A stretch of DNA of 64,000 bases from Takakia lepidozioides. Taxonomy: Eukaryota > Plantae > Bryophyta. A program made the position numbers and the translations under genes. The notes below the pieces were generated by a model, which had not been told where the DNA came from, did not search any database, and worked only from the letters and a program-made list of their open reading frames with translations. The DNA is taken from contig CM060734.1 of NCBI GenBank assembly GCA_030704615.1, positions 40,982,001 to 41,046,000 of the forward strand, given 5' to 3'. This document shows, piece by piece, positions 1 through 64,000 of the stretch (the stretch's first letter is position 1; each line of letters opens with the position of its first letter).

Positions 1-1040
1 GGCTCCCCGCAATTGAAACACACTCCATCAAAGGTCGCCTTCTGTCCGCCATAAGTCGCTCCACCCGCTTTTCCTTTCGAAGCACCGGGTGCCGCCTTGA
101 CGTGTGAGGGACCTCCCTTCGATTTCCACGTGCCATTTTCGCCGCGTGGCCTATCCCACTTCTTTTCCGGTCGGGAGGAGTCACCTTCCCGCCGGGTCTT
201 CTTGTGGTTCAGCTCCGTACGGCCTTGTTTCTCACCCCTAGGGACATCCGAGAAACATTCAGCTCTCTCAATTGCCTCGTTCAAAGTCTTGGGTGGCTTC
301 TCCTCCAACTTCCGCCTAGCCCATGGGGCCAGTCCCGCCACAAAGTTGAAGACCATTTCTGGTTCTGCCATGTCCGCGACTTCGAGCAACAGCACATTGA
401 AAGCCTGGACATACCCCCGAATGTCATCTGTTTGCTTCAAATTCCTCATCTTGTCCCGGGCAAGCCAGGATGCGTTGAGGGGCACAAACTGTCTCTTCAT
501 CAATTCCTTGAACTCACTCCAGTTCAAGGTTTCCGGGCTTGGGCCTCGGTCGTGAAGGCGTTTCTGCCACCATTGTTGAGCATAGCCCCTCAAATAGGTG
601 GGAGCCACTTCCACCCGATCCTCGTCACTCAACTTGGCCGCCCGGAAGTACTGCTCTAGCTCCAGGAGCCAGGTGTTGAGTGCCTTCCGGTTTCGAACGC
701 CCTCGAAGGTGCCGGGTTCCTTAGGCTTCACCTTAAACTTTGCCTTGGTGGAAGTGGCATTAGCCGCCTTCAACACGTCTTTCAACGTCCCGCCAAACTG
801 CGCCAACAACCCTTCCCAAAAGGCTGCCGGCATGGGAGGCATCTCTTGGTTTGTCGGAGCTCTCAAAGATTCCTCGGGCTCCGACTCCTCGGATTCCTCC
901 CGCTCCTGAGCGGCCTCGTTTTCGGAAACATTAATCGCTTCCTCAAACGGCCGCCTCGGTGACACGTCGCCCCCATCGGGCTCACCGGGGTCATCATCTT
1001 TTGGGCCGTTCCGCTTTCGCTTCGGCTTGCCCGACCCCAT
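1..1040 (-). CDS. gag: Ty3/Gypsy Gag, uninterrupted, runs off the window's left edge
   Basis: Manual translation from ATG at 1040 gives 346 codons without a stop: ...KEPGTFEGVRNRKALNTWLLELEQYF...YLRGYAQQWW...WSEFKELMKRQF...LKQTDDIRGYVQAF...FVAGLAPW..., ending in the zinc-knuckle start CFNCGE. Missing from the ORF track because there is no stop in the window. Confidence 0.92.
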   Translation of the reverse strand, partial: MGSGKPKRKRNGPKDDDPGEPDGGDVSPRRPFEEAINVSENEAAQEREESEESEPEESLRAPTNQEMPPMPAAFWEGLLAQFGGTLKDVLKAANATSTKAKFKVKPKEPGTFEGVRNRKALNTWLLELEQYFRAAKLSDEDRVEVAPTYLRGYAQQWWQKRLHDRGPSPETLNWSEFKELMKRQFVPLNASWLARDKMRNLKQTDDIRGYVQAFNVLLLEVADMAEPEMVFNFVAGLAPWARRKLEEKPPKTLNEAIERAECFSDVPRGEKQGRTELNHKKTRREGDSSRPEKKWDRPRGENGTWKSKGGPSHVKAAPGASKGKAGGATYGGQKATFDGVCFNCGE

Positions 1041-1081
1041 GATGAGGCCAATCCCAAGGACGATCGTGTACTGAACTCTAA

Positions 1082-1093
1082 GCTCTGATACCA
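1082..1093 (-). promoter_or_regulatory. Primer-binding site for tRNA-iMet
   Basis: GCTCTGATACCA is the reverse complement of TGGTATCAGAGC and lies 2 nt from the LTR edge. Confidence 0.92.
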
Positions 1094-1095
1094 AA

Positions 1096-1819
1096 TGTCG
1101 CACACCTCAGTTCGGTAAACTCCCCTTCAAGTCATAGTTACTCGCTTTGATGCGCGCGCCTGACTCCCAACCTGGCCGCCGGGCCAACTTGGAGTTTCGG
1201 CTACTCACCGGGACATAACGGTCCCCTTCCGCTTCCCTCTAAACCCTCCACCTATTTGGGACTAGGAGAATTCCCTTTGGTAGATGGCAGTCCGGAACAG
1301 CTCCCCACTCTTTGGTCGCTTTCCGGCTCGCTCGCTTACTCACTAGTTTTTGGTCACCAACGGGCTTGCACCGTTCTCGGGGTTACTACTCCCTATATAT
1401 ACTTCTGTAGCTGTCCGCGGGGGTTTCATAACCAGCCATGCCATTTTATGGCGAACCACCACGAAAACCCTCGACTCCCGGTGGTGAGTCGCGGTGAGTC
1501 TTGGCCCACTCACCGCGGCCCCAATGGACCGTGATGAGTCCCAAGACTCCCCACGACTCCCACCTCGAGGTCTCCACCCCATGGTGAGTCCTATGCCACC
1601 CCCACTAAGTCCCACTAAGCTACCACCACCCCTTGTGGAGCCACCTCCACCGCAACCCGGTGTGCGGGGCTCCACCTAGTGAGCGCCTCCGCCTCCTTGA
1701 GTGCCTTGGGCACACAAGGGTGCTTCAGCCCCCCCTACCTATCGCCGCCGCTGCCCCCACCACAGGGGCAGCCCCTCATGTGTCCCGACCCCCTGCCCTC
1801 AAGGCAAAGGGCCGCGACA
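1096..1819 (-). mobile_element. 5' LTR (724 bp) of the Gypsy element
   Basis: Terminal inverted repeats TGTCGC...GCGACA, adjacent PBS, TATA-like stretch near 1393-1401, abrupt drop in GC after 1819. Confidence 0.9.
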
Positions 1820-2654
1820 TAATCTAAATTCCTACGTGTTTTACCATCGATTCCCAGATAACTCGCAAACAGCCCTGCTTTTGCAGTACAATGCCTAAAT
1901 TATCTGCCTTAAGATTAAAAAATGATCTGAAAAGACATTTGTACCAATATATGCATCTACAGGATGTCACGTCGTCCTCCTGTGGCCCTTCGTGCCACTG
2001 TCATTGTCATCGACGAAGAGGTGGACCCCATGGTGGTGGAGGTCGAAATTACCTAGCATTGTAACAAGGCTATACCGATGTATTGAACCTTGTATCCATC
2101 GCGATCGGTTTTTTACTAAACATCTTAAGCAAATCTACATCCACCAACTCTTTTGCATTATTATTCCTGAAATGCTTCTTAGGATCAATGTCATGGTATG
2201 ACAACCCCACATTATCTCTGAAATATCATGCAGGAAGTGGTTGTCTTGGATCCAAAGCTTTCACCCGAGCATGAAGTGCAACATTCAACTGGTGACGTAA
2301 TGCAACATGGCCAGAAAAGTAGAGGACTTCCAAATTGGCAGAGGAAAAAAGAAGCTGAAATGGTGTGATCTCTTTGCATTCCACCCCAACTAATTCACAC
2401 CCAGAAGCTGCAATAGGACCTGAAGACGAAGCTGTAGGATTTTGAGCATCACCACCCCCAGACATATTCAGGTTGTTTGGGATACCAAATATCTTGAAGC
2501 TAGAGATTTCTTTTGCTTCTTGCCAAAAAATACTGGATCCTTCTAGGTGCTAAGTATGTCATGCTCTCTCTTAATACTATGGCCCTGAAGTCACTGTATA
2601 ACACGTAAACCGGAAGAAAAAACGGGGGAAAGTGGGGGGGAACGTGAAAGGAGA

Positions 2655-2840
2655 AGTGGAGAAAGGGTCCTTGGGGGACTCTTCGAACCATTACGTATCG
2701 GGGAGAAAGAGTCCTTGGGGTACTCTTTGAACCGTTATGTATTGGGGTATTAGGCAGAAAGAGTCATTGATGAACTCTTTGAACCGTTACGTATTGGGGA
2801 GAAAGGGTCCCCCAATGACTGTTCGAATCGTTATGTATCG
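2655..2840. repeat. Imperfect ~43-bp tandem repeat, about 4 units
   Basis: Recurring GAGAAAG(G/A)GTCC...ACTCTT(C/T)GAACC(A/G)TTA(C/T)GTAT. Confidence 0.7.
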
Positions 2841-3199
2841 CTGATCGAGAGAGAATGCTAGTGAAAATAGTTGACTTTGAGCTCAACGATCTGATGCGTG
2901 ATGACCAATTTTTTAAGGAAGTTGTACTGCTCGCAATGTTAAACTCACCCTTTAATCTCAACATTTTCTATCACTTTGTGAGGCAACCCCTACATGCACT
3001 TGACACTGTTTTAGCATGAAAATATTTTTTTTTGTCTTGTGGAGGTCTATAAACAATAGTTTTTGAGGTTCTGGATGATAGGTATTTCTAGTGCAATCTC
3101 TCCCTGCTTGACCCACTCCACTTGAGGCTGTGCATAGAGTACTGTACAGCACACGTAGACATGTGTTTATTTTATTTTATAGATGTTATTATTTCATAT

Positions 3200-3730
3200 A
3201 TATAAACGATCGCCATAATTTGTTTTAGTTATATGTAACTTTTTAAAAAGAAATTGAAGCGACCGCCAAAATTTGGCGGTCACCGCGTGTATTTTGTTTA
3301 AACTAAATTCAAGTGACCGCTGAATTTTGAAGGTCACCTGGATTTATCTTTTTGTAAAACGCAAACAACCGCTGCAATTTGGCGATCCCATGTATGTATT
3401 TATTTATTTATATATTAGTGACCGCCGAAATATGATATATATGAACTAAATATAAACAATCGCCGAAATGCGGCTGTTGCATGTATTTAGTTATTTGATT
3501 TTAAAATTTGCGACTACTAAAATTTGGTGATTGGTTAAGTATTTATGGTTTTTTAGAATAAAAATAAACATCGAATATCGACGATCGCTAATATTGTTTT
3601 TAAAAAAGTAAAAGCGACCGTCAAATATCAGTGGTCGTAAGTATTTAAAAAAAAAAAACTGAAGCGACCTCCGAAAATCGGCGGTCGTTTATTTTTTATT
3701 TATCAAAGTGTATGCGACCGTAAAATTCTG
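3200..3730. repeat. Array of short palindromes (GCGACCGCC-N7-GGCGGTC type) in AT-rich spacers; TE internal or subterminal repeats
   Basis: About 9 degenerate copies, e.g. gcgaccgccaaaatttggcggtcacc (3259) and gcgacctccgaaaatcggcggtcg (3664). Confidence 0.65.
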
Positions 3731-3789
3731 CAGTTTAATTTTAAAAAAACCCTGAGAAAACATAGAGTGGTACGACTGGCCAGTCATAT

Positions 3790-4045
3790 AGACACGTGGC
3801 GAGGCACGATTGGCCAGTCTACTAGAAGACTATATCTCATCTGTCCGTTGAATCGACGGTGAGGAGGACGTGATAATGACGAAGCAGGAAGCCGCAGAAG
3901 CTGCTATAAAACAGCCTCGTTCAAGACTAGAGAATCATAATCTAGTTCTCTTCATCGCGCTCTCTTCTCTCTCTCTCTCTATCTCTATTTCTCGCTCTTT
4001 TTCGCTCTTTCTCTCTCTCATACTCTCTGGCTCATACTAGGTAGT
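3790..4045 (+). promoter_or_regulatory. Putative Pol II core promoter with CT-rich leader
   Basis: G-box CACGTG (~3793), reverse CCAAT (~3809), CTATAAA (~3904), (CT)n tract 3960-4020, donor-like AGGTAG (~4039); no convincing ORF downstream. Confidence 0.4.
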
Positions 4046-4904
4046 TTAGTGGAGGTAGTTCGATGTCTCGCACTTGAAGGTACACTGAGTTGTAGTGGGT
4101 GTGATGTTTAGTTGTTTAATTGATATATTGCAGCAGTACTGCAGTTCATCGTCGTTTGTCTCTCACATCTCGGATCATTGGTGTGTGCTGGTGTTGAGTG
4201 GAAATAATTAGTATTTTGTGTTGAACTCTAGCTCCTGAAATTTCCATTGGTAATTTCAGATTAATTTCTGTGATTTCCAGGACAGAGTAAGACAGTTAAA
4301 ATATCACATGTGAGCGTATTAATAGCACTCTGAATTATCATCATGAAAGATCTAGATAGAGGGCTATGTAAACCATCTCATCCCTCTATATTCACTTTTG
4401 CTCCTCTGTGAAAGTGATTGATTGACTTTCTGTAGTCTTCGGACTTCATTGCTTGGGACCGCGTACGGGAGACGCATAAGTGTTTGCTTGGGATGAAAAG
4501 AAATTTTGTCATTTCTCCATCTCGTTACTCCCACATTTTTTCGTCTTTCTTCATTGTTTTATCGTTTTAAGATCTTGTGTGATATTTTATTTTTTTATTT
4601 CTATTTTTTCTAGAATATAACATCTACACGGCCATTATTTTTTATTCATCACAGGTAGTGAGCAAACAAATTATAACTGAAACATATAAGGGATAAAAAT
4701 CATATGTCACACAGGCTAAACAAATATGAAAATTAGCCACGGAGACTAAAAAAACAATCAAAAAGTTGTCATCGACTTAACAAATAATATATATATTTCT
4801 AGATATCTAATTAAGTCTAATAGAAATATATATATATTCAAATTATAATTAAAATTTGGATCGCGAGTACAAATGTTTCATATATATGAGTAAATATTTA
4901 AACA

Positions 4905-5950
4905 AAATTGGGACCACCAATGCTGGTAGTCCGGATTTCATCCTTAAAAATCAATTATAAATATTAAAGTAAATCGACACAACCAAAACTAGCGGTCCCC
5001 ATTTTATTATTTTTCCTCTTAAATCAGGAGCGTCGGGGTCCATAGTAAACGGTCCCGATTTAATACAGAATATTTGTATTAAACAAATGGGGACCGTGAG
5101 CTTTGGTAGCTCCAACTATATATATATATATATATATATAAATTTACTTATTTTTTTAATTAAATTATAACCATTAGTTGTGGTAATATTAATTTTATCC
5201 ATAATATCTTTTTTTAATCGAGATGACGAGCTCTGCGATCGTGAATATCTATTTTATTTTAAATTAAAATATTTTCTTAGTTTATATAAATAATTATAAA
5301 TAAACCTTATATCCAGTTTTTTCTTATTTTTTAAATAATAGTTTTTTTTTTCTAAATAACTCTAAATAAATCAGGATCGCCAGCCCTGAAGATCCCGATT
5401 TTATTCTAAATTTTTAAATTAAAAATATGGACAACTAGTTATAGTTGTTTCGATTTTATCCAAACAAAAAAGTCCCGGACTGCCAGCTCTGGCGGTCTCG
5501 ATTTTATCCCAAAAAAAAACAATTTGAGGACTGCTAGCTCTGACGACCCCTATTTTATCTTAAAATAAAACAAAAATCGGGAACTTCCATAAATAAACCT
5601 TATATCCAGTTTTTTCTTATTTTTTAAATAATTTTTTTTTTCTAAATAACTCTAAATAAATCAGGATCGCCAGCCCTGAAGATCCCGATTTTATTCTAAA
5701 TTTTTAAATTAAAAAATATGGACAACTAGTTATAGTTGTTTCGATTTTATCCAAACAAAAAAAGTCCCGGACTGCCAGCTCTGGCGGTCTCGATTTTATC
5801 CCAAAAAAAAACAATTTGAGGACTGCTAGCTCTGACGACCCCTATTTTATCTTAAAATAAAACAAAAATCGGGAACTTCCCGAGCTGGTGGTACAAAATT
5901 AAATAAAGCATTATAATTCATGACTGACCGTCAGAACTGACGGTCTCGAT
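4905..5950. repeat. Second palindrome array (GGACCGCCAG-CT-CTGGCGGTC type)
   Basis: e.g. ggactgccagctctggcggtctcg (5477, 5769) and gaccgtcagaactgacggtc (5926). Confidence 0.65.
5296..5880. repeat. Near-identical 293-bp tandem duplication (5296-5588 / 5589-5880)
   Basis: Both copies start ATAAATAAACCTTATATCCAG and end GGGAACTTCC; they differ mainly in homopolymer lengths. Confidence 0.9.
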
Positions 5951-6424
5951 TTATCAAATAATTTATTAAAAAATAGATTACCAAATGTAGTATTCCTGAT
6001 TTATTCAATATTATTTTGAATATTATTTTGAATGTATATTTTGAAATATTATTCCTAATTTTTTAAACTGTTAGAGATTACGTGACGGCTTACGTGTTAC
6101 TATGATAGATTATGTAATGAAAAAATTTAATATAAAACTAAAATTACATAACGTTGAGTCGGTTTTTGAGGTGACGTGATGCACATCGGGACGTGATTTC
6201 AGAGGTGACGCTTACATGTTAGCACTACGTCACGTCATTTTGTGCAACTATGATTTGATAATTTTGTTCCTCTTATAGTTTGTCTAGAGCTAGTTTCATG
6301 TATACTATTCAGGTTATATCTCAATATATGTTGATGAAATATTTTATTTTATTTATAAATAGATTGAATGGATATTCTTATAAGAGTATATATTTTTTGT
6401 TAGGTTATGTAAAAAGAGAATATT

Positions 6425-6448
6425 CCGGCCGAAGCCGGCGTAACTAAG
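6425..6448 (+). mobile_element. Possible Helitron 3' terminus
   Basis: GC hairpin CCGGC-CGAA-GCCGG followed 5 nt later by CTAA(G) at the end of a long AT-rich block; target T and 5' end not identified. Confidence 0.3.
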
Positions 6449-8394
6449 AGTCACTTCACCTTTCGGCTACTACCCCCTGACGGGGGTGGGCCCTATAACA
6501 AATACAGATGTCTGGTTGGACACATAGTAACCAGAGGTGTGTGTGTGTGTGTGTGTGTGCTTATGAGCCAGAAGGGTACCCCCGATGGGGTGTGTACTTT
6601 GCATCAGTGGTGAGCATGAGTATGAGCACAGATTAGCATGAGCAGAGGAAATTCCAGGGAATATTCCTCAAATTTAGGCTTTCCCACTGCAATTCCGACA
6701 ACTTTTGAAGTTGAAAATGGGCAGGTGCACCATTACTAAGTACCTCATATCCTAGGTTCAGTTACACAAAAAGTAGATTCGGCAATTGCCGAACCTATAT
6801 AGTCGTTGCCGATTACAGACTGTCAGAGACGTCTGGAGGCACATAGCCGCGGGAATAAGGGCGCGGTAGTAAAGCCGCGGGAATAGATACCGGGAGCGTT
6901 GGGGAACCGCTCTCCACTTGGGAGCGCCCCTAAATTCCTACACCAAACCACTCAAGAACTCATTAGCAACTTAAAACATCACCGGGCCATGATGAATGAA
7001 ATCTGCCGCCCAACAGTTTCTCATCTGCTCGCCACCCTGGTGTGTAAACAATGATTAATTAGTCAATGGGTCCCAAGGTCCATTCCCTGCGCCTCTTCCA
7101 CCTACTTCCAATATATTCTGATTAATTTATGCAGGCAGCCAGCCTAGAACGAAGTTGAAACATGTCATCTTCTACCTGGTGAAACCTCATCAGGGATTCT
7201 CTCCTCCCTGTCTCTGGGCTCTCTCTCTCTGCCTGTGGCATCTACCCGTGAGCCGTGCTTTCACAAACCCCGGAATACATATCAAACTGATGGCCGTGCT
7301 GGGGCATATCCAATGGTTCCAACCATTTGTTATCATTTGCTAAAACACGCCCTTATTCTCATGCAAGAAGAATACCATGAATAGTGCACAAGAAATCAAA
7401 GGCATAGGGAGAAAACCCCCCTTAAAATACCCGATCCAGGGACCAACAGTCCCTGGCGGGGTCTGTCGAATTATCCAGCGGTTAAGACCGATACCCCGTG
7501 GCCAACGCTACGTGGCGCGGCGCGGCTGGCCCGTCGCCGACGCGGGTCCAACGGGTAATAGGCAGGCTCTGTCGTCTCTGCCGCTCGTATTGTACCTGCG
7601 CGGGCCCAGCTATGGCGCCTGGTGTTGCCACGCAGTGCACCAGTGAGCATACTTTGCTCCAGTGGTCAACTCCCCCCACGAGGGTAGGCCGCACCACCCG
7701 TGTTAAATGTGTCACTCCATGGCGATTCTAGGCAACCTCATTGATTGACCTCCAACCCAAAGGCACCTAAGGCGCCAACACTTAAGTGCTGGGCTCTGCC
7801 CTTTTTGGCAGCCCTCTACAAAATAGCTTCACCACTTATAAGTTAGTTAGCAACGCCTCCTATGGTCCTCTATGGCTAGGGGGCTTATGAATCATAGATA
7901 TGATCTTAATAATATGGAAATTTTGGCGATAGCTTCGCCGTCTCATGCAATATGGCCGTCGCCACTAAGCTAGAAAGGGAAATTTGACAAGAGCTTCGTC
8001 ACTTCATGCAAGCTCACCCTCTCCTTAAACATAATAATGGACATCTACCCTCACTTCATGACGTAATTGGGTTAGATTCCTAAGGCCCTGTCTCCTGGGG
8101 CTTCACACTTGTGCTCTTCACACATGTACATAGAGATGCACATACATCCTCTTTGAAAGAGGGTTAGTTTTTCTAGATTTTTAGCAAGCAATGCTTATAA
8201 GGTCATTTCTTGGACAAAGTTTGAACAACAAATGAAATAAATGAATTCAACGGTCAAGAATGTATGGTAAGTCACCCTCTGAAACAAGTGGTGCTTGGAA
8301 TGCACTAAATCGCTCGGTAGAATGGTACTCAAGCTTGGTCCTCCTCCGGCACTCCTACTCGTCCTCAAGTCTCCCACTTCATGAAGCGCTTCCT

Positions 8395-8672
8395 CTACTT
8401 CTTGCCTCAAATGGCCACAAGGCAAGCATAAAAATCATTCAAGTGCAATCCCTGGAGTTTGTTATCGCGAGGGAAACATGTCCTGCAACGCTACACCGTT
8501 TGCCAAGACTGTCCAGTAGTTGGAGAGTCCGTCCGCATTCTAAGTGAGTGCGGCCATTCCTTTCACACTCCATGCATTGAATGGTGGCTACGGCGAAACG
8601 GGTCATGTCATGTTTGCTGCCATAGGATCTGAAACATTGTAGACACTGCAGAAAAAAAAACTGATATGCCAT
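8395..8672 (-). pseudogene. SWIM zinc-finger remnant
   Basis: Across frameshifts it reads DCT(C)NDF...LPCGHL, matching CxC-xn-CxH. Confidence 0.5.
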
Positions 8673-9899
8673 TCATGACACACCAATGGCTTAACGAGGC
8701 TATATAGATTGAAGTCGGCAACGACTATCAGGAATAAAAACCAATTCTACCTCTTTGACGTGTTGTACTTTGGCTTCAAATTTCCAAACATTGTATGATG
8801 TATTGTGATTTGGCTGCTTTTGTCAGTTGGAAAGTGGTTGTCAATGTCATTTCGTATTTGCCCATTAACCTTAAATTTTGGTTTTTGTGGCCCCACACAG
8901 TATGGTCCGCACCGCTTTCTGAAAAAAAAAAAACGATGAATTCACACATACGTTCAGGTCAATGACATGTCCTCTCAGCCGTCGTCGGAATCTGAGACAA
9001 TACATATAGTCGGCAACGACTTCAAGGATATCAGAACGCAAATGGATGGACCAACAAACGTGTAATTCCAATTTCTGTCGAACATCATAAAGCCCGAAAC
9101 GAAGACCTCTAATAAGGTATGGTCACCTATGCAAGTCCGGGGGGTAGGTCTTTTAAGCATAAAAAATAGCAAGGCCTCTGTGTTCGTAATATGAAGGTAA
9201 ATTTCATCCCAAAACTAGAACATTTGAATAACTTTTCGAGTGCAGAAGACATATCTTGTCACTAGTGCAGGCCCCAGACCTTATAGTTGGCACCGACTTT
9301 AATTATTTGAGCAAGAGGATCATGCTGCCGCTGCATCCGTGCTTCAAACAATAAAGCGTTAACCCATGGGAACATGAAGTTCGAATATATTTATTTTGAT
9401 GCATGTTATTTTGGCCATGTCAGCGAGATAATCCAATTGACAATGTAGTTGGTGTGTTTCGGAATGCGACTGGCAGAACGTTTATCCTGCAAGCATCTCG
9501 TGTAGTCTGCACCGACTTTATAGAATTGGATGAAAGGAGATGGATATGGAGTCCACAAGTGTTAACTATAGGCATGTGCTTCCAGAGTCAACTAACTAGA
9601 TTGTTCTCCGCATTCTCAATAAAAAGGCCAGACACTGTGTACTGAAACTGAATAAAGTCATATTTAACAGATTGTCAATAAGTGGGAGTTAAACCATGAG
9701 CTCATGTGAGCACACAGGTAAAGTTAACATGTTCATCCAAAAGGTCATCCACTTTGTAGTCGGCACAGACTACAAGGATTCCAACTATATCATAATGTCA
9801 TAGATCCGCCAAGTGAACCATATCGTATTGAAGTTTACAAAGACTTTTGGAAATCCTGGACCCAGGGTCCAGGGTATCCAGGTTATGATGTCCAGGGTA

Positions 9900-10740
9900 T
9901 TGATGTCTTCCGCAACACAGTCACATTCACCGTGGGTTGCCCATGTCCTCCGGGGGAACAAGTCGAAGGTCAACGCGTCAACCTCTGTCTGACTAAGGTT
10001 GGTCCCAACCATCACAGGCCAAACGTCGGGAATATCAGGTCTGTCCAGCATATACTGGTTCGATTCACCCGAGACACAATAGATGATGTCTGTTGGGCAG
10101 TGCCACATCTCCATCATCTTTGATTTCACCAGGGCAAGAGGGTGGTGACGGCCAACAAATCTTGGAGCAGGAACACCCAAACTCTATAGTGGCCGGATTT
10201 CTTGTTTGCATTGCTTCCTACTGTCAGAGTGCACTGCCCAACACTTCACTCGTGAAGTGTTCGAAGTTCGTGCAATGTGCCAGCATGTCGTGGACACAAC
10301 GGACTCCAAAACAGGCTTTTTGTTCTAAACGGGAAGGTCATCCTCCAAAGTCTCTACATACATGTCAGCAGTGTTTATGCTCGCTCTTGGTCCACCAGCA
10401 CCTAATTTACGTCGCCTCGGTGTCGTTCGGAGGTTAAGTCAGACCTCCACGAGTGAACGTGTTCCTCGTCGTGCAGGTTGCCGAGAACAATCTTCCGATT
10501 TGTTGTTCAGGAGATCACCCTCGAGCCCCGTTTCTCTCATTTTAGTTGGATCCGACAAGCGCGATGCCGCACGGGCCAACAATTGTGCCCGGTCGGGTCC
10601 GGAACCCTTAGCCCCACCCTTCATATAACTGTGGTAGGAACATGATTGCATAATTGCCCTCGTCAAGTCATTCTTGGTGGCTGTATAGAGGTTGACCTTT
10701 CATATACCGCTCCCAGCCTGCCAGCTCACATGCACGGCCT
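9900..10740 (-). pseudogene. C-terminal part of a bryophyte-type transposase-associated protein, with stops and frameshifts
   Basis: NLYTATKNDLTRAIMQ..KGSGPDRAQL..WHIAR..KCWA..GVPAP..WHCPTDI..CVSG..PDVWPVMVGTNLSQTEVDAL resembles, from memory, a moss/liverwort TE protein family. Confidence 0.55.
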
Positions 10741-11539
10741 CGGACATGTTTACATTTGGCATTGCAGCATTGTCCTCAAGCTCCAGACCCTATAGGACAC
10801 ATGCCCAAATCAGAATGGAAGAAGTCCATAGTCGGTGCCGACTATAAACGTACTACAGGCAATGGCAGGCCGAATTCTAAACCATAACTACATAGTCGTC
10901 GCCCAGGGGAAGTCACTTCTATTTTTTTTCCAAACGACGTACAAAAAAATATAGGGTAACATATATTCTTTGAAGATAAAATTTATATTTTTTGAAATAA
11001 AATTGGGTGTCATTATTTGTGGATACCGGATTTAAATACAAATATGGTTATGAATATATGCTCCAATTATATATATTTTAGAATTAATATAGATGTGTCA
11101 CAATGGCGATGGACATGTGTTATTCATTCTACGATATATTTGTATTGAGACTTCATAAATGACTAGTTGGACCTAGATGACGGGACTTGGACTCGGCTTG
11201 AATGAGAGGACTGGGTTTAGGGATGATGCGTTTTTGATGTAGGGTTGCTTTATTTTCTTCTTACTTTGTCTTATTCTCCGATTCAAGTATTCTGTTATGC
11301 TAGTTGCTGACCTCATCGTATTGCTGGAAGCTCCGATTTATTCATTTGCTATAAAGTACCTCACTCTCACACCTAAGGAATATTTTTTCACTACACTTAA
11401 AATAGGCAACAATTTTTTTCATTCGTTTGATAGATGTATTAGAGCATTAAGCAAATATTTGGCACTCTAAAAAAAAACAAATGTTTTATTTTTATGTTAC
11501 TATAGGGTGTCAAATATTTGATGATTACAGTCAAATATA

Positions 11540-12092
11540 TGTCGTGCACATACATATCGCTACACAACTACATCGTTGTCCAAAACCACACAACACATGT
11601 GCACATCACATACTAGTATACCACTAGTCCACCACTAGTCCAGCCACTAGTCCAACCACTAGGCTGCCACTAGTCAGTCGTTAGGCTGTCCACTATGGCA
11701 GGATAAAGAAAAAGAATACAATGCAAGCACAAGCTCATGCGAGCTCACAAAGCTGAAGCATAAACTCATGCATATATAACCTCATCACTCAAATACAAGT
11801 CAAGCCAAGTGCACCCCACGCCATGGGGAATCCACACTACGGCGCCATAGCTAGGCGCGGTGAGGCTCAATTCGAGAAAAATGAGTCTCCCGTGCTTGCC
11901 GGGAAGATAACCACTCCAAAGCCTACATCTGCCTTGACACATGGATTGACACTTGGGCCAACCCCAAATATCAATATGTAAAAGCTAGCTATTTCCTAGC
12001 TAGTTTCACACTAGTGGTGAAATAACTTGACAGCTGTCGTGTGCATACATATCGCTACACAACTATATCGCTGTCCAAAACCACACAACACA
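11540..12092. mobile_element. 493-bp LTR (11540-12032) joined via GC to a 58-bp copy of the same LTR end (12035-12092)
   Basis: TGTC...GACA termini; 11540-11597 nearly equals 12035-12092; internal CCACTAGT repeats and a TATA-like site. Confidence 0.65.
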
Positions 12093-13263
12093 GAATGCAT
12101 ACGCAGCCCCCTCACTAGCCTTGTCAGGCAATGGAACCAACTCAATCCACTTGGAGAACTGCTCCACCATCACCAACACATATATGTGGTGACGCATTGT
12201 TAGTGGCAACGGTCCTACGAAGTCAAAACTCCACTTGTAGCCCAATCCCATGATCGGAAGAGGATGCAACTTTGGTGTAGGGGCATTGAATAAAGCACGC
12301 ACCCTGTCACACACCATGTACCTAGCCACGAACCGTTGCACCTCTGTGTGCATACCACGCCACCAATATTGCCTCTACAGTAAACTGTGAGTGCATCGCA
12401 CTCCAAAGTGTCCCAACTCCTCATGGGCATGTCGCACTAACCGTGCACGCTGAATTGGGTGAGGCACGATCCTCACCCGACCATCCTCCTACACTCGAAG
12501 CAGGTGTATCCCGTTTCACTTGAACCTCTTGGCTCGTTGCAGGATCCGATCTCTCTCCTTGGCAGTCACAGTGGCTGTCGTGTCTCCCGTACGGAGGTAA
12601 TCCAACACAGCCGAATCGTCATATATATCTCTGGCACCACGTGGCTCGTCACTAGTCTCAAGGTCCTCAGACACTCCGTCTACAGTCATACCTGTTGTAG
12701 GTCCAATCTGACCTCCCGCTGCCAAGATACACAAAAATACAGATGCGTGTCATCCCGGCACCATTTCTTCGTCTTTTTCACCATGCCACCAAGCTCCAGT
12801 GTCATCCTGCTGGCTCGTGCATGGATTGCGACTCAATCCATCCGCATCCCGATTGACCAAACCCGGTCGATGCACAATAGGGTGTAGTTTATTTTTTTTA
12901 GATAAAATTTAGAAAAGTTTTATTTAATAAATATGGTAAAGCCTCCTGGAGTATGAGTGCCCATCGTGCAAGCTTCCCCGTTAGTTTGTCTGACTCCATC
13001 AACCACTTGAGTGGCTAGTGATCCGTGACAAGGGTGAAGAGATTGTCATATAGATAGCACCTGAAGTGTGCCACGGCCCACACTGCAGCTAAGCACTCTC
13101 CCTCATATGAGCTGTACTTAGTCTCTGCAGCGTTGTTCGAGCTGCTAGCATAAGCTACTACGAACTCTCTTCCCTCATCATCCACCTGTGTGAGCACTGC
13201 TCCAAACCCCAGTATGCTCCAATCCGTATACAGCAAAGGAGTTTCTCTGATGAGCTGAATCAA
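12093..13263 (-). pseudogene. pol: Ty3/Gypsy pol remnant (RNase H then integrase)
   Basis: RNase H: LYTDWS..GFGAVL..VVAYAS..YSSYEGECLAAVWAV..FTLVTDH*PL. Integrase: HEELGHFG..YWWRGM..CDR..DFVGPLP..FSKW. RH-before-INT order is Gypsy. Confidence 0.9.
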
Positions 13264-14095
13264 ATGAACATATCAGTCCAGTGATATGGGTGTAATTGAA
13301 TGTTGCGTATAATTTTATTGCAATGTGGATGTTCAGATTTTTTAAATGATCTGCGTATGCACATCCTCTCCAACCCTTCACATTCCCCTGGTTTGGAATT
13401 GCTGGAGTGCTGAGCCTGGTCTGCTGAAGCCATAAAGTACGTTAGACAAATATCCAAATGAATCAGGTCACTAGTCTGCTCATTGATGTCATGATCGTTG
13501 TCATGACATGACAACAACAATGCCCAAATATTTTACTTTCCATATGCACATTCCTTCCCTCACAGACAATCACACTTCATCTATGTCCATTTCAAGAACA
13601 AGTAGCTTTGAACTATGTAGTTATAAGCACAACAGTTTAATAGACTGTTGTGCTTGTCACAAATTAAGGCAATACAAAAGTGTGGTCTAGAAAGAGGCAA
13701 TGCATACACCGCTTCCTTCAACCTCCCCCATCTTCCTGGGTTATGTGACAATTTTATACAGGTCCAGCTTTGACTGGGGATGATATAGTCGATGGCGACC
13801 ATAACACCCAACATTGCCGTACAGACTTGCCAATTATGAAAGTGGTGTTATAGTCGGTGATGACTACAACAACTCACTTGCAGGCCATGGTCATATGCGT
13901 TCCACCTCCTATTTCCGTGGACTGTTACCAAGATGCATTAAGTCGAGTTGCTGACATCCACCTTCGATTAGGTTCAGTGTAGGTTCGGGCGAGGGTCGGG
14001 AACCTCTGCTCATGCTCATGCGCTCACCGCTCATGCTCATGGATTTGCAACTCCTCCCCCCCATGGGAGGGCACCCGGGGGGTGCCCCGGTGTGT

Positions 14096-14800
14096 CTAGG
14101 ATATTGTTGCGGGATTGGATTCTAGCTTACGTTTATTAATGATGATGGCTGTGAGAGAGCAGAGGGTTATGAGGTGGATGGCTTCGAAACATTTATAGAT
14201 AGGGGAGATAAAAATTTGGAAGTTGTTATGCAAGTCATTGATGCTGAGATTGTGTATGTCACCTCTTGTACCCACCGTGATGACGGTTAGAAGACCGGTG
14301 CGCCCTCCTCGTCGACGGATGACAAGGATGAGTGGAGCGTATTTTTGCCGTTTTTCCAAGATATAGTCTTGTGGATAACGGTCATGACAGTATGTGAACT
14401 CAATAAAGTGGACGGTAAGTGATGGGGATGGTAAAATAGGAGGTAAGGCGGCCATGGGTAGACCCTGCACCAGTAGAATATCTGGGCAGAATCTAGCGGA
14501 CAGGTGCATGTTTGAGAGATACATATGCATGGGAGCAGCCATGGTTGCCATCCACCAAGGCCGCCCACCTGATCACAATGATTTTCAAGAGATGAGCTGC
14601 GAGAATACTGACTTAGGCTAAAGCCTGTAGTTCAATCTATAGTTGCAAAAAGTATCCGCATGACGAGAGGTATTTGGTTTGATGGTAGAGTACAATAGAT
14701 GGATGACTATCATTGCATTGATAATGCAGATTATGTGCTCGGATAAAGTGAAATGATAGATATCAATGCCCACTTTAGTCCATCCAAATTTAAAAATGAA
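14096..14800 (-). mobile_element. 3' fragment of a non-LTR retrotransposon with restriction-like endonuclease (RLE)
   Basis: PWLLPC.C...C.C.ARFCPDIL...FIEFTYCHDRYP...EKRQKY.PL...ITVGTRG..H...NKRKLE; PD..ExT..K..KY pattern of RLE domains. Confidence 0.75.
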
Positions 14801-15488
14801 CCGTTGGACGATGGGCAATCGTCTAGCTCCGGGCGATATGCGGTTTTTTGTTTCTTTTTAAATAATTTTTTATTTTATAAATCTAAGGTTCGAGCAACCG
14901 CTGGACGACGGTGATTTTTATTATTTATTTATTTTTAATATCGTTTGGATGACTGTTAGGTGACGGCAACGGCCGGGTGACAGTGGCCATGCAATTTATT
15001 TATTTATTTTTAAAAATATTTGTGTGTGTGTGTGTGTGTGTGTGTGTTTTTTTTTTCCCCTATGGGACTGTTGTACGACGGTGACGGCCGGACGATAGTT
15101 GGGCAACCGCTGGTTGACCCCGCGGTCCCCGCGCCATCGTCGCCATACCGACAGCGACAGCAAAACGACGTGACGGCCCTCTCAAATTAAAATTAAATCT
15201 ATTAATTGAATTTTTTTTCATGCGTGTAATTTTCGACGGGTGTGAATACTTACATGTCACACTGCTCTGCCCCTCCCTCTGAAAATTACATTACCGACAC
15301 CTAAAACCAACGTGACTTAAGCCGCGTTAGCATTAGGTCTGACACGACCTGATGTCACTGACGAAGATAACGTACATTATATTGCCGTGGAAAATGTTAT
15401 CTACCGTCTTATTAGTCGCTTTTTGTCTTTAGTATCGGGATGCATTATCTGCCCATCTCTTTCCACATCAGTTTGACGACGTTGCTAC

Positions 15489-15813
15489 CAGTGTTGGGCG
15501 GTTCTTGCATTTGTGAAGGAACCTTCGGTTCGGGTTCCACAATTATTTCAAGAGACGGTTCCGGATCCAGTTCCGGTTTTTTTTTATTGAGCCAGTTCCG
15601 GTCCGGTTCCGGATCCAATTTTTAAACATGGGGGCGGTTCCGGTTACCGGTTAGTTGCTGATAAAAACCACGGTTCCCGGTTAGGTTCCGGGTTTGTTTT
15701 CAAAAAAAAAATATTGTTTTAATTTTATTAGATTTAAAATATTTTATCAGTCCGGGATTTGAACACAATCACATACTACAATCCAACGATTTTATTAGTT
15801 TTCACTAACCAAA

Positions 15814-15852
<39 letters not shown>

Positions 15853-16312
15853 AAATAAACAGGTAGAAGAAAATGAGTAACATTTTATGGGTTGAAATTA
15901 CTATTCAGCTATCTGGCCAGGATATCATGGAGATGAAGATTGAACCCAAGATCTCATGGCGTTGAAGCATTGAACATAGAATGTCATGGCCTTCAAGCAT
16001 TGAACCCAGGATCTCATGGAGCTTGAGAGCATTAAAGAAGTTTTGCCATGAGGCCCACCAGCTCTCCAGGATTATGCCATGTTATGCCAAGGGCCCACCA
16101 AGGGTTCAAGAACTTGAACCTGTTTTTATTCCCATGCGCCCCGGTAAACGGTTCTTACACCCAACAGGAACCTCTGGTTCGGTTCTGTGCCGATCCCCAT
16201 TGGCAAGTTCCGGTTCTGGGTTAGGTTCTGCAGGAATGGGCCCGATTCCGGTCCGGTTCCGGTTAACCTGAACCTGAACCGGCGGTTAACCTGGGTCCCG
16301 GCGGGTACACTG
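15489..16312. mobile_element. Non-autonomous hAT element (824 bp)
   Basis: CAGTGT...ACACTG termini; perfect 8-bp TSD GTTGCTAC (15481-15488, 16313-16320); GGTTCC subterminal repeats. Confidence 0.93.
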
Positions 16313-17349
16313 GTTGCTACTCTCAGAGGCTGTGAATTGAACTGTCGTACATGGGATTCACGTCGCCCTTAATATTCATATCGACTGGATTGTTTTTCAA
16401 GTCGACATCACCACTGTTTTCAAGACCATCTCAGATATAGATCTGTTGATGTTGTTGAGGTGCGGCACAAAAGTCTCTATGAACTTGTCAAATAGAAGGA
16501 TGTGACGCTTGTTGAACTAGCGGGTGACGTAAGCGGCTGCATTAGCGTATGTAAGATGGGTCAATCTTTCGTGTTTCATGATCTTTTCCTTGGACGCAAC
16601 GTAACAGAAGTAGATACGTGTAATGTTTGTACACCCTATCAAGTTCTTGAGAGAGATTGTGATTTCAGATTATGTGCGTGTAATATTAATGTTTCTTATA
16701 ACACGGTAAGTGCGTTCTATTTTGCTGTGATTTCTTGTGACGTTGCTGTCGTGCACCTAAACATCATGCCACAATATACATCACTGTCCACCAGATATTC
16801 TTTGGCTCTTCTTCCACACCATGAAAACCTTGAATTTAGCTTGACTAGCTCTCATATACAAGTGCAAACGAAATGCTAACACCTTGCACTCATATATGCA
16901 AACATCGTCTTCTTCTAGTGATAAGAGATGTGAAAAAAGATAAATCCATTCTCTCACTTTATATAAGTCAAGCCAATGACACCTTTGGGACTCCGCCATA
17001 CATACCTCACCTTGCACACACCATCTCAAGTACAACAATCGTGACGGCGAGAGAGGCATCGGGAGGCTCGACTAGAAGAAGACACACATTCCTAAGTCTC
17101 ACATGAAAATAACTTTCTCCATGTCCCAAGTGAGATTTATAACCTCACTTGGTACATGAAATCAAGTGAAGTCCCAATGTCAACTTATAAATACAAATAT
17201 AAATGTACATTGTCATAATTAACTAGAAATAAATCATTTCTAGTTAGCCATGACACTCTCTTCTGGGTAGTACAAACTTGTAGGTATCGACATACTCAAA
17301 CAATGCATCTTCCGTCTAAGCTTCACTAAACAATATTTTTACATATTAA

Positions 17350-18572
17350 CACTACAGGAAAAAAGGGGGGGGGGGTTTTTTTGACGCCGCGGCATCGTAA
17401 AACAGTTTTTTTCGGGCAGGGGAGGAGAATCAAATTTGCGACGCCTGGGCGTCGCAAGCCCGTCGCCAAAAAAACGTCGCAAATTTGCAATCAATGGAGG
17501 CGCAAATAGGCGAAACCGCGATTTGCAACGCTGACGCGATTTGCGACGGCCGGACTAAAAAATAAATAAATAAAATAAATAAATAAAAAACAACCTACTC
17601 TGCACTGCAGAATTAACACCGTCCGGGGGTCGCAAAGTGCGACACCCGGACGTCACAATTTAAGGGGGTACATTTGAATTTAGGCGGGAAAATTTGAATT
17701 TGAAATTTAAATTTCAAAAACTTGTTGACCATTGGCTCCGACGTTGACCATTGACTCCGGTTCTGTCTAATGGCGATATGTTCATTGTTCTACATATATC
17801 ATGTAATGCATACTTGAACCTAAGACCTCCACATTATAATATTTCTAAGACACTACGAACTAACCAACACACCTACGCTACATCTATGTATTACAAAAAT
17901 TATCTAAATATATAAATAAATAAATATATATAACGATTTTCTTCAAGTTCCTTCAAGTTTCTTTTAAGGGGGGTTTTCTTGTGACGCCGGGGAGTTGCAA
18001 CCTCCACAACCTTAGTGCCCAGCCCCAGCCCCAACGTCGTCGTCGTTGTTGCACCCCCCCACTGCTAGGCGCCCCAAGCGACGTCTTTGTGATGACCTAA
18101 GCTGACCACAACATCATTGCGATCCACTGTGGCGACGCCGTTGCGACCCCTTGGCGTCGCAACGTTGGACGTCCCACCGTGGGGCGCCCCCAGCGACGCT
18201 TTTGTGAAGTTGAGGGCCGCAATGCCAAAAAAAAAAAAAAAAAAAAAACTCCCATTGTGGTGATGCTGTTGCGACACCTTTGCATCGCATAGGCACTTGG
18301 GCGCCCTTAGTGACACTTTTGCGACGCCGAGGTGTCGCAACGTCATTAGAAATAAAATAAAAATAAAAATAAGAAATTCCGACGCCGGAGCGTCGCAAGA
18401 AAAAAAATCCGTCGCAGCGAGGGCCATCTTTCCCCTTCATGCCACCTTACGACGGATGGGCGTCGTAACGGTGTCGCAGCGAGAGATTGCGACGCTGGGG
18501 CATCGCAAAAAAGCGCCACGCGGAGCGTGAGGGCGCGGCTGACGTTGCAAACCCTTCCCATTTGCTGTAGTG
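17350..18572. mobile_element. Non-autonomous CACTA element (1223 bp)
   Basis: TIRs CACTACAGGAAA / TTTGCTGTAGTG; 3-bp TSD TAA; many GCGACG/CGTCGC subterminal repeats. Confidence 0.93.
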
Positions 18573-19649
18573 TAAATAAAACTAACAGGCTGCAATTAGC
18601 GGTAGAAGTATTGAACGTCTATTCTTGCACAACTTTTAGCTAAGATGTTGAGCTACGAGTGAACTTTCCGGCGCTCTAAACAGAAGAAGAGAAACAGTTC
18701 GTCCGAGGGAGAAGATGATGCATGCTTCCACAAAGGTAGGTTGCGGATATCCATAGTTGGAGTAGAAACGGAAAGATGATCTCTTGGAGGAGTTTCACGT
18801 GTTAAATTCCACCAAATCGATTTTCAGAATTGGAAAAACTCACAGTCTCCATCTCTATTTTTTTTTTTTTTTCCGAGCTTTACTTTTCTTTATGAAAGGA
18901 CATTTGAAAGGTTGATGGTATTTAGTTAGTTAAGGTAAGTAATTTGCAAATATTTGTTATTTGAATTTTTTAGTAGACTCCTTTTAGTTCTAGGTTGGAC
19001 TAGTCATGGGAAGCTTGATAAGGGGGGCTATACTTGGCAACCATAGCCTTGCAGTGGATTACTAAAAAAAAGTGATCTTTGCTATGGAAGAACTAATGGT
19101 GGTGTCAAATCATTAATGCATCCCATTAACGAGTGCATACTTAATTTAGGGTTCGTGTTAGACAGAGCTAGGTTAGGTCCCGAAGGCGCCGCCTAGCCCC
19201 GAGGGTGCTGCTAGTGTGGATTATAATTTTTCTATGTTATAAGTGTTTTGCGTTTGTAATTTGTAACCAACAGTTAGTACTAACTCATTGACGTATTTAC
19301 GAAAACAATAGTCCAGGAATAAGCAATGCGAATGTATAATTACCCTTGGTATAAGGGTTATGGTTATTTTAGAGGAGAGATATCTATTGTAAATATTAAT
19401 TATTCAATAAACAACAACAAATTAATTTCAATTAACCAACTTTAGTATTTCTTTTCTTTTTGAATAACTTTATGTATATGTTCAAAAATAGAGATATTGA
19501 TTTATTTAGTTCTTACTAGTACCCATTGATCTAGATGAGTCAAGAATATATAATTAATTAGATCATTTTGAAGAAAAGATCAGCCCAACAAACAATATTA
19601 CTATAACCAAAATAAAAGAAGAGAATCAAAACTAACTATATGAAGCAGT

Positions 19650-19720
19650 GTGACGGCTATTGGGATTTGAAACCCCAACCTCGAATGTGCAAGCAAAATC
19701 TCTAACCGGTAAGTCCCTCA
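19650..19720 (-). other. Degenerate tRNA-derived (SINE-like) head
   Basis: Minus strand has B-box-like GGTTTCAAATCCC and A-box-like CCGGTTAGAG; no intact cloverleaf. Confidence 0.3.
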
Positions 19721-20174
19721 AGTTATATTCAAAAACAACTTGTCTATCTAAGTACTTATAGGGCTATTACAAGAGTTTTTTTTTATTAAAAAAATATAAG
19801 CAAAACTAACTCAGTTGTAACAAACGAGAGTTGATCCCTCAACCTTGGCAATGCAACGAAGGTCCCTGACCAATAGATCAAGATGGATGTGTGAGAACAC
19901 AAGTAGTAATTTAACTACTTATCATTCATTTCTAAGATCTATCCAAGGAATCTTGAAATTAAAAAAACTAACTACAAGGGAATGGTTTAAACGGTTGTTT
20001 CACAACTTCCAATTATGCAACGCTTCAATTCCCTGAACATGATCAGACACCACGAGGCTTGAATCGCCACTAGTTATTACGAGTTAGCCGGTGATTAACG
20101 TTTCCATCAGCAGATCATTTCACGAACCTTCGGCCTCCTTCTTGAAATTCTAGCGTTCCCTCGTTCAGTCCCGA

Positions 20175-20400
20175 TGATCGCTGGTCCTTCAAATCAGATG
20201 CTACTACCCGCTTCACGGTATATTTACAAGCATTTCCACTACATATAGAGTAACACTGATCGCTGGTCCCTCAAATCGGATGCTACTACCCGCTTCACGG
20301 TGTATGTATAAGCACTTCTACTACATATAGAGTAACACTGATCGCTTGTCCTTCAAATCAGATGCTACTACCCGCTTCACGGTGTATGTACAAGCATTTC
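20175..20400. repeat. 82-bp tandem repeat, ~2.75 copies
   Basis: TGATCGCT(G/T)GTCC...ATGCTACTACCCGCTTCACGGT starts at 20175, 20257 and 20339. Confidence 0.9.
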
Positions 20401-20476
20401 GAGTACACCTTCTACTATCTATGACAACCTCTTTTCCTGATCTATTGCAAAGCAAACACTCAAGCTACTACTGATA

Positions 20477-20507
<31 letters not shown>

Positions 20508-21004
20508 GACTAGACTGTCTCTTTCTCTTTTTCGCCGGCTGATTTATATCAGTCCGTCGCCCTACATCCATCACTTGTTTTGACTACTTTCATCCATCCC
20601 TTTCTCAAAAAAATAATAAATTACTACTCGTGCATTTAAGCACCGTAGTTAAAGTTTTTAATTAATTTTCCCTATAGTGTCTATTAATATAATATATAAT
20701 CTTTTTATTTTAATCTTTCAAATCTGCGCCCTCCACCTGAATGGTCCAGATCGAACCACGTGTTTTTCCTCCATCTATTGTCATCTGTCCAAAAATCCAA
20801 CCCGTAATCCATCCATCCATCCATGGTTCCATCCGCTGATTTCATCCATTTTCATTCTTCCTCATAATTTTCAACCATCTATAACTTTCATCCATCCAAG
20901 GACATGACCAACTTAAGTTGGTACATGACCAACTTACATTGATACATGAGCCGCTTTGAATGTTGCTCCTCATCCATGTCATTCATCCGTTTGGGAAGTG
21001 GGGA

Positions 21005-21600
21005 TCGTTACCCTTCATCAAAGATTGGGGAGAGGTTCCCATGCTTGAAGTAGCGAGTTGTAGCGCTTGGTTGCTTTGAGAGTCGTCTATTGGTGAGACT
21101 TCCAGTACAAATAGACATATTTGCCCACATTTGCTGAGTAAAAAAGACATTGATCTTGAATCATTATTGGCGTTGAAGATTCTTCGTTGAGTTCTAAATC
21201 ATACCTCCATACCATGTAGTCTCTAGGGTACTGTTCGCAAACCAAAAGTTGCATTGCTGTACTGCCGACTCCTTGTCAGAAACTTCAAAGGTATAATCCA
21301 CAGGGTAGTCTGGCAGACAATGTCAACGCGTACTAACGGAATCAAACGCCCACCACTTCCGTGCACTTATAAGAGGCTGTACAATGTGTGCAGGCCCAAC
21401 AAGCATGTAAACCCATTTTTCCTTGATGTCTACCTGTTTGCGAGTCTCCAGGACGTCGTTGCGGCCTTCGTCATCAACCACTGCTAGCGCATTCTGCCAT
21501 TTCTTACAACCACCTGTCAACGGTAAATAATAAGAGCGAGGCACCCGTGCAAGGCATTCTAGTATCACATGGTCTGCCAATCCTGGAATCAAAGAGTTGT
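21005..21600 (-). pseudogene. F-box/kelch-repeat pseudogene
   Basis: F-box LIPGLADHVILECLARVPRS..CKKW; kelch remnants WWAFD, VWRYD..CLF.SA..G, KRYNS..WEPLP; internal stops and frameshifts. Confidence 0.85.
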
Positions 21601-22325
21601 TCTTCGACTGGTCCTCCGACTCTACATTGCTAGAATTCCATTTTATTTATGATTTCTTACTATGATTTTGTACTAAACTTCATAAAATATATACTAATGT
21701 ACATAAAATGTGCTATTCTAAATTATGATCCGAAAAAGTGATCGACAGGCTGCTCCACCCCTAGAGGTAAAGGCCATTTGCACAAAATCCATGAAATATA
21801 TAAAAAGCACTTGATGTATTCATCATAGTCTATCTGCAGCTACAATATGCCAACATCTGTCGATGTCTATTTGCTGACTTGCCCTCTTCTAGTGCTCCTA
21901 GGCTGACACACTCATTGAGAAAACAAGTAAAGGTGACAGTCTCAAGCATCTGAATCCCTTCCCTATCATTTGTTCAATAACCCAAAAGCCTCCCTACCAC
22001 ACTATACCATGCAATCATCGAATTCCATCAGACCACTTTTGGCTGTCATTGCATGTTGTTGAACACGTCACGTGTATCCTTCATGCCACTGTGGTTCCAA
22101 TGAACAACAGCACACGAGCGCTGCTGAGCTCGTGTGGGCACTATGCTAACTCATAAATCCAATGGATCGTCCTTCACGAATATTTCAGATTCCTAACTGA
22201 TGTGCGGACGCCTTCCATCCACATCAATTCGGTTTATATCCATCGGAAATGGAAAAAGTTAGTGGGTGGCAGAGAGCGGAGACGGCCATAGCCAGGAGCT
22301 TGCAGCTCTGCGTAGCACAGCAGCC

Positions 22326-25300
22326 ATGCCGCCCACGCTGGCTGTGCCTCTGCTATCCCCGTCCTCAGTAACCCATTTTTTTGCTGCTCCTCAGAAGCTG
22401 CATTGCTTCAGAAAATGCCATGGATTCAGCGTGCGGCTATCGAAGACTCAACAGCAGTGTAGGATTAATGTTGAGAGGACTGCAAGGGAAATCTTCCTCA
22501 GGCCTCGAGGTTTTGTAAGGAGGAGGAGGAAGCGTGAGCCTCTTTGCATCCGTTGCAGCCAAGCTGTGTCGTCTGAGGCTGCTGCACATAGTAATGGAGA
22601 TGAAGAGGGAGAGAATGATGGAGCTATGGGCTTAGCCACGTTAGAACAGTATATTCAACTCAATGTTGGCTCTTGGAGTGGCACGTTCACAGTATGTATC
22701 CAGTAGCATTCTCGCTGTCTAGACCGGCAAAATCTTTGAAACTAGGACTGATTTCCAGAAATGTGATGCGCCTTTCGGGGCTCTACCTATTTAAGGAATT
22801 TTCCACATCCACATTTTTCCCTGGGTTGATTGAGTCTAGAATTCTGCAGGATACTGACATTGATAAATCAACCCTTATGAAACACCTCCATTCCCTTCAC
22901 CTTCGAAATGTAGAGGAAGTATCGTGGTGGACAACTTATGCCTTCATTTTTGGAAGCACAACTTGAAGAAGACTGTGGCTCTTAATGGACTTCTCTGCAG
23001 CTACTAGATGAGCAAACTCACATTTTAAAGCAGTCAGTTTGACAATCCTCGCGCACTCTTAAAACTTCTGCTCTTCTCTGGGAATTGTTACTTTTCTCAC
23101 TGCATTTTCCCCGTTCAACTGCTAGTGTATAGCTGTTCATGTTAGGAGGGAAGGTCAAGTGCTCTCAGCACAAAACTGTGACTAAAGTGAGTCTGGTGGG
23201 GTGTACATGCAGCAATATGACTTACAAGGTAACTCATTGCATTGCATTCCAACAAAATTGACCGCGTTCTCTTCTGGAAAAAGTTCTAATATCAGCCTCC
23301 TTCAAACGTGAGTATCTTCTTCTCAGAGTTTATTGTACTATAATGTCATTTAGTAAGCTGTCCCACAATTTTTCAATTTTTGAATGTGCAGCAAGTTATG
23401 GGCAAGAATAAGATGCTTGGATATTTTTGGGCAGTCTGTGACTTGTTTTTCCGTGTCTGTAAGTTCAGCTGCTATCTTTCCAAGGAAGAGTATTATGATG
23501 TGTTCATCAGCTTTAAATTGAAACTGAAGTGGTAACTGGCAGCTTGAACGTAAAGCAGGCGAAATCCAAGACTTCTGTCTCTGGTGATAGTGATAGTGAG
23601 CCTGCTTGGCAGGAGTACAAGTTAGATGAGACCAATCTCTTCACAATCGACAGGCGGCAACAGGTGAGTGTGCCATTGCCTTACTGCAATCGAGGATTCA
23701 TGGAAACATGTGATAGGATGAAGTAGAATCTTCAGTTGTTTGGTCCAAGCTTCATTTGGATGCAGCTCACTCTCTTAGAGGTGAGAGGAACTACATTCAA
23801 GAGTTGGAAATATGGCCATGTTGGGAGAAATGAGCTTGATTCAAAGAACATGTCTCCTAGATACAGCTCAAATTGGCTTCTTGTTGTTTTGGCAGATTGG
23901 ATTTTTTCCGGGGGAGATGGCATACACAGTGTCGCATCAGACTGCAGAGATGTTGGACAAGGTGTTGAGAGCTGGTGTGCTTGGGGAAGATGATGACGAA
24001 GAGGAGGAGTTCCCAATGTAAGCTCTGCCTTGACTACCTGCTTCAATCAATCAATGGTTGTGATGCGCCCACCCAGATCGCCCCCATGTCAGCCTCAGAC
24101 AGAGAGAGAAGGACCTGAATCTTGAGGCGTAGTTCGTTCTCTGCTTTGGACTGCCTCTCCCTCCCTGTGAACCAGGTATGCTTCAGTAGTTATGATAGCG
24201 GTATTATAGTGAGCCCATGAACAGCTGTAGGCAGGTGCCGCATCAAATCCGTCAGTTGGTCACTGGAACTTTGTCACATGTCTCACTATAGTGGCAACTG
24301 ATGTTTGACAGTTGAAACTGCAGTCGGCCAACACGTCTAAGAAGCTTATACTTTCAATCGGCCAGAATGAAGTCCAATTGTCATGATCGTAGGAACACAG
24401 GGGACTGCTATGGGCTGCTTTGAAGAATCCTCATTTGGTAGCTTGTTTGATACGTGCCTACAGTCAGGTTGGTATCGTACCTGACCGGGAGTGCTTTGCA
24501 ATGTGCAGGGGAGTGAAGCTTCCGTCTCGGCGACCAGCTCTGGTGTGTGAGAGCTGCCTTTATTCTCTGGATGGCAATCGCCGCGTGCGGGCCTTTCATG
24601 TATTGGATCCTCGGGGTTTCATTGATGTCATTGGAGTTTTCCATGAAAGCAAAGAAGGCATTTCTTTTGCTGACTCGCAGAAGGAGCTGTACAAAGAAGC
24701 CTCACAGAGAGTGGAGACATTACTTGGTATCTGGTCAGGGAAGCTAGTGACAAGGCGAACAGGCATCTACGGTGCCACCATAGCTGAAGGTGCTGTTGAA
24801 GTGCTCTATGAAACACAGGAGAATGGCAGCTTTCGGCAGGTGACCTGCCCCTCTCCCCTTCCCCTTTTCTCTTCCCCACAAAGAGGACATTAAGATGGTT
24901 TCAGCTGGCTGTTAAACATGTAACATTGCGACCTAGATGGCTATGGGGCTATGGCGACCTCAAGTTCAGTAACTGGTTCTCTGTCATTTTTTCTCTGTTC
25001 AACTTTTGGAATTAAGTTTATCTGCTTATGTTCTTACCTTCACAGGAAATAACATCCAGCAGGGGAGGGGGCATAAAGCTTGTTTTGAGCGGGACATCAA
25101 CAGGTGCTGTTCTGCGATTTGAAGGAGGACTACTAACTACTCTACTTCCAGGTGGCATGAGTCTGACATGTCCAGCTAGTGTTGGTAGAAGTGTAGGGAG
25201 AGCACAATCATTCTACTTTGAGTTCTCTTGGATGGAGAACCCAAGACAGCGCCGCCGATTAGTCCGCACATATGATGTTGATGGCTTGGTGGTATCCACA

Positions 25301-25336
25301 GCCCTTGCCACCGAGGATAAAAAAGGTGTATTATAA
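22326..25336 (+). CDS. DUF3598-domain protein with probable plastid transit peptide (At2g44760-like), 6 exons
   Basis: GT-AG exons 22326-22691, 23213-23307, 23543-23663, 23896-24017, 24509-24839, 25046-25336 splice in frame; motifs N.GSWSGTFTQYD, LPSRRPALVCESCLY, RRRLVRTYDVDGLVVS. Confidence 0.88.
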
Positions 25337-25517
25337 TTGTAAGTCCCTCTACTTCTCAGGCAGGCTCTTACTTGAGATTGAGATTTTAGAGAATTGTAGA
25401 AACTGAGGTAATCTTGGCTGCTTCAATAAAGCCCTGCTGTGGGTCCAGTTTTGACTGTCCTTCTTTCGCCACTTCATATCTCTAGGTTCTGATGGGTGTC
25501 TTTTAGAATCTGTGTAA

Positions 25518-25905
25518 AACAAAAGATAAAATGATCTCATATGTCATTGTTTGCCGTAGCCTTGTGGCCATAGACCCCACGCCCAGTGGCGGAACAAAAG
25601 GGAGCAGAAATTACCTTTGTGAGGGGCTCACTCCGGTAGTGTGACTTACCTTGATAAAGACAATTAGTTCGGGTTTTCCAGATGTCCTCTAGAAAACCCT
25701 TGACACAAGCATCACATACTGTGTGTGAGCTGCCCAGCAATTAGACCCCAAGAGGGCCAGGGCCTCAGGCTCAGCCTCAAGATTTGGAAAGTTGGTGAAC
25801 AGAGGTGCAGGGACAATGTTCTTGATCGTCCTGAAGAGGGTTGCTCTCTGGTGAGAATATCCCAGGCAACGTATCAGAAAGTGCATATTGTCTTCAGGTT
25901 GAACA
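25518..25905 (-). mobile_element. 5'-truncated 3' end of an RTE/RTEX-like LINE, same family as 52750-54015
   Basis: Clear similarity to 52860-53235: HFLI.C.G.SHQR, EAEP.A.ALLG, tail GGCCACAAGGCTACGGCAAACAA. Confidence 0.75.
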
Positions 25906-27621
25906 GTAGTGTGGATCGGCAACCAGCTAGTCTAACCTAGAATAGTGGTTTGCGATCCAGTAGTTCTGCATGCAGTCAACCGTATAGCCACAGCCAGCAA
26001 TTTTCAAAAATTTGAGAGATCATACACCCTCTCAAGGTCTAAAACACTTGAGCTCTTGACTTGCACCTTCGCTGTTTATACGAAATGTCTACAGAGGACA
26101 GTAGTAGAAAGGCTTAAGACGAAGGCGCGATATACGAGGGGAACATACCAGTCCCAGAAGCCAACTTGGTCCTCGTACAAACACTACCATCAGCCCTATG
26201 GAAGTAGACCCCCCCTGGAAACTTTACGTACGTGAATGAGTGTGGTTCATGGGTTGAGATTTCCTCACTTGGGCAGAGTCTACTTCACAAACTCAGAGCA
26301 TAATTGAGTCTGTTCGAATTGAGACCCCCCCACACTCATTTAGCACCTACATGTTACATAGTCCACAGTGTAAAGCCGAAGCTGAAGAAGCATCTAGTTT
26401 TGAAGCTATGCATGAAGTTAATAGAGCCTAGAACCTGAGACTGGTCCTCCTCATTTCGTCATCTCAATCCACTCAGTCTGTTTTATGTCAGAACCTGACT
26501 TGTGATAAAGAGGGCTGCCTCATTAGAATACAGACAGATGTCTTGAATCTTCTTTGGTTGGAAGGAGAAACATGGTAAAATGAATGTATGGTGAGGAAGC
26601 TCGTTGTGGAGTCAATTGGTGGATTTGAGTGGATTCTTGTATAGCGCATGTATTGGTGGGCATATAGCCCATAGCTCACAACAACCAGACAAAGTGGTCT
26701 TGTCCCAGTCTTCCGATGACACTGCCCTTGGGGTGTCACAGACAAAGGAGGAGCAGTCAACGAGCATATCTTCCTCTCTTACAGAAGAAAACATGGGTTC
26801 ACTCTTGTTGAAATGGGAAGGCTTTTGGCTTGTTTGAGATCAGCAGCTCAGTCGGCTATTGACAACACTGGGAGTTATGCCAGCAATCAGCACATGCTTC
26901 TGTGGACACTAGCAATATCTCCAATCCTTGCATGGAAGGTTCACTGCTCTACAATTGTTTGGTACATGCTCCAAAATTTGGTCTCCAACCAATTGTGCTC
27001 TGTAGTGGGGGGAGTAGGTGGACTCTGTCCCAACCTTGAACTCCAACATGCACAAACCAATGTTTAAGTGTGAGGAAGTCTTGCAAATCCAGCGGCACTA
27101 ATAAACAACAGAATACCCCAGTACAATTACAATCACCAAGCAAACTTACTTGCCACCACCGTAGGATTGGATTTTGGTAGATCAAGGCCAGCTTTCGACA
27201 ACATTCATGCAAGTTAGTCAAGGGCTCCATCTAACGTAGCACCATGAGGCGTGTCCTTAAGATGCTGAACAAACTTGTGCACAAGGCTACCCCCCTAATC
27301 AAGCTCATTACAAATCGTATTCACTTTCATCTTCAAGCTTCAAAGAAGCTCCACCATCCACACCACAATTAGAAAAGCACTCTGATTTCCTTCCACTATC
27401 AGAGTCAAAATCCCCCCTTCACTCATTACCTGCTCCAGTTAAGTGCGATCATGGGCCGACTGTCCACCTCTGCTGGGTAGACTCTTGGCCCTTGGAAGGT
27501 TGATATGCCAGAGGAAATGCCCTCAACAGATATCGTTCTCAGGAAATGGTGGATGAATAAAATAGCTACGCAGATCAATAAATGAAGCAACACACGTGCA
27601 CCTTTCCAGAAAAACATTGTT

Positions 27622-28914
27622 TCACCAGTAATCCCCACAAGAACACACCCCATCTTTGAAGTGGTGAAAGCGATTAGCATCCCGCACAACAATTGCTCGG
27701 CCAACAATCTTGGAGATAAACTTCGTGGCGGTGTGGCAGTCACCACACACCTGAAGATTTTTTATGACAGGGAGAGGCGTCCCAGGGGCTGTGCTGATCA
27801 GCCCAAAACCAATGGCCAGCTTCTCACTGTGGTGGCAAAGAGAAAGTTCTTTTTGCTCCTCCCCCACATCATGCAATACAAAATGTGTGTCAGGTATATA
27901 CCCTGCCTCCTTCATCTGCCCAGACAACATTCTAAGCTCAGCATGGATTTCCTCAATTTTTGGATGCAATTTGTCATCTACAGCAAAGGTGTGCACCCTG
28001 GTGCCAACCTCTATGCTGCAGCGACCTTGCTCTTTTCTAACCCCTCTGACCTTCATCAGTTTTCTCACCTTTGCAGTATCGCCCCACCTGCCAGCTGAGG
28101 CATAGATGTTTGATAGCAACACATAAGTTGCGGCGTCATGTTCATCCCACTTGAGAATACATGTTGCCGCGCGTTCAGCCATCTCCACATTGCAATGAAT
28201 TCTGCAGGCACCAAGCAAGGCCCTCCACACCACAGCATTTGGTTTAATTGGCATTTTGTTAATGAAGTCCTCTGCCTCATCCAATTGCCCCGCACGGCCA
28301 AGAAGGTCCACCATGCAGCCGAAGTGCTCCACTCCTGGAGTAATGCCATGATCTTGACTCAGGGCTAAGTAGTATCTGCCTTCATCCACTAAGCCAGCAT
28401 GACTACATGCAGAGAGAGAACACATAAAGGTGATACTGTCTAGCTTCAATCCTTCCACTAACATTTCTTCCATTAGTTGCAGGGCCTCCATATCACAACC
28501 ATGCTGGGCATATCCTGCGATCATCACGTTCCACGACACCACATCTCGTTCAGCCATATTGTCGAACACTCCCTTTGCATCCTCAATGCTCCCGCCTTTG
28601 GCATACATGTCCACAAGGGTATTGTTCAGAATGACATCTGGTACAATTCCCGCTTTGATGATGTCACCATGGACCTCTTTTCCCTTTTCCAGGGCTGCCA
28701 GACTCGCACACGAATTGCAAACGCTAACAAACGTGATGTGGTTGGGCTTGACCCCTTCCCGCATCATTTGCTCATAGGTCTCCAAAGCCTCCATCCCACA
28801 CCTATGCTGCGCATATCCTGCAATCATAGCACTCCAAGACACCACATCTCGTTCAGCCATATTGTCGAACACTGCCTTTGCATCCTTGATGCTGCCACAT
28901 TTGGCATACATATC
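27622..28914 (-). pseudogene. 3' half of a PLS-class PPR-E-DYW RNA-editing factor gene, detached by inversion
   Basis: Open 429-aa frame: S-P-L-S-P2-L2-S2-E1-E2, then HHSEKLA, CGDCH, CSCGDYW; begins mid-S-motif at an L1 junction. Confidence 0.93.
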
Positions 28915-31050
28915 CTCACTGCCAGAGAAGGCTGGAGAATGGAAGCAACGACTTCGTCACGATTGACTCATACCTCACTGCGAAGCGTAATCTGGATGTT
29001 GTCAGCTGAATTGGAGAACTTCATGAGAATCTGTGCGGGTGTAAATTGGTCTATGAAGGGAGAGAAAATGACGGCTTACATTTTCCAGAAAACAAAGCAG
29101 AGGAGGGAGGCAACACAATCAGTTCTATATTACTTCGCTGCTCTTTTTCCATTGCCTCTTGAAGCTGGCTCTGAGGTCTCCAGGGCAGAGGTCCTTACAT
29201 CCTTTCCCTCTTTGTTATCTGCTGTAGATCAAGCGGCCTTATCCAAACCATTCCTAGATATGAAGCTGTTGCATGCAACTGAATAGTTCTATGAAGACCC
29301 CTGGTCTTGACGGGCTGCCAGTTGAGTTCTTCAAGGAAATGACGTGGGACTGTATTGACGACGACGACTTTCTTAAGATGGCTAATGACATCCTCCAGAA
29401 AGGGATGATGCCATCTCAGTTGTCGGAAGGAGTGATCACTCTGGTTTACAAAAAAGGCAATCGGAACAACCTGTCAAACTACAGGCCAATCACTTTGCTC
29501 AACTCTTCATACAAAATCTTGGCGAAATGTCTGGCTTTGCGGCTTCAACCTCTGCTGCCCAAGCTAATAAGAGCGGAGCAAACTGGTTTCCTCAGAAACA
29601 TGATGATCATTGACAACATTCTGCTCACACACGACGCCATGCACAAAACAAATCATGCTCAGCAACCATTAGCCCTGCTCATGCTTGACTTTCAGAAGTC
29701 CTTTGAGAATATAAATTGGAAGTATTTGTTGGGTGCACTGAAAACAACTGGTATTGTCGGCAGCTTCTTATCTTGGATTGATATCCTTCTCTCCTCTCCT
29801 TCTAGTAGAGTGATGATTAATGGTGCGATATCTAGAGCTTTTCCCTTTTTTAAATCAGTCAGACAAGGGTGCCCCATGGCCCTTTTCCTCTTTCTCATCG
29901 CGGCGGACGGCCTAGTTCACCTTATGGATAAAAGAAACAACTCTTTTGGCCTTGTTATCCCACACTCCTTGTCTTTGAACCCCTCCTCTTCTATTGATCC
30001 TCCCTCTATGCTAATGATACTACCTTGTATATAGACTATAGCTGAGCCACCAACGTCAACAACATTCTCCATCCCTGAACTGTTTCTGTGAAGCTAAATC
30101 TGGCTTAAAGATCAACTGGGGAAAGTCTGTTGGGCCGCTGCTTGTGGGGAGGACCTGGGTCTAAAATGGCTTGATGATGGCCAGATGCACGAGTCTTTAG
30201 GGCACCAGAGAGGTCACGGCCTTTCTGATGAATACCATTTTGCTGCTGTGCTCTCGAAAATTAAGATGAAGCTCACCTATTGGAGTTCCTTGCACCTGTA
30301 CTCTATATGGGGCAGGGCGTTGATTGCCAACCAGTCATCCTTGCCTCTTCCTAGTTCTCAGCTGCAGTCTGGTCTCCTGGTGCCCAATTCATCAAAAAGG
30401 TAAAGGCGATGGTGCGCAACTTTATGTGGGGGGCTACATCAAGATCTGCAAATAAGAGAGCATTGGTCAGTTGGGCGCAAATCTGTCAAAAGCGTAAGCA
30501 TGGAGGTCTTGGGGTCCTAGACCCTGAAACCCAAATTATTGCTTTATTGGCAAGGTGGGTGCCCAGGGTCTTCACCTGCCTGCAGAGTCCCTGGAGTAGG
30601 CTTGTTAGACACCATATTGCAGCAGCAATTCCAAAAACCAATGCCCTGTGGCCTTCTTCACTCAAATGGATTGTTCAAGGTGGTTCCATGAATGTTAACC
30701 CTGGCATGGGGTCCCAAGCATGGCAGACTATCTGGTCTGCATGGGGTAAGCTGCGGGGTTTCCTTGTTCAAACCATGTCCTCTTCCTTTAATGAAGTTAT
30801 CAGGCAACTGCTGTTTGGTAATTATAATCGTGAGTCTGAAGATCTTGTGTTTCGCTCTGGACAAAAGATGGTCTTACTGGGAGCAAGCAGGGCTGTCTCA
30901 TCTTATGCGCTTTTGGGATGTAAATGCACCAATCTTACCTGAGATGGCTGTTGTTGGCTTCTCCTCTAGAAGACTAGCCTTTGGACGGCAAACTATTATT
31001 GGGACTTTTGGCTCGGAGTGGAACCTCTCTCCTCTGCCTTATGGCTCTTG
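28915..31050 (+). mobile_element. L1-clade LINE ORF2, linker plus RT (3' half), degraded
   Basis: KTPGLDGLPVEFFK, NYRPITLLNSSYKILAK, EQTGF, LDFQKSF, SVRQGCP, YANDT in a shifted frame, KHGGLG. Confidence 0.92.
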
Positions 31051-31119
31051 TAAGATTTTTTTTTTTTCTTGTGCTTATTAACTAATACTCTTCTCGTATT
31101 CATGTTGTTGAATTGCTTA

Positions 31120-32430
31120 GTCTTCTTTTCTTCGCCGGCCCTAGTGTATACCAGCAGCACGGAAATACAGCTGCCGTACTTCCTCCACAGAATGAGGCAC
31201 AAAATTCAGACTCCTACGCTTTTCGTATAGCTCATGGCCGTACTTGGAGGAGACATTTTTGGGCCAAGGCTTCAAATTTGATGGGGTAGCTCATTTACAC
31301 TCGTTATCGACAGTATGGCGTATGGCGGTTGAGAGTCATTTTACCTTAGTACATCAAAACAGAGTGGGCACTTTAAGCCGATCTTTTTGCCCTCTTGATC
31401 CAGCCTTGTGTCACACTCGAAGTGCTTCTACTAATTTTGCATCATATTCATCTGGAGAATACCAAAAAATTTGATATTGCGAATCATTCATAGGTGACAG
31501 CCAAGGAAAGTTGCGATTGTCGACATGGTCTCGAGCTCTATATGCAACATGTAGTATTTTCATATAGCTAGGGAAGTTTTTTTTTTTTTTTTTTTTTTTT
31601 AAATAAAATTTATAATAATTATTAATAAAGAGAACAGGGGACAGTGGCCCTGGTTGGAATTTTATTAGAATTATTGAAGGGAAAAAAATTAAAACCCTTT
31701 GATGCCCGTAGGCTGCCATAAGTAGAAAACATTGTATTGGAAACATGTATTAGAAAATTGTGACTGTCAGCATTTCATACACCCTAGGTTTTGTCTTTTC
31801 TATTTTGTTTTTTGAAAATGGGATAGAGGCCCTGAAATTGAATGGTACAGAAACAGGTCTACCAGAAAGTTCAATAATCATACATGGGCGAACACAGCCG
31901 ACCAATGAGACCATTCTCACTCCATCACAACGTGACAAGAATTGTCCAGTCCTAGTCTTTGCAAGGTGACAAAGCTATCTCTGATGACGATGACATTCAT
32001 AGGGAGACCCAAGGAGACCCACGATGAGACACTTTGTTTGGCCAAATTGCTTGGCCTCCTTTTCTTCGGCGGCCCTAGTGTATCATGTATACCAGCAGCA
32101 TGGACGTACCTCTGCAGTACTTCCTCCACAGAACGAGGCACAAAATTCAGACCCCTAAGCTTTTCAGACAGCTCGTGGTCATACTTGGAGGAGTCATTTT
32201 TTGGGCCAAGGCTTCAAATTTGGTGGACGGCTAATTTACACCTGCTATCAACAGTATGGCGGTTCATAGCCACTTTACCTTTGATTACTTACATCAAAAC
32301 AGAACAGGCACTTAAGCCCATCTTTTTTGCCATGTTGATCTTTTAGCCTTGGGTACTCGAAGGTCTACAGATGCTTGTACTATTTTTCGCATCATATTCA
32401 TCTGGAGAATATCGAAAAATTCAATATGCT
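31120..32430. repeat. Two diverged ~370-bp direct copies (31120-31480, 32055-32430) of an unidentified sequence
   Basis: Shared blocks TACTTCCTCCACAGAA.GAGGCACAAAATTCAGAC, GGGCCAAGGCTTCAAATTTG and GCATCATATTCATCTGGAGAATA. Confidence 0.8.
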
Positions 32431-32856
32431 CCTTTGCGGGTGACGTGCACATAGTCCTTCCAATCTGGTCCACCCTTTCCTCCATGCTACAACCTCGAAT
32501 GGAAATGAAAACAAAATCTCACATGATACAAGGTCTATGCAGCGAGGTCTGCACAACAAGGTCTACACAACACGGTCCACTCACTGGGGTCTACAGGAGT
32601 GAGTCTACAACAGAAATGAGAATGCTACCAGCAATAAAGGATTGACTGCAACTCTTCCTCGGTCTCACTTGCAGCAGCATCAGTGAACCCGCAGATTGAA
32701 GACCTTGCCGAAGCAGCATGCTTGCCCATACCATCTTCTTGGGACAACAAGTTTCCCGTAGAGAGCAGCCTGCAGCTGCAATCGTGTCTTGTATCGGCGT
32801 TGCAAGAAGACGGACCCAAACATATCTCTCTGCCTCTTCCTCACTCACCGGCGGGG

Positions 32857-35800
32857 ATGGCAGCGTCTTCCCGCGTTCTCCTCACCGCCCACTCCATACC
32901 CAAGGTCCTGGCCACTTGCTTTGGTCATGTGGGAGGCCGGGAGTCATGCAGCGGATTGAGGAGCTGGGCTGTGGAGCTACCCCCCTTGGCAATGCGTAGA
33001 GGACGGAATTCCTTGCAGGTGGTTGCTATGGCTCCTCGCCAACCTTCAGGGATGCCATTCAAATTAGGCAATAACACGAAATAGTTTGCGGTTTCCTTTC
33101 TTGGGTTCGCTGTGAATTGTATGCGCAGTAGGAGCGAGGCTGGATTTTTGTTTTGAGCGATTAAGCAGAAAGGAATGTATTCTCAAAGAAAACACACGGG
33201 ATGGTTGGACAAGGCTGATAATTGGTATATGTGGCACGTAGGTGAACGCTGGTGCATGGAACACCGCTGGCAGGATTTCCTTAAAGATCCTTCACAATGT
33301 TGGGACTGCAGTATTGACAAGGTGAGCTTTCTTCATTTGGAGTCTGAGGGACTTCGACTGAACTCTGGTATAGTAATATTGTGTGGACTGGATTGGAACC
33401 CTAGTGGTGAGTGAAGTCAGAGGCAAAACTGCTTTTACTATCAGTATCTGGTATGAAAGTAGGATGTGCGAAGTCTTTTCCCCGGAGTTTGCAAGGTACT
33501 TGGGAGGATTGAGACTGTGGCTGCTCAGCTGCCCCTGGTCGTTTTCTCCGACCACTCCAAAATCTCCAGACTACAGACATAAGCAGCGCACACAAGAGGG
33601 CTTGTGGATTGATTGTTGGTTCAAGCCTTCTTGGGTGAAAGGAAAAGTAATTATCATGCCACAACGTCAAGAAGTCTGTTGATGGAGGAAAGATATCAGG
33701 TTGCTCTTCTGATTCTGGTCTAGATCGTGCAGCTCCTTCAAAGCTTGCAGATAAAAGTGAGTACGACTTACAGTGACCTGATAAGAGGGGCAGCCTTGTC
33801 ATTCACAAGCTTGTATAGCATTTGTGTAAGTTCGGACATGTCATATGTTCCTCATTGTGTATTCCAATGGAGCCCACAGTGACTTGCATGAATGTTGTTG
33901 AAAGCACTCCTCCTTAAAGGAATGTGTGTTGATGCTTTTGGAATTTTGGGCACGAAGGTCTACTGTGGAGCATGGAGCAGTGCTGGCACGAGTATTTTAA
34001 AGATCCGTCACAATGGTGGGACAACCACAATGGCAAGGTGTGGCTTTCTTAATATATGATGTGAAGATGCTTGTCCTTTCTGCAAAATTGGGCGCTTCCT
34101 GTCAGTATCGTGATTTTTTCTATTTCCTGGTGTTTACATGGTACTTGGGAGGGTCAGCTTGGTCTTAGGAGGCAGTGTTTGAATCTATGGCTGCTCAGAT
34201 GCACCGTGGTGGCTCTTACAGACAAATACGAGATCACCTGACTACAGACACAAGCAGCGCACACAAGAGTTCCTTTGGGTTGATGGTTGGGTGAATCCTC
34301 CTTGGGTGAAAGAAAAGCTAGTTGTTTTCATGACACAAGGTCAAAGACAATGTGGTGAGGGCACCTTCTTCAACACATTTGGGCCTTTTTTGTCCTCTTA
34401 TCAGAGTCATCCCTAAATTTTCAGGTTGATTCTGCAAGTTAGCTCGCCCGGTGGATCTATGGTGGTTTGGGGTGATTATGACATGTTACTGCCAATTTGG
34501 CAATAGGCAAATATCCAAAAACAGAAAGCAGAGACGAGGAGAAGCTTTGGAAGGAATATTTTTCGGAGCCCAGTCCATGGTGGGACAATGGAGGCAAAAA
34601 GGTAAATGCCTGTGAGAGAAGCAGACAACAAGATGCATTGCAAAGCTCGCTTGGAAATTGTAATCTCCTCTCTCTCCCCAGCACATTTTGAAAAACTTGG
34701 GAGCAATTCAGCATAGGAACTGTTGTGTGATAAGTAGAGTTGGGCTGTTTGCTAGAAAAAGTTAGGCGACTGCTAGCAGCAAGGGCAAAATCTATGCATT
34801 ATTGATGCCGAGGCTGGGATAGCTGAAGGAGGCAGGGATGGAGTGTGGGTCCAGATTCATCCGAGAGGACCGGATTTCAAGCGCGAGAGTACCTATGATT
34901 CCCTGTGGATTGTTAGCAACAACAAACCTGCATTGGCAGATGGTCAATGGAAGCAGCAGAAGCGACACAGTTGATAAAGTCAGGCACCTCCACCCTGACC
35001 ACAGCTTCCGGACAAGGACCAAGAGGGGGAGCCCACAATACCTCTTCTGGCACTTCTGGGCGTGTGAGGATGCCGTGTGAGGCAGGGCAACTGAAAGAGG
35101 CTGTACAGATTTTGAACCAAGGAGGCTTTTCAGCAGATTCAGATACTTATGTGTGTCTCTTGCATAAGTGCATCATGATGAAAGGCCTGGAAGCTGGAAA
35201 GCAGGTGCACTGTCACATTATCCAAAGTGGATTCAAGCCAAATGTACTTCTCCACAACACCCTTGTCAACATGTATCTTCAATGTGGGAGCATTGTGGAT
35301 GCACACCAAGTGTTCAATGAAAAGCCTGAACGAGGTTTGATCTCGTGTAATATAATGATGGCAAGAATCGGTGTGGTAAGAATGCTTTGGAGACATGTGA
35401 GCAAATGATGCAGGAAGGTGTGAAGCCCAACCACATCACGTTTGCTTGCGTTTGCAATGCGTGTGCAAGACTGGGAGCCCTGGAAAAGGGCAAAGAGGTC
35501 CACGCTGACATCATCAAAGCTGGAATTGTACCAGATGTTATTCTCAACACTGCCCTTGTGGACATGTATGCCAAATGCTGCAGCATCAAAGATGCCAAGG
35601 GAGTGTTTGACAATATGGCTGAACAAAATGTGGTGTCCTGGAGTGCTATGATTGCAGGATATGCGCAGCATGCGTGGGGGATGGAGGCTTTAGAGACCTA
35701 TGAGCAAATGATGTGGGAAGGGGTGAAGCCCAACCACATCACTTTTGCTTGCGTTTGCAATGCATGTGGGAGCCTGGAAGCCCTGGAAAAGGGCAAAGAG

Positions 35801-36160
35801 GTCCATGGTGACATCATCAAAGCTGGAATTGTACCAGATGTCATTCTCAACACTGCCCTCGTGGACATGTATGCCAAAGGCGGGAGCATCGAGGATGCAA
35901 AGGGAGTGTTTGACAATATGGCTAAACGAACTGTGGTGTCGTGGAATGCGATGATCGCAGGATATGTGCAGCATGGGTGCGGGATGGAGGCTTTGGAGAC
36001 CTATCAGCAAATGATGTGGGAAGGGATGAAGCCCAACCAGGCCACGTTTGTTTTTGTTTGCAATGCGTGTGGGAGCCTGGCAGCCCTGGAAAAGGGCAAA
36101 GAGGTCCATGGTGACATCATCAAAGCTGGAATTGTACCAGATGTCATTCTGAACACTGCC
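32857..36160 (+). pseudogene. 5' half of the PPR-DYW gene: transit peptide, 3 OSB-type PDF motifs, PLS repeats
   Basis: Approximate exons 32857-33018, 33169-33321, 33551-33665, ~33930-34037, 34221-34338, ~34425-34601, 34855-36160. Three W..(Y/F)F..PS.WWD...K | ...PD(Y/F)(R/K)...LW units, then L-S-P repeats. Lesions: CCG instead of CAG acceptor at 33550; frameshifts near 34946 and 35365. Confidence 0.82.
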
Positions 36161-39100
36161 CCATGCATTTGGTCAGAGCCTTTTGTCACCGAGTCCTTTC
36201 CATAGCCAAAGCCCTAGAGAGAACTTGAGCCTTCTTCCTCGTGGCCATTACTTTGTGCATGAAGGAAGCAGTTGGAGATCGGAAGTCATTCCCTGTCTCC
36301 ATCCAGACCTGCTTCAGAGATTGGAGGTAATCAACATTCTTCAATATCGCAGGGTTGAGCTTAAAGTATCCCCTACCTCTGGAATGGGTGCCTGGTGGAG
36401 TGAAAGAGATCGCAACTTTTGCATGGTCAAAGTCCGGAAGGATTGGACCTTGGGGGAGACATTTGGACCAGGATATGGGATAATGAGAGCAGTGTACTCT
36501 AGCCTGACCATGCTGAGATTAGGAGGGAGACGTAAATTGGACCAAATGTACTTCAGCTTTTCTTCAGAGACCGAGAAAGCATCAACTAACCCTACTGAGA
36601 AGCAGAGCATGTCCCTTGCTATCTGCTCCGAGTCTGAGAGGAACTAAGTAGAGTGAGCCATACGGTCATTAAATTTATCGACCATATTAAAATCTCCATC
36701 CATAACCCAATTGGTGACATGAGGGAGATTGATAACCTTTTCACAGATGAGGTCCCATAATTCTACTCCTTCCGAGGAAGAATTCGGAGCGTAGATATTG
36801 AGGAACGCCATGTGACCAAAGCTGGATTCAGGAACAGTGAATAGGCATTGAACATGGCCCTGCACCCAAATATGAATTTCATGGATGGACGGAGCCAGGG
36901 CAGGTGAAGCAAGAATTGTTGTACCTCCTCGAGACGAAGAGACAGTTGGATTCCACCAGCATTGGTTTGGAGGCCAGAAGGAGCTGCTAGCAAAGTTGAT
37001 TTTGAGGATGTCTAGTTTGGTTTCTTGGGGGAAAATGATGACCGGGGAGGAAGAAAGGGAGGAGGCCCAACGCTTGATCCTTCTGCATTTTGGTACAGAG
37101 GCATTAGGGCCTATACCTCGTACATTCCAGGAGTGAAGTGACCAAGTCATGTAGGAAACAGTGAGCAGCCCATGTTAAGTCCATGATTTGATGGCTGAAG
37201 GGTAGTTCTGCACCAATGTTGCAAATAGAAGGAAAGCCACAAGGAGAAGAAGCACCGATGAGGTGCCTTGGTCCATGTAACAGGTGGAGGCTGAACCAAA
37301 TTAGAGATATAGTTCCGCAAGGCTTTTCCAGGCCAAATCTGACAATTTTGTAGGAAGAGCAACGGAATTGAGGGCCTGCAGGTCCAGCAGGTGGAGAGGG
37401 GAGATTGAAGCTTGATGGCAGCTTCGATGTATTCAGAGAGGAAGAAGCAGCCAGGGGAAGTGTTCAGTTGATAGTGAACATCGTCTTCACTTCGAGGGAA
37501 GACACTAGGAGTCAGCTCCCTACCCTCAGCCAAGGAAACCCCAGTCAGAATGACAGGTCCACGTAAGCAAGAGGAAGAAACATAGCTCACCAGGGAAGGT
37601 ATAGAGATGTCGTTATCCGAAAGAGTGAAGATCTGGTCCTCGGATGGCCCTTCAGACTCGCTTCTTGGGTGTCTTTCATAATAGAGAATTTGCTTCACTA
37701 TGAGCATGCCCACATTGTAAACCGCCTCCATGAAAAATTCCTTATCCCTTGAGAGCGGGGAGCAGCTCAATTGAGAATTTTCCAGATGTGCATCTATGCA
37801 AGAAAGAGCCAAAGTCGATAGGTATTGACTGAGATAAAGGAAGATGAGGGAGGAGGGAGATGAAGATACTCTGGACCTTGGAGAGGATGATATCCATCTC
37901 CTTTCCAGGAGAGAGAGAAAGGTCTTCTGGGAAAAACCAGGAACCCGCAAATGAGTTACTACCGGTTGCTATGAGGGCAGCAACAATTGCTCCTCCAGGA
38001 AAACCATAGACCACAGGCGTGACATGGATAGCCACTAGGAGGGGTCCATCAGGAGAGAAGTCATCTGGTATCCCCAAACATCTGAAAGAATTAAGCCTAC
38101 TGCAAAAAGCCGCCAAGTTATCCGGGGCCCCCTCTGCAAGCTGAAAAAGAACCGCCTCCGCTCTTGATCTATCAATGAGCTGATTGACAGGAGAAATCAG
38201 TACTTTGGGACTGAGGATACGGGAAGAGGGAGTAGATAAACCCTTGCTTTCTTTGGAGGAGGCACGATGCCTCATCCCGAAGCCGCTCTTGAGGAATCAT
38301 CTGTCTGTTCTCCCTGGCAACAACAACAGCTGGATGCTAGACAGCAGGCACATCAAGGGGAAGGGAGTTAGCAATCTTCACATTTTTGTTTTTGGGGCAA
38401 TCTGCTTTTGCGTGTCCCTCCTTATGACACAAGTGACACAGAATGCTTAAAGATTCTCCTCGAAGACCGAAATCGTGATGAATGCATTATCTAGAGTTGG
38501 TAGCTTCAACGATTCCGTGATTTTTGCAGTTTCAGCCATCCACACCACGATCTTGGGAATCCTAGAGTCCCAGGTAGGATCATGGTGTCCATCAGTCAAT
38601 GCTAAGTAGGTCTGCATCCTCAAAATCATCAACATTCATAGTCCAAATGAATGCTCCAAAATGCGCTCCTATTTCAAGCAGGGAGCGGAGATAATTCGCA
38701 GGAAGATAGGGCAGGGCGATTGTTCTGCGTTTGCAGGTACCCCCCATTTTGTGCCCCCACTCCGTTGACCAAGGGAAGATGTGGCCCCTGCATCTAGATC
38801 TTCTGACGTTAAACCTCAAGGCTTTAGCAGCATAGTCATTTCGAGCGAAAGAAGAAACCCCTTCCCAAGGGGTGGCAGAAGTGAGGGTGCCCCTCCATCC
38901 GCTCCAAGATGCTCTATAGTCCCTATTCTGGCCCAGTGCCTCTATCTCACCCTACCCGGGAAGTGCAAAAGAATTCCTTGCTCTCCGAGCTTTTGGGAGT
39001 GCTCTTTTAACACGTTCATATCCAACTTGAGGATTGGTTGGTCCTCAGATGAGTTTGCAGCTACTTCACTCCAGTATTTAGCAAGTCTACCCGGCGGAGA

Positions 39101-39800
39101 AAGGGGAGCCGAGCCCAGCAGGCCTAACCCTCCATACCTACTGCGGTTCCCACTTCTTCGGCGATCACGGTTAGATTGATTAGCACCGCGGGGAGAAAAA
39201 TTCCTTGGGGGCCCCCCAACAGAGGCATTGACAAAAGCCATGGAGAAAGAAGAAGGAAAGGGGCCGGACAGAGGGAGCGAGATCCGATTGTTAAACCAAC
39301 ATAGAGAATTCAGTCGCAAGGCAAGGAGGACTCTTATGAATAACTGTCAAAGGAGAGAGGGAAGGAAGAGAGTGACCACTGTTTCAAAACAGTAGTGAGG
39401 GAAGAGGAAGTAGGGAAGAGAAGAGAGGGCGGCAACTTATCTGTAAGTCGTCTGGCTGCCGGCAGTAAGTAGCCTTCAAGGAATCAAGCTTCTGCACGCC
39501 TGATGGGCTTGCAAAGGTCGACACCATCGCAGAGGGAGGCAACGAGAAGGAGGAGAGCCATTCGACTGACTCTTCCTTAAATGTCACTCTTTTCGAGAGT
39601 TGGAGTGAAGAGAAAAAGACAAGGGTATAGAGGAAGCCCTATCAGCATGAAGCCCTCGTTAAGACGTTAAGAGCTTGAAGACATAATGATCACATCCACA
39701 ATGAGGAGGAATGAAGGAAGATGGAGAGGGAACAGCTGCGTTCATGATCAGCAGCAGAGAATGGACTTGCAAAAACGGCTAAGTCGGGCCCACTCCCTCA
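36161..39800 (-). mobile_element. L1-clade LINE 5' half: ORF1 and APE endonuclease, degraded
   Basis: APE motifs SWNVRG, QETK, NIYAP, GDFN at 36644-37150; ORF1 remnants with IALPYLP..IG and a decayed zinc knuckle near 38400-38700. Confidence 0.88.
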
Positions 39801-40097
39801 CTGCGATTCACGGAGCCACTTTCATCCCATCTCAGATTGTTGATGTCGTCGGTCTACTCTTTTGTATGATATCAAAGCTGTCCATTTTCTAAAACAACAC
39901 CAATGGTGTCAATTGACTTCCGGCTCATTATCATCAACAGGAGAGACTCTAACGCTAAAAGAGCTCTTAGGATGCAAGGATGGAGTTGCTCCATGAAATT
40001 ATTATATATATATATATATAAGAATAGGGGATTGTAGCCCTAAGAAATTTTATTAAAAGGAGGTAAGGAAAATATAACCTTACAATGGCCGAGAGGA

Positions 40098-41802
40098 GCT
40101 ACGCCATGAGCCGCTCACATCAGCAGGCTCACGCTTTGTACACAAAGTGTGAGCAGATTTGATTAAACGTGAGCAGATTTAAATCGTGATCAGAAATGAG
40201 AAACAGAGCTTATAACCGTGGGAGAACATGGGCCATACTACCGTGGATGCAAAGTGAAGTGAAATACTTCTGGAAGAGTGGACAAATGTTGCACTTGGAA
40301 GGCAACAGAATTAAGCTTATTTCAAAGCAAGCATAATTCAGATATGAGATATGGTGGACTCGGAAGTGCCTCAAACAGATAAATGCAAAACTGGGAAGTG
40401 CCTGTACCTGGAATTAATTCAGAGCAAGCCAATGCAAAACTTGGACGTGGTCAGAATTTGGAATGCTTTAAAGCAAGCATAGTTCAGACCGCATAAACGC
40501 AAAACTTGCAAGTGGCCAAAACATTGTAATCTACAAAGCAAGCATAATTCTCATAAGACATATGATGGACTTGGAAGGAACGTTTCCTCAAAACCCAAAC
40601 TTATAACTAAGATCTTTAGACAGGAAACAGAGCACATGTAATGAAGTATATATTATCCCACTGCCTTGAAAACAGTACATGAACGGCTTCATAGACTGGG
40701 TGAGCTATCCCGCTCCAAAAGTCTAACCACCTCACTGTAACCACAACCTTAACCGCAAGCTTAATTCCCAGCATGTTTCTCTACACGACCAAGCCAGTTT
40801 GCTAGGGTTCAATTTTTTTGTTTTTTTGTTTTTTTGTTTAATTCCCATGTAAACAGGGACTAGGATCAAGCTTGCGTCAACATAAGCTTTATTTATTTAT
40901 TGTTTTAACTCAGTTTTTTTTTAAATATTTTTTTCTGAATTCCCATGTGCCAACAGGGGCTGAGATTAAGCTTGCGTCAACGCAAGCTTAACTCAATTTG
41001 TTTTGTTTTTTTTTGGGAATTCCCATGTGCCAACCGGGGCTAGATCAAACTTCAGCGCAAGCTTAATTCAGTTTTGTTTTTTGTTTTTGTTTTGTTTTTA
41101 AAATTTCCATGTGCCAATAGGGGCTGGGATCAAGCTTGCGTCAACGCAAGCTTACCTCAGTTTTTTTTTTTAATTTAAATTTAAATTTTTAATTTGAATT
41201 CCCATGTGCCAACAAGGGCTCAGAATAAGCTTGCGTGAACACAAGCTTAATTCCCTACATGTATCCCTGCACGAACAAGGAAGATTCATAACTGGGGCTT
41301 AGTTTTCTTTTCTCGAATTTCCGTATGCCAATCATAAGCTTAACCACCTCACTGTAACCACCTCACATCGCAGCTTAAAGAGATGAGGAGAAGATCACAT
41401 CGCGAAGTTAGGGATCTGTTGCGACATAAATGAAAAATATCTTTCATTCATTTATGGATGGAAAGGTAGGCGATCAGGATGGACTTCATCTGGCATTTCG
41501 CATTTTCGTGCAAATCCAAGATGTTCATCAGTGATCATGCAGAGAAGACGTCATCTTTCATTCATCCATGCTTCAATAATCATGCAAGCTTTCAACATAT
41601 ATTCATCCAACATTCAAACTATTTGAGTTCCAAAACATTAGGGGCTACTGCCCATATTTCCACAACTTCAGTTCGCAGTAATAGGCCTTCGTAGGCATTG
41701 CCATCCGCGGTTATAGGCCCCATGCAGTCGACGTCATCCTGAACCGTGAGCAGGATTCTGCTCACGGAAATTTCCGCTCACGTGAGCGGCTCACGGACTA
41801 GC
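40098..41802. mobile_element. Non-autonomous TIR element with internal repeat arrays, superfamily unclear
   Basis: Left gctacgccatgagccgctcac vs right (reverse complement) gctagtccgtgagccgctcac; GTGAGC subterminal repeats; no TSD found. Confidence 0.65.
40750..41345. repeat. ~5 units of 80-100 bp, each with the palindrome AAGCTTGCGT-CA-ACGCAAGCTT and a T-rich spacer
   Basis: AATTCCCATGT..GGGCT..AAGCTTGCGTCAAC units near 40840, 40938, 41018, 41102 and 41198. Confidence 0.85.
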
Positions 41803-43819
41803 ATTCCCCACAATGGCCATGAAGGCAGAGGACTAAGATACCACTCCAACCCAAAAACCAATCTAAAGAGAAGAGGAAGGATAAGAGGCTGTAGGAAGGA
41901 AACAGCCAGAGAGCCGATGAAGCTTTTCAGTTTCTAAGTTTTTTTTTTTTTTTTGGTTTTGTTTTTTGGGCATATTAATTAAAAAATAATTGCACAAATT
42001 TTCCTGCCTGTGCTACAATTCTCCAACATGCGTGGGTTTAACAGAGTCTGCGCCTGAAATTTGACTAACTGGTGGATGGTATGGCTACATCCGGTTGCGT
42101 ACCTCTATCCTCCTTTGCTTGACTCTGATAGTTCATTTACAAAACTGCAATCGGACACCAACAATACAAGTCTCCATCTCTCAATGGTAATTAGTCTAGC
42201 TCCTTGGTGAAGATCCCTGGTATGGCGGACCGAAGCCTGGCCAACAGACAACATTCCCATCATTCCCCTCTCTACAGGAGACAAGCTGGTTCTGTACCCC
42301 AAGTTAGGACACTAAGATTCCTTTTGAAAATGACATGTGATTATCAACATTTTAAATAGCTCAGGAATGTTCATCATGCATTCTTACCAAAAACAATAAG
42401 CAGCACCTTATATGGATCATCTAAAAATCACAAACCTCACAAACTGAAAGTCATACAACCAAAATTCAGATTAATAAACACTAGGTGTGAAAGGTTCACA
42501 TGGTGAATTGTCACATCTCTATTCTAAGTTCTTCCCGACAAACAATAGAAAACTCACTCAAAATTCTAACTTATCAAAGCAGCATGATATCTGAGGAGCT
42601 ACCATGCTTATGGTCTTTGACAACATCCTGATTCTTTGCCTGTAGCCAAAACTTAAACCAATTTGTCTCAAAATTTTAGGAGGAGGTTTATGCAAAGTAG
42701 AATGATACAATCTGGTTAAAATTAAATAGGCTAGGGTTAGAGACTACTCTTTCGAAGAACTGCCTATCAACTTTCTTTCACAGTTTGCATAAAGAGAGAC
42801 CATACCAAAAAATACTACTAATTAGACTCCATGTTCTGAAGAGAGCTTTACCTCCATTTCTTCATTTCTACAACATCCTATGTTTCTCTATTCTCTTCCC
42901 CGCCCCTGCACTCACCCCACGCCCCATTCATGACGGATGACAATTCAATGGATGTATCTATGTTTGGATGGTTTTTGTGGGATTTTATTGTCCCCACAAA
43001 GGTCGGGTGGCCACCAAAGTCAGTTGTGCACACAGAGAGATATAAGATTGCAAGGAACAAATTTGCAAAGAGATGGATCAAATGAACAAAATGTGTGTAA
43101 TTTTGACATAACAAATTTGTAGGCGTAGTAGGTCTTTGATGCAGAGCAATGGAGATTTAAAGCATTGAAGTCTAGCTATGCACCTTTGTGCACTGCGCAA
43201 TGAGGCAATCTCTCTCTAAACAAAAATGGTGGGTACTTTACCTTCAAGCATACATCTGTTTGTGGGAAATTGAAGAGACTCATGCACAAGAGCACCAAGG
43301 ACCAGTGAAATAATGCTTGAAATTGAAAGAGCCTAGACACTAAAGTGTCTGGAGACTAAAATGAATTTCCAATCACATAGAAATTTCAACTAAAACTTAA
43401 GTTTTCCTGTCACAGTTAGTCGTGTGGTTAGGTCCTATGGCAGCCTACGGGCCTATAAGGGTTTTAATTTGGTCCCCTTCAATAATTCAAACAAAGCTTT
43501 AACGGCTTCCTCCCCTTTTTCATATATATATGTATATATATATACAAAACTACTCAAAGTAAGTTCTAAATTTGTAATAGAATTGTGTGACTTGAAAGTA
43601 CAAATATGATTAAATTATCTTGTACCTAGTTGCTAAGGTCTCTACAATTGATTCATAAATTCACATTATCGAACATTGATTATCCCAAATAAAATTTTGC
43701 AGAGGCAACACGAGTCCCCTTTCATTTAAAAAAAAAAAAAAAAAAAAAAACTTTGCACCTAGTATCGGATGCAAACATCCGTTATAGGTACAAGAGCAAC
43801 AGCTGGCTACAGCTCACGT

Positions 43820-44241
43820 GCCGGATTTTGCCAAGGGGCCCACCACAAGAGCAGCTGTAATATTTCACTTATGAGGTTTTGCCAAAAGGTCCACCAGAAC
43901 ACTATGTCGAAGCGGAACGTGTTAGAAAGTTAGAACCCATTTTGCCGGCGTCAGGAAAAACCGTCCGTTCAGGTTCTTACCCTACTGCCGGGACCTGGTT
44001 TCTTCAGGGTTTGGACCAGGTGTCGGATTTTGCCAAGGGGCCCACCACAAGAGCAGCTGTAATATTTCACGTATGAGGTTTTGCCAAAAGGTCCACCAGA
44101 ACACTATGTCGAAGCGGAACGTGTTAGAAAGTTAGAACCCTACTGCCGGGACCTGGTTTCTTCAGGGGTTGGACCAGTTTTTGTTAACCAGAACATGAAC
44201 CCCCAGTTAACCGGGCCCAGCCAGGTAACCGCCCAACACTA
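43820..44241. mobile_element. hAT-MITE remnant related to 15489-16312, with an internal ~200-bp tandem duplication
   Basis: End CCGCCCAACACTA matches the CAGTGTTGGGCGG TIR; 43820-44019 is repeated at 44023-44177 with a deletion. Confidence 0.65.
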
Positions 44242-45438
44242 GAGCAGTCCATAGCTCCACAACATTGTAGAGTACCATGCACAAAGCCAATTTTCTGCAT
44301 AGAACAAAATAAGGGGCCCAGGTTTGAAGGGGGGTGTGAGGATTAGAGAGTGGTCTAGGAATTAAAAAGCGGGTGATATAGTAAGCTACACCACGACTTG
44401 AATTAGTAACCGGCATGTAAGGGGGGGTAAGAAAAAACAAGGCACGAAGCCGACAACTATTAAATGGGGGGAGGGTTTAGGCTGCAAATTGGGTAAGAAG
44501 GTGTGGCATGCCGGTTTCTAGGGCTCACACCTTCCAAAAGGGTCCCACCACGTGAGGATTCGAGGGACTTCTAGAAGGTCCCTGATAGGGTATATAAAGG
44601 AGAGCCCCTGCCTAAGTACTTATTAAGTTACCACTTACTAGTTAATAAGTGGTGGGCTCTACAGGCGCAGCGCAGGGCCCCCAAAAAAAAACAGAGACAC
44701 GAACCATAAGTATATTAATTAATAGGGACAGCACAGTAAACTGAATAAGCCCCCCAAGATGCCTCTTGGTCAGGTGAGTGCAAGTGGTGGTGGGCTGTTT
44801 TAATAGTGGGTTTACTGAATCTGTGCACAATTTTGGTAGCGGTAGAATCAGCCATACCAAACGTTTTATGTATATTGAGAAAAGAATCCTCAGATAACCT
44901 TCATAGAGATAATGTTATTTGTAGTTTGACAATTGACAGTTTTCGTTCTGCCTTTGATATTTTGCAAACCAACAGGCGGATTTCAGCTCATGAGATCATT
45001 GCCAAGAATATTACACAAATAGCAAATGTGGATAGTGTCATCCTGAACATTTTTTGAAATCTCTCTTCATCTTCCCTTATCACACCCTCTTATACAAACT
45101 CATCCCACCAATGAATAGAGTGGGGTTTGATAACCAAAGAATGATTCAAAAATCTAAAGAGGCTTGTAAAGGGTCCCAAATCCTGGTAGGGGCTATTCCC
45201 GAAGGTTGAAAAAAAGGGAGAGGATTGGAGCAGCCAATGGGGAAGGAGGGGACCTTCCTTGGAATGGGTGAAATGAGAGGCCATGTATACAGGCTAGCAT
45301 AGAAAGTACGAGGGTGGGCCCTCCTCCTAATTCTAGAGCTTTCCATAAGGAAGAGGAGGCGGTGGGATCTTAGGCTTCCCACCGCCTTGAGACAGTAAAT
45401 AAATGAGGTGATACGGGCTACAATTTACAGAGTTTTTT

Positions 45439-46422
45439 CCAGTGTTATGCGAGTCCGTGTTTTGACCCTAGGTTCCCCTCCTCCCGGGTTAGGGTCCAGG
45501 TTATCCGGACCCGTACCCGGCCTAGTCATCACCAGAAACCCGGAGTTTGACCTTGGACCCCAAACCGACCCGCCTAGCTAGGTCCATAACCCCCGCTACC
45601 CGCCCAGTGTAGCGGGTCAGGTCCTGTTTTATTTTTAATAAATATATGTATATATATGCATATGTAAAACTCTTGGAAAAATTAAAATGCAATACGTACC
45701 TTGTACTTGCGCGGACACCTTGAGAGGAGCCTCTCGTCCCTCATTAGATGAGCTCTAGCACCTACTACACCCTCCTCCTTCTTTGCATTTGGTTTTCTGT
45801 TTGTTTACTAAGGGTGAGGCATCCGGGTCCACCTAAGATGTGGTTTTGTTTTGCAATTTGTGTGGAGGGAACAAGGCCCAACTCGGTAGGCCATCTAGAG
45901 AACCAAGTTGTAGCCAAGTGGTTATGGGCACATACCACGTTCAAGTGGTTTTGTGTTCAATCCACGGAGGTGTCACAAAGTTGTCCACCTTCTTAAGGCC
46001 GTAGCCGTTTGGACACCACAATTTACGTTTCCATAATATATTTGCCCGATTCCCGTACATTCATGCTTATAGTGATCTATGAGCCTTGAGGCATATTACT
46101 TGAAGAATCGAACTCAAATTCTATTCTTGTGTCATCATGCGTGTAGTTTATAAATGTGCCAGAATATGTCTTAAAATAAAATTCACCATTAAGATTTAGT
46201 TTTTTTTCTAACCGCAAATAATTTTCTCTGATTAATCTTATTTCTCTTCGGAACCCGTGAACCTGCTAATATTTTCCAGCAACTACCTCGACCCGGACCT
46301 ACCCGGACCTGAGTCCAAAAACCCGGATCCGAACCCGGATTCCAATTTTCAAAATCCGGAACCCCGATCTGGTTCCAAAAGAAAACCCAGGCCTGGACCT
46401 GGCGGGTTCCTTAAAAATACTA
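45439..46422. mobile_element. Decayed hAT-like non-autonomous element
   Basis: CAGTGTT start and AATACTA end; ACCCGGA subterminal repeats; internal blocks shared with 47240-48099. Confidence 0.5.
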
Positions 46423-47239
46423 GCGTCACAGACCTGGGGCCTGCAGAACGGGGGGTGACATACTCGGTGGAGATGGCCCCGAAGGCCTGACCCGGTGATA
46501 TGTCGGCGCCGCTATAGCTGGCCTGGCGGCGGCTTTTCTGCAGTGCCACAAGGAAACCAGAAGTGTGGCGGAGTGACCCTCTGCAGGTTCAGAACCTTAA
46601 AACGTAAACCCTAAACCTTCAATGGGTGCCGGGGCCTACATACCACATGACATGGAAAAAGTTATCAAATTCTCAAAGTTTGACATTCAAACATGGAAAT
46701 GTGCAGGATTTCCTAGAGGCCCAAAACGGGCCAATGTGCATTTAAGGGTTAAGCAGTTTGACTCCTCTTGGACATGGCCAGGGACCATATGTTGAGCTTC
46801 TTGGGCGAAGGCATGATCTAGGCCATTTTCAGTCCAGAATGCTGACGACTCCCATAGCTTCTCCTCTGGAATCCAACAAAGAGATCAATGGGCGCCATCG
46901 GAACAATCGAAATACCAAAGTCAAGGCATACCTAAAGTTTGACCGCTTGTTGATAACATCCTTGAAACTGTTCATTCTTATACTTTTGTTCTTTGCTTAC
47001 GCTCTGTGGACTCTTTGCTTCATTGTCTGTTTCTTGAATTGGTCCTACTGTGACCTTTGGGCCGTTGTTTTGTCGCAATGTGAGCCTTCCATTTGAAAAA
47101 TAATACCTAATACCCTCCCCCTCCCCCTATCCTTTCTCAAAATTCGTTCTCAAAATTACCCTAAAAATCAAATGTGAACTCAACACTCCTGTGGACCCAA
47201 ACATTAGTCAACCAGGTTGCCAACTCATGTTGCCAGCTG

Positions 47240-48099
47240 TTGTCTTGTGCGGGTCCAGGTCATGACCAAATATCCAGACCCATCCCTGCTTAAAATGAAC
47301 CCTGGACCTCCTAGTGGATCCAGAACCGGCTAAACCCGCTAGTGACCCACCGGATAAGAGCATCCCCACCCTTGAGCCCGAAAAACTCCCTGTAACACAA
47401 AAGATAGTGTCATCGATTCAGTGCCTGCTGGGTTCTGTGGCGTGGCAGCCCGACTCGCACACCCCCTTGTCCCGGAATCACCCACGCCATCCCACCTCCT
47501 ATTGGCCGGAAGGGGCGAGATCTCCTCCAAGATGCTGACAGGCACGCTGTTGGTCACGTTGACTTGGATTCAGGGATGTTTTCTGTGCCCAGAATACAGC
47601 GCTCGGGTTCAGTGCACGGAACGATATTCAGTGCGAGCTTTTCACAGGATATAGGGTTCAGTGCATGGGTGCGGGACGTTTCCCGCTCACCATATCCTCA
47701 TGTTCCGTTGGCGTGCTGGGTTCAGTGTAGGGTGGGGATGCTCTAAGTTTAATAGATAGATATAGCCTGGTAGGTATACATAAAATAAAATGTGGCACTT
47801 ACCTTACACTTGCGTGGACGGCTTTGAGAGCAGCCTCTTTCTCTCACCGCAGCTCCTCGCAAGTAACTTAATGCTCATCCTCCTCTCTTAAAATGTGGCG
47901 TGCAATTTTTTTCTATAGTGATCTGAGGAGCATATTACTTTTTGAATTGAAATTGATGGGTGAATCTCAAATTCTATTCTAATTCTTTGTGTCATCATTT
48001 ATGTAATTTATGAAGGAGCCATAGTTTGTATGTAATCAAGTAATTAGGACCCAGACCCCTGAACCACTTAATATTTTCAGCAACCCGGACCCACACTAG
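47240..48099. mobile_element. Second, diverged copy of the decayed hAT-like element
   Basis: 47800-47840 resembles 45697-45735; 47916-48010 resembles 46068-46150; 48060-48090 resembles 46258-46300. Confidence 0.5.
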
Positions 48100-50166
48100 T
48101 AGAAGTTGGAGAAGTTGCAGAGCTAGAGGACTCCGACCTCCGTGCCTCCGAGTTGTGACCACGCCATTTTCGAGAGCAGAACAGATTCAGGACTTCAGAA
48201 CTTTGTACAGTATATGTAGAAACAAATCATTATGCATTCCCAAATCAAGTGAACAGTGCTAGAATGTAGATGGTTGCAAGCAAGGCAAGGCTGATTATCT
48301 AAGTGCACACTGTCAAAAGTCTGCAGCGTGCACAAGAAAAAAAGCTCGAATCAGACGATTCATCCTAGTTTTGCACCGTTCCCATGCATTTGCAACAGTG
48401 AGGAGCCACCTGCTGCACACACCTCATCCTAAAGACAACTCTGATCTCAAATCAGCCGCATGGCTGTAGTTTCCGCCACAAGCTGAACAACCCAAGGTTA
48501 ACATCCGTCTCCTGGAAGGTTTTTATTGTTGGGGCATGCGCCAGGATAATCTTGTGTAGTAGCTGTGATCAGTTTCCTCTCAATCTCAGCCAATTCCCTG
48601 GAGTGTTTAGCTCTGTGTACTGCTTGATGCGTAGTCCCCATCAGCGTTACCTGGTATTGACGTCCTCTCTGCACGAGTCCCGAAATGGTGTTAGTGACTG
48701 GCTTTGTGTCACTGCCACACCTGACAATCCTCGATGTTGGAATCCAACATACAATTGCACCCTGAATCTGCCTTTCGATAGCTGAACACGTTTTTGAAAT
48801 TTTGACTTCAGCCTATCTATAGTGAATCTATACTATTTTGAGTGCATGTCTGCTCTCGATCGAGAGACTACCTTTCGTACTGTACTTTACGACGGACTCC
48901 CGGTAGGTGAGCTCTAAGCTGATCAAATCAACTACCAGGCCAAAGCTGCATGCTTCTGGACATACTATTTACTGAACCGCCATTTGCAGCACTGGCGTGG
49001 TTATGCAGTCAGGCCGGAGGTGCTAGTGGTGTATCCAAGCCAAGCTGGTTTGAAAAGAGCGTTAAAGCTGAATATCCAGCTCTATATACATCTGCTTCGC
49101 TAGGCGCGACGGCACTACTCTGGAAGAATGCACATTTTACGTTCCTTTACCACTTCATTTTACTTAGAAATGTGCATAGCATTCATCGTAAGCGTTTTAT
49201 CACCAGGAACGTCCATTCAAACAACACTAGCAAGCTAGGATCATCAGCCTCACGTCACACTCTCTCTCCCACAAATATTACATACAATGAACCCAGTAAG
49301 GAAAGTCGCTCGGACCACATACCAGAAGTGTGGATCCCAAACGTTCAGAAGACTTTCCTGCAGAAACGCGGGAACAAAGAGGCAGGTGATCATCACGGAG
49401 AAAATTGAGCTCCAGACTAGCTCCAGACAGGTTACGACCAACAGTTGACTGATTTAAGACCGCTACAGCCAAGTTATCAACCCATCCACAGGCTCGTTTG
49501 TTACAGTGAATTCGCGTGTAGTATCTTGTTCTAAACCTTGTTCCTTTTGGATGACATGTAGGCCAGGGACGTGTAGGCCAATCTGTCTAGCTCGAATTTA
49601 TGATTTGAGATATGTGCACATATAGGTGTCCACAGCACTTCTAACATGTAGACTCGAAAGTTCAAGAATGAATACTGAGCTGCACACATGTACATAACTG
49701 TTTCGACACCCTGCATCTGCCTTTTTCTTTACTTTACGTGCACACCACAAAAGGTTACATACGGTCGTACTGTGTCCTTCTTTCATTCCTGATCTCACCA
49801 GCGTTTGAACAGCGCTGCTACAGAACTTGTTCTCCACCACGATGATCATTTCCGCCGTTTGAGGAAGGGTTGGTGAGGTGTTTAGAAGGAAGGTGATCAG
49901 TGATGTTCTCCTCTACTTGTCTTATATGTGCCAGGTAATTACAAACCATACATCGTAGAACACCGAACGAAGGAAACATCAAAGATGATCTATAGGAAGA
50001 AAAACATGAAAGAAATATGACTGTGCAGAGAAAATGAAACCTCACAGCTACGCAACGATCTGGAGCCGCTAAACCGAAGATCTGATCGGACATAACTCCA
50101 GATTTGACAGTCTGGTCGTGACTTGGTCGAGAGAAAGGAAAACAATACATGATCACATCATATTAC

Positions 50167-50275
50167 CTTTAGCAACAGCTGCAGCTGACAGGCCGGACAC
50201 GAACAAGATGAGAGTAAGAGCCATGAGGAGCTGGGTCCTGGAGCGGCCATAGCCGGATGCTCGCAGTGTGGCCAT
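50167..50275 (-). CDS. First exon of a putative small secreted or membrane protein; downstream exons unresolved
   Basis: MATLRASGYGRSRTQLLMALTLILFVSGLSAAAVAK followed by donor G|GTAAT; GC-rich upstream region 50390-50520. Confidence 0.4.
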
Positions 50276-51588
50276 ATCCTTGAGCAACACTGCAAATGCT
50301 CCCTGCATGCAAACTGCTGCCCTCTATCTCCTCACCCTCTTCCTATTCCAGAAGCACCCTTTGAGAGAGACGACACCACCGCCTTGACCGGTCACCCTGC
50401 CTCACCGCCGGTAACGCGGGCGCGCCGTGCGGCCAGCGACTGCCGGCACGGTCGGTAGATACTAGCAACGCGGCGGCCTACCTCGGCTTCGTGCGCCGGG
50501 TTGACCGCGGATATCCATGTGTGGGGCAGTCTATAATTAAAGTCAACGACCTTAACCCTGGTTACATTTAGCCCACACACACTCTGGAGTCAAAATGTAA
50601 TAATTCGCCGCATGGATGAAATATTTTATCTCATCCATACTTGTGCGACGAACAGTTGACTATAGATCACCTCGTCTTTTCACTTGGCGACCGACTCAGC
50701 CGGTTGAGTCCCGGCACAGACCTGGGGCAGAACTGGGGGTTGGCACAGTCGGTGGCTGTGGCCCGGGCGCTGACCCGGTGATATGTCGGCGCCGCCGCTT
50801 TCCCGCAGTTGGGGGTGGGGGGGGGGGGCCATCCACAGAAGAGTGTGGGATTGCTTTACTTTGCAAGCTGTGAAAGTGAACTGGAGTGGGTCCACATGGT
50901 GGTCCCTGAATTGGGCCCTCTGCAGACAGGGCTGTGTATTTTCTTCTGTGAAGACCTTGCATGTTGACACACTCCTGGAGAAGACAAGAGCAAGGTAGTG
51001 GAAGCTTGGGCCTCCGGGAAGGTTGTCTTTTAGTTTGTGGATGCAGGAACCAACTTCTCTCACTGTTCAGGTTGCAGAAATCATGCTTGCAGGGACTAAG
51101 CATGAACAACAGATTTCACTAATTCGCTTTTGTGATGGAAGGGGGAAGCAACAGGTTTTTGCACCAGATTGTGCACCTGCAGTGATTCCTTGTTACTCCT
51201 TGTATGTTTTGGCAGTATAAATGGTCAAGAGGTGGATGATCCATCTGAATTAGTTGAAAAACTGGGCTTCGGTCTGTGTGTGAGATGGCTGATATAATGG
51301 TCTCCTAGCATAATGTGCACGATATAGTGGGCGCTCATTTCGGGAACACCCTGCTCCTTGAGCCATACTCTCTACACATAATCTCTGGGGAGCTTGATGA
51401 AGTCGATGAATAAACACGATTGAGGCTGGGAATGCAGCAAACGTAGATCACCATGATTCACGTAGGATCTTCAGCTTTGCACATTCTTGTGCAAGAATTG
51501 GTCTCATGTAAATAAACATCAATGTTCTTGCATGTACCCACTTCTCCAAGAACCTACAACTAACAAATGGAGAGTGGGAACTGTCAAA

Positions 51589-53246
51589 CTAGGAAGAAAC
51601 TTTCAGGGAGGCTAGTGCATCAATTTCTTGCTTCATAATCAGGCCATCGATGAAAACATCCAGGCCCTCCCCTTCCATGATGTGCTCAATTGAATGCTGG
51701 GTGATACCCACCCTATGGTCAGTCACCCTGCCTTGTGGATAATTGTACGTACGGATTCGCTCTGATCGGTCCCCGCTACCAATCTTGACCATCCAGACAG
51801 ACACAAGTGGCAGAAATGGGTCAGATTAAGGATAAAGCAATTGCTCTTCACCAGGTCACTCCATGTAACCAAGACCCCTAAGACAGTGATCCCTACGTCA
51901 GTGTTCTATGTAAAACCTCACCATCTAACACATGCCGAGTAGGTCTGAAGAAACAACTCACAAGTTCTTAACAGCATAGGGGATTTGATAAACAACAGCT
52001 TGTTAGATTTAGGTAGGCAAGTAATAATCTGATACATTTACAGACGTCGCAAAGCACCAAGGACAGAAAATCTGGGCCGAGAAAAGTGAAGACAAAGACT
52101 AAGACAAACAATGGCACAGCTCTAAAGCAGCACCCTCACCTGCTCCTGTCGCAGCTCAGAGCGCATTGTGGCTTGCCTGCACCTCTCTTTCTCATACAGC
52201 TTTGCTCGCAGTATTTTGAGAGCTTTTGCTCTGTTCTGAAGATGAAGGTCATCCAAAACATGAGGAATTTTTTAATGGTCCCTGAACTGTTCAATACTCA
52301 GGTATCTTCAACCAAGTACAGCGAATTCCTTCCCACTTAGACCAACATGCTGGCAAAGGGTGGGCGCACTCCCATGTGGAGCACCTGTGCCAGTTTTTCA
52401 CATCATCATGGATCTGACAAGCTTGTCATCTGCACGGGATCTGGGCAGCTCTCATGACTGAGCTCTCACCCCCCATATAAACCTCAGTCAAAACCTACAA
52501 GAAAACGACACTTAATCAGGAAAGGAGGATGTACCTGATGTTGGGACCGCTCATCTTGAATGGCAATCACAATGCCTGTCGGAAGGTGGGTAATACGCAC
52601 CGCACTGCTGGTGGTGTTAGCATGCTGGCCCCCAGCCCCACCAGCGCGGTATGTGTCCACTCTCATGTCCTCATTTCTGAGTTGAACATCGACCTGCATA
52701 AATTCTGCTGTTATCTTCCCTGTATTTAACTCTCTCTCTCTCTCTCTCTCTACCCACTCTCAGCACTAGACTGAAATTTAAACTCAGGGCGGGAAACCTA
52801 CCTTTGAACAACAAACAGAAGCAGAGAGGAAAGGGAGAGTGCAATTGCCCATTGTGTGGGCAACCTGAAGACAATATTCATTTCCTGATTCATTGTCTGG
52901 GGTTCTCTCACCAGAGAGATGCTCTCTTCGAATCCATCAATGGACTTGTGCCTGTACATCTGTTTACCAACTTTGAAAGTCTCGAGGCTGAGCCAAAAGC
53001 CCAGGCCCTTTTGGGGCCTAGTTATTGGGCAAACCACACACAGCAGGTTGATGCTTGTGTAAAGGGATGTGTAGATATCTAGACATTTAGGGATATCTGG
53101 AAAATCCGGATCAATTGTTTATTCCAAGGTAAGTCTTACTGCCGGCATCAGCCCCTGACAAAGGTAGGTTCCGTCCTTTGTGTTCCGCTCAAACTGGGCA
53201 CGGGGTCAATGGCCACAAGGCTACGGCAAACAACGTCCTGTGAGTG

Positions 53247-53282
<36 letters not shown>

Positions 53283-56200
53283 AACAGGACCGCCCTGTCA
53301 AACAGGCTAAGTCCTGGCAGAAGAGAGTAGAAGAGATCCTCAAGGACCTGGACCTGGATCCGCAAGTCTCGACCCTGCTGGATAAATCTGACTTAGAGGC
53401 TGTAGTGTCCTCAGCCATGTCTGTTGCCATGAGATTGTCTGATGAAAATGAAGTTAGGCAGAAAACTTCCCTGAACTTGTTTCCAGTCTGTGACATGGGG
53501 GAGGACATCTTGGATGACCTCAAGGGTCTACCCACTCTCGGCACTAGACTGAAATTTAAACTCAGGGCAGGAAGCCTACCTTTGAACAGCAAACAGAAGC
53601 AGAGAGGAAAGGGAGAGTGCAATTGCCCGTTGTGTGGGCAATCTGAAGACAGTATTCATTTTCTGATACACTGTCCGGGGTTCTCTCACCAAAGAGACGC
53701 TCTCTTCAAATCTATTAAGGGAATTGTGCCTGTACCCCTGTTTACCAACTTTGAAAGTCTCGAGGCTGAGCCAAAAGCCCAGGCCCTCCTGAGGCCTAGT
53801 TTTTGGGCAAATCACACACAGCAGATTGATGCTTGTGTGAAGGGATTTCTAGAGGATATCTGGAAAACCTGGATTAATTCTTTATATGGAGGTAAGTCTT
53901 ACTACCAACGTCAGCCCCTGACAGAGGTAGGTTCTGTCCCTTTTGTTCCCCGCTCAAACTGGGCGCGGGGTCAATGGCCCACAAGGCTACGGCAAACAAC
54001 GTCTTATGAGTACAATCTCTCTCTGTGAGCTTATCAAGCATGGTGGCGACCCCATCATAGAGGCCTTTGTACTTCTCTTTATCTTATCTGGAGGACTGAA
54101 ATGATCCCCTTTCGCTGGCGACAGGGGGTTATTGTCAATCTACACAAGAAAGGTCACAGAGAAGAGCCAGGGAACTATTGAGGCATCACGCTTCTCAATG
54201 CAGTTGAGAAGATATCTTGCAGAGTTATAAGTATTCGTCTCGAGGTTGATCTGGAGTCTAGGGTTGTTTCCATGAAGGCAAAGATGGCTTCCAGCGAGAC
54301 AGGAGCTGCGTGTATCATATCTTCATTCTAAGCCAGATTATGCAGGGAAGGAAAAAAGAAGGGAAACCCACTTTTGCCTTTTTCTTGGACATCAAAAGGG
54401 CTTATCGCAGTGTGGAGACATGGTCTATGGCTCGATATCATTTCACTAGTGGTTGTGGATTCAAACCCACATAAGTGTGTTGGATGTAAGGGAGTGCATA
54501 CCAGACCCATTCTCGTAAAGCCCTCCCTTTACATTGTAGTTTTATCCATGGACTTTAAATACCAAAAGGATCATAAAGGTGTTCACATTCCCATCAGAAG
54601 GCAGTAGTCCTTGGGGGTCAAGTGACACCATAAGTTGCGCTTGCTTCGGCAAGATCCACATTTTTTTATTATATTATATTTTTGTTTCTCTCTCTCTCTC
54701 TCTCCTCTCTCTGGAGTTTCTTGTTGTTATACTTATTCAATGGGCAAGCTTTTTGTGCAGACCTCATCAGCTTGAGGAAGGACGGCTACAGAGGCTGCAC
54801 TTGTGTGAACACGCCCACTCTTCTCTGTCACTGGAACCCGCTGTGCACCAGGATGTAGCTATGTCAGTTCCAGAAACCACTGAGAAACAGATTGCCAAAG
54901 TAGCCACTCAGAACATAACCTGTGTAAGAGATCCAATAATCAAGGAGTTGATTTTTCTCTCCCACCAGATTGCACCCACACCCAAACTTTACTTGAGACG
55001 TCCAATAAGGGACTACACCTGGACACGGTGCACACCGCTCTCAAACTTGAGCTTGCCATAAACACCCTCTCCAGTAATTGAAGCACTTGCTTCCTGCATC
55101 ACCTCACATAAACCCCTTTGAGTTGCACACCAACATACTGCTACTTGCTCGATGCTCTCCAGTCTCCAGACAGCATTGAAAGGCATGAAAAAGGAAAAGA
55201 TCAGAAGCCTAATTCATTCTGCATGTTCAAAGAGTAGAAAGGTGGGGAGACATACCTTGTACCCACGCATATCTGTCTCTGTAATGGCCATCATGTCAAA
55301 TCTCCAAAAATTCCTTTGTGCGAAACGTTCATACCTGCGCTGACCCGGACACCCACTTGGATGTCACTATCTGTGGTTTCCAAATCAGAACCACCATTCC
55401 GCAACCAGTAATACCCTTGCGAGAGCCATAATTTGGTACCCAGCAAATTCCAATGGTACCATTCCATTGCTATTGGCATGAAGGACTATTATTCCTTTCT
55501 AAGGAGGGGTAGAGAGGCTAGGCGAGCATACATTCTAAAAATGTCCATCGCAAACAATGATGCCTCTTCCCCACCTGTGCCTGGTACATGAAACAAGAGG
55601 ATATGTGAGAATTACAAGTCCAGAGCTCTAGCTGATAGAGCAAAGACCACAAAACCTCATGCATCCAAGCTACACTAACCAGGGCCTTAAGGCTTTTGCA
55701 GGCCTACAAAATAGAGGCGTACTTCTCTTTTCTTTGACAATATTTTAAAACCTCTATATTTTTGGTAGTAACTACTTGCAGCCCAGAACAATGTGCAACA
55801 GAACAAGCGGAAAAGGAAACCGTACCAGCCCTGACCTCCAGGATGCAGCCCCGGTTATCAGCTTCGTCTTTAGGAAGCATTAGAGACAGCATGCGGTGCT
55901 GCCACTGAACCTCTTCCTTTGTGGTTGATTGCAATTCGTCAGCTGCCATGTGTCGCATTTCATCATCCTCTAGTGATTCATCCAACAGAATCTTCAACCC
56001 CTCTTTTTCCTGGGCAAGATCAATAGGTCATCTTAGAACCCTTGGATCACTTGACACCTAAACGGTGCTCTGATGTGTGCTTGACTTTGTTGCTTCTGAG
56101 TCTAGATAAATCACCTGCTTTATACAATGGACACCAATTCATTGAATTGTTCTGCTGTGCAACAGCTTGACTGGAAGCATGAATGGACACGGTACCTTTC

Positions 56201-56825
56201 GTTTGGCCCTCAAGACAGAAATGCATTGCATGAAGTCCTCCAGCTTGCTCAACTCTTTACTGATGTTCACTATGTCATCCGGGATTGCTGCAGGCTGTCT
56301 TCACCCAACCCCAAAGCCACTTACTTCACTTCCCCTTGCATATCCTTTATGCACTTGTTCCAGTTTGGTCTCCCCCGGCACAGAAAATGAGGAAGAGTAC
56401 CTGGGAGAGAGCCTGGTTGAGGTGAGCATGGCGTCCTTCAATGGCCACCATTCTTCTCTCCATGATAACTAATAAGTCTTGTGATATCGGCACCTGTACT
56501 TCTGCACACGTCAAGGTGTCATTTATACTCCGATTACCAACAATCATCCTCGACAACGAAGTGTGCGAAAAAATTGAACTGGGTTTTCGACTTTACCACC
56601 AGCTGAGGAGAACTGCTTCGTATCACAGAGTCCCAATGCTCGACCAGGAAAGAGGCCATGTGTACAGATCCCATCAAATGCTCCTTGAATTTTCCCACCG
56701 AAACGTTGCAAGGATGGGGCTTGAGATTGCACAGGATATATTGAGATGAACCTAAGAGCCCTCGGAGACGTGGAGGAGGAAATGGCCCGCCAAAGAGACA
56801 ACACGGAGTTCCTGCGGCACCTCAT
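51589..56825 (-). CDS. prfA: Organellar (probably mitochondrial) peptide chain release factor 1, ~11 exons
   Basis: [28 protein letters not shown] (PxT motif of RF1), [40 protein letters not shown]; GT-AG introns; Arg/Ser-rich N-terminus. Confidence 0.95.
52750..54015 (+). mobile_element. Two tandem 5'-truncated RTE/RTEX-like LINE 3' ends in a prfA intron (52750-53245, 53279-54015)
   Basis: [18 protein letters not shown] (CCHC finger); shared tail ACAAGGCTACGGCAAACAACGTC; each bounded by (CT)n. Confidence 0.85.
54100..54435 (+). mobile_element. LINE RT N-terminal fragment
   Basis: [47 protein letters not shown]. Confidence 0.8.
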
Positions 56826-57466
56826 CAAGGCAGAACTTGGTAACAACCATACCCAGTTCCCAGGCACCGATTGCACCTGCCAGATCCCTCTCTCTCTTCC
56901 TCTCTCTCACTTGAGAGGCCGTCGGAGAGCGGAGCAAGTGGAAGGAGCAGTCATGGTCAGTAATCGTAGATATAGGTTATTTGAGAGTAACAGAGCCATC
57001 AGTTACGGTGGACTCACATGTTCACAAGCTCATGATTTATGGGTTCATGGCCTAACCATCAACTCCGCAGGCGGCAGATGATGATCAAAAGGTTATTAGT
57101 TCGTAGAAAAGTTGCCTAGAAAACAATGCACATATATTGCTCATACACATTGCACATGCAAAAATACACTATACTTGTATTTTTGCACATTGTACATTGA
57201 GTATAAAGCAGATGCCATAAATGCTCTTGAATTCCCTTGCCCTAACTCCACACATACGCCTACTGTGCCTTTGGAGGCTCGCATAAGAGCAATATTGGTA
57301 TCAATACTAATCTTGTCCATCGCAATACCAGATGAGTATGGTATATACCATGGAGCAAGGTATGTATTGCCCCTAGTATGGTATTGGCCACCCTATCTAC
57401 CAGCCGGGTATGGTATTACCTACCCGGGTTGATATCAGTATTGATACCGGGGATGGACCTATATAC

Positions 57467-58032
57467 CAGTGTTGGTGGGTTCTCATTTTTTTCCAAGGTC
57501 ATGAGGTTCAGGTTATACAAGTTGACTCATGCAGTAATAACCTCTGGTTCCAGGTGAAATATGCACATTGAATGAAGGTTATTTGAACAATATGTGCGGT
57601 CAGGTTATTTGCCGATTCATGAACAAATCATAACCAGCGTATTTCAAGTCGGGTCTTTGTTTTAACCGAAATATAACCTACCTTCCATAGGATATAATCA
57701 AAGTACCCTAGGCAGGCTGCAGAACCTATCGTTCAGGTTCAATATGCCATTTCCACTTCAATGTACATAGTGAAAATAGGACACCAAAAGAAAACTACTA
57801 TTTGCCACGAAACCATAGCTACTATAACCGTTTCCGTCCACTTAAATATCCGGGTCGGGTCTATGTCTTCAGATGTTATTCAGTGTTTCACGGGGTATTT
57901 GAGTTGTCTAGTACCGGTGGTGTTCGGTGTCCACGATTCTCTTTTATGCTCATAACCTCCGGCTATAGTTACCCTTACCCAGCAAATAACCTGTAATTAA
58001 CCGGGTGGGTCCCTGATAACCGACCAACACTG
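57467..58032. mobile_element. Non-autonomous hAT element (566 bp), older relative of 15489-16312
   Basis: TIRs CAGTGTTGGT / ACCAACACTG; 8-bp TSD CTATATAC vs CCATATGC (6/8 match). Confidence 0.8.
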
Positions 58033-60309
58033 CCATATGCCGGTCCAACACTCGTGTAAACAAGGTGGCAGCTTGTCAAAATTGTTGCTTCAATGTACTG
58101 AGCCTCTCGCAGTTTGCGGCTTGTTAACATAGAGAGTGCAAATCAGACTTGGTTAATCTTTGTAGGGAGAGAGATTTTCCCCATCTCACCAACCGGGGAT
58201 TCTCCATCTCTCTTCCCAGACCATGAATCTTGCTGAAGCATCAGTTTTTGAGTGGATTAAAAACCAGTAAAAAAAATCATCATCATGCTAGGCTCCCATG
58301 GGAAGGAAACCAGGATTTGAGCCCAGAATCACTTGGGTAACACGGTGGGAGGCATCCTTATTTTCATTTTTGGCAGGCACACGAGAAAAAAAGCTTTTTC
58401 TTGTTTGCTGGATGTTTGCTCAGCTCGAGTGCTCAAGGAATCTCAAGTGTAGTGTGAGTTTGCAGGGGGATTCATGAGCCCATTTGGGTCTACTTCAGTG
58501 GGTTGCGTGATTCTGTGAGCTTTGGTCGTGGACAAAGTCTTCATCCCTTTGTGCGTTTACATCCTCTTGCGTGTGTGCTGTGGGCTTTTCTGCCTTTGAA
58601 TGCGTGATCAATGGATTTCGTGGGCCGGTGGAGTTGGATTGTTTCGGGCTCTCATGGATGTGAGAGCAATGGTTGATTGAAAGCTTTGACCTGCTCTGTC
58701 CTCCTGTTTTCGGCTTCATTACAAAGGGTCCGTGAAGGACTTTGAAAGAAGAGAGCAAACCAATTTTCAGGACTACGTAAGATCATGTCCAAATACTGCA
58801 CCATTCGCAGCAGCTCATTCAGCTGCGTGTCTCTCTCTCGGGAGCATGGCCAGAAAGGTAATTCACAATCCCACTATAGTTCTCCCCATCAAATGTTCAT
58901 CGAAGAAGCTGTTTTTCTCGAATGTCCCTTACCATGTTTTGCACATAAATGCATATGGAAAATCGCCTACGCAGTGAGAATACCTGGCCAAAACAGCTGA
59001 ATTGTGACGGAGGTTCGACAGCAATCAGTTGATTCACTCAATTCCCGACTCGGCTGTGTAAGCCTTCATGTAAGTGATATAGCCAAAGTATCGCTTAAAA
59101 ACTGTCCGAGTATATTTTGGCCCTTTTACTGTATGAAGGAAATGGCACTTCCGAGAGTTGGGCACCAAAATCTGGATCGGAGAGAGCGCAAGAAATTGTT
59201 CGAATTTTGTTATCTAGACTGCAACTCTGGAGCTCGCCTACGCTGAAAGTCATGGATGCAGTGCAATTCCCAGAGGCACGAGGTTTGCTGCACAGTTGCC
59301 CACATGCATTTGACTCTGGTTGCAGAATGGGAGGACAAGGGGACCCTGCGTTTGATATTTACTCGTGGTTACTGGAACCGCCCAAGTGTGGCCCTGTTAC
59401 AAAAAGCTAGTCTCAACACATGAGGATTTGGAACAGTGAGCTGGGGTCGAGTTGGTTCTGTAAAATCCTTGCAAAAAGCCTACCACTGGAGGTCGAGTGG
59501 CACTGTGGCAGAAATGGAGGACAGAGAAAGATGAAGAAGGCTCATCTCAGATGAACGTAGTGTTGACATAGCCCCAGCGGTAAGCTAAACTTTTCGGTAT
59601 GGTCAAGAGGGAATATGAGACGCAACCGAACTGCCTTCGCACAGAGTACGACAATCCGGTTAAGTAGAATTAATGTACTCACAAGCATGGACATGATAGT
59701 AGAAAGCTGGAGGTAATTCGGAGCACTGCTCCTAGCCCCCAATGTGACACATGTGCCTGTGATTCCACTGACAGTCACCCTATGGAATGGCTGGGGCAGA
59801 TGTGATGCTAGACGGAGGGAGACAGGCTAGCAGTTGACTCATTATGGTAAGTGTATGTGATCAGAATGGTGCAGTGGAGGAGAGCAGCGCACAAGGACAC
59901 ACTGAGGGACTCTGAGATTTACTACTCCCCCCTCCACACAGGTAAGTGTTTGTCATTTTGGAGTCCTGTTTATTTAGTGAACACCAATTCTGCTTAGTCT
60001 CCATATATTTTGGGGGGCCTACCAGCAAAAGATTGCGAAGGAGTTGTGGGCTCTATTGGTACATATCATGAACAAGTTTAGTGTTGGCTGTCTGATATTT
60101 TACCGATCCAATAGCGCGATCAAACCTTTACTGAGGAACTGAAGCATGGGGAGTCCCTTTCCCGACTGTCCACATTGAGAAAACCTCAGACCGAAATCAA
60201 GGCCTTTGCCTACATGCTGTTTTGGAGCTCCTTAGACCATAGAAATGCCCATAGATTTCTCAATCAAGAGGGGTAGTTCTGGGGCCCTGGAGATAGAGGA
60301 GGGAGATAG

Positions 60310-62944
60310 ATGTTCTGTATTGGTTGCCTGTTTGCTGTCACCATGGGCTTGATGTTAGGATCTGGCAGGTGAAACGACAACAATGTGGCAGCAGTTCAAG
60401 AACAAATGGCTACAAATGAAGATGCTGTTATGGTGGACGCTCCTGGGAGTAGGGGTGGGGATTTGTCTGGGTGGTTCTCTCTACAGTGTGCATGCTTCCC
60501 CCCTTACTATTGAACTCATTGGTGAGTGTGGAGGGCCTAGCTGATACTCACAAACTTAAGCATGGAAGAGCTTAAGTCCATAGATAGCAAAACAAGGTAA
60601 GTCTAAATCTCAAGGACTTTGCAGCCTCAAGTAGTATTGATCTCTTGATCTGTTAATGTGAGAGGTGGCTCTGGGGCTTATTCAGATTGGTTATGACACT
60701 TGAAGGTTTCTATGGATCTTCTGCTACAGTTGTCAAATAGCTAATGCTTGCACCAGTGTATGTTTGACCAAAATGCCCAATTGGAAAAAGAAAACAGACC
60801 TGGCCTGCAAGGACTCAAAGAATCAAGAACCACTCTGCAGTGTGATGGGAGGATTTTCTCAGCAGAGCGTCTATAAAATTGGAACAAATGTAGTTACAGT
60901 GATGTGTAAGATTGTTTTACTGGAGTCGGTTGTTTTGAGCGCCCAGGGTACCCAGGAGAGCTGTTGATTCGAGCACTGCAGGAGCTGGTGTTGCCGCTCA
61001 TTGTGTTTGCACTGATGACTGGTGTCTTCAACCTGCGCAATTCCTCAAGCGGGTATCTGTTTCTTGGCTCTCTCTGCACAATCCCTTTCTGTGCATGGCT
61101 GCAACAAAGATTGATCAGAGTATTTATTAGACTCTGTAGTGTTACCCCTAGCGGCTAGGAGAACGTTTTTTCTTTCTTGCTCAAAATTTCACATCAGGGA
61201 TACTATGTGGTGCCTAACCAGAACATATGCAAAGATAAAAGAATCAACTGATGGCTGCTCCTACTGATATAGGAGCAATTTGCCTGATGTTCGAAGCTGG
61301 GTAGCTTCCCATTGTTTTATGAAAAGAAAAGAAATGAAATGGTACTTTAAAATGTCTGCGGGAAGCTCAAAAGAAAGAAACGAAATGAAATGGTACTTTA
61401 TAACGTCCATATATTTTTTATAACGTCCAGGGGATGGAAAGAAACTTTCTAACATCCATGGGAAGCATCAAGGGTGCACGGGATAAAGTAGAACAAGAAA
61501 CTCCTTCAAAACATACCGAATTACGCCTGAAGATGAAGGGCCTAATGCAAGTAAGCGGAGAGACACTTGGGGTCCTCAAATCTGGATCCAGCAGAAGAAT
61601 ATGGACTTTTTGACTGAATTCACAGAAAGTTGGTTTGGGCTTTGTAACAAGCAGACCCGATCCCCCAGGGTCACTGTGAGATTCAATGTCCCAGTACAGG
61701 CATCTCAAATGGGGAGACAGATGCCTGTACATATCAATTGGCAACTTGCCTTGCAAAGTCAGCAAACTAGATTGAAGAAGGTTTGGAGCTTTAAAAAGGT
61801 GTAGAGTTCAAATTTGTCCTGTTTGCACAGAACCGGGCGTGTACTACGGTGGTCTCTGCTTTACTATTTACTGTCAATGCTACTGGCAGTGGCCCTTGGT
61901 ATAGGGTTGGTGTACGCAATACGGCCTGGGAGAAGTGCACCTTTCAGTGGTGGTGAAATCAGCAAATGCTCACAGCAGAGCTCAAACACCACAAGCCAGT
62001 AAGTACTTTTTGGGCCTCAGAAGGTGGTCGCTTGCTGGGACCCTGTCTCTTGTGCTCTCACTGTCTCCCAGAATATGGGAGTGTAGTTTCTCCCAGTCTG
62101 TGGGAGGGACAGAGGGAGAAAGAAAGAAAGAAGGAAATTTTGTAACGTCCATGGGGGGGCCCGAGGGCCGAAGTAGCAAACAATAATTTAAAGCCTTGTC
62201 TAATTTTGCCCCAAGACGAAGTGCCTCCTGCAGTTAGGCTACCAAGCACTCATTAGACTGTCCGTCATAGCCTGGTGGCCATAGATTTATTTAAAGGATT
62301 TGCTTAAAGCAGTCTTGGCCATAGATCCTGCAACCCAAGCTGTCAAAAGAGGCATACACAGAAAGAGAGGAGAGACCATTATTGACTATATTCGAGGATA
62401 TGGTTGGCGACTAAGAAATTTCAGCCCTCTGACGAACATTGACATTTGTTGTTTTACTATTATATACAGCTTCCATTGTCATCATACCAGATCTCCTGAC
62501 AATTTTTAGTGGAAGTGGCAAGTGGCATGATGTACGGCAACTGATTGGGAAGAGATTTTGTGTGTCAGAGGGTCGGCAAATGCTGACAAATCCACAGTGG
62601 AGTCATTGCTGAATATTGGGCGAGAAGTTATTCCCACCAATATTGTTGCTGCTGCTGCCGCACCCAACTACCTGGGCGTGATCACTTTTGCAATTATCTT
62701 TGCATTCACACTGAACACCATTGGTACTTGCCAGAAATCAACTTGCTGCTTGATAATCCATCTGGCTCCTCCTTCATTTTTATGTCCATGTGATGTATCT
62801 GAACAGTGGAAGCTGGAAAGTCGAGGGGCAGGGGATAGAAGAGAGGAAAAGAGAGAGGCTTAATTGGAATGTGCACTTGCAGGTGAACGTGCAGAGCCTC
62901 TCATTCATATGTTTGAGGTTTGCAATGACGTTATCCTTAAAATT
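60310..62944 (+). CDS. Dicarboxylate/amino acid:cation symporter (DAACS/SLC1 family), partial; 5' exons uncertain, 3' end beyond the window
   Basis: Exons ~60487-60521, 60947-61052, 61831-61998, 62569-62723, 62883-62944 splice in frame: IGYPGELLIRALQELVLPLIV..G..G..LLYYL..AVALGIGLV..IRPG..IPTNIV..NYLGVITFAIIF. Confidence 0.88.
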
Positions 62945-64000
62945 GTAAGTACTCTTTACTTTGGCATAAATTTGCCCATAGCTATTTGACTTTTTCCAGT
63001 GATAGTCCATCCTTATCTACTGGATACTTATGGGTTTCCTAACTGCAGCACATTAAAACAAGTAATGCTGTTGGCAACGATAGTGAGACATAGAAGTCAA
63101 ACTTTGTGTTAATTACTGTGTACTACTCGTCTTCTGAATGATCTTAAACCACAATTTGGGTTACAAAGGAGCCTCCAAGGAAGATGAGGAACGGGGCGTG
63201 AGAGCACTCCAAGCTCTGCCAAAACCAGAATTGTTCCTGAAAATTTGGCAGTTCTGTTACAACAGATACCTTGTATCTGATCATCTGACAAATCAATCTA
63301 GGACTTTCTCTTTGAAATGCTGATATGGATGACTCATAATGGTCTACCTCTATTTGGTAGGAGAACTCCAGGCTTGTCGAGCTCTGGGCCTTGTTGACCG
63401 CTTTCCAGATGTGTATCCAATGTGTTTGGTACACTCGGATTTTATAATCCACCAAAAAGTCCAACACAAAACATTTTCAGTTTATCAGAAACAATCAGTG
63501 TAACTTACCAAGAGCTTTCTGTGGTATAGATCTGTAACACAAAATACCCTTCAAGTTATGTAGCTTTTCATTGTGAGTTATTACCTCAATTCCCTAGAAA
63601 GTTCCTTTTTAAGTGTTGTCAAGACAATACTGAAGAGAAAGGTCTAGTGAAGGTCTCTCCAGAACTGAAAAACTTGATCAGTATCACTCAATGTTTACAT
63701 GTGTTGAGGTTTTTGTTGGAGGCTCTATATTTGAGGATGGCGTCCCTGAATGAAGGTGGTTAACATGAACTTCTATAGGCGGACTAGTCTAACATGAGAG
63801 TATCCTAGGACTCTGATAAGTCCTCCAAGTTCTAGTTCAATTGTATATTATTCCTATGCCAATCTGCTGAAACTCTTTTGCCACATGCCGGTATGACAGT
63901 TGCCAGAACCCAAGTGTCAGTAGCTTCTGTTTTTTACTTGGTAATGAATCTTGTATTGCTGTGATGTATGACCAGATATATGTGGTTATAGCTTTCACGC

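Follow-up and report, generated by a model that had tools for sequence, protein, structure and literature searches.

Fragments of the PPR-DYW Gene

The window, that is, the whole 64-kb stretch of DNA analyzed here, contains no N and carries two halves of a PPR-DYW gene together with two halves of a LINE of the L1 type. The fragments meet at two junctions. At J1 (28914/28915), the antisense start of the 3′ half of the PPR gene abuts the linker and reverse transcriptase (RT) half of the L1 element. At J2 (36160/36161), the end of the 5′ half of the PPR gene abuts the L1 endonuclease half, which is in antisense. Thus, each of the junctions is a fusion of PPR sequence with L1 sequence.

The 3′ half of the PPR-DYW gene (27622–28914, − strand) was delineated by ORF and Pfam analyses and consists of two PLS units followed by the E, E+, and DYW domains. 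It opens at position 28914 with the residues D-M-Y-A-K and finishes with the terminal DYW and a stop codon at 27622. According to the analysis in Pfam, this half contains DYW_deaminase (E = 7e-42), E_motif (4e-18), E+, and PPR families, and the zinc-binding motifs HSE and CxDCH, as well as the terminal DYW, are visible in the deaminase domain. The 3′ half includes an intact ORF of 429 aa with an ATG at 28911, which is the longest ORF of the window. It is conceivable, although rather unlikely, that a short editing factor is still expressed from this ORF, whose ATG is situated 3 bp from the junction.

The 5′ half of the gene (34947–36160, + strand) begins with an ATG at 34947, contains the N-terminus and PLS units, and ends with the residues N-T-A at 36160. 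Near position 35364, a deficit of 10 bp shifts the reading frame: the corresponding stretch is 50 nt long here and 60 nt long in the sister units. This second lesion of the gene was absent from the first-pass annotation of the locus. Taken together, the two halves comprise the PLS units and the E, E+, and DYW deaminase domains with zinc-binding motifs that are expected of a PPR-DYW protein; their reading frame is interrupted twice, by the split at 36160/28914 and by the 10-bp deficit. The full-length PPR gene is dead. At the same time, its coding sequence of about 2.5 kb contains no stop codon, the expectation being one stop codon per 1% of neutral divergence. The dN/dS values between the PPR units range from 0.24 to 0.42, indicating that constraint on the gene persisted until recently.

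The domain layout (PLS, E, E+, DYW) is shared with the organellar RNA-editing factors of the PLS-class PPR-DYW type known from early-diverging land plants. In contrast to the known editing factors, the gene analyzed here is split and frameshifted and has unusually similar tandem PLS units, which are 88–90% identical at the DNA level. Protein searches covered the PPR ORFs and the ORF crossing J1 (28477–29286), which also holds L1 letters. The nearest natural proteins, found by word searches in a collection that lacks this species and its close relatives, were those of Diphasiastrum, Ginkgo, and Sphagnum (56–62% identity); the highest PPR protein identity (68%) belonged to a synthetic construct. 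No uninverted allele was present among these protein matches, the best of which had 56–68% identity in a collection without this species. In addition, a look-up of exact products for the 429-aa ORF and for the two ORFs crossing J1 and J2 returned no record.

Other modules were found on both sides of the PPR gene fragments. Three split PDF-like motif modules are located upstream of the PPR start (33222–34910, + strand), and a further partial PDF-like module is located downstream of the PPR stop (27191–27401, − strand).

Fragments of the L1 Element

The L1 fragments were analyzed using a custom profile built from 40 full-length ORF2 homologues and having a length of roughly 1250 positions. The homologues themselves bear the Exo_endo_phos, RVT_1, and zf-RVT domains. 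The first fragment (36161–37150, − strand) corresponds to profile positions 16–345, i.e., to the ORF2 endonuclease and the first part of the linker. It was matched with 44.2 bits (3.5e-15) plus matches of 27–34 bits, and it carries two stop codons and one frame change. Pfam analysis of the endonuclease ORFs gave no match even at E 1, and the domain was detected with the custom profile only.

As for the second fragment (28915–30828, + strand), it was recognized by both Pfam (RVT_1, E = 2e-20) and the profile and comprises the remaining linker, the RT, and the region beyond it (positions ~345–972). Its part at 29285–30828 corresponds to profile positions 486–972, of which 486–831 were matched with 307 bits and 825–972 with 54–58 bits. 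The RT half contains one stop codon and three frame changes. The decay of both L1 halves is similar. A search of the window revealed no further L1 endonuclease or RT pieces of this kind. Small RT-like pieces and one small PPR-like piece are present elsewhere in the window.

The order of an AP-type endonuclease and a reverse transcriptase in ORF2 is that of an L1-type LINE, and the C-terminal zf-RVT, the poly(A), and the target-site duplications of such elements are lacking. The L1 copy is old, and its 3′ end is truncated or decayed: zf-RVT is absent, and the profile match stops at position 972 (30828). At the L1 ends, neither A-runs of at least 8 bases nor flank matches over 11 bp were found, i.e., there is no poly(A) and no target-site duplication. 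The two ends of the element are thus not linked to each other by either of these signs. Upstream of ORF2, a CCHC zinc knuckle (38397–38438, − strand) was recognized by a pattern match alone; it is possibly a remnant of the L1 ORF1, and the ORFs adjoining it have no Pfam matches.

In Silico Reversal of the Segment between the Junctions

The segment between J1 and J2 (28915–36160, 7246 bp) is reversed relative to both of its flanks, as was established by its in silico flip. The first-pass annotation proposed that a single inversion of this segment splits both the PPR-DYW gene and the L1 element. All internal tests concur with that proposal, and both junctions were found at the exact bases that it had named. 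The same two breakpoints are common to the pair of PPR halves and to the pair of L1 halves, and the flip restores the colinearity of every split feature, namely, the PPR array, the order of L1 ORF2, and the flanking module copies. As for the latter, the PDF-like module copies at 33680–33905 and 27191–27401 are inverted relative to each other at present and become direct once the segment is flipped.

The PPR units form a tandem array with a period of 303 bp, which extends in the + strand from 35384 to 36160, i.e., to J2, and resumes in the − strand at 28914–28484. Analysis using Tandem Repeats Finder showed that the array in the unflipped window contains 2.6 copies and ends abruptly at 36161. 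In the flipped window, the same program detected a single 303-bp array of 4.0 copies that begins at −776 and ends at +431 relative to the join. The period over the PPR join is 297 bp, as opposed to 303 bp elsewhere. The absent 6 bp correspond to Leu-Val codons, which are present at three sister unit boundaries, and this is the sole indel among three near-identical PPR units, sited exactly at the join. In addition, the two-unit alternation (K-type/E-type signature) persists over the join, and the PPR phase agrees to within 2 of 101 residues. The earlier claim that the rejoined PPR gene lacks nothing except Leu-Val is valid only modulo whole 303-bp units.

After the flip, the L1 element reads on one strand with profile spans in the order 16–229, 220–368 (over the join), 378–408, 486–831, and 825–972. 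The two halves meet at profile positions ~343–345 with neither overlap nor gap. The profile alignment passes through the join, from 345 to 368, without a gap, and the full-length homologue P0014 is also aligned through it gaplessly. The true continuation scored 39.8 bits compared with 32.6 ± 1.35 bits for random ones, of which 2 of 1000 reached 39.8 bits. These data bear out the earlier observation that the flipped L1 element reads through. A loss of a few bases at the L1 join could nevertheless have escaped detection, because the join is located in the poorly conserved linker. Overall, the feature at 28915–36160 is real, and its reading as a reciprocal inversion is supported.

Structure of the Breakpoints and Probable Origin of the Inversion

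The sequences on the two sides of J1, as well as those on the two sides of J2, are unrelated, and microhomology at either junction does not exceed 1 bp. No inverted matches of at least 7 bases were found within 40 bp of the junctions. Since unrelated sequences were joined with microhomology of no more than 1 bp and without inverted matches of this length, end joining of two breaks is the best mechanism for the rearrangement. The first-pass annotation had also favored end joining, and the minimal microhomology and the lack of homology over the breakpoints agree with that preference. Its accompanying statement that no inverted repeats flank the breakpoints has to be amended. Inverted similarity (88–90% identity) exists between the PPR units at 28484–28918 (to the left of J1) and at 35557–36161 (to the left of J2); it spans 300–435 bp near both junctions. 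Nothing homologous spans either breakpoint.

In our opinion, the locus is likely the product of a simple reciprocal inversion via two double-strand breaks followed by non-homologous end joining (NHEJ). The ancestral order, given in the present − strand, would have been an old L1 element that had already decayed, about 4 kb of other DNA including PDF-like modules, and the PPR-DYW gene, with all three in one orientation. One break presumably separated the endonuclease from the RT, within the linker of the L1 ORF2, and the other occurred at a boundary between units of the PPR gene. The intervening 7.2-kb piece would then have been religated in reverse orientation, probably with a loss of 6 bp at the PPR join and no detectable loss at the L1 join. 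End joining appears to be the repair pathway, the event apparently took place in the organism and not in the assembly, and the inversion seems to be recent relative to the L1 element.

The rearrangement is of a known kind, an ordinary break-and-rejoin change. Its reciprocal novel junctions, the colinearity regained on the flip, the lack of extended breakpoint homology, and the small indels are those of end-joining inversions. It resembles plant NHEJ two-break inversions (natural, radiation-induced, or CRISPR/Cas-induced) in its reciprocal junctions between unrelated sequences, in its kilobase size, and in the combination of one apparently seamless join with one small deletion. Among the two-break inversions induced by CRISPR/Cas in Arabidopsis, 10 of 14 junctions showed no sequence loss and the others had 1–2-bp or small indels; inversions of 3–18 kb were also described in that work (PMC7474074). 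The locus differs from such cases in that its breaks were spontaneous and the event is deduced from one assembly.

The dependence on one assembly raises the question of an assembly or scaffolding fault, in which the 7.2-kb piece would be placed correctly and oriented wrongly, with the joins closed without Ns, the organism itself being uninverted. Both breakpoints are located in repeated sequence (the PPR tandem array and the LINE), where assemblies tend to break. However, no N is present in the 64-kb window, an overlap-based assembler would have no reason to link unrelated sequences, and single reads of a long-read assembly would presumably span 7.2 kb. Moreover, an exact computational flip would not delete 6 bp, and the sole indel of the PPR units sits precisely at the join. 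An artifact of this type is therefore considered unlikely. A real inversion could also have arisen by another route, i.e., template switching (FoSTeS/MMBIR), polymerase-theta joining with filler, or excision and reinsertion. What points in this direction is the 7-mer CACTGCC, which is present in direct orientation at both ends of the segment (28917–28923 and 36154–36160) and could be templated filler or microhomology of an intermediate. However, when sites of this window are paired at random, 2.3% of the pairs share a comparable 7-mer within 10 nt, so that chance is an adequate, and the probable, explanation of its presence at both ends once the latitude in the choice of signatures is taken into account. 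At the L1 join, CACTGCC is probably native L1 sequence, because the residues encoded by it are aligned without gaps with the homologue's own. Since neither usable terminal microhomology nor extra inserted sequence was found at either junction, such a route seems quite improbable.

Two further explanations can hardly be reconciled with the data. If no inversion had taken place, two truncated PPR fragments would have to abut two truncated L1 fragments by chance, with no relationship between the members of either pair; in favor of this, a small PPR-like piece and small RT-like pieces occur elsewhere in the window. Such a coincidence needs four fragment ends that are pairwise complementary at the same two points, with the PPR phase kept to within 2 of 101 residues, the higher-order unit pattern preserved, and the L1 halves meeting at ~343–345 of roughly 1250 positions without overlap. 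A rough estimate puts the probability of all these coincidences together far below 1 in 1000, and we regard this explanation as barely credible. The flip could alternatively have been made by non-allelic homologous recombination (NAHR) between inverted repeats, by L1 twin priming, or by transposase-mediated alternative transposition, given the inverted PPR similarity near both junctions and the involvement of an L1 element. As in NAHR inversions, the segment is flipped and repeats occur near the breakpoints; in contrast to them, no repeat spans the breakpoints here. Both inverted PPR copies lie to the left of their junctions, and they are unable to mediate the inversion because they were ancestrally direct repeats of one array. 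Twin priming inverts L1 sequence alone, inside a single insertion (Ostertag and Kazazian 2001, reviewed in PMC10760644). The opposite directions of the 5′ and 3′ parts of L1 are indeed similar to a twin-priming 5′ inversion, but here the reciprocal junction is in a host gene, the L1 element was already old, and the flipped piece includes, besides half of the PPR gene, about 4 kb of DNA that does not belong to L1. As for transposition, neither breakpoint is a transposon end: the L1 break is in the middle of ORF2, and the other break is inside a PPR unit. All three of these mechanisms are, in our view, extremely improbable.

The assignment of the locus to the corresponding classes of rearrangements was rejected in each case. 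An NAHR inversion was dismissed, as inverted similarity exists only between PPR units on the same side of the junctions. The flip contains non-L1 DNA and is accompanied by neither poly(A) nor target-site duplication, which does not fit an L1 twin-priming inversion, and a transposase-mediated inversion was discarded in view of the lack of a transposon terminus at the breakpoints. In addition, L1 3′ transduction of the PPR sequence was considered and rejected, since the 1.2 kb that follow the PPR stop contain no poly(A).

Implications for Annotation

In annotation, the two PPR fragments should be entered as one split pseudogene and the two LINE fragments as one split element, in place of four separate features. 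Nor should the PPR gene be listed among working editing factors. We assign no function to the rearrangement itself.

It is conceivable, although rather unlikely, that the locus belongs to an exceptionally numerous group of blunt kilobase-scale two-break inversions in this plant genome. If such a group were confirmed by reads, it would mean an exceptional rate of small inversions in the lineage and would point to peculiar formation or repair of double-strand breaks or to an unrecognized flipping activity. Taken alone, the rearrangement is a routine structural change, and its wider value is that of a clean example resolved to the base.

Junctions of the Inverted Segment

The breakpoints that the first-pass annotation had assigned to the segment at positions 28915–36160 were both exact on re-reading of the sequence. 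At the left junction (J1, 28914/28915), the start of the 3' half of a PPR-DYW RNA-editing gene, in antisense orientation, abuts the start of the linker/reverse transcriptase (RT) half of a LINE (L1) ORF2 in sense orientation. At the right junction (J2, 36160/36161), the end of the PPR 5' half, in sense orientation, abuts the end of the L1 endonuclease half, in antisense orientation.

The PPR 5' half extends from an ATG at 34947 to 36160 on the plus strand. The 3' half (27622–28914, minus strand) is an intact ORF of 429 aa, the longest in the 64-kb window, which carries PPR, E, E+, and DYW_deaminase (E-value 7e-42) domains. The RT half of L1 matched RVT_1 (E-value 2e-20). The endonuclease half was too decayed for a Pfam match and was detected (44 bits, 3.5e-15, profile positions 16–229) with a custom profile built from 40 full-length ORF2 homologues, four of which were scanned for domains and displayed the Exo_endo_phos/RVT_1/zf-RVT architecture of plant L1 ORF2.

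Reconstruction of the L1 ORF2

When the segment was reverse-complemented in silico (flipped), the matches to the ORF2 profile lay on one strand and in order, namely, at positions 16–229, 220–368 (over the join), 378–408, 486–831, and 825–972. In the unflipped window, the alignment ended at profile position 345, three residues beyond the join. The RT half has its earliest independent match at position 378, which lies at +105 nt; extrapolated back from there, this half begins at approximately position 343, so that the two halves meet without overlap or gap. The alignment with P0014, a full-length ORF2 homologue, was gapless through the join, with matching residues beyond it. The true continuation scored 39.8 bits vs. 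32.6 ± 1.35 for random continuations drawn from the window (n = 1000), and only two of the latter reached the true score. The restored order, the gapless homologue alignment, and the rarity of equally good random continuations support the L1 read-through proposed previously.

The two halves are similarly decayed (two stop codons and one frame change vs. one stop codon and three frame changes), and no further endonuclease or RT piece of the split L1 was found elsewhere in the window. The element lacks the zf-RVT region, poly(A), and a target-site duplication; it is an old, incomplete element. Just beyond its truncated 3' end, a pair of ~370-bp direct repeats (31111–31477 and 32045–32427, 78% identical), with a T24 run at 31577–31600 between them, is possibly a small nested retroelement or an LTR pair. 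A T-rich tandem repeat with 80–84-bp units (40928–41171, 2–3 copies) is located upstream of the L1 5' region. In addition, weak RT-like matches to the ORF2 profile at 53180–54247 (plus strand), beside a 282-aa ORF, probably belong to another retroelement.

Reconstruction of the PPR Array

Tandem Repeats Finder detected a 303-bp array of 2.6 copies ending at 36161 in the unflipped window, and a single 303-bp array of 4.0 copies (87% matches, −776 to +431 about the join) after flipping. The spacing between successive units in the flipped sequence was 303, 297, and 303 bp, with the 6-bp deficit located exactly at the join and corresponding to the Leu-Val codons carried by the three sister boundaries. 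Since these 6 bp are the sole indel among three near-identical units, the loss is attributed to the breakage event and not to a native oddity of the gene. The earlier claim that the rejoined PPR gene misses only Leu-Val holds for this deficit, though only up to multiples of the 303-bp unit: had entire units been lost as well, this would be invisible.

Two unit types, C-x-S-I-K...S-W-S and G-G-S-I-E...S-W-N, alternate through the join; in the first 120 nt, identity is 89% within a type vs. 82–87% between types. The tandem PLS units at 35384–36160 (plus strand) and 28484–28914 (minus strand) are unusually alike (period 303 bp, 88–90% DNA identity), and near-identical RNA-recognition units are odd in a site-specific editing factor. 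A short PPR-like fragment at 21869–22144 (minus strand) shows 29–38% protein identity with the PPR 3' half.

Origin of the Inversion

Taken together, the data support the interpretation of 28915–36160 as an inversion. An assembly fault in the orientation of the segment is unlikely: both breakpoints do fall within repeats, but the 64-kb window contains no Ns, the sequences joined at J1 and J2 are unrelated, and the 6-bp loss lies precisely at the PPR join. Of three ORFs, including two that run across the junctions, none had an exactly matching product on record. Protein word searches found nothing above 68% identity, the closest natural proteins being those of Diphasiastrum, Ginkgo, and Sphagnum.

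As for the mechanism, the sequences on either side of each junction share at most 1 bp; the L1 join is gapless at the resolution of the protein alignment, and the PPR join is short by 6 bp. These features argue for two double-strand breaks that were presumably rejoined by classical end joining, in agreement with the first-pass annotation. In Arabidopsis, 10 of 14 junctions of induced two-break inversions showed no sequence loss and the remainder carried small indels; the same study includes inversions of 3–18 kb (PMC7474074). Non-allelic homologous recombination requires inverted repeats over the breakpoints, and the breakpoint anatomy excludes it. The statement that no inverted repeats flank the breakpoints needs correction, as PPR units at 28484–28918 and 35557–36161 display inverted similarity (88–90% identity) near J1 and J2; nothing homologous, however, extends across either breakpoint. 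These units could not drive the inversion because each lies to the left of its own junction and they were in direct orientation in one array beforehand. L1 twin priming, in which inversion is confined to the L1 sequence of a single insertion (PMC10760644), is excluded by the anatomy of the flipped segment, as is alternative transposition, which requires a transposon end at a breakpoint.

The 7-mer CACTGCC occurs in direct orientation at both segment ends (28917–28923 and 36154–36160). Since comparable sharing was found in 2.3% of random site pairs, and the 7-mer at the L1 join encodes residues that align with the homologue, the pair is probably due to chance. The inversion is an event of a known kind, without a functional system behind it.

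Age of the Lesions and Surroundings of the PPR Gene

The dN/dS values of 0.24–0.42 between PPR units (dS 0.20–0.28) indicate that constraint acted on the gene over most of the period that followed its internal duplications. Its coding sequence (~2.5 kb) contains no stop codons, with one expected per 1% of neutral divergence; accordingly, constraint was lost less than about 3% divergence ago. The L1 is far older than this loss, having accumulated three stop codons and at least four frame changes over 855 aligned codons. Near 35364 (plus strand), the PPR gene carries an independent second lesion, a frame-shifting 10-bp deficit (50 nt vs. 60 nt in sister units). The gene can no longer encode the full-length editing factor.

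Three split PDF-like motif modules are located immediately upstream of the PPR ATG (33222–34910, plus strand), each consisting of a W-W-D-N box, a spacer of ~170–250 bp, and a P-D-F/Y-(K/R)-H-K box. The sequence at 33680–33905 has a 230-bp copy on the opposite strand at 27191–27401, which becomes direct once the segment is flipped; this partial module copy (minus strand) follows the PPR stop codon at a distance of ~220 bp. The PPR ORF seems to be embedded within the module array rather than simply fused to it.
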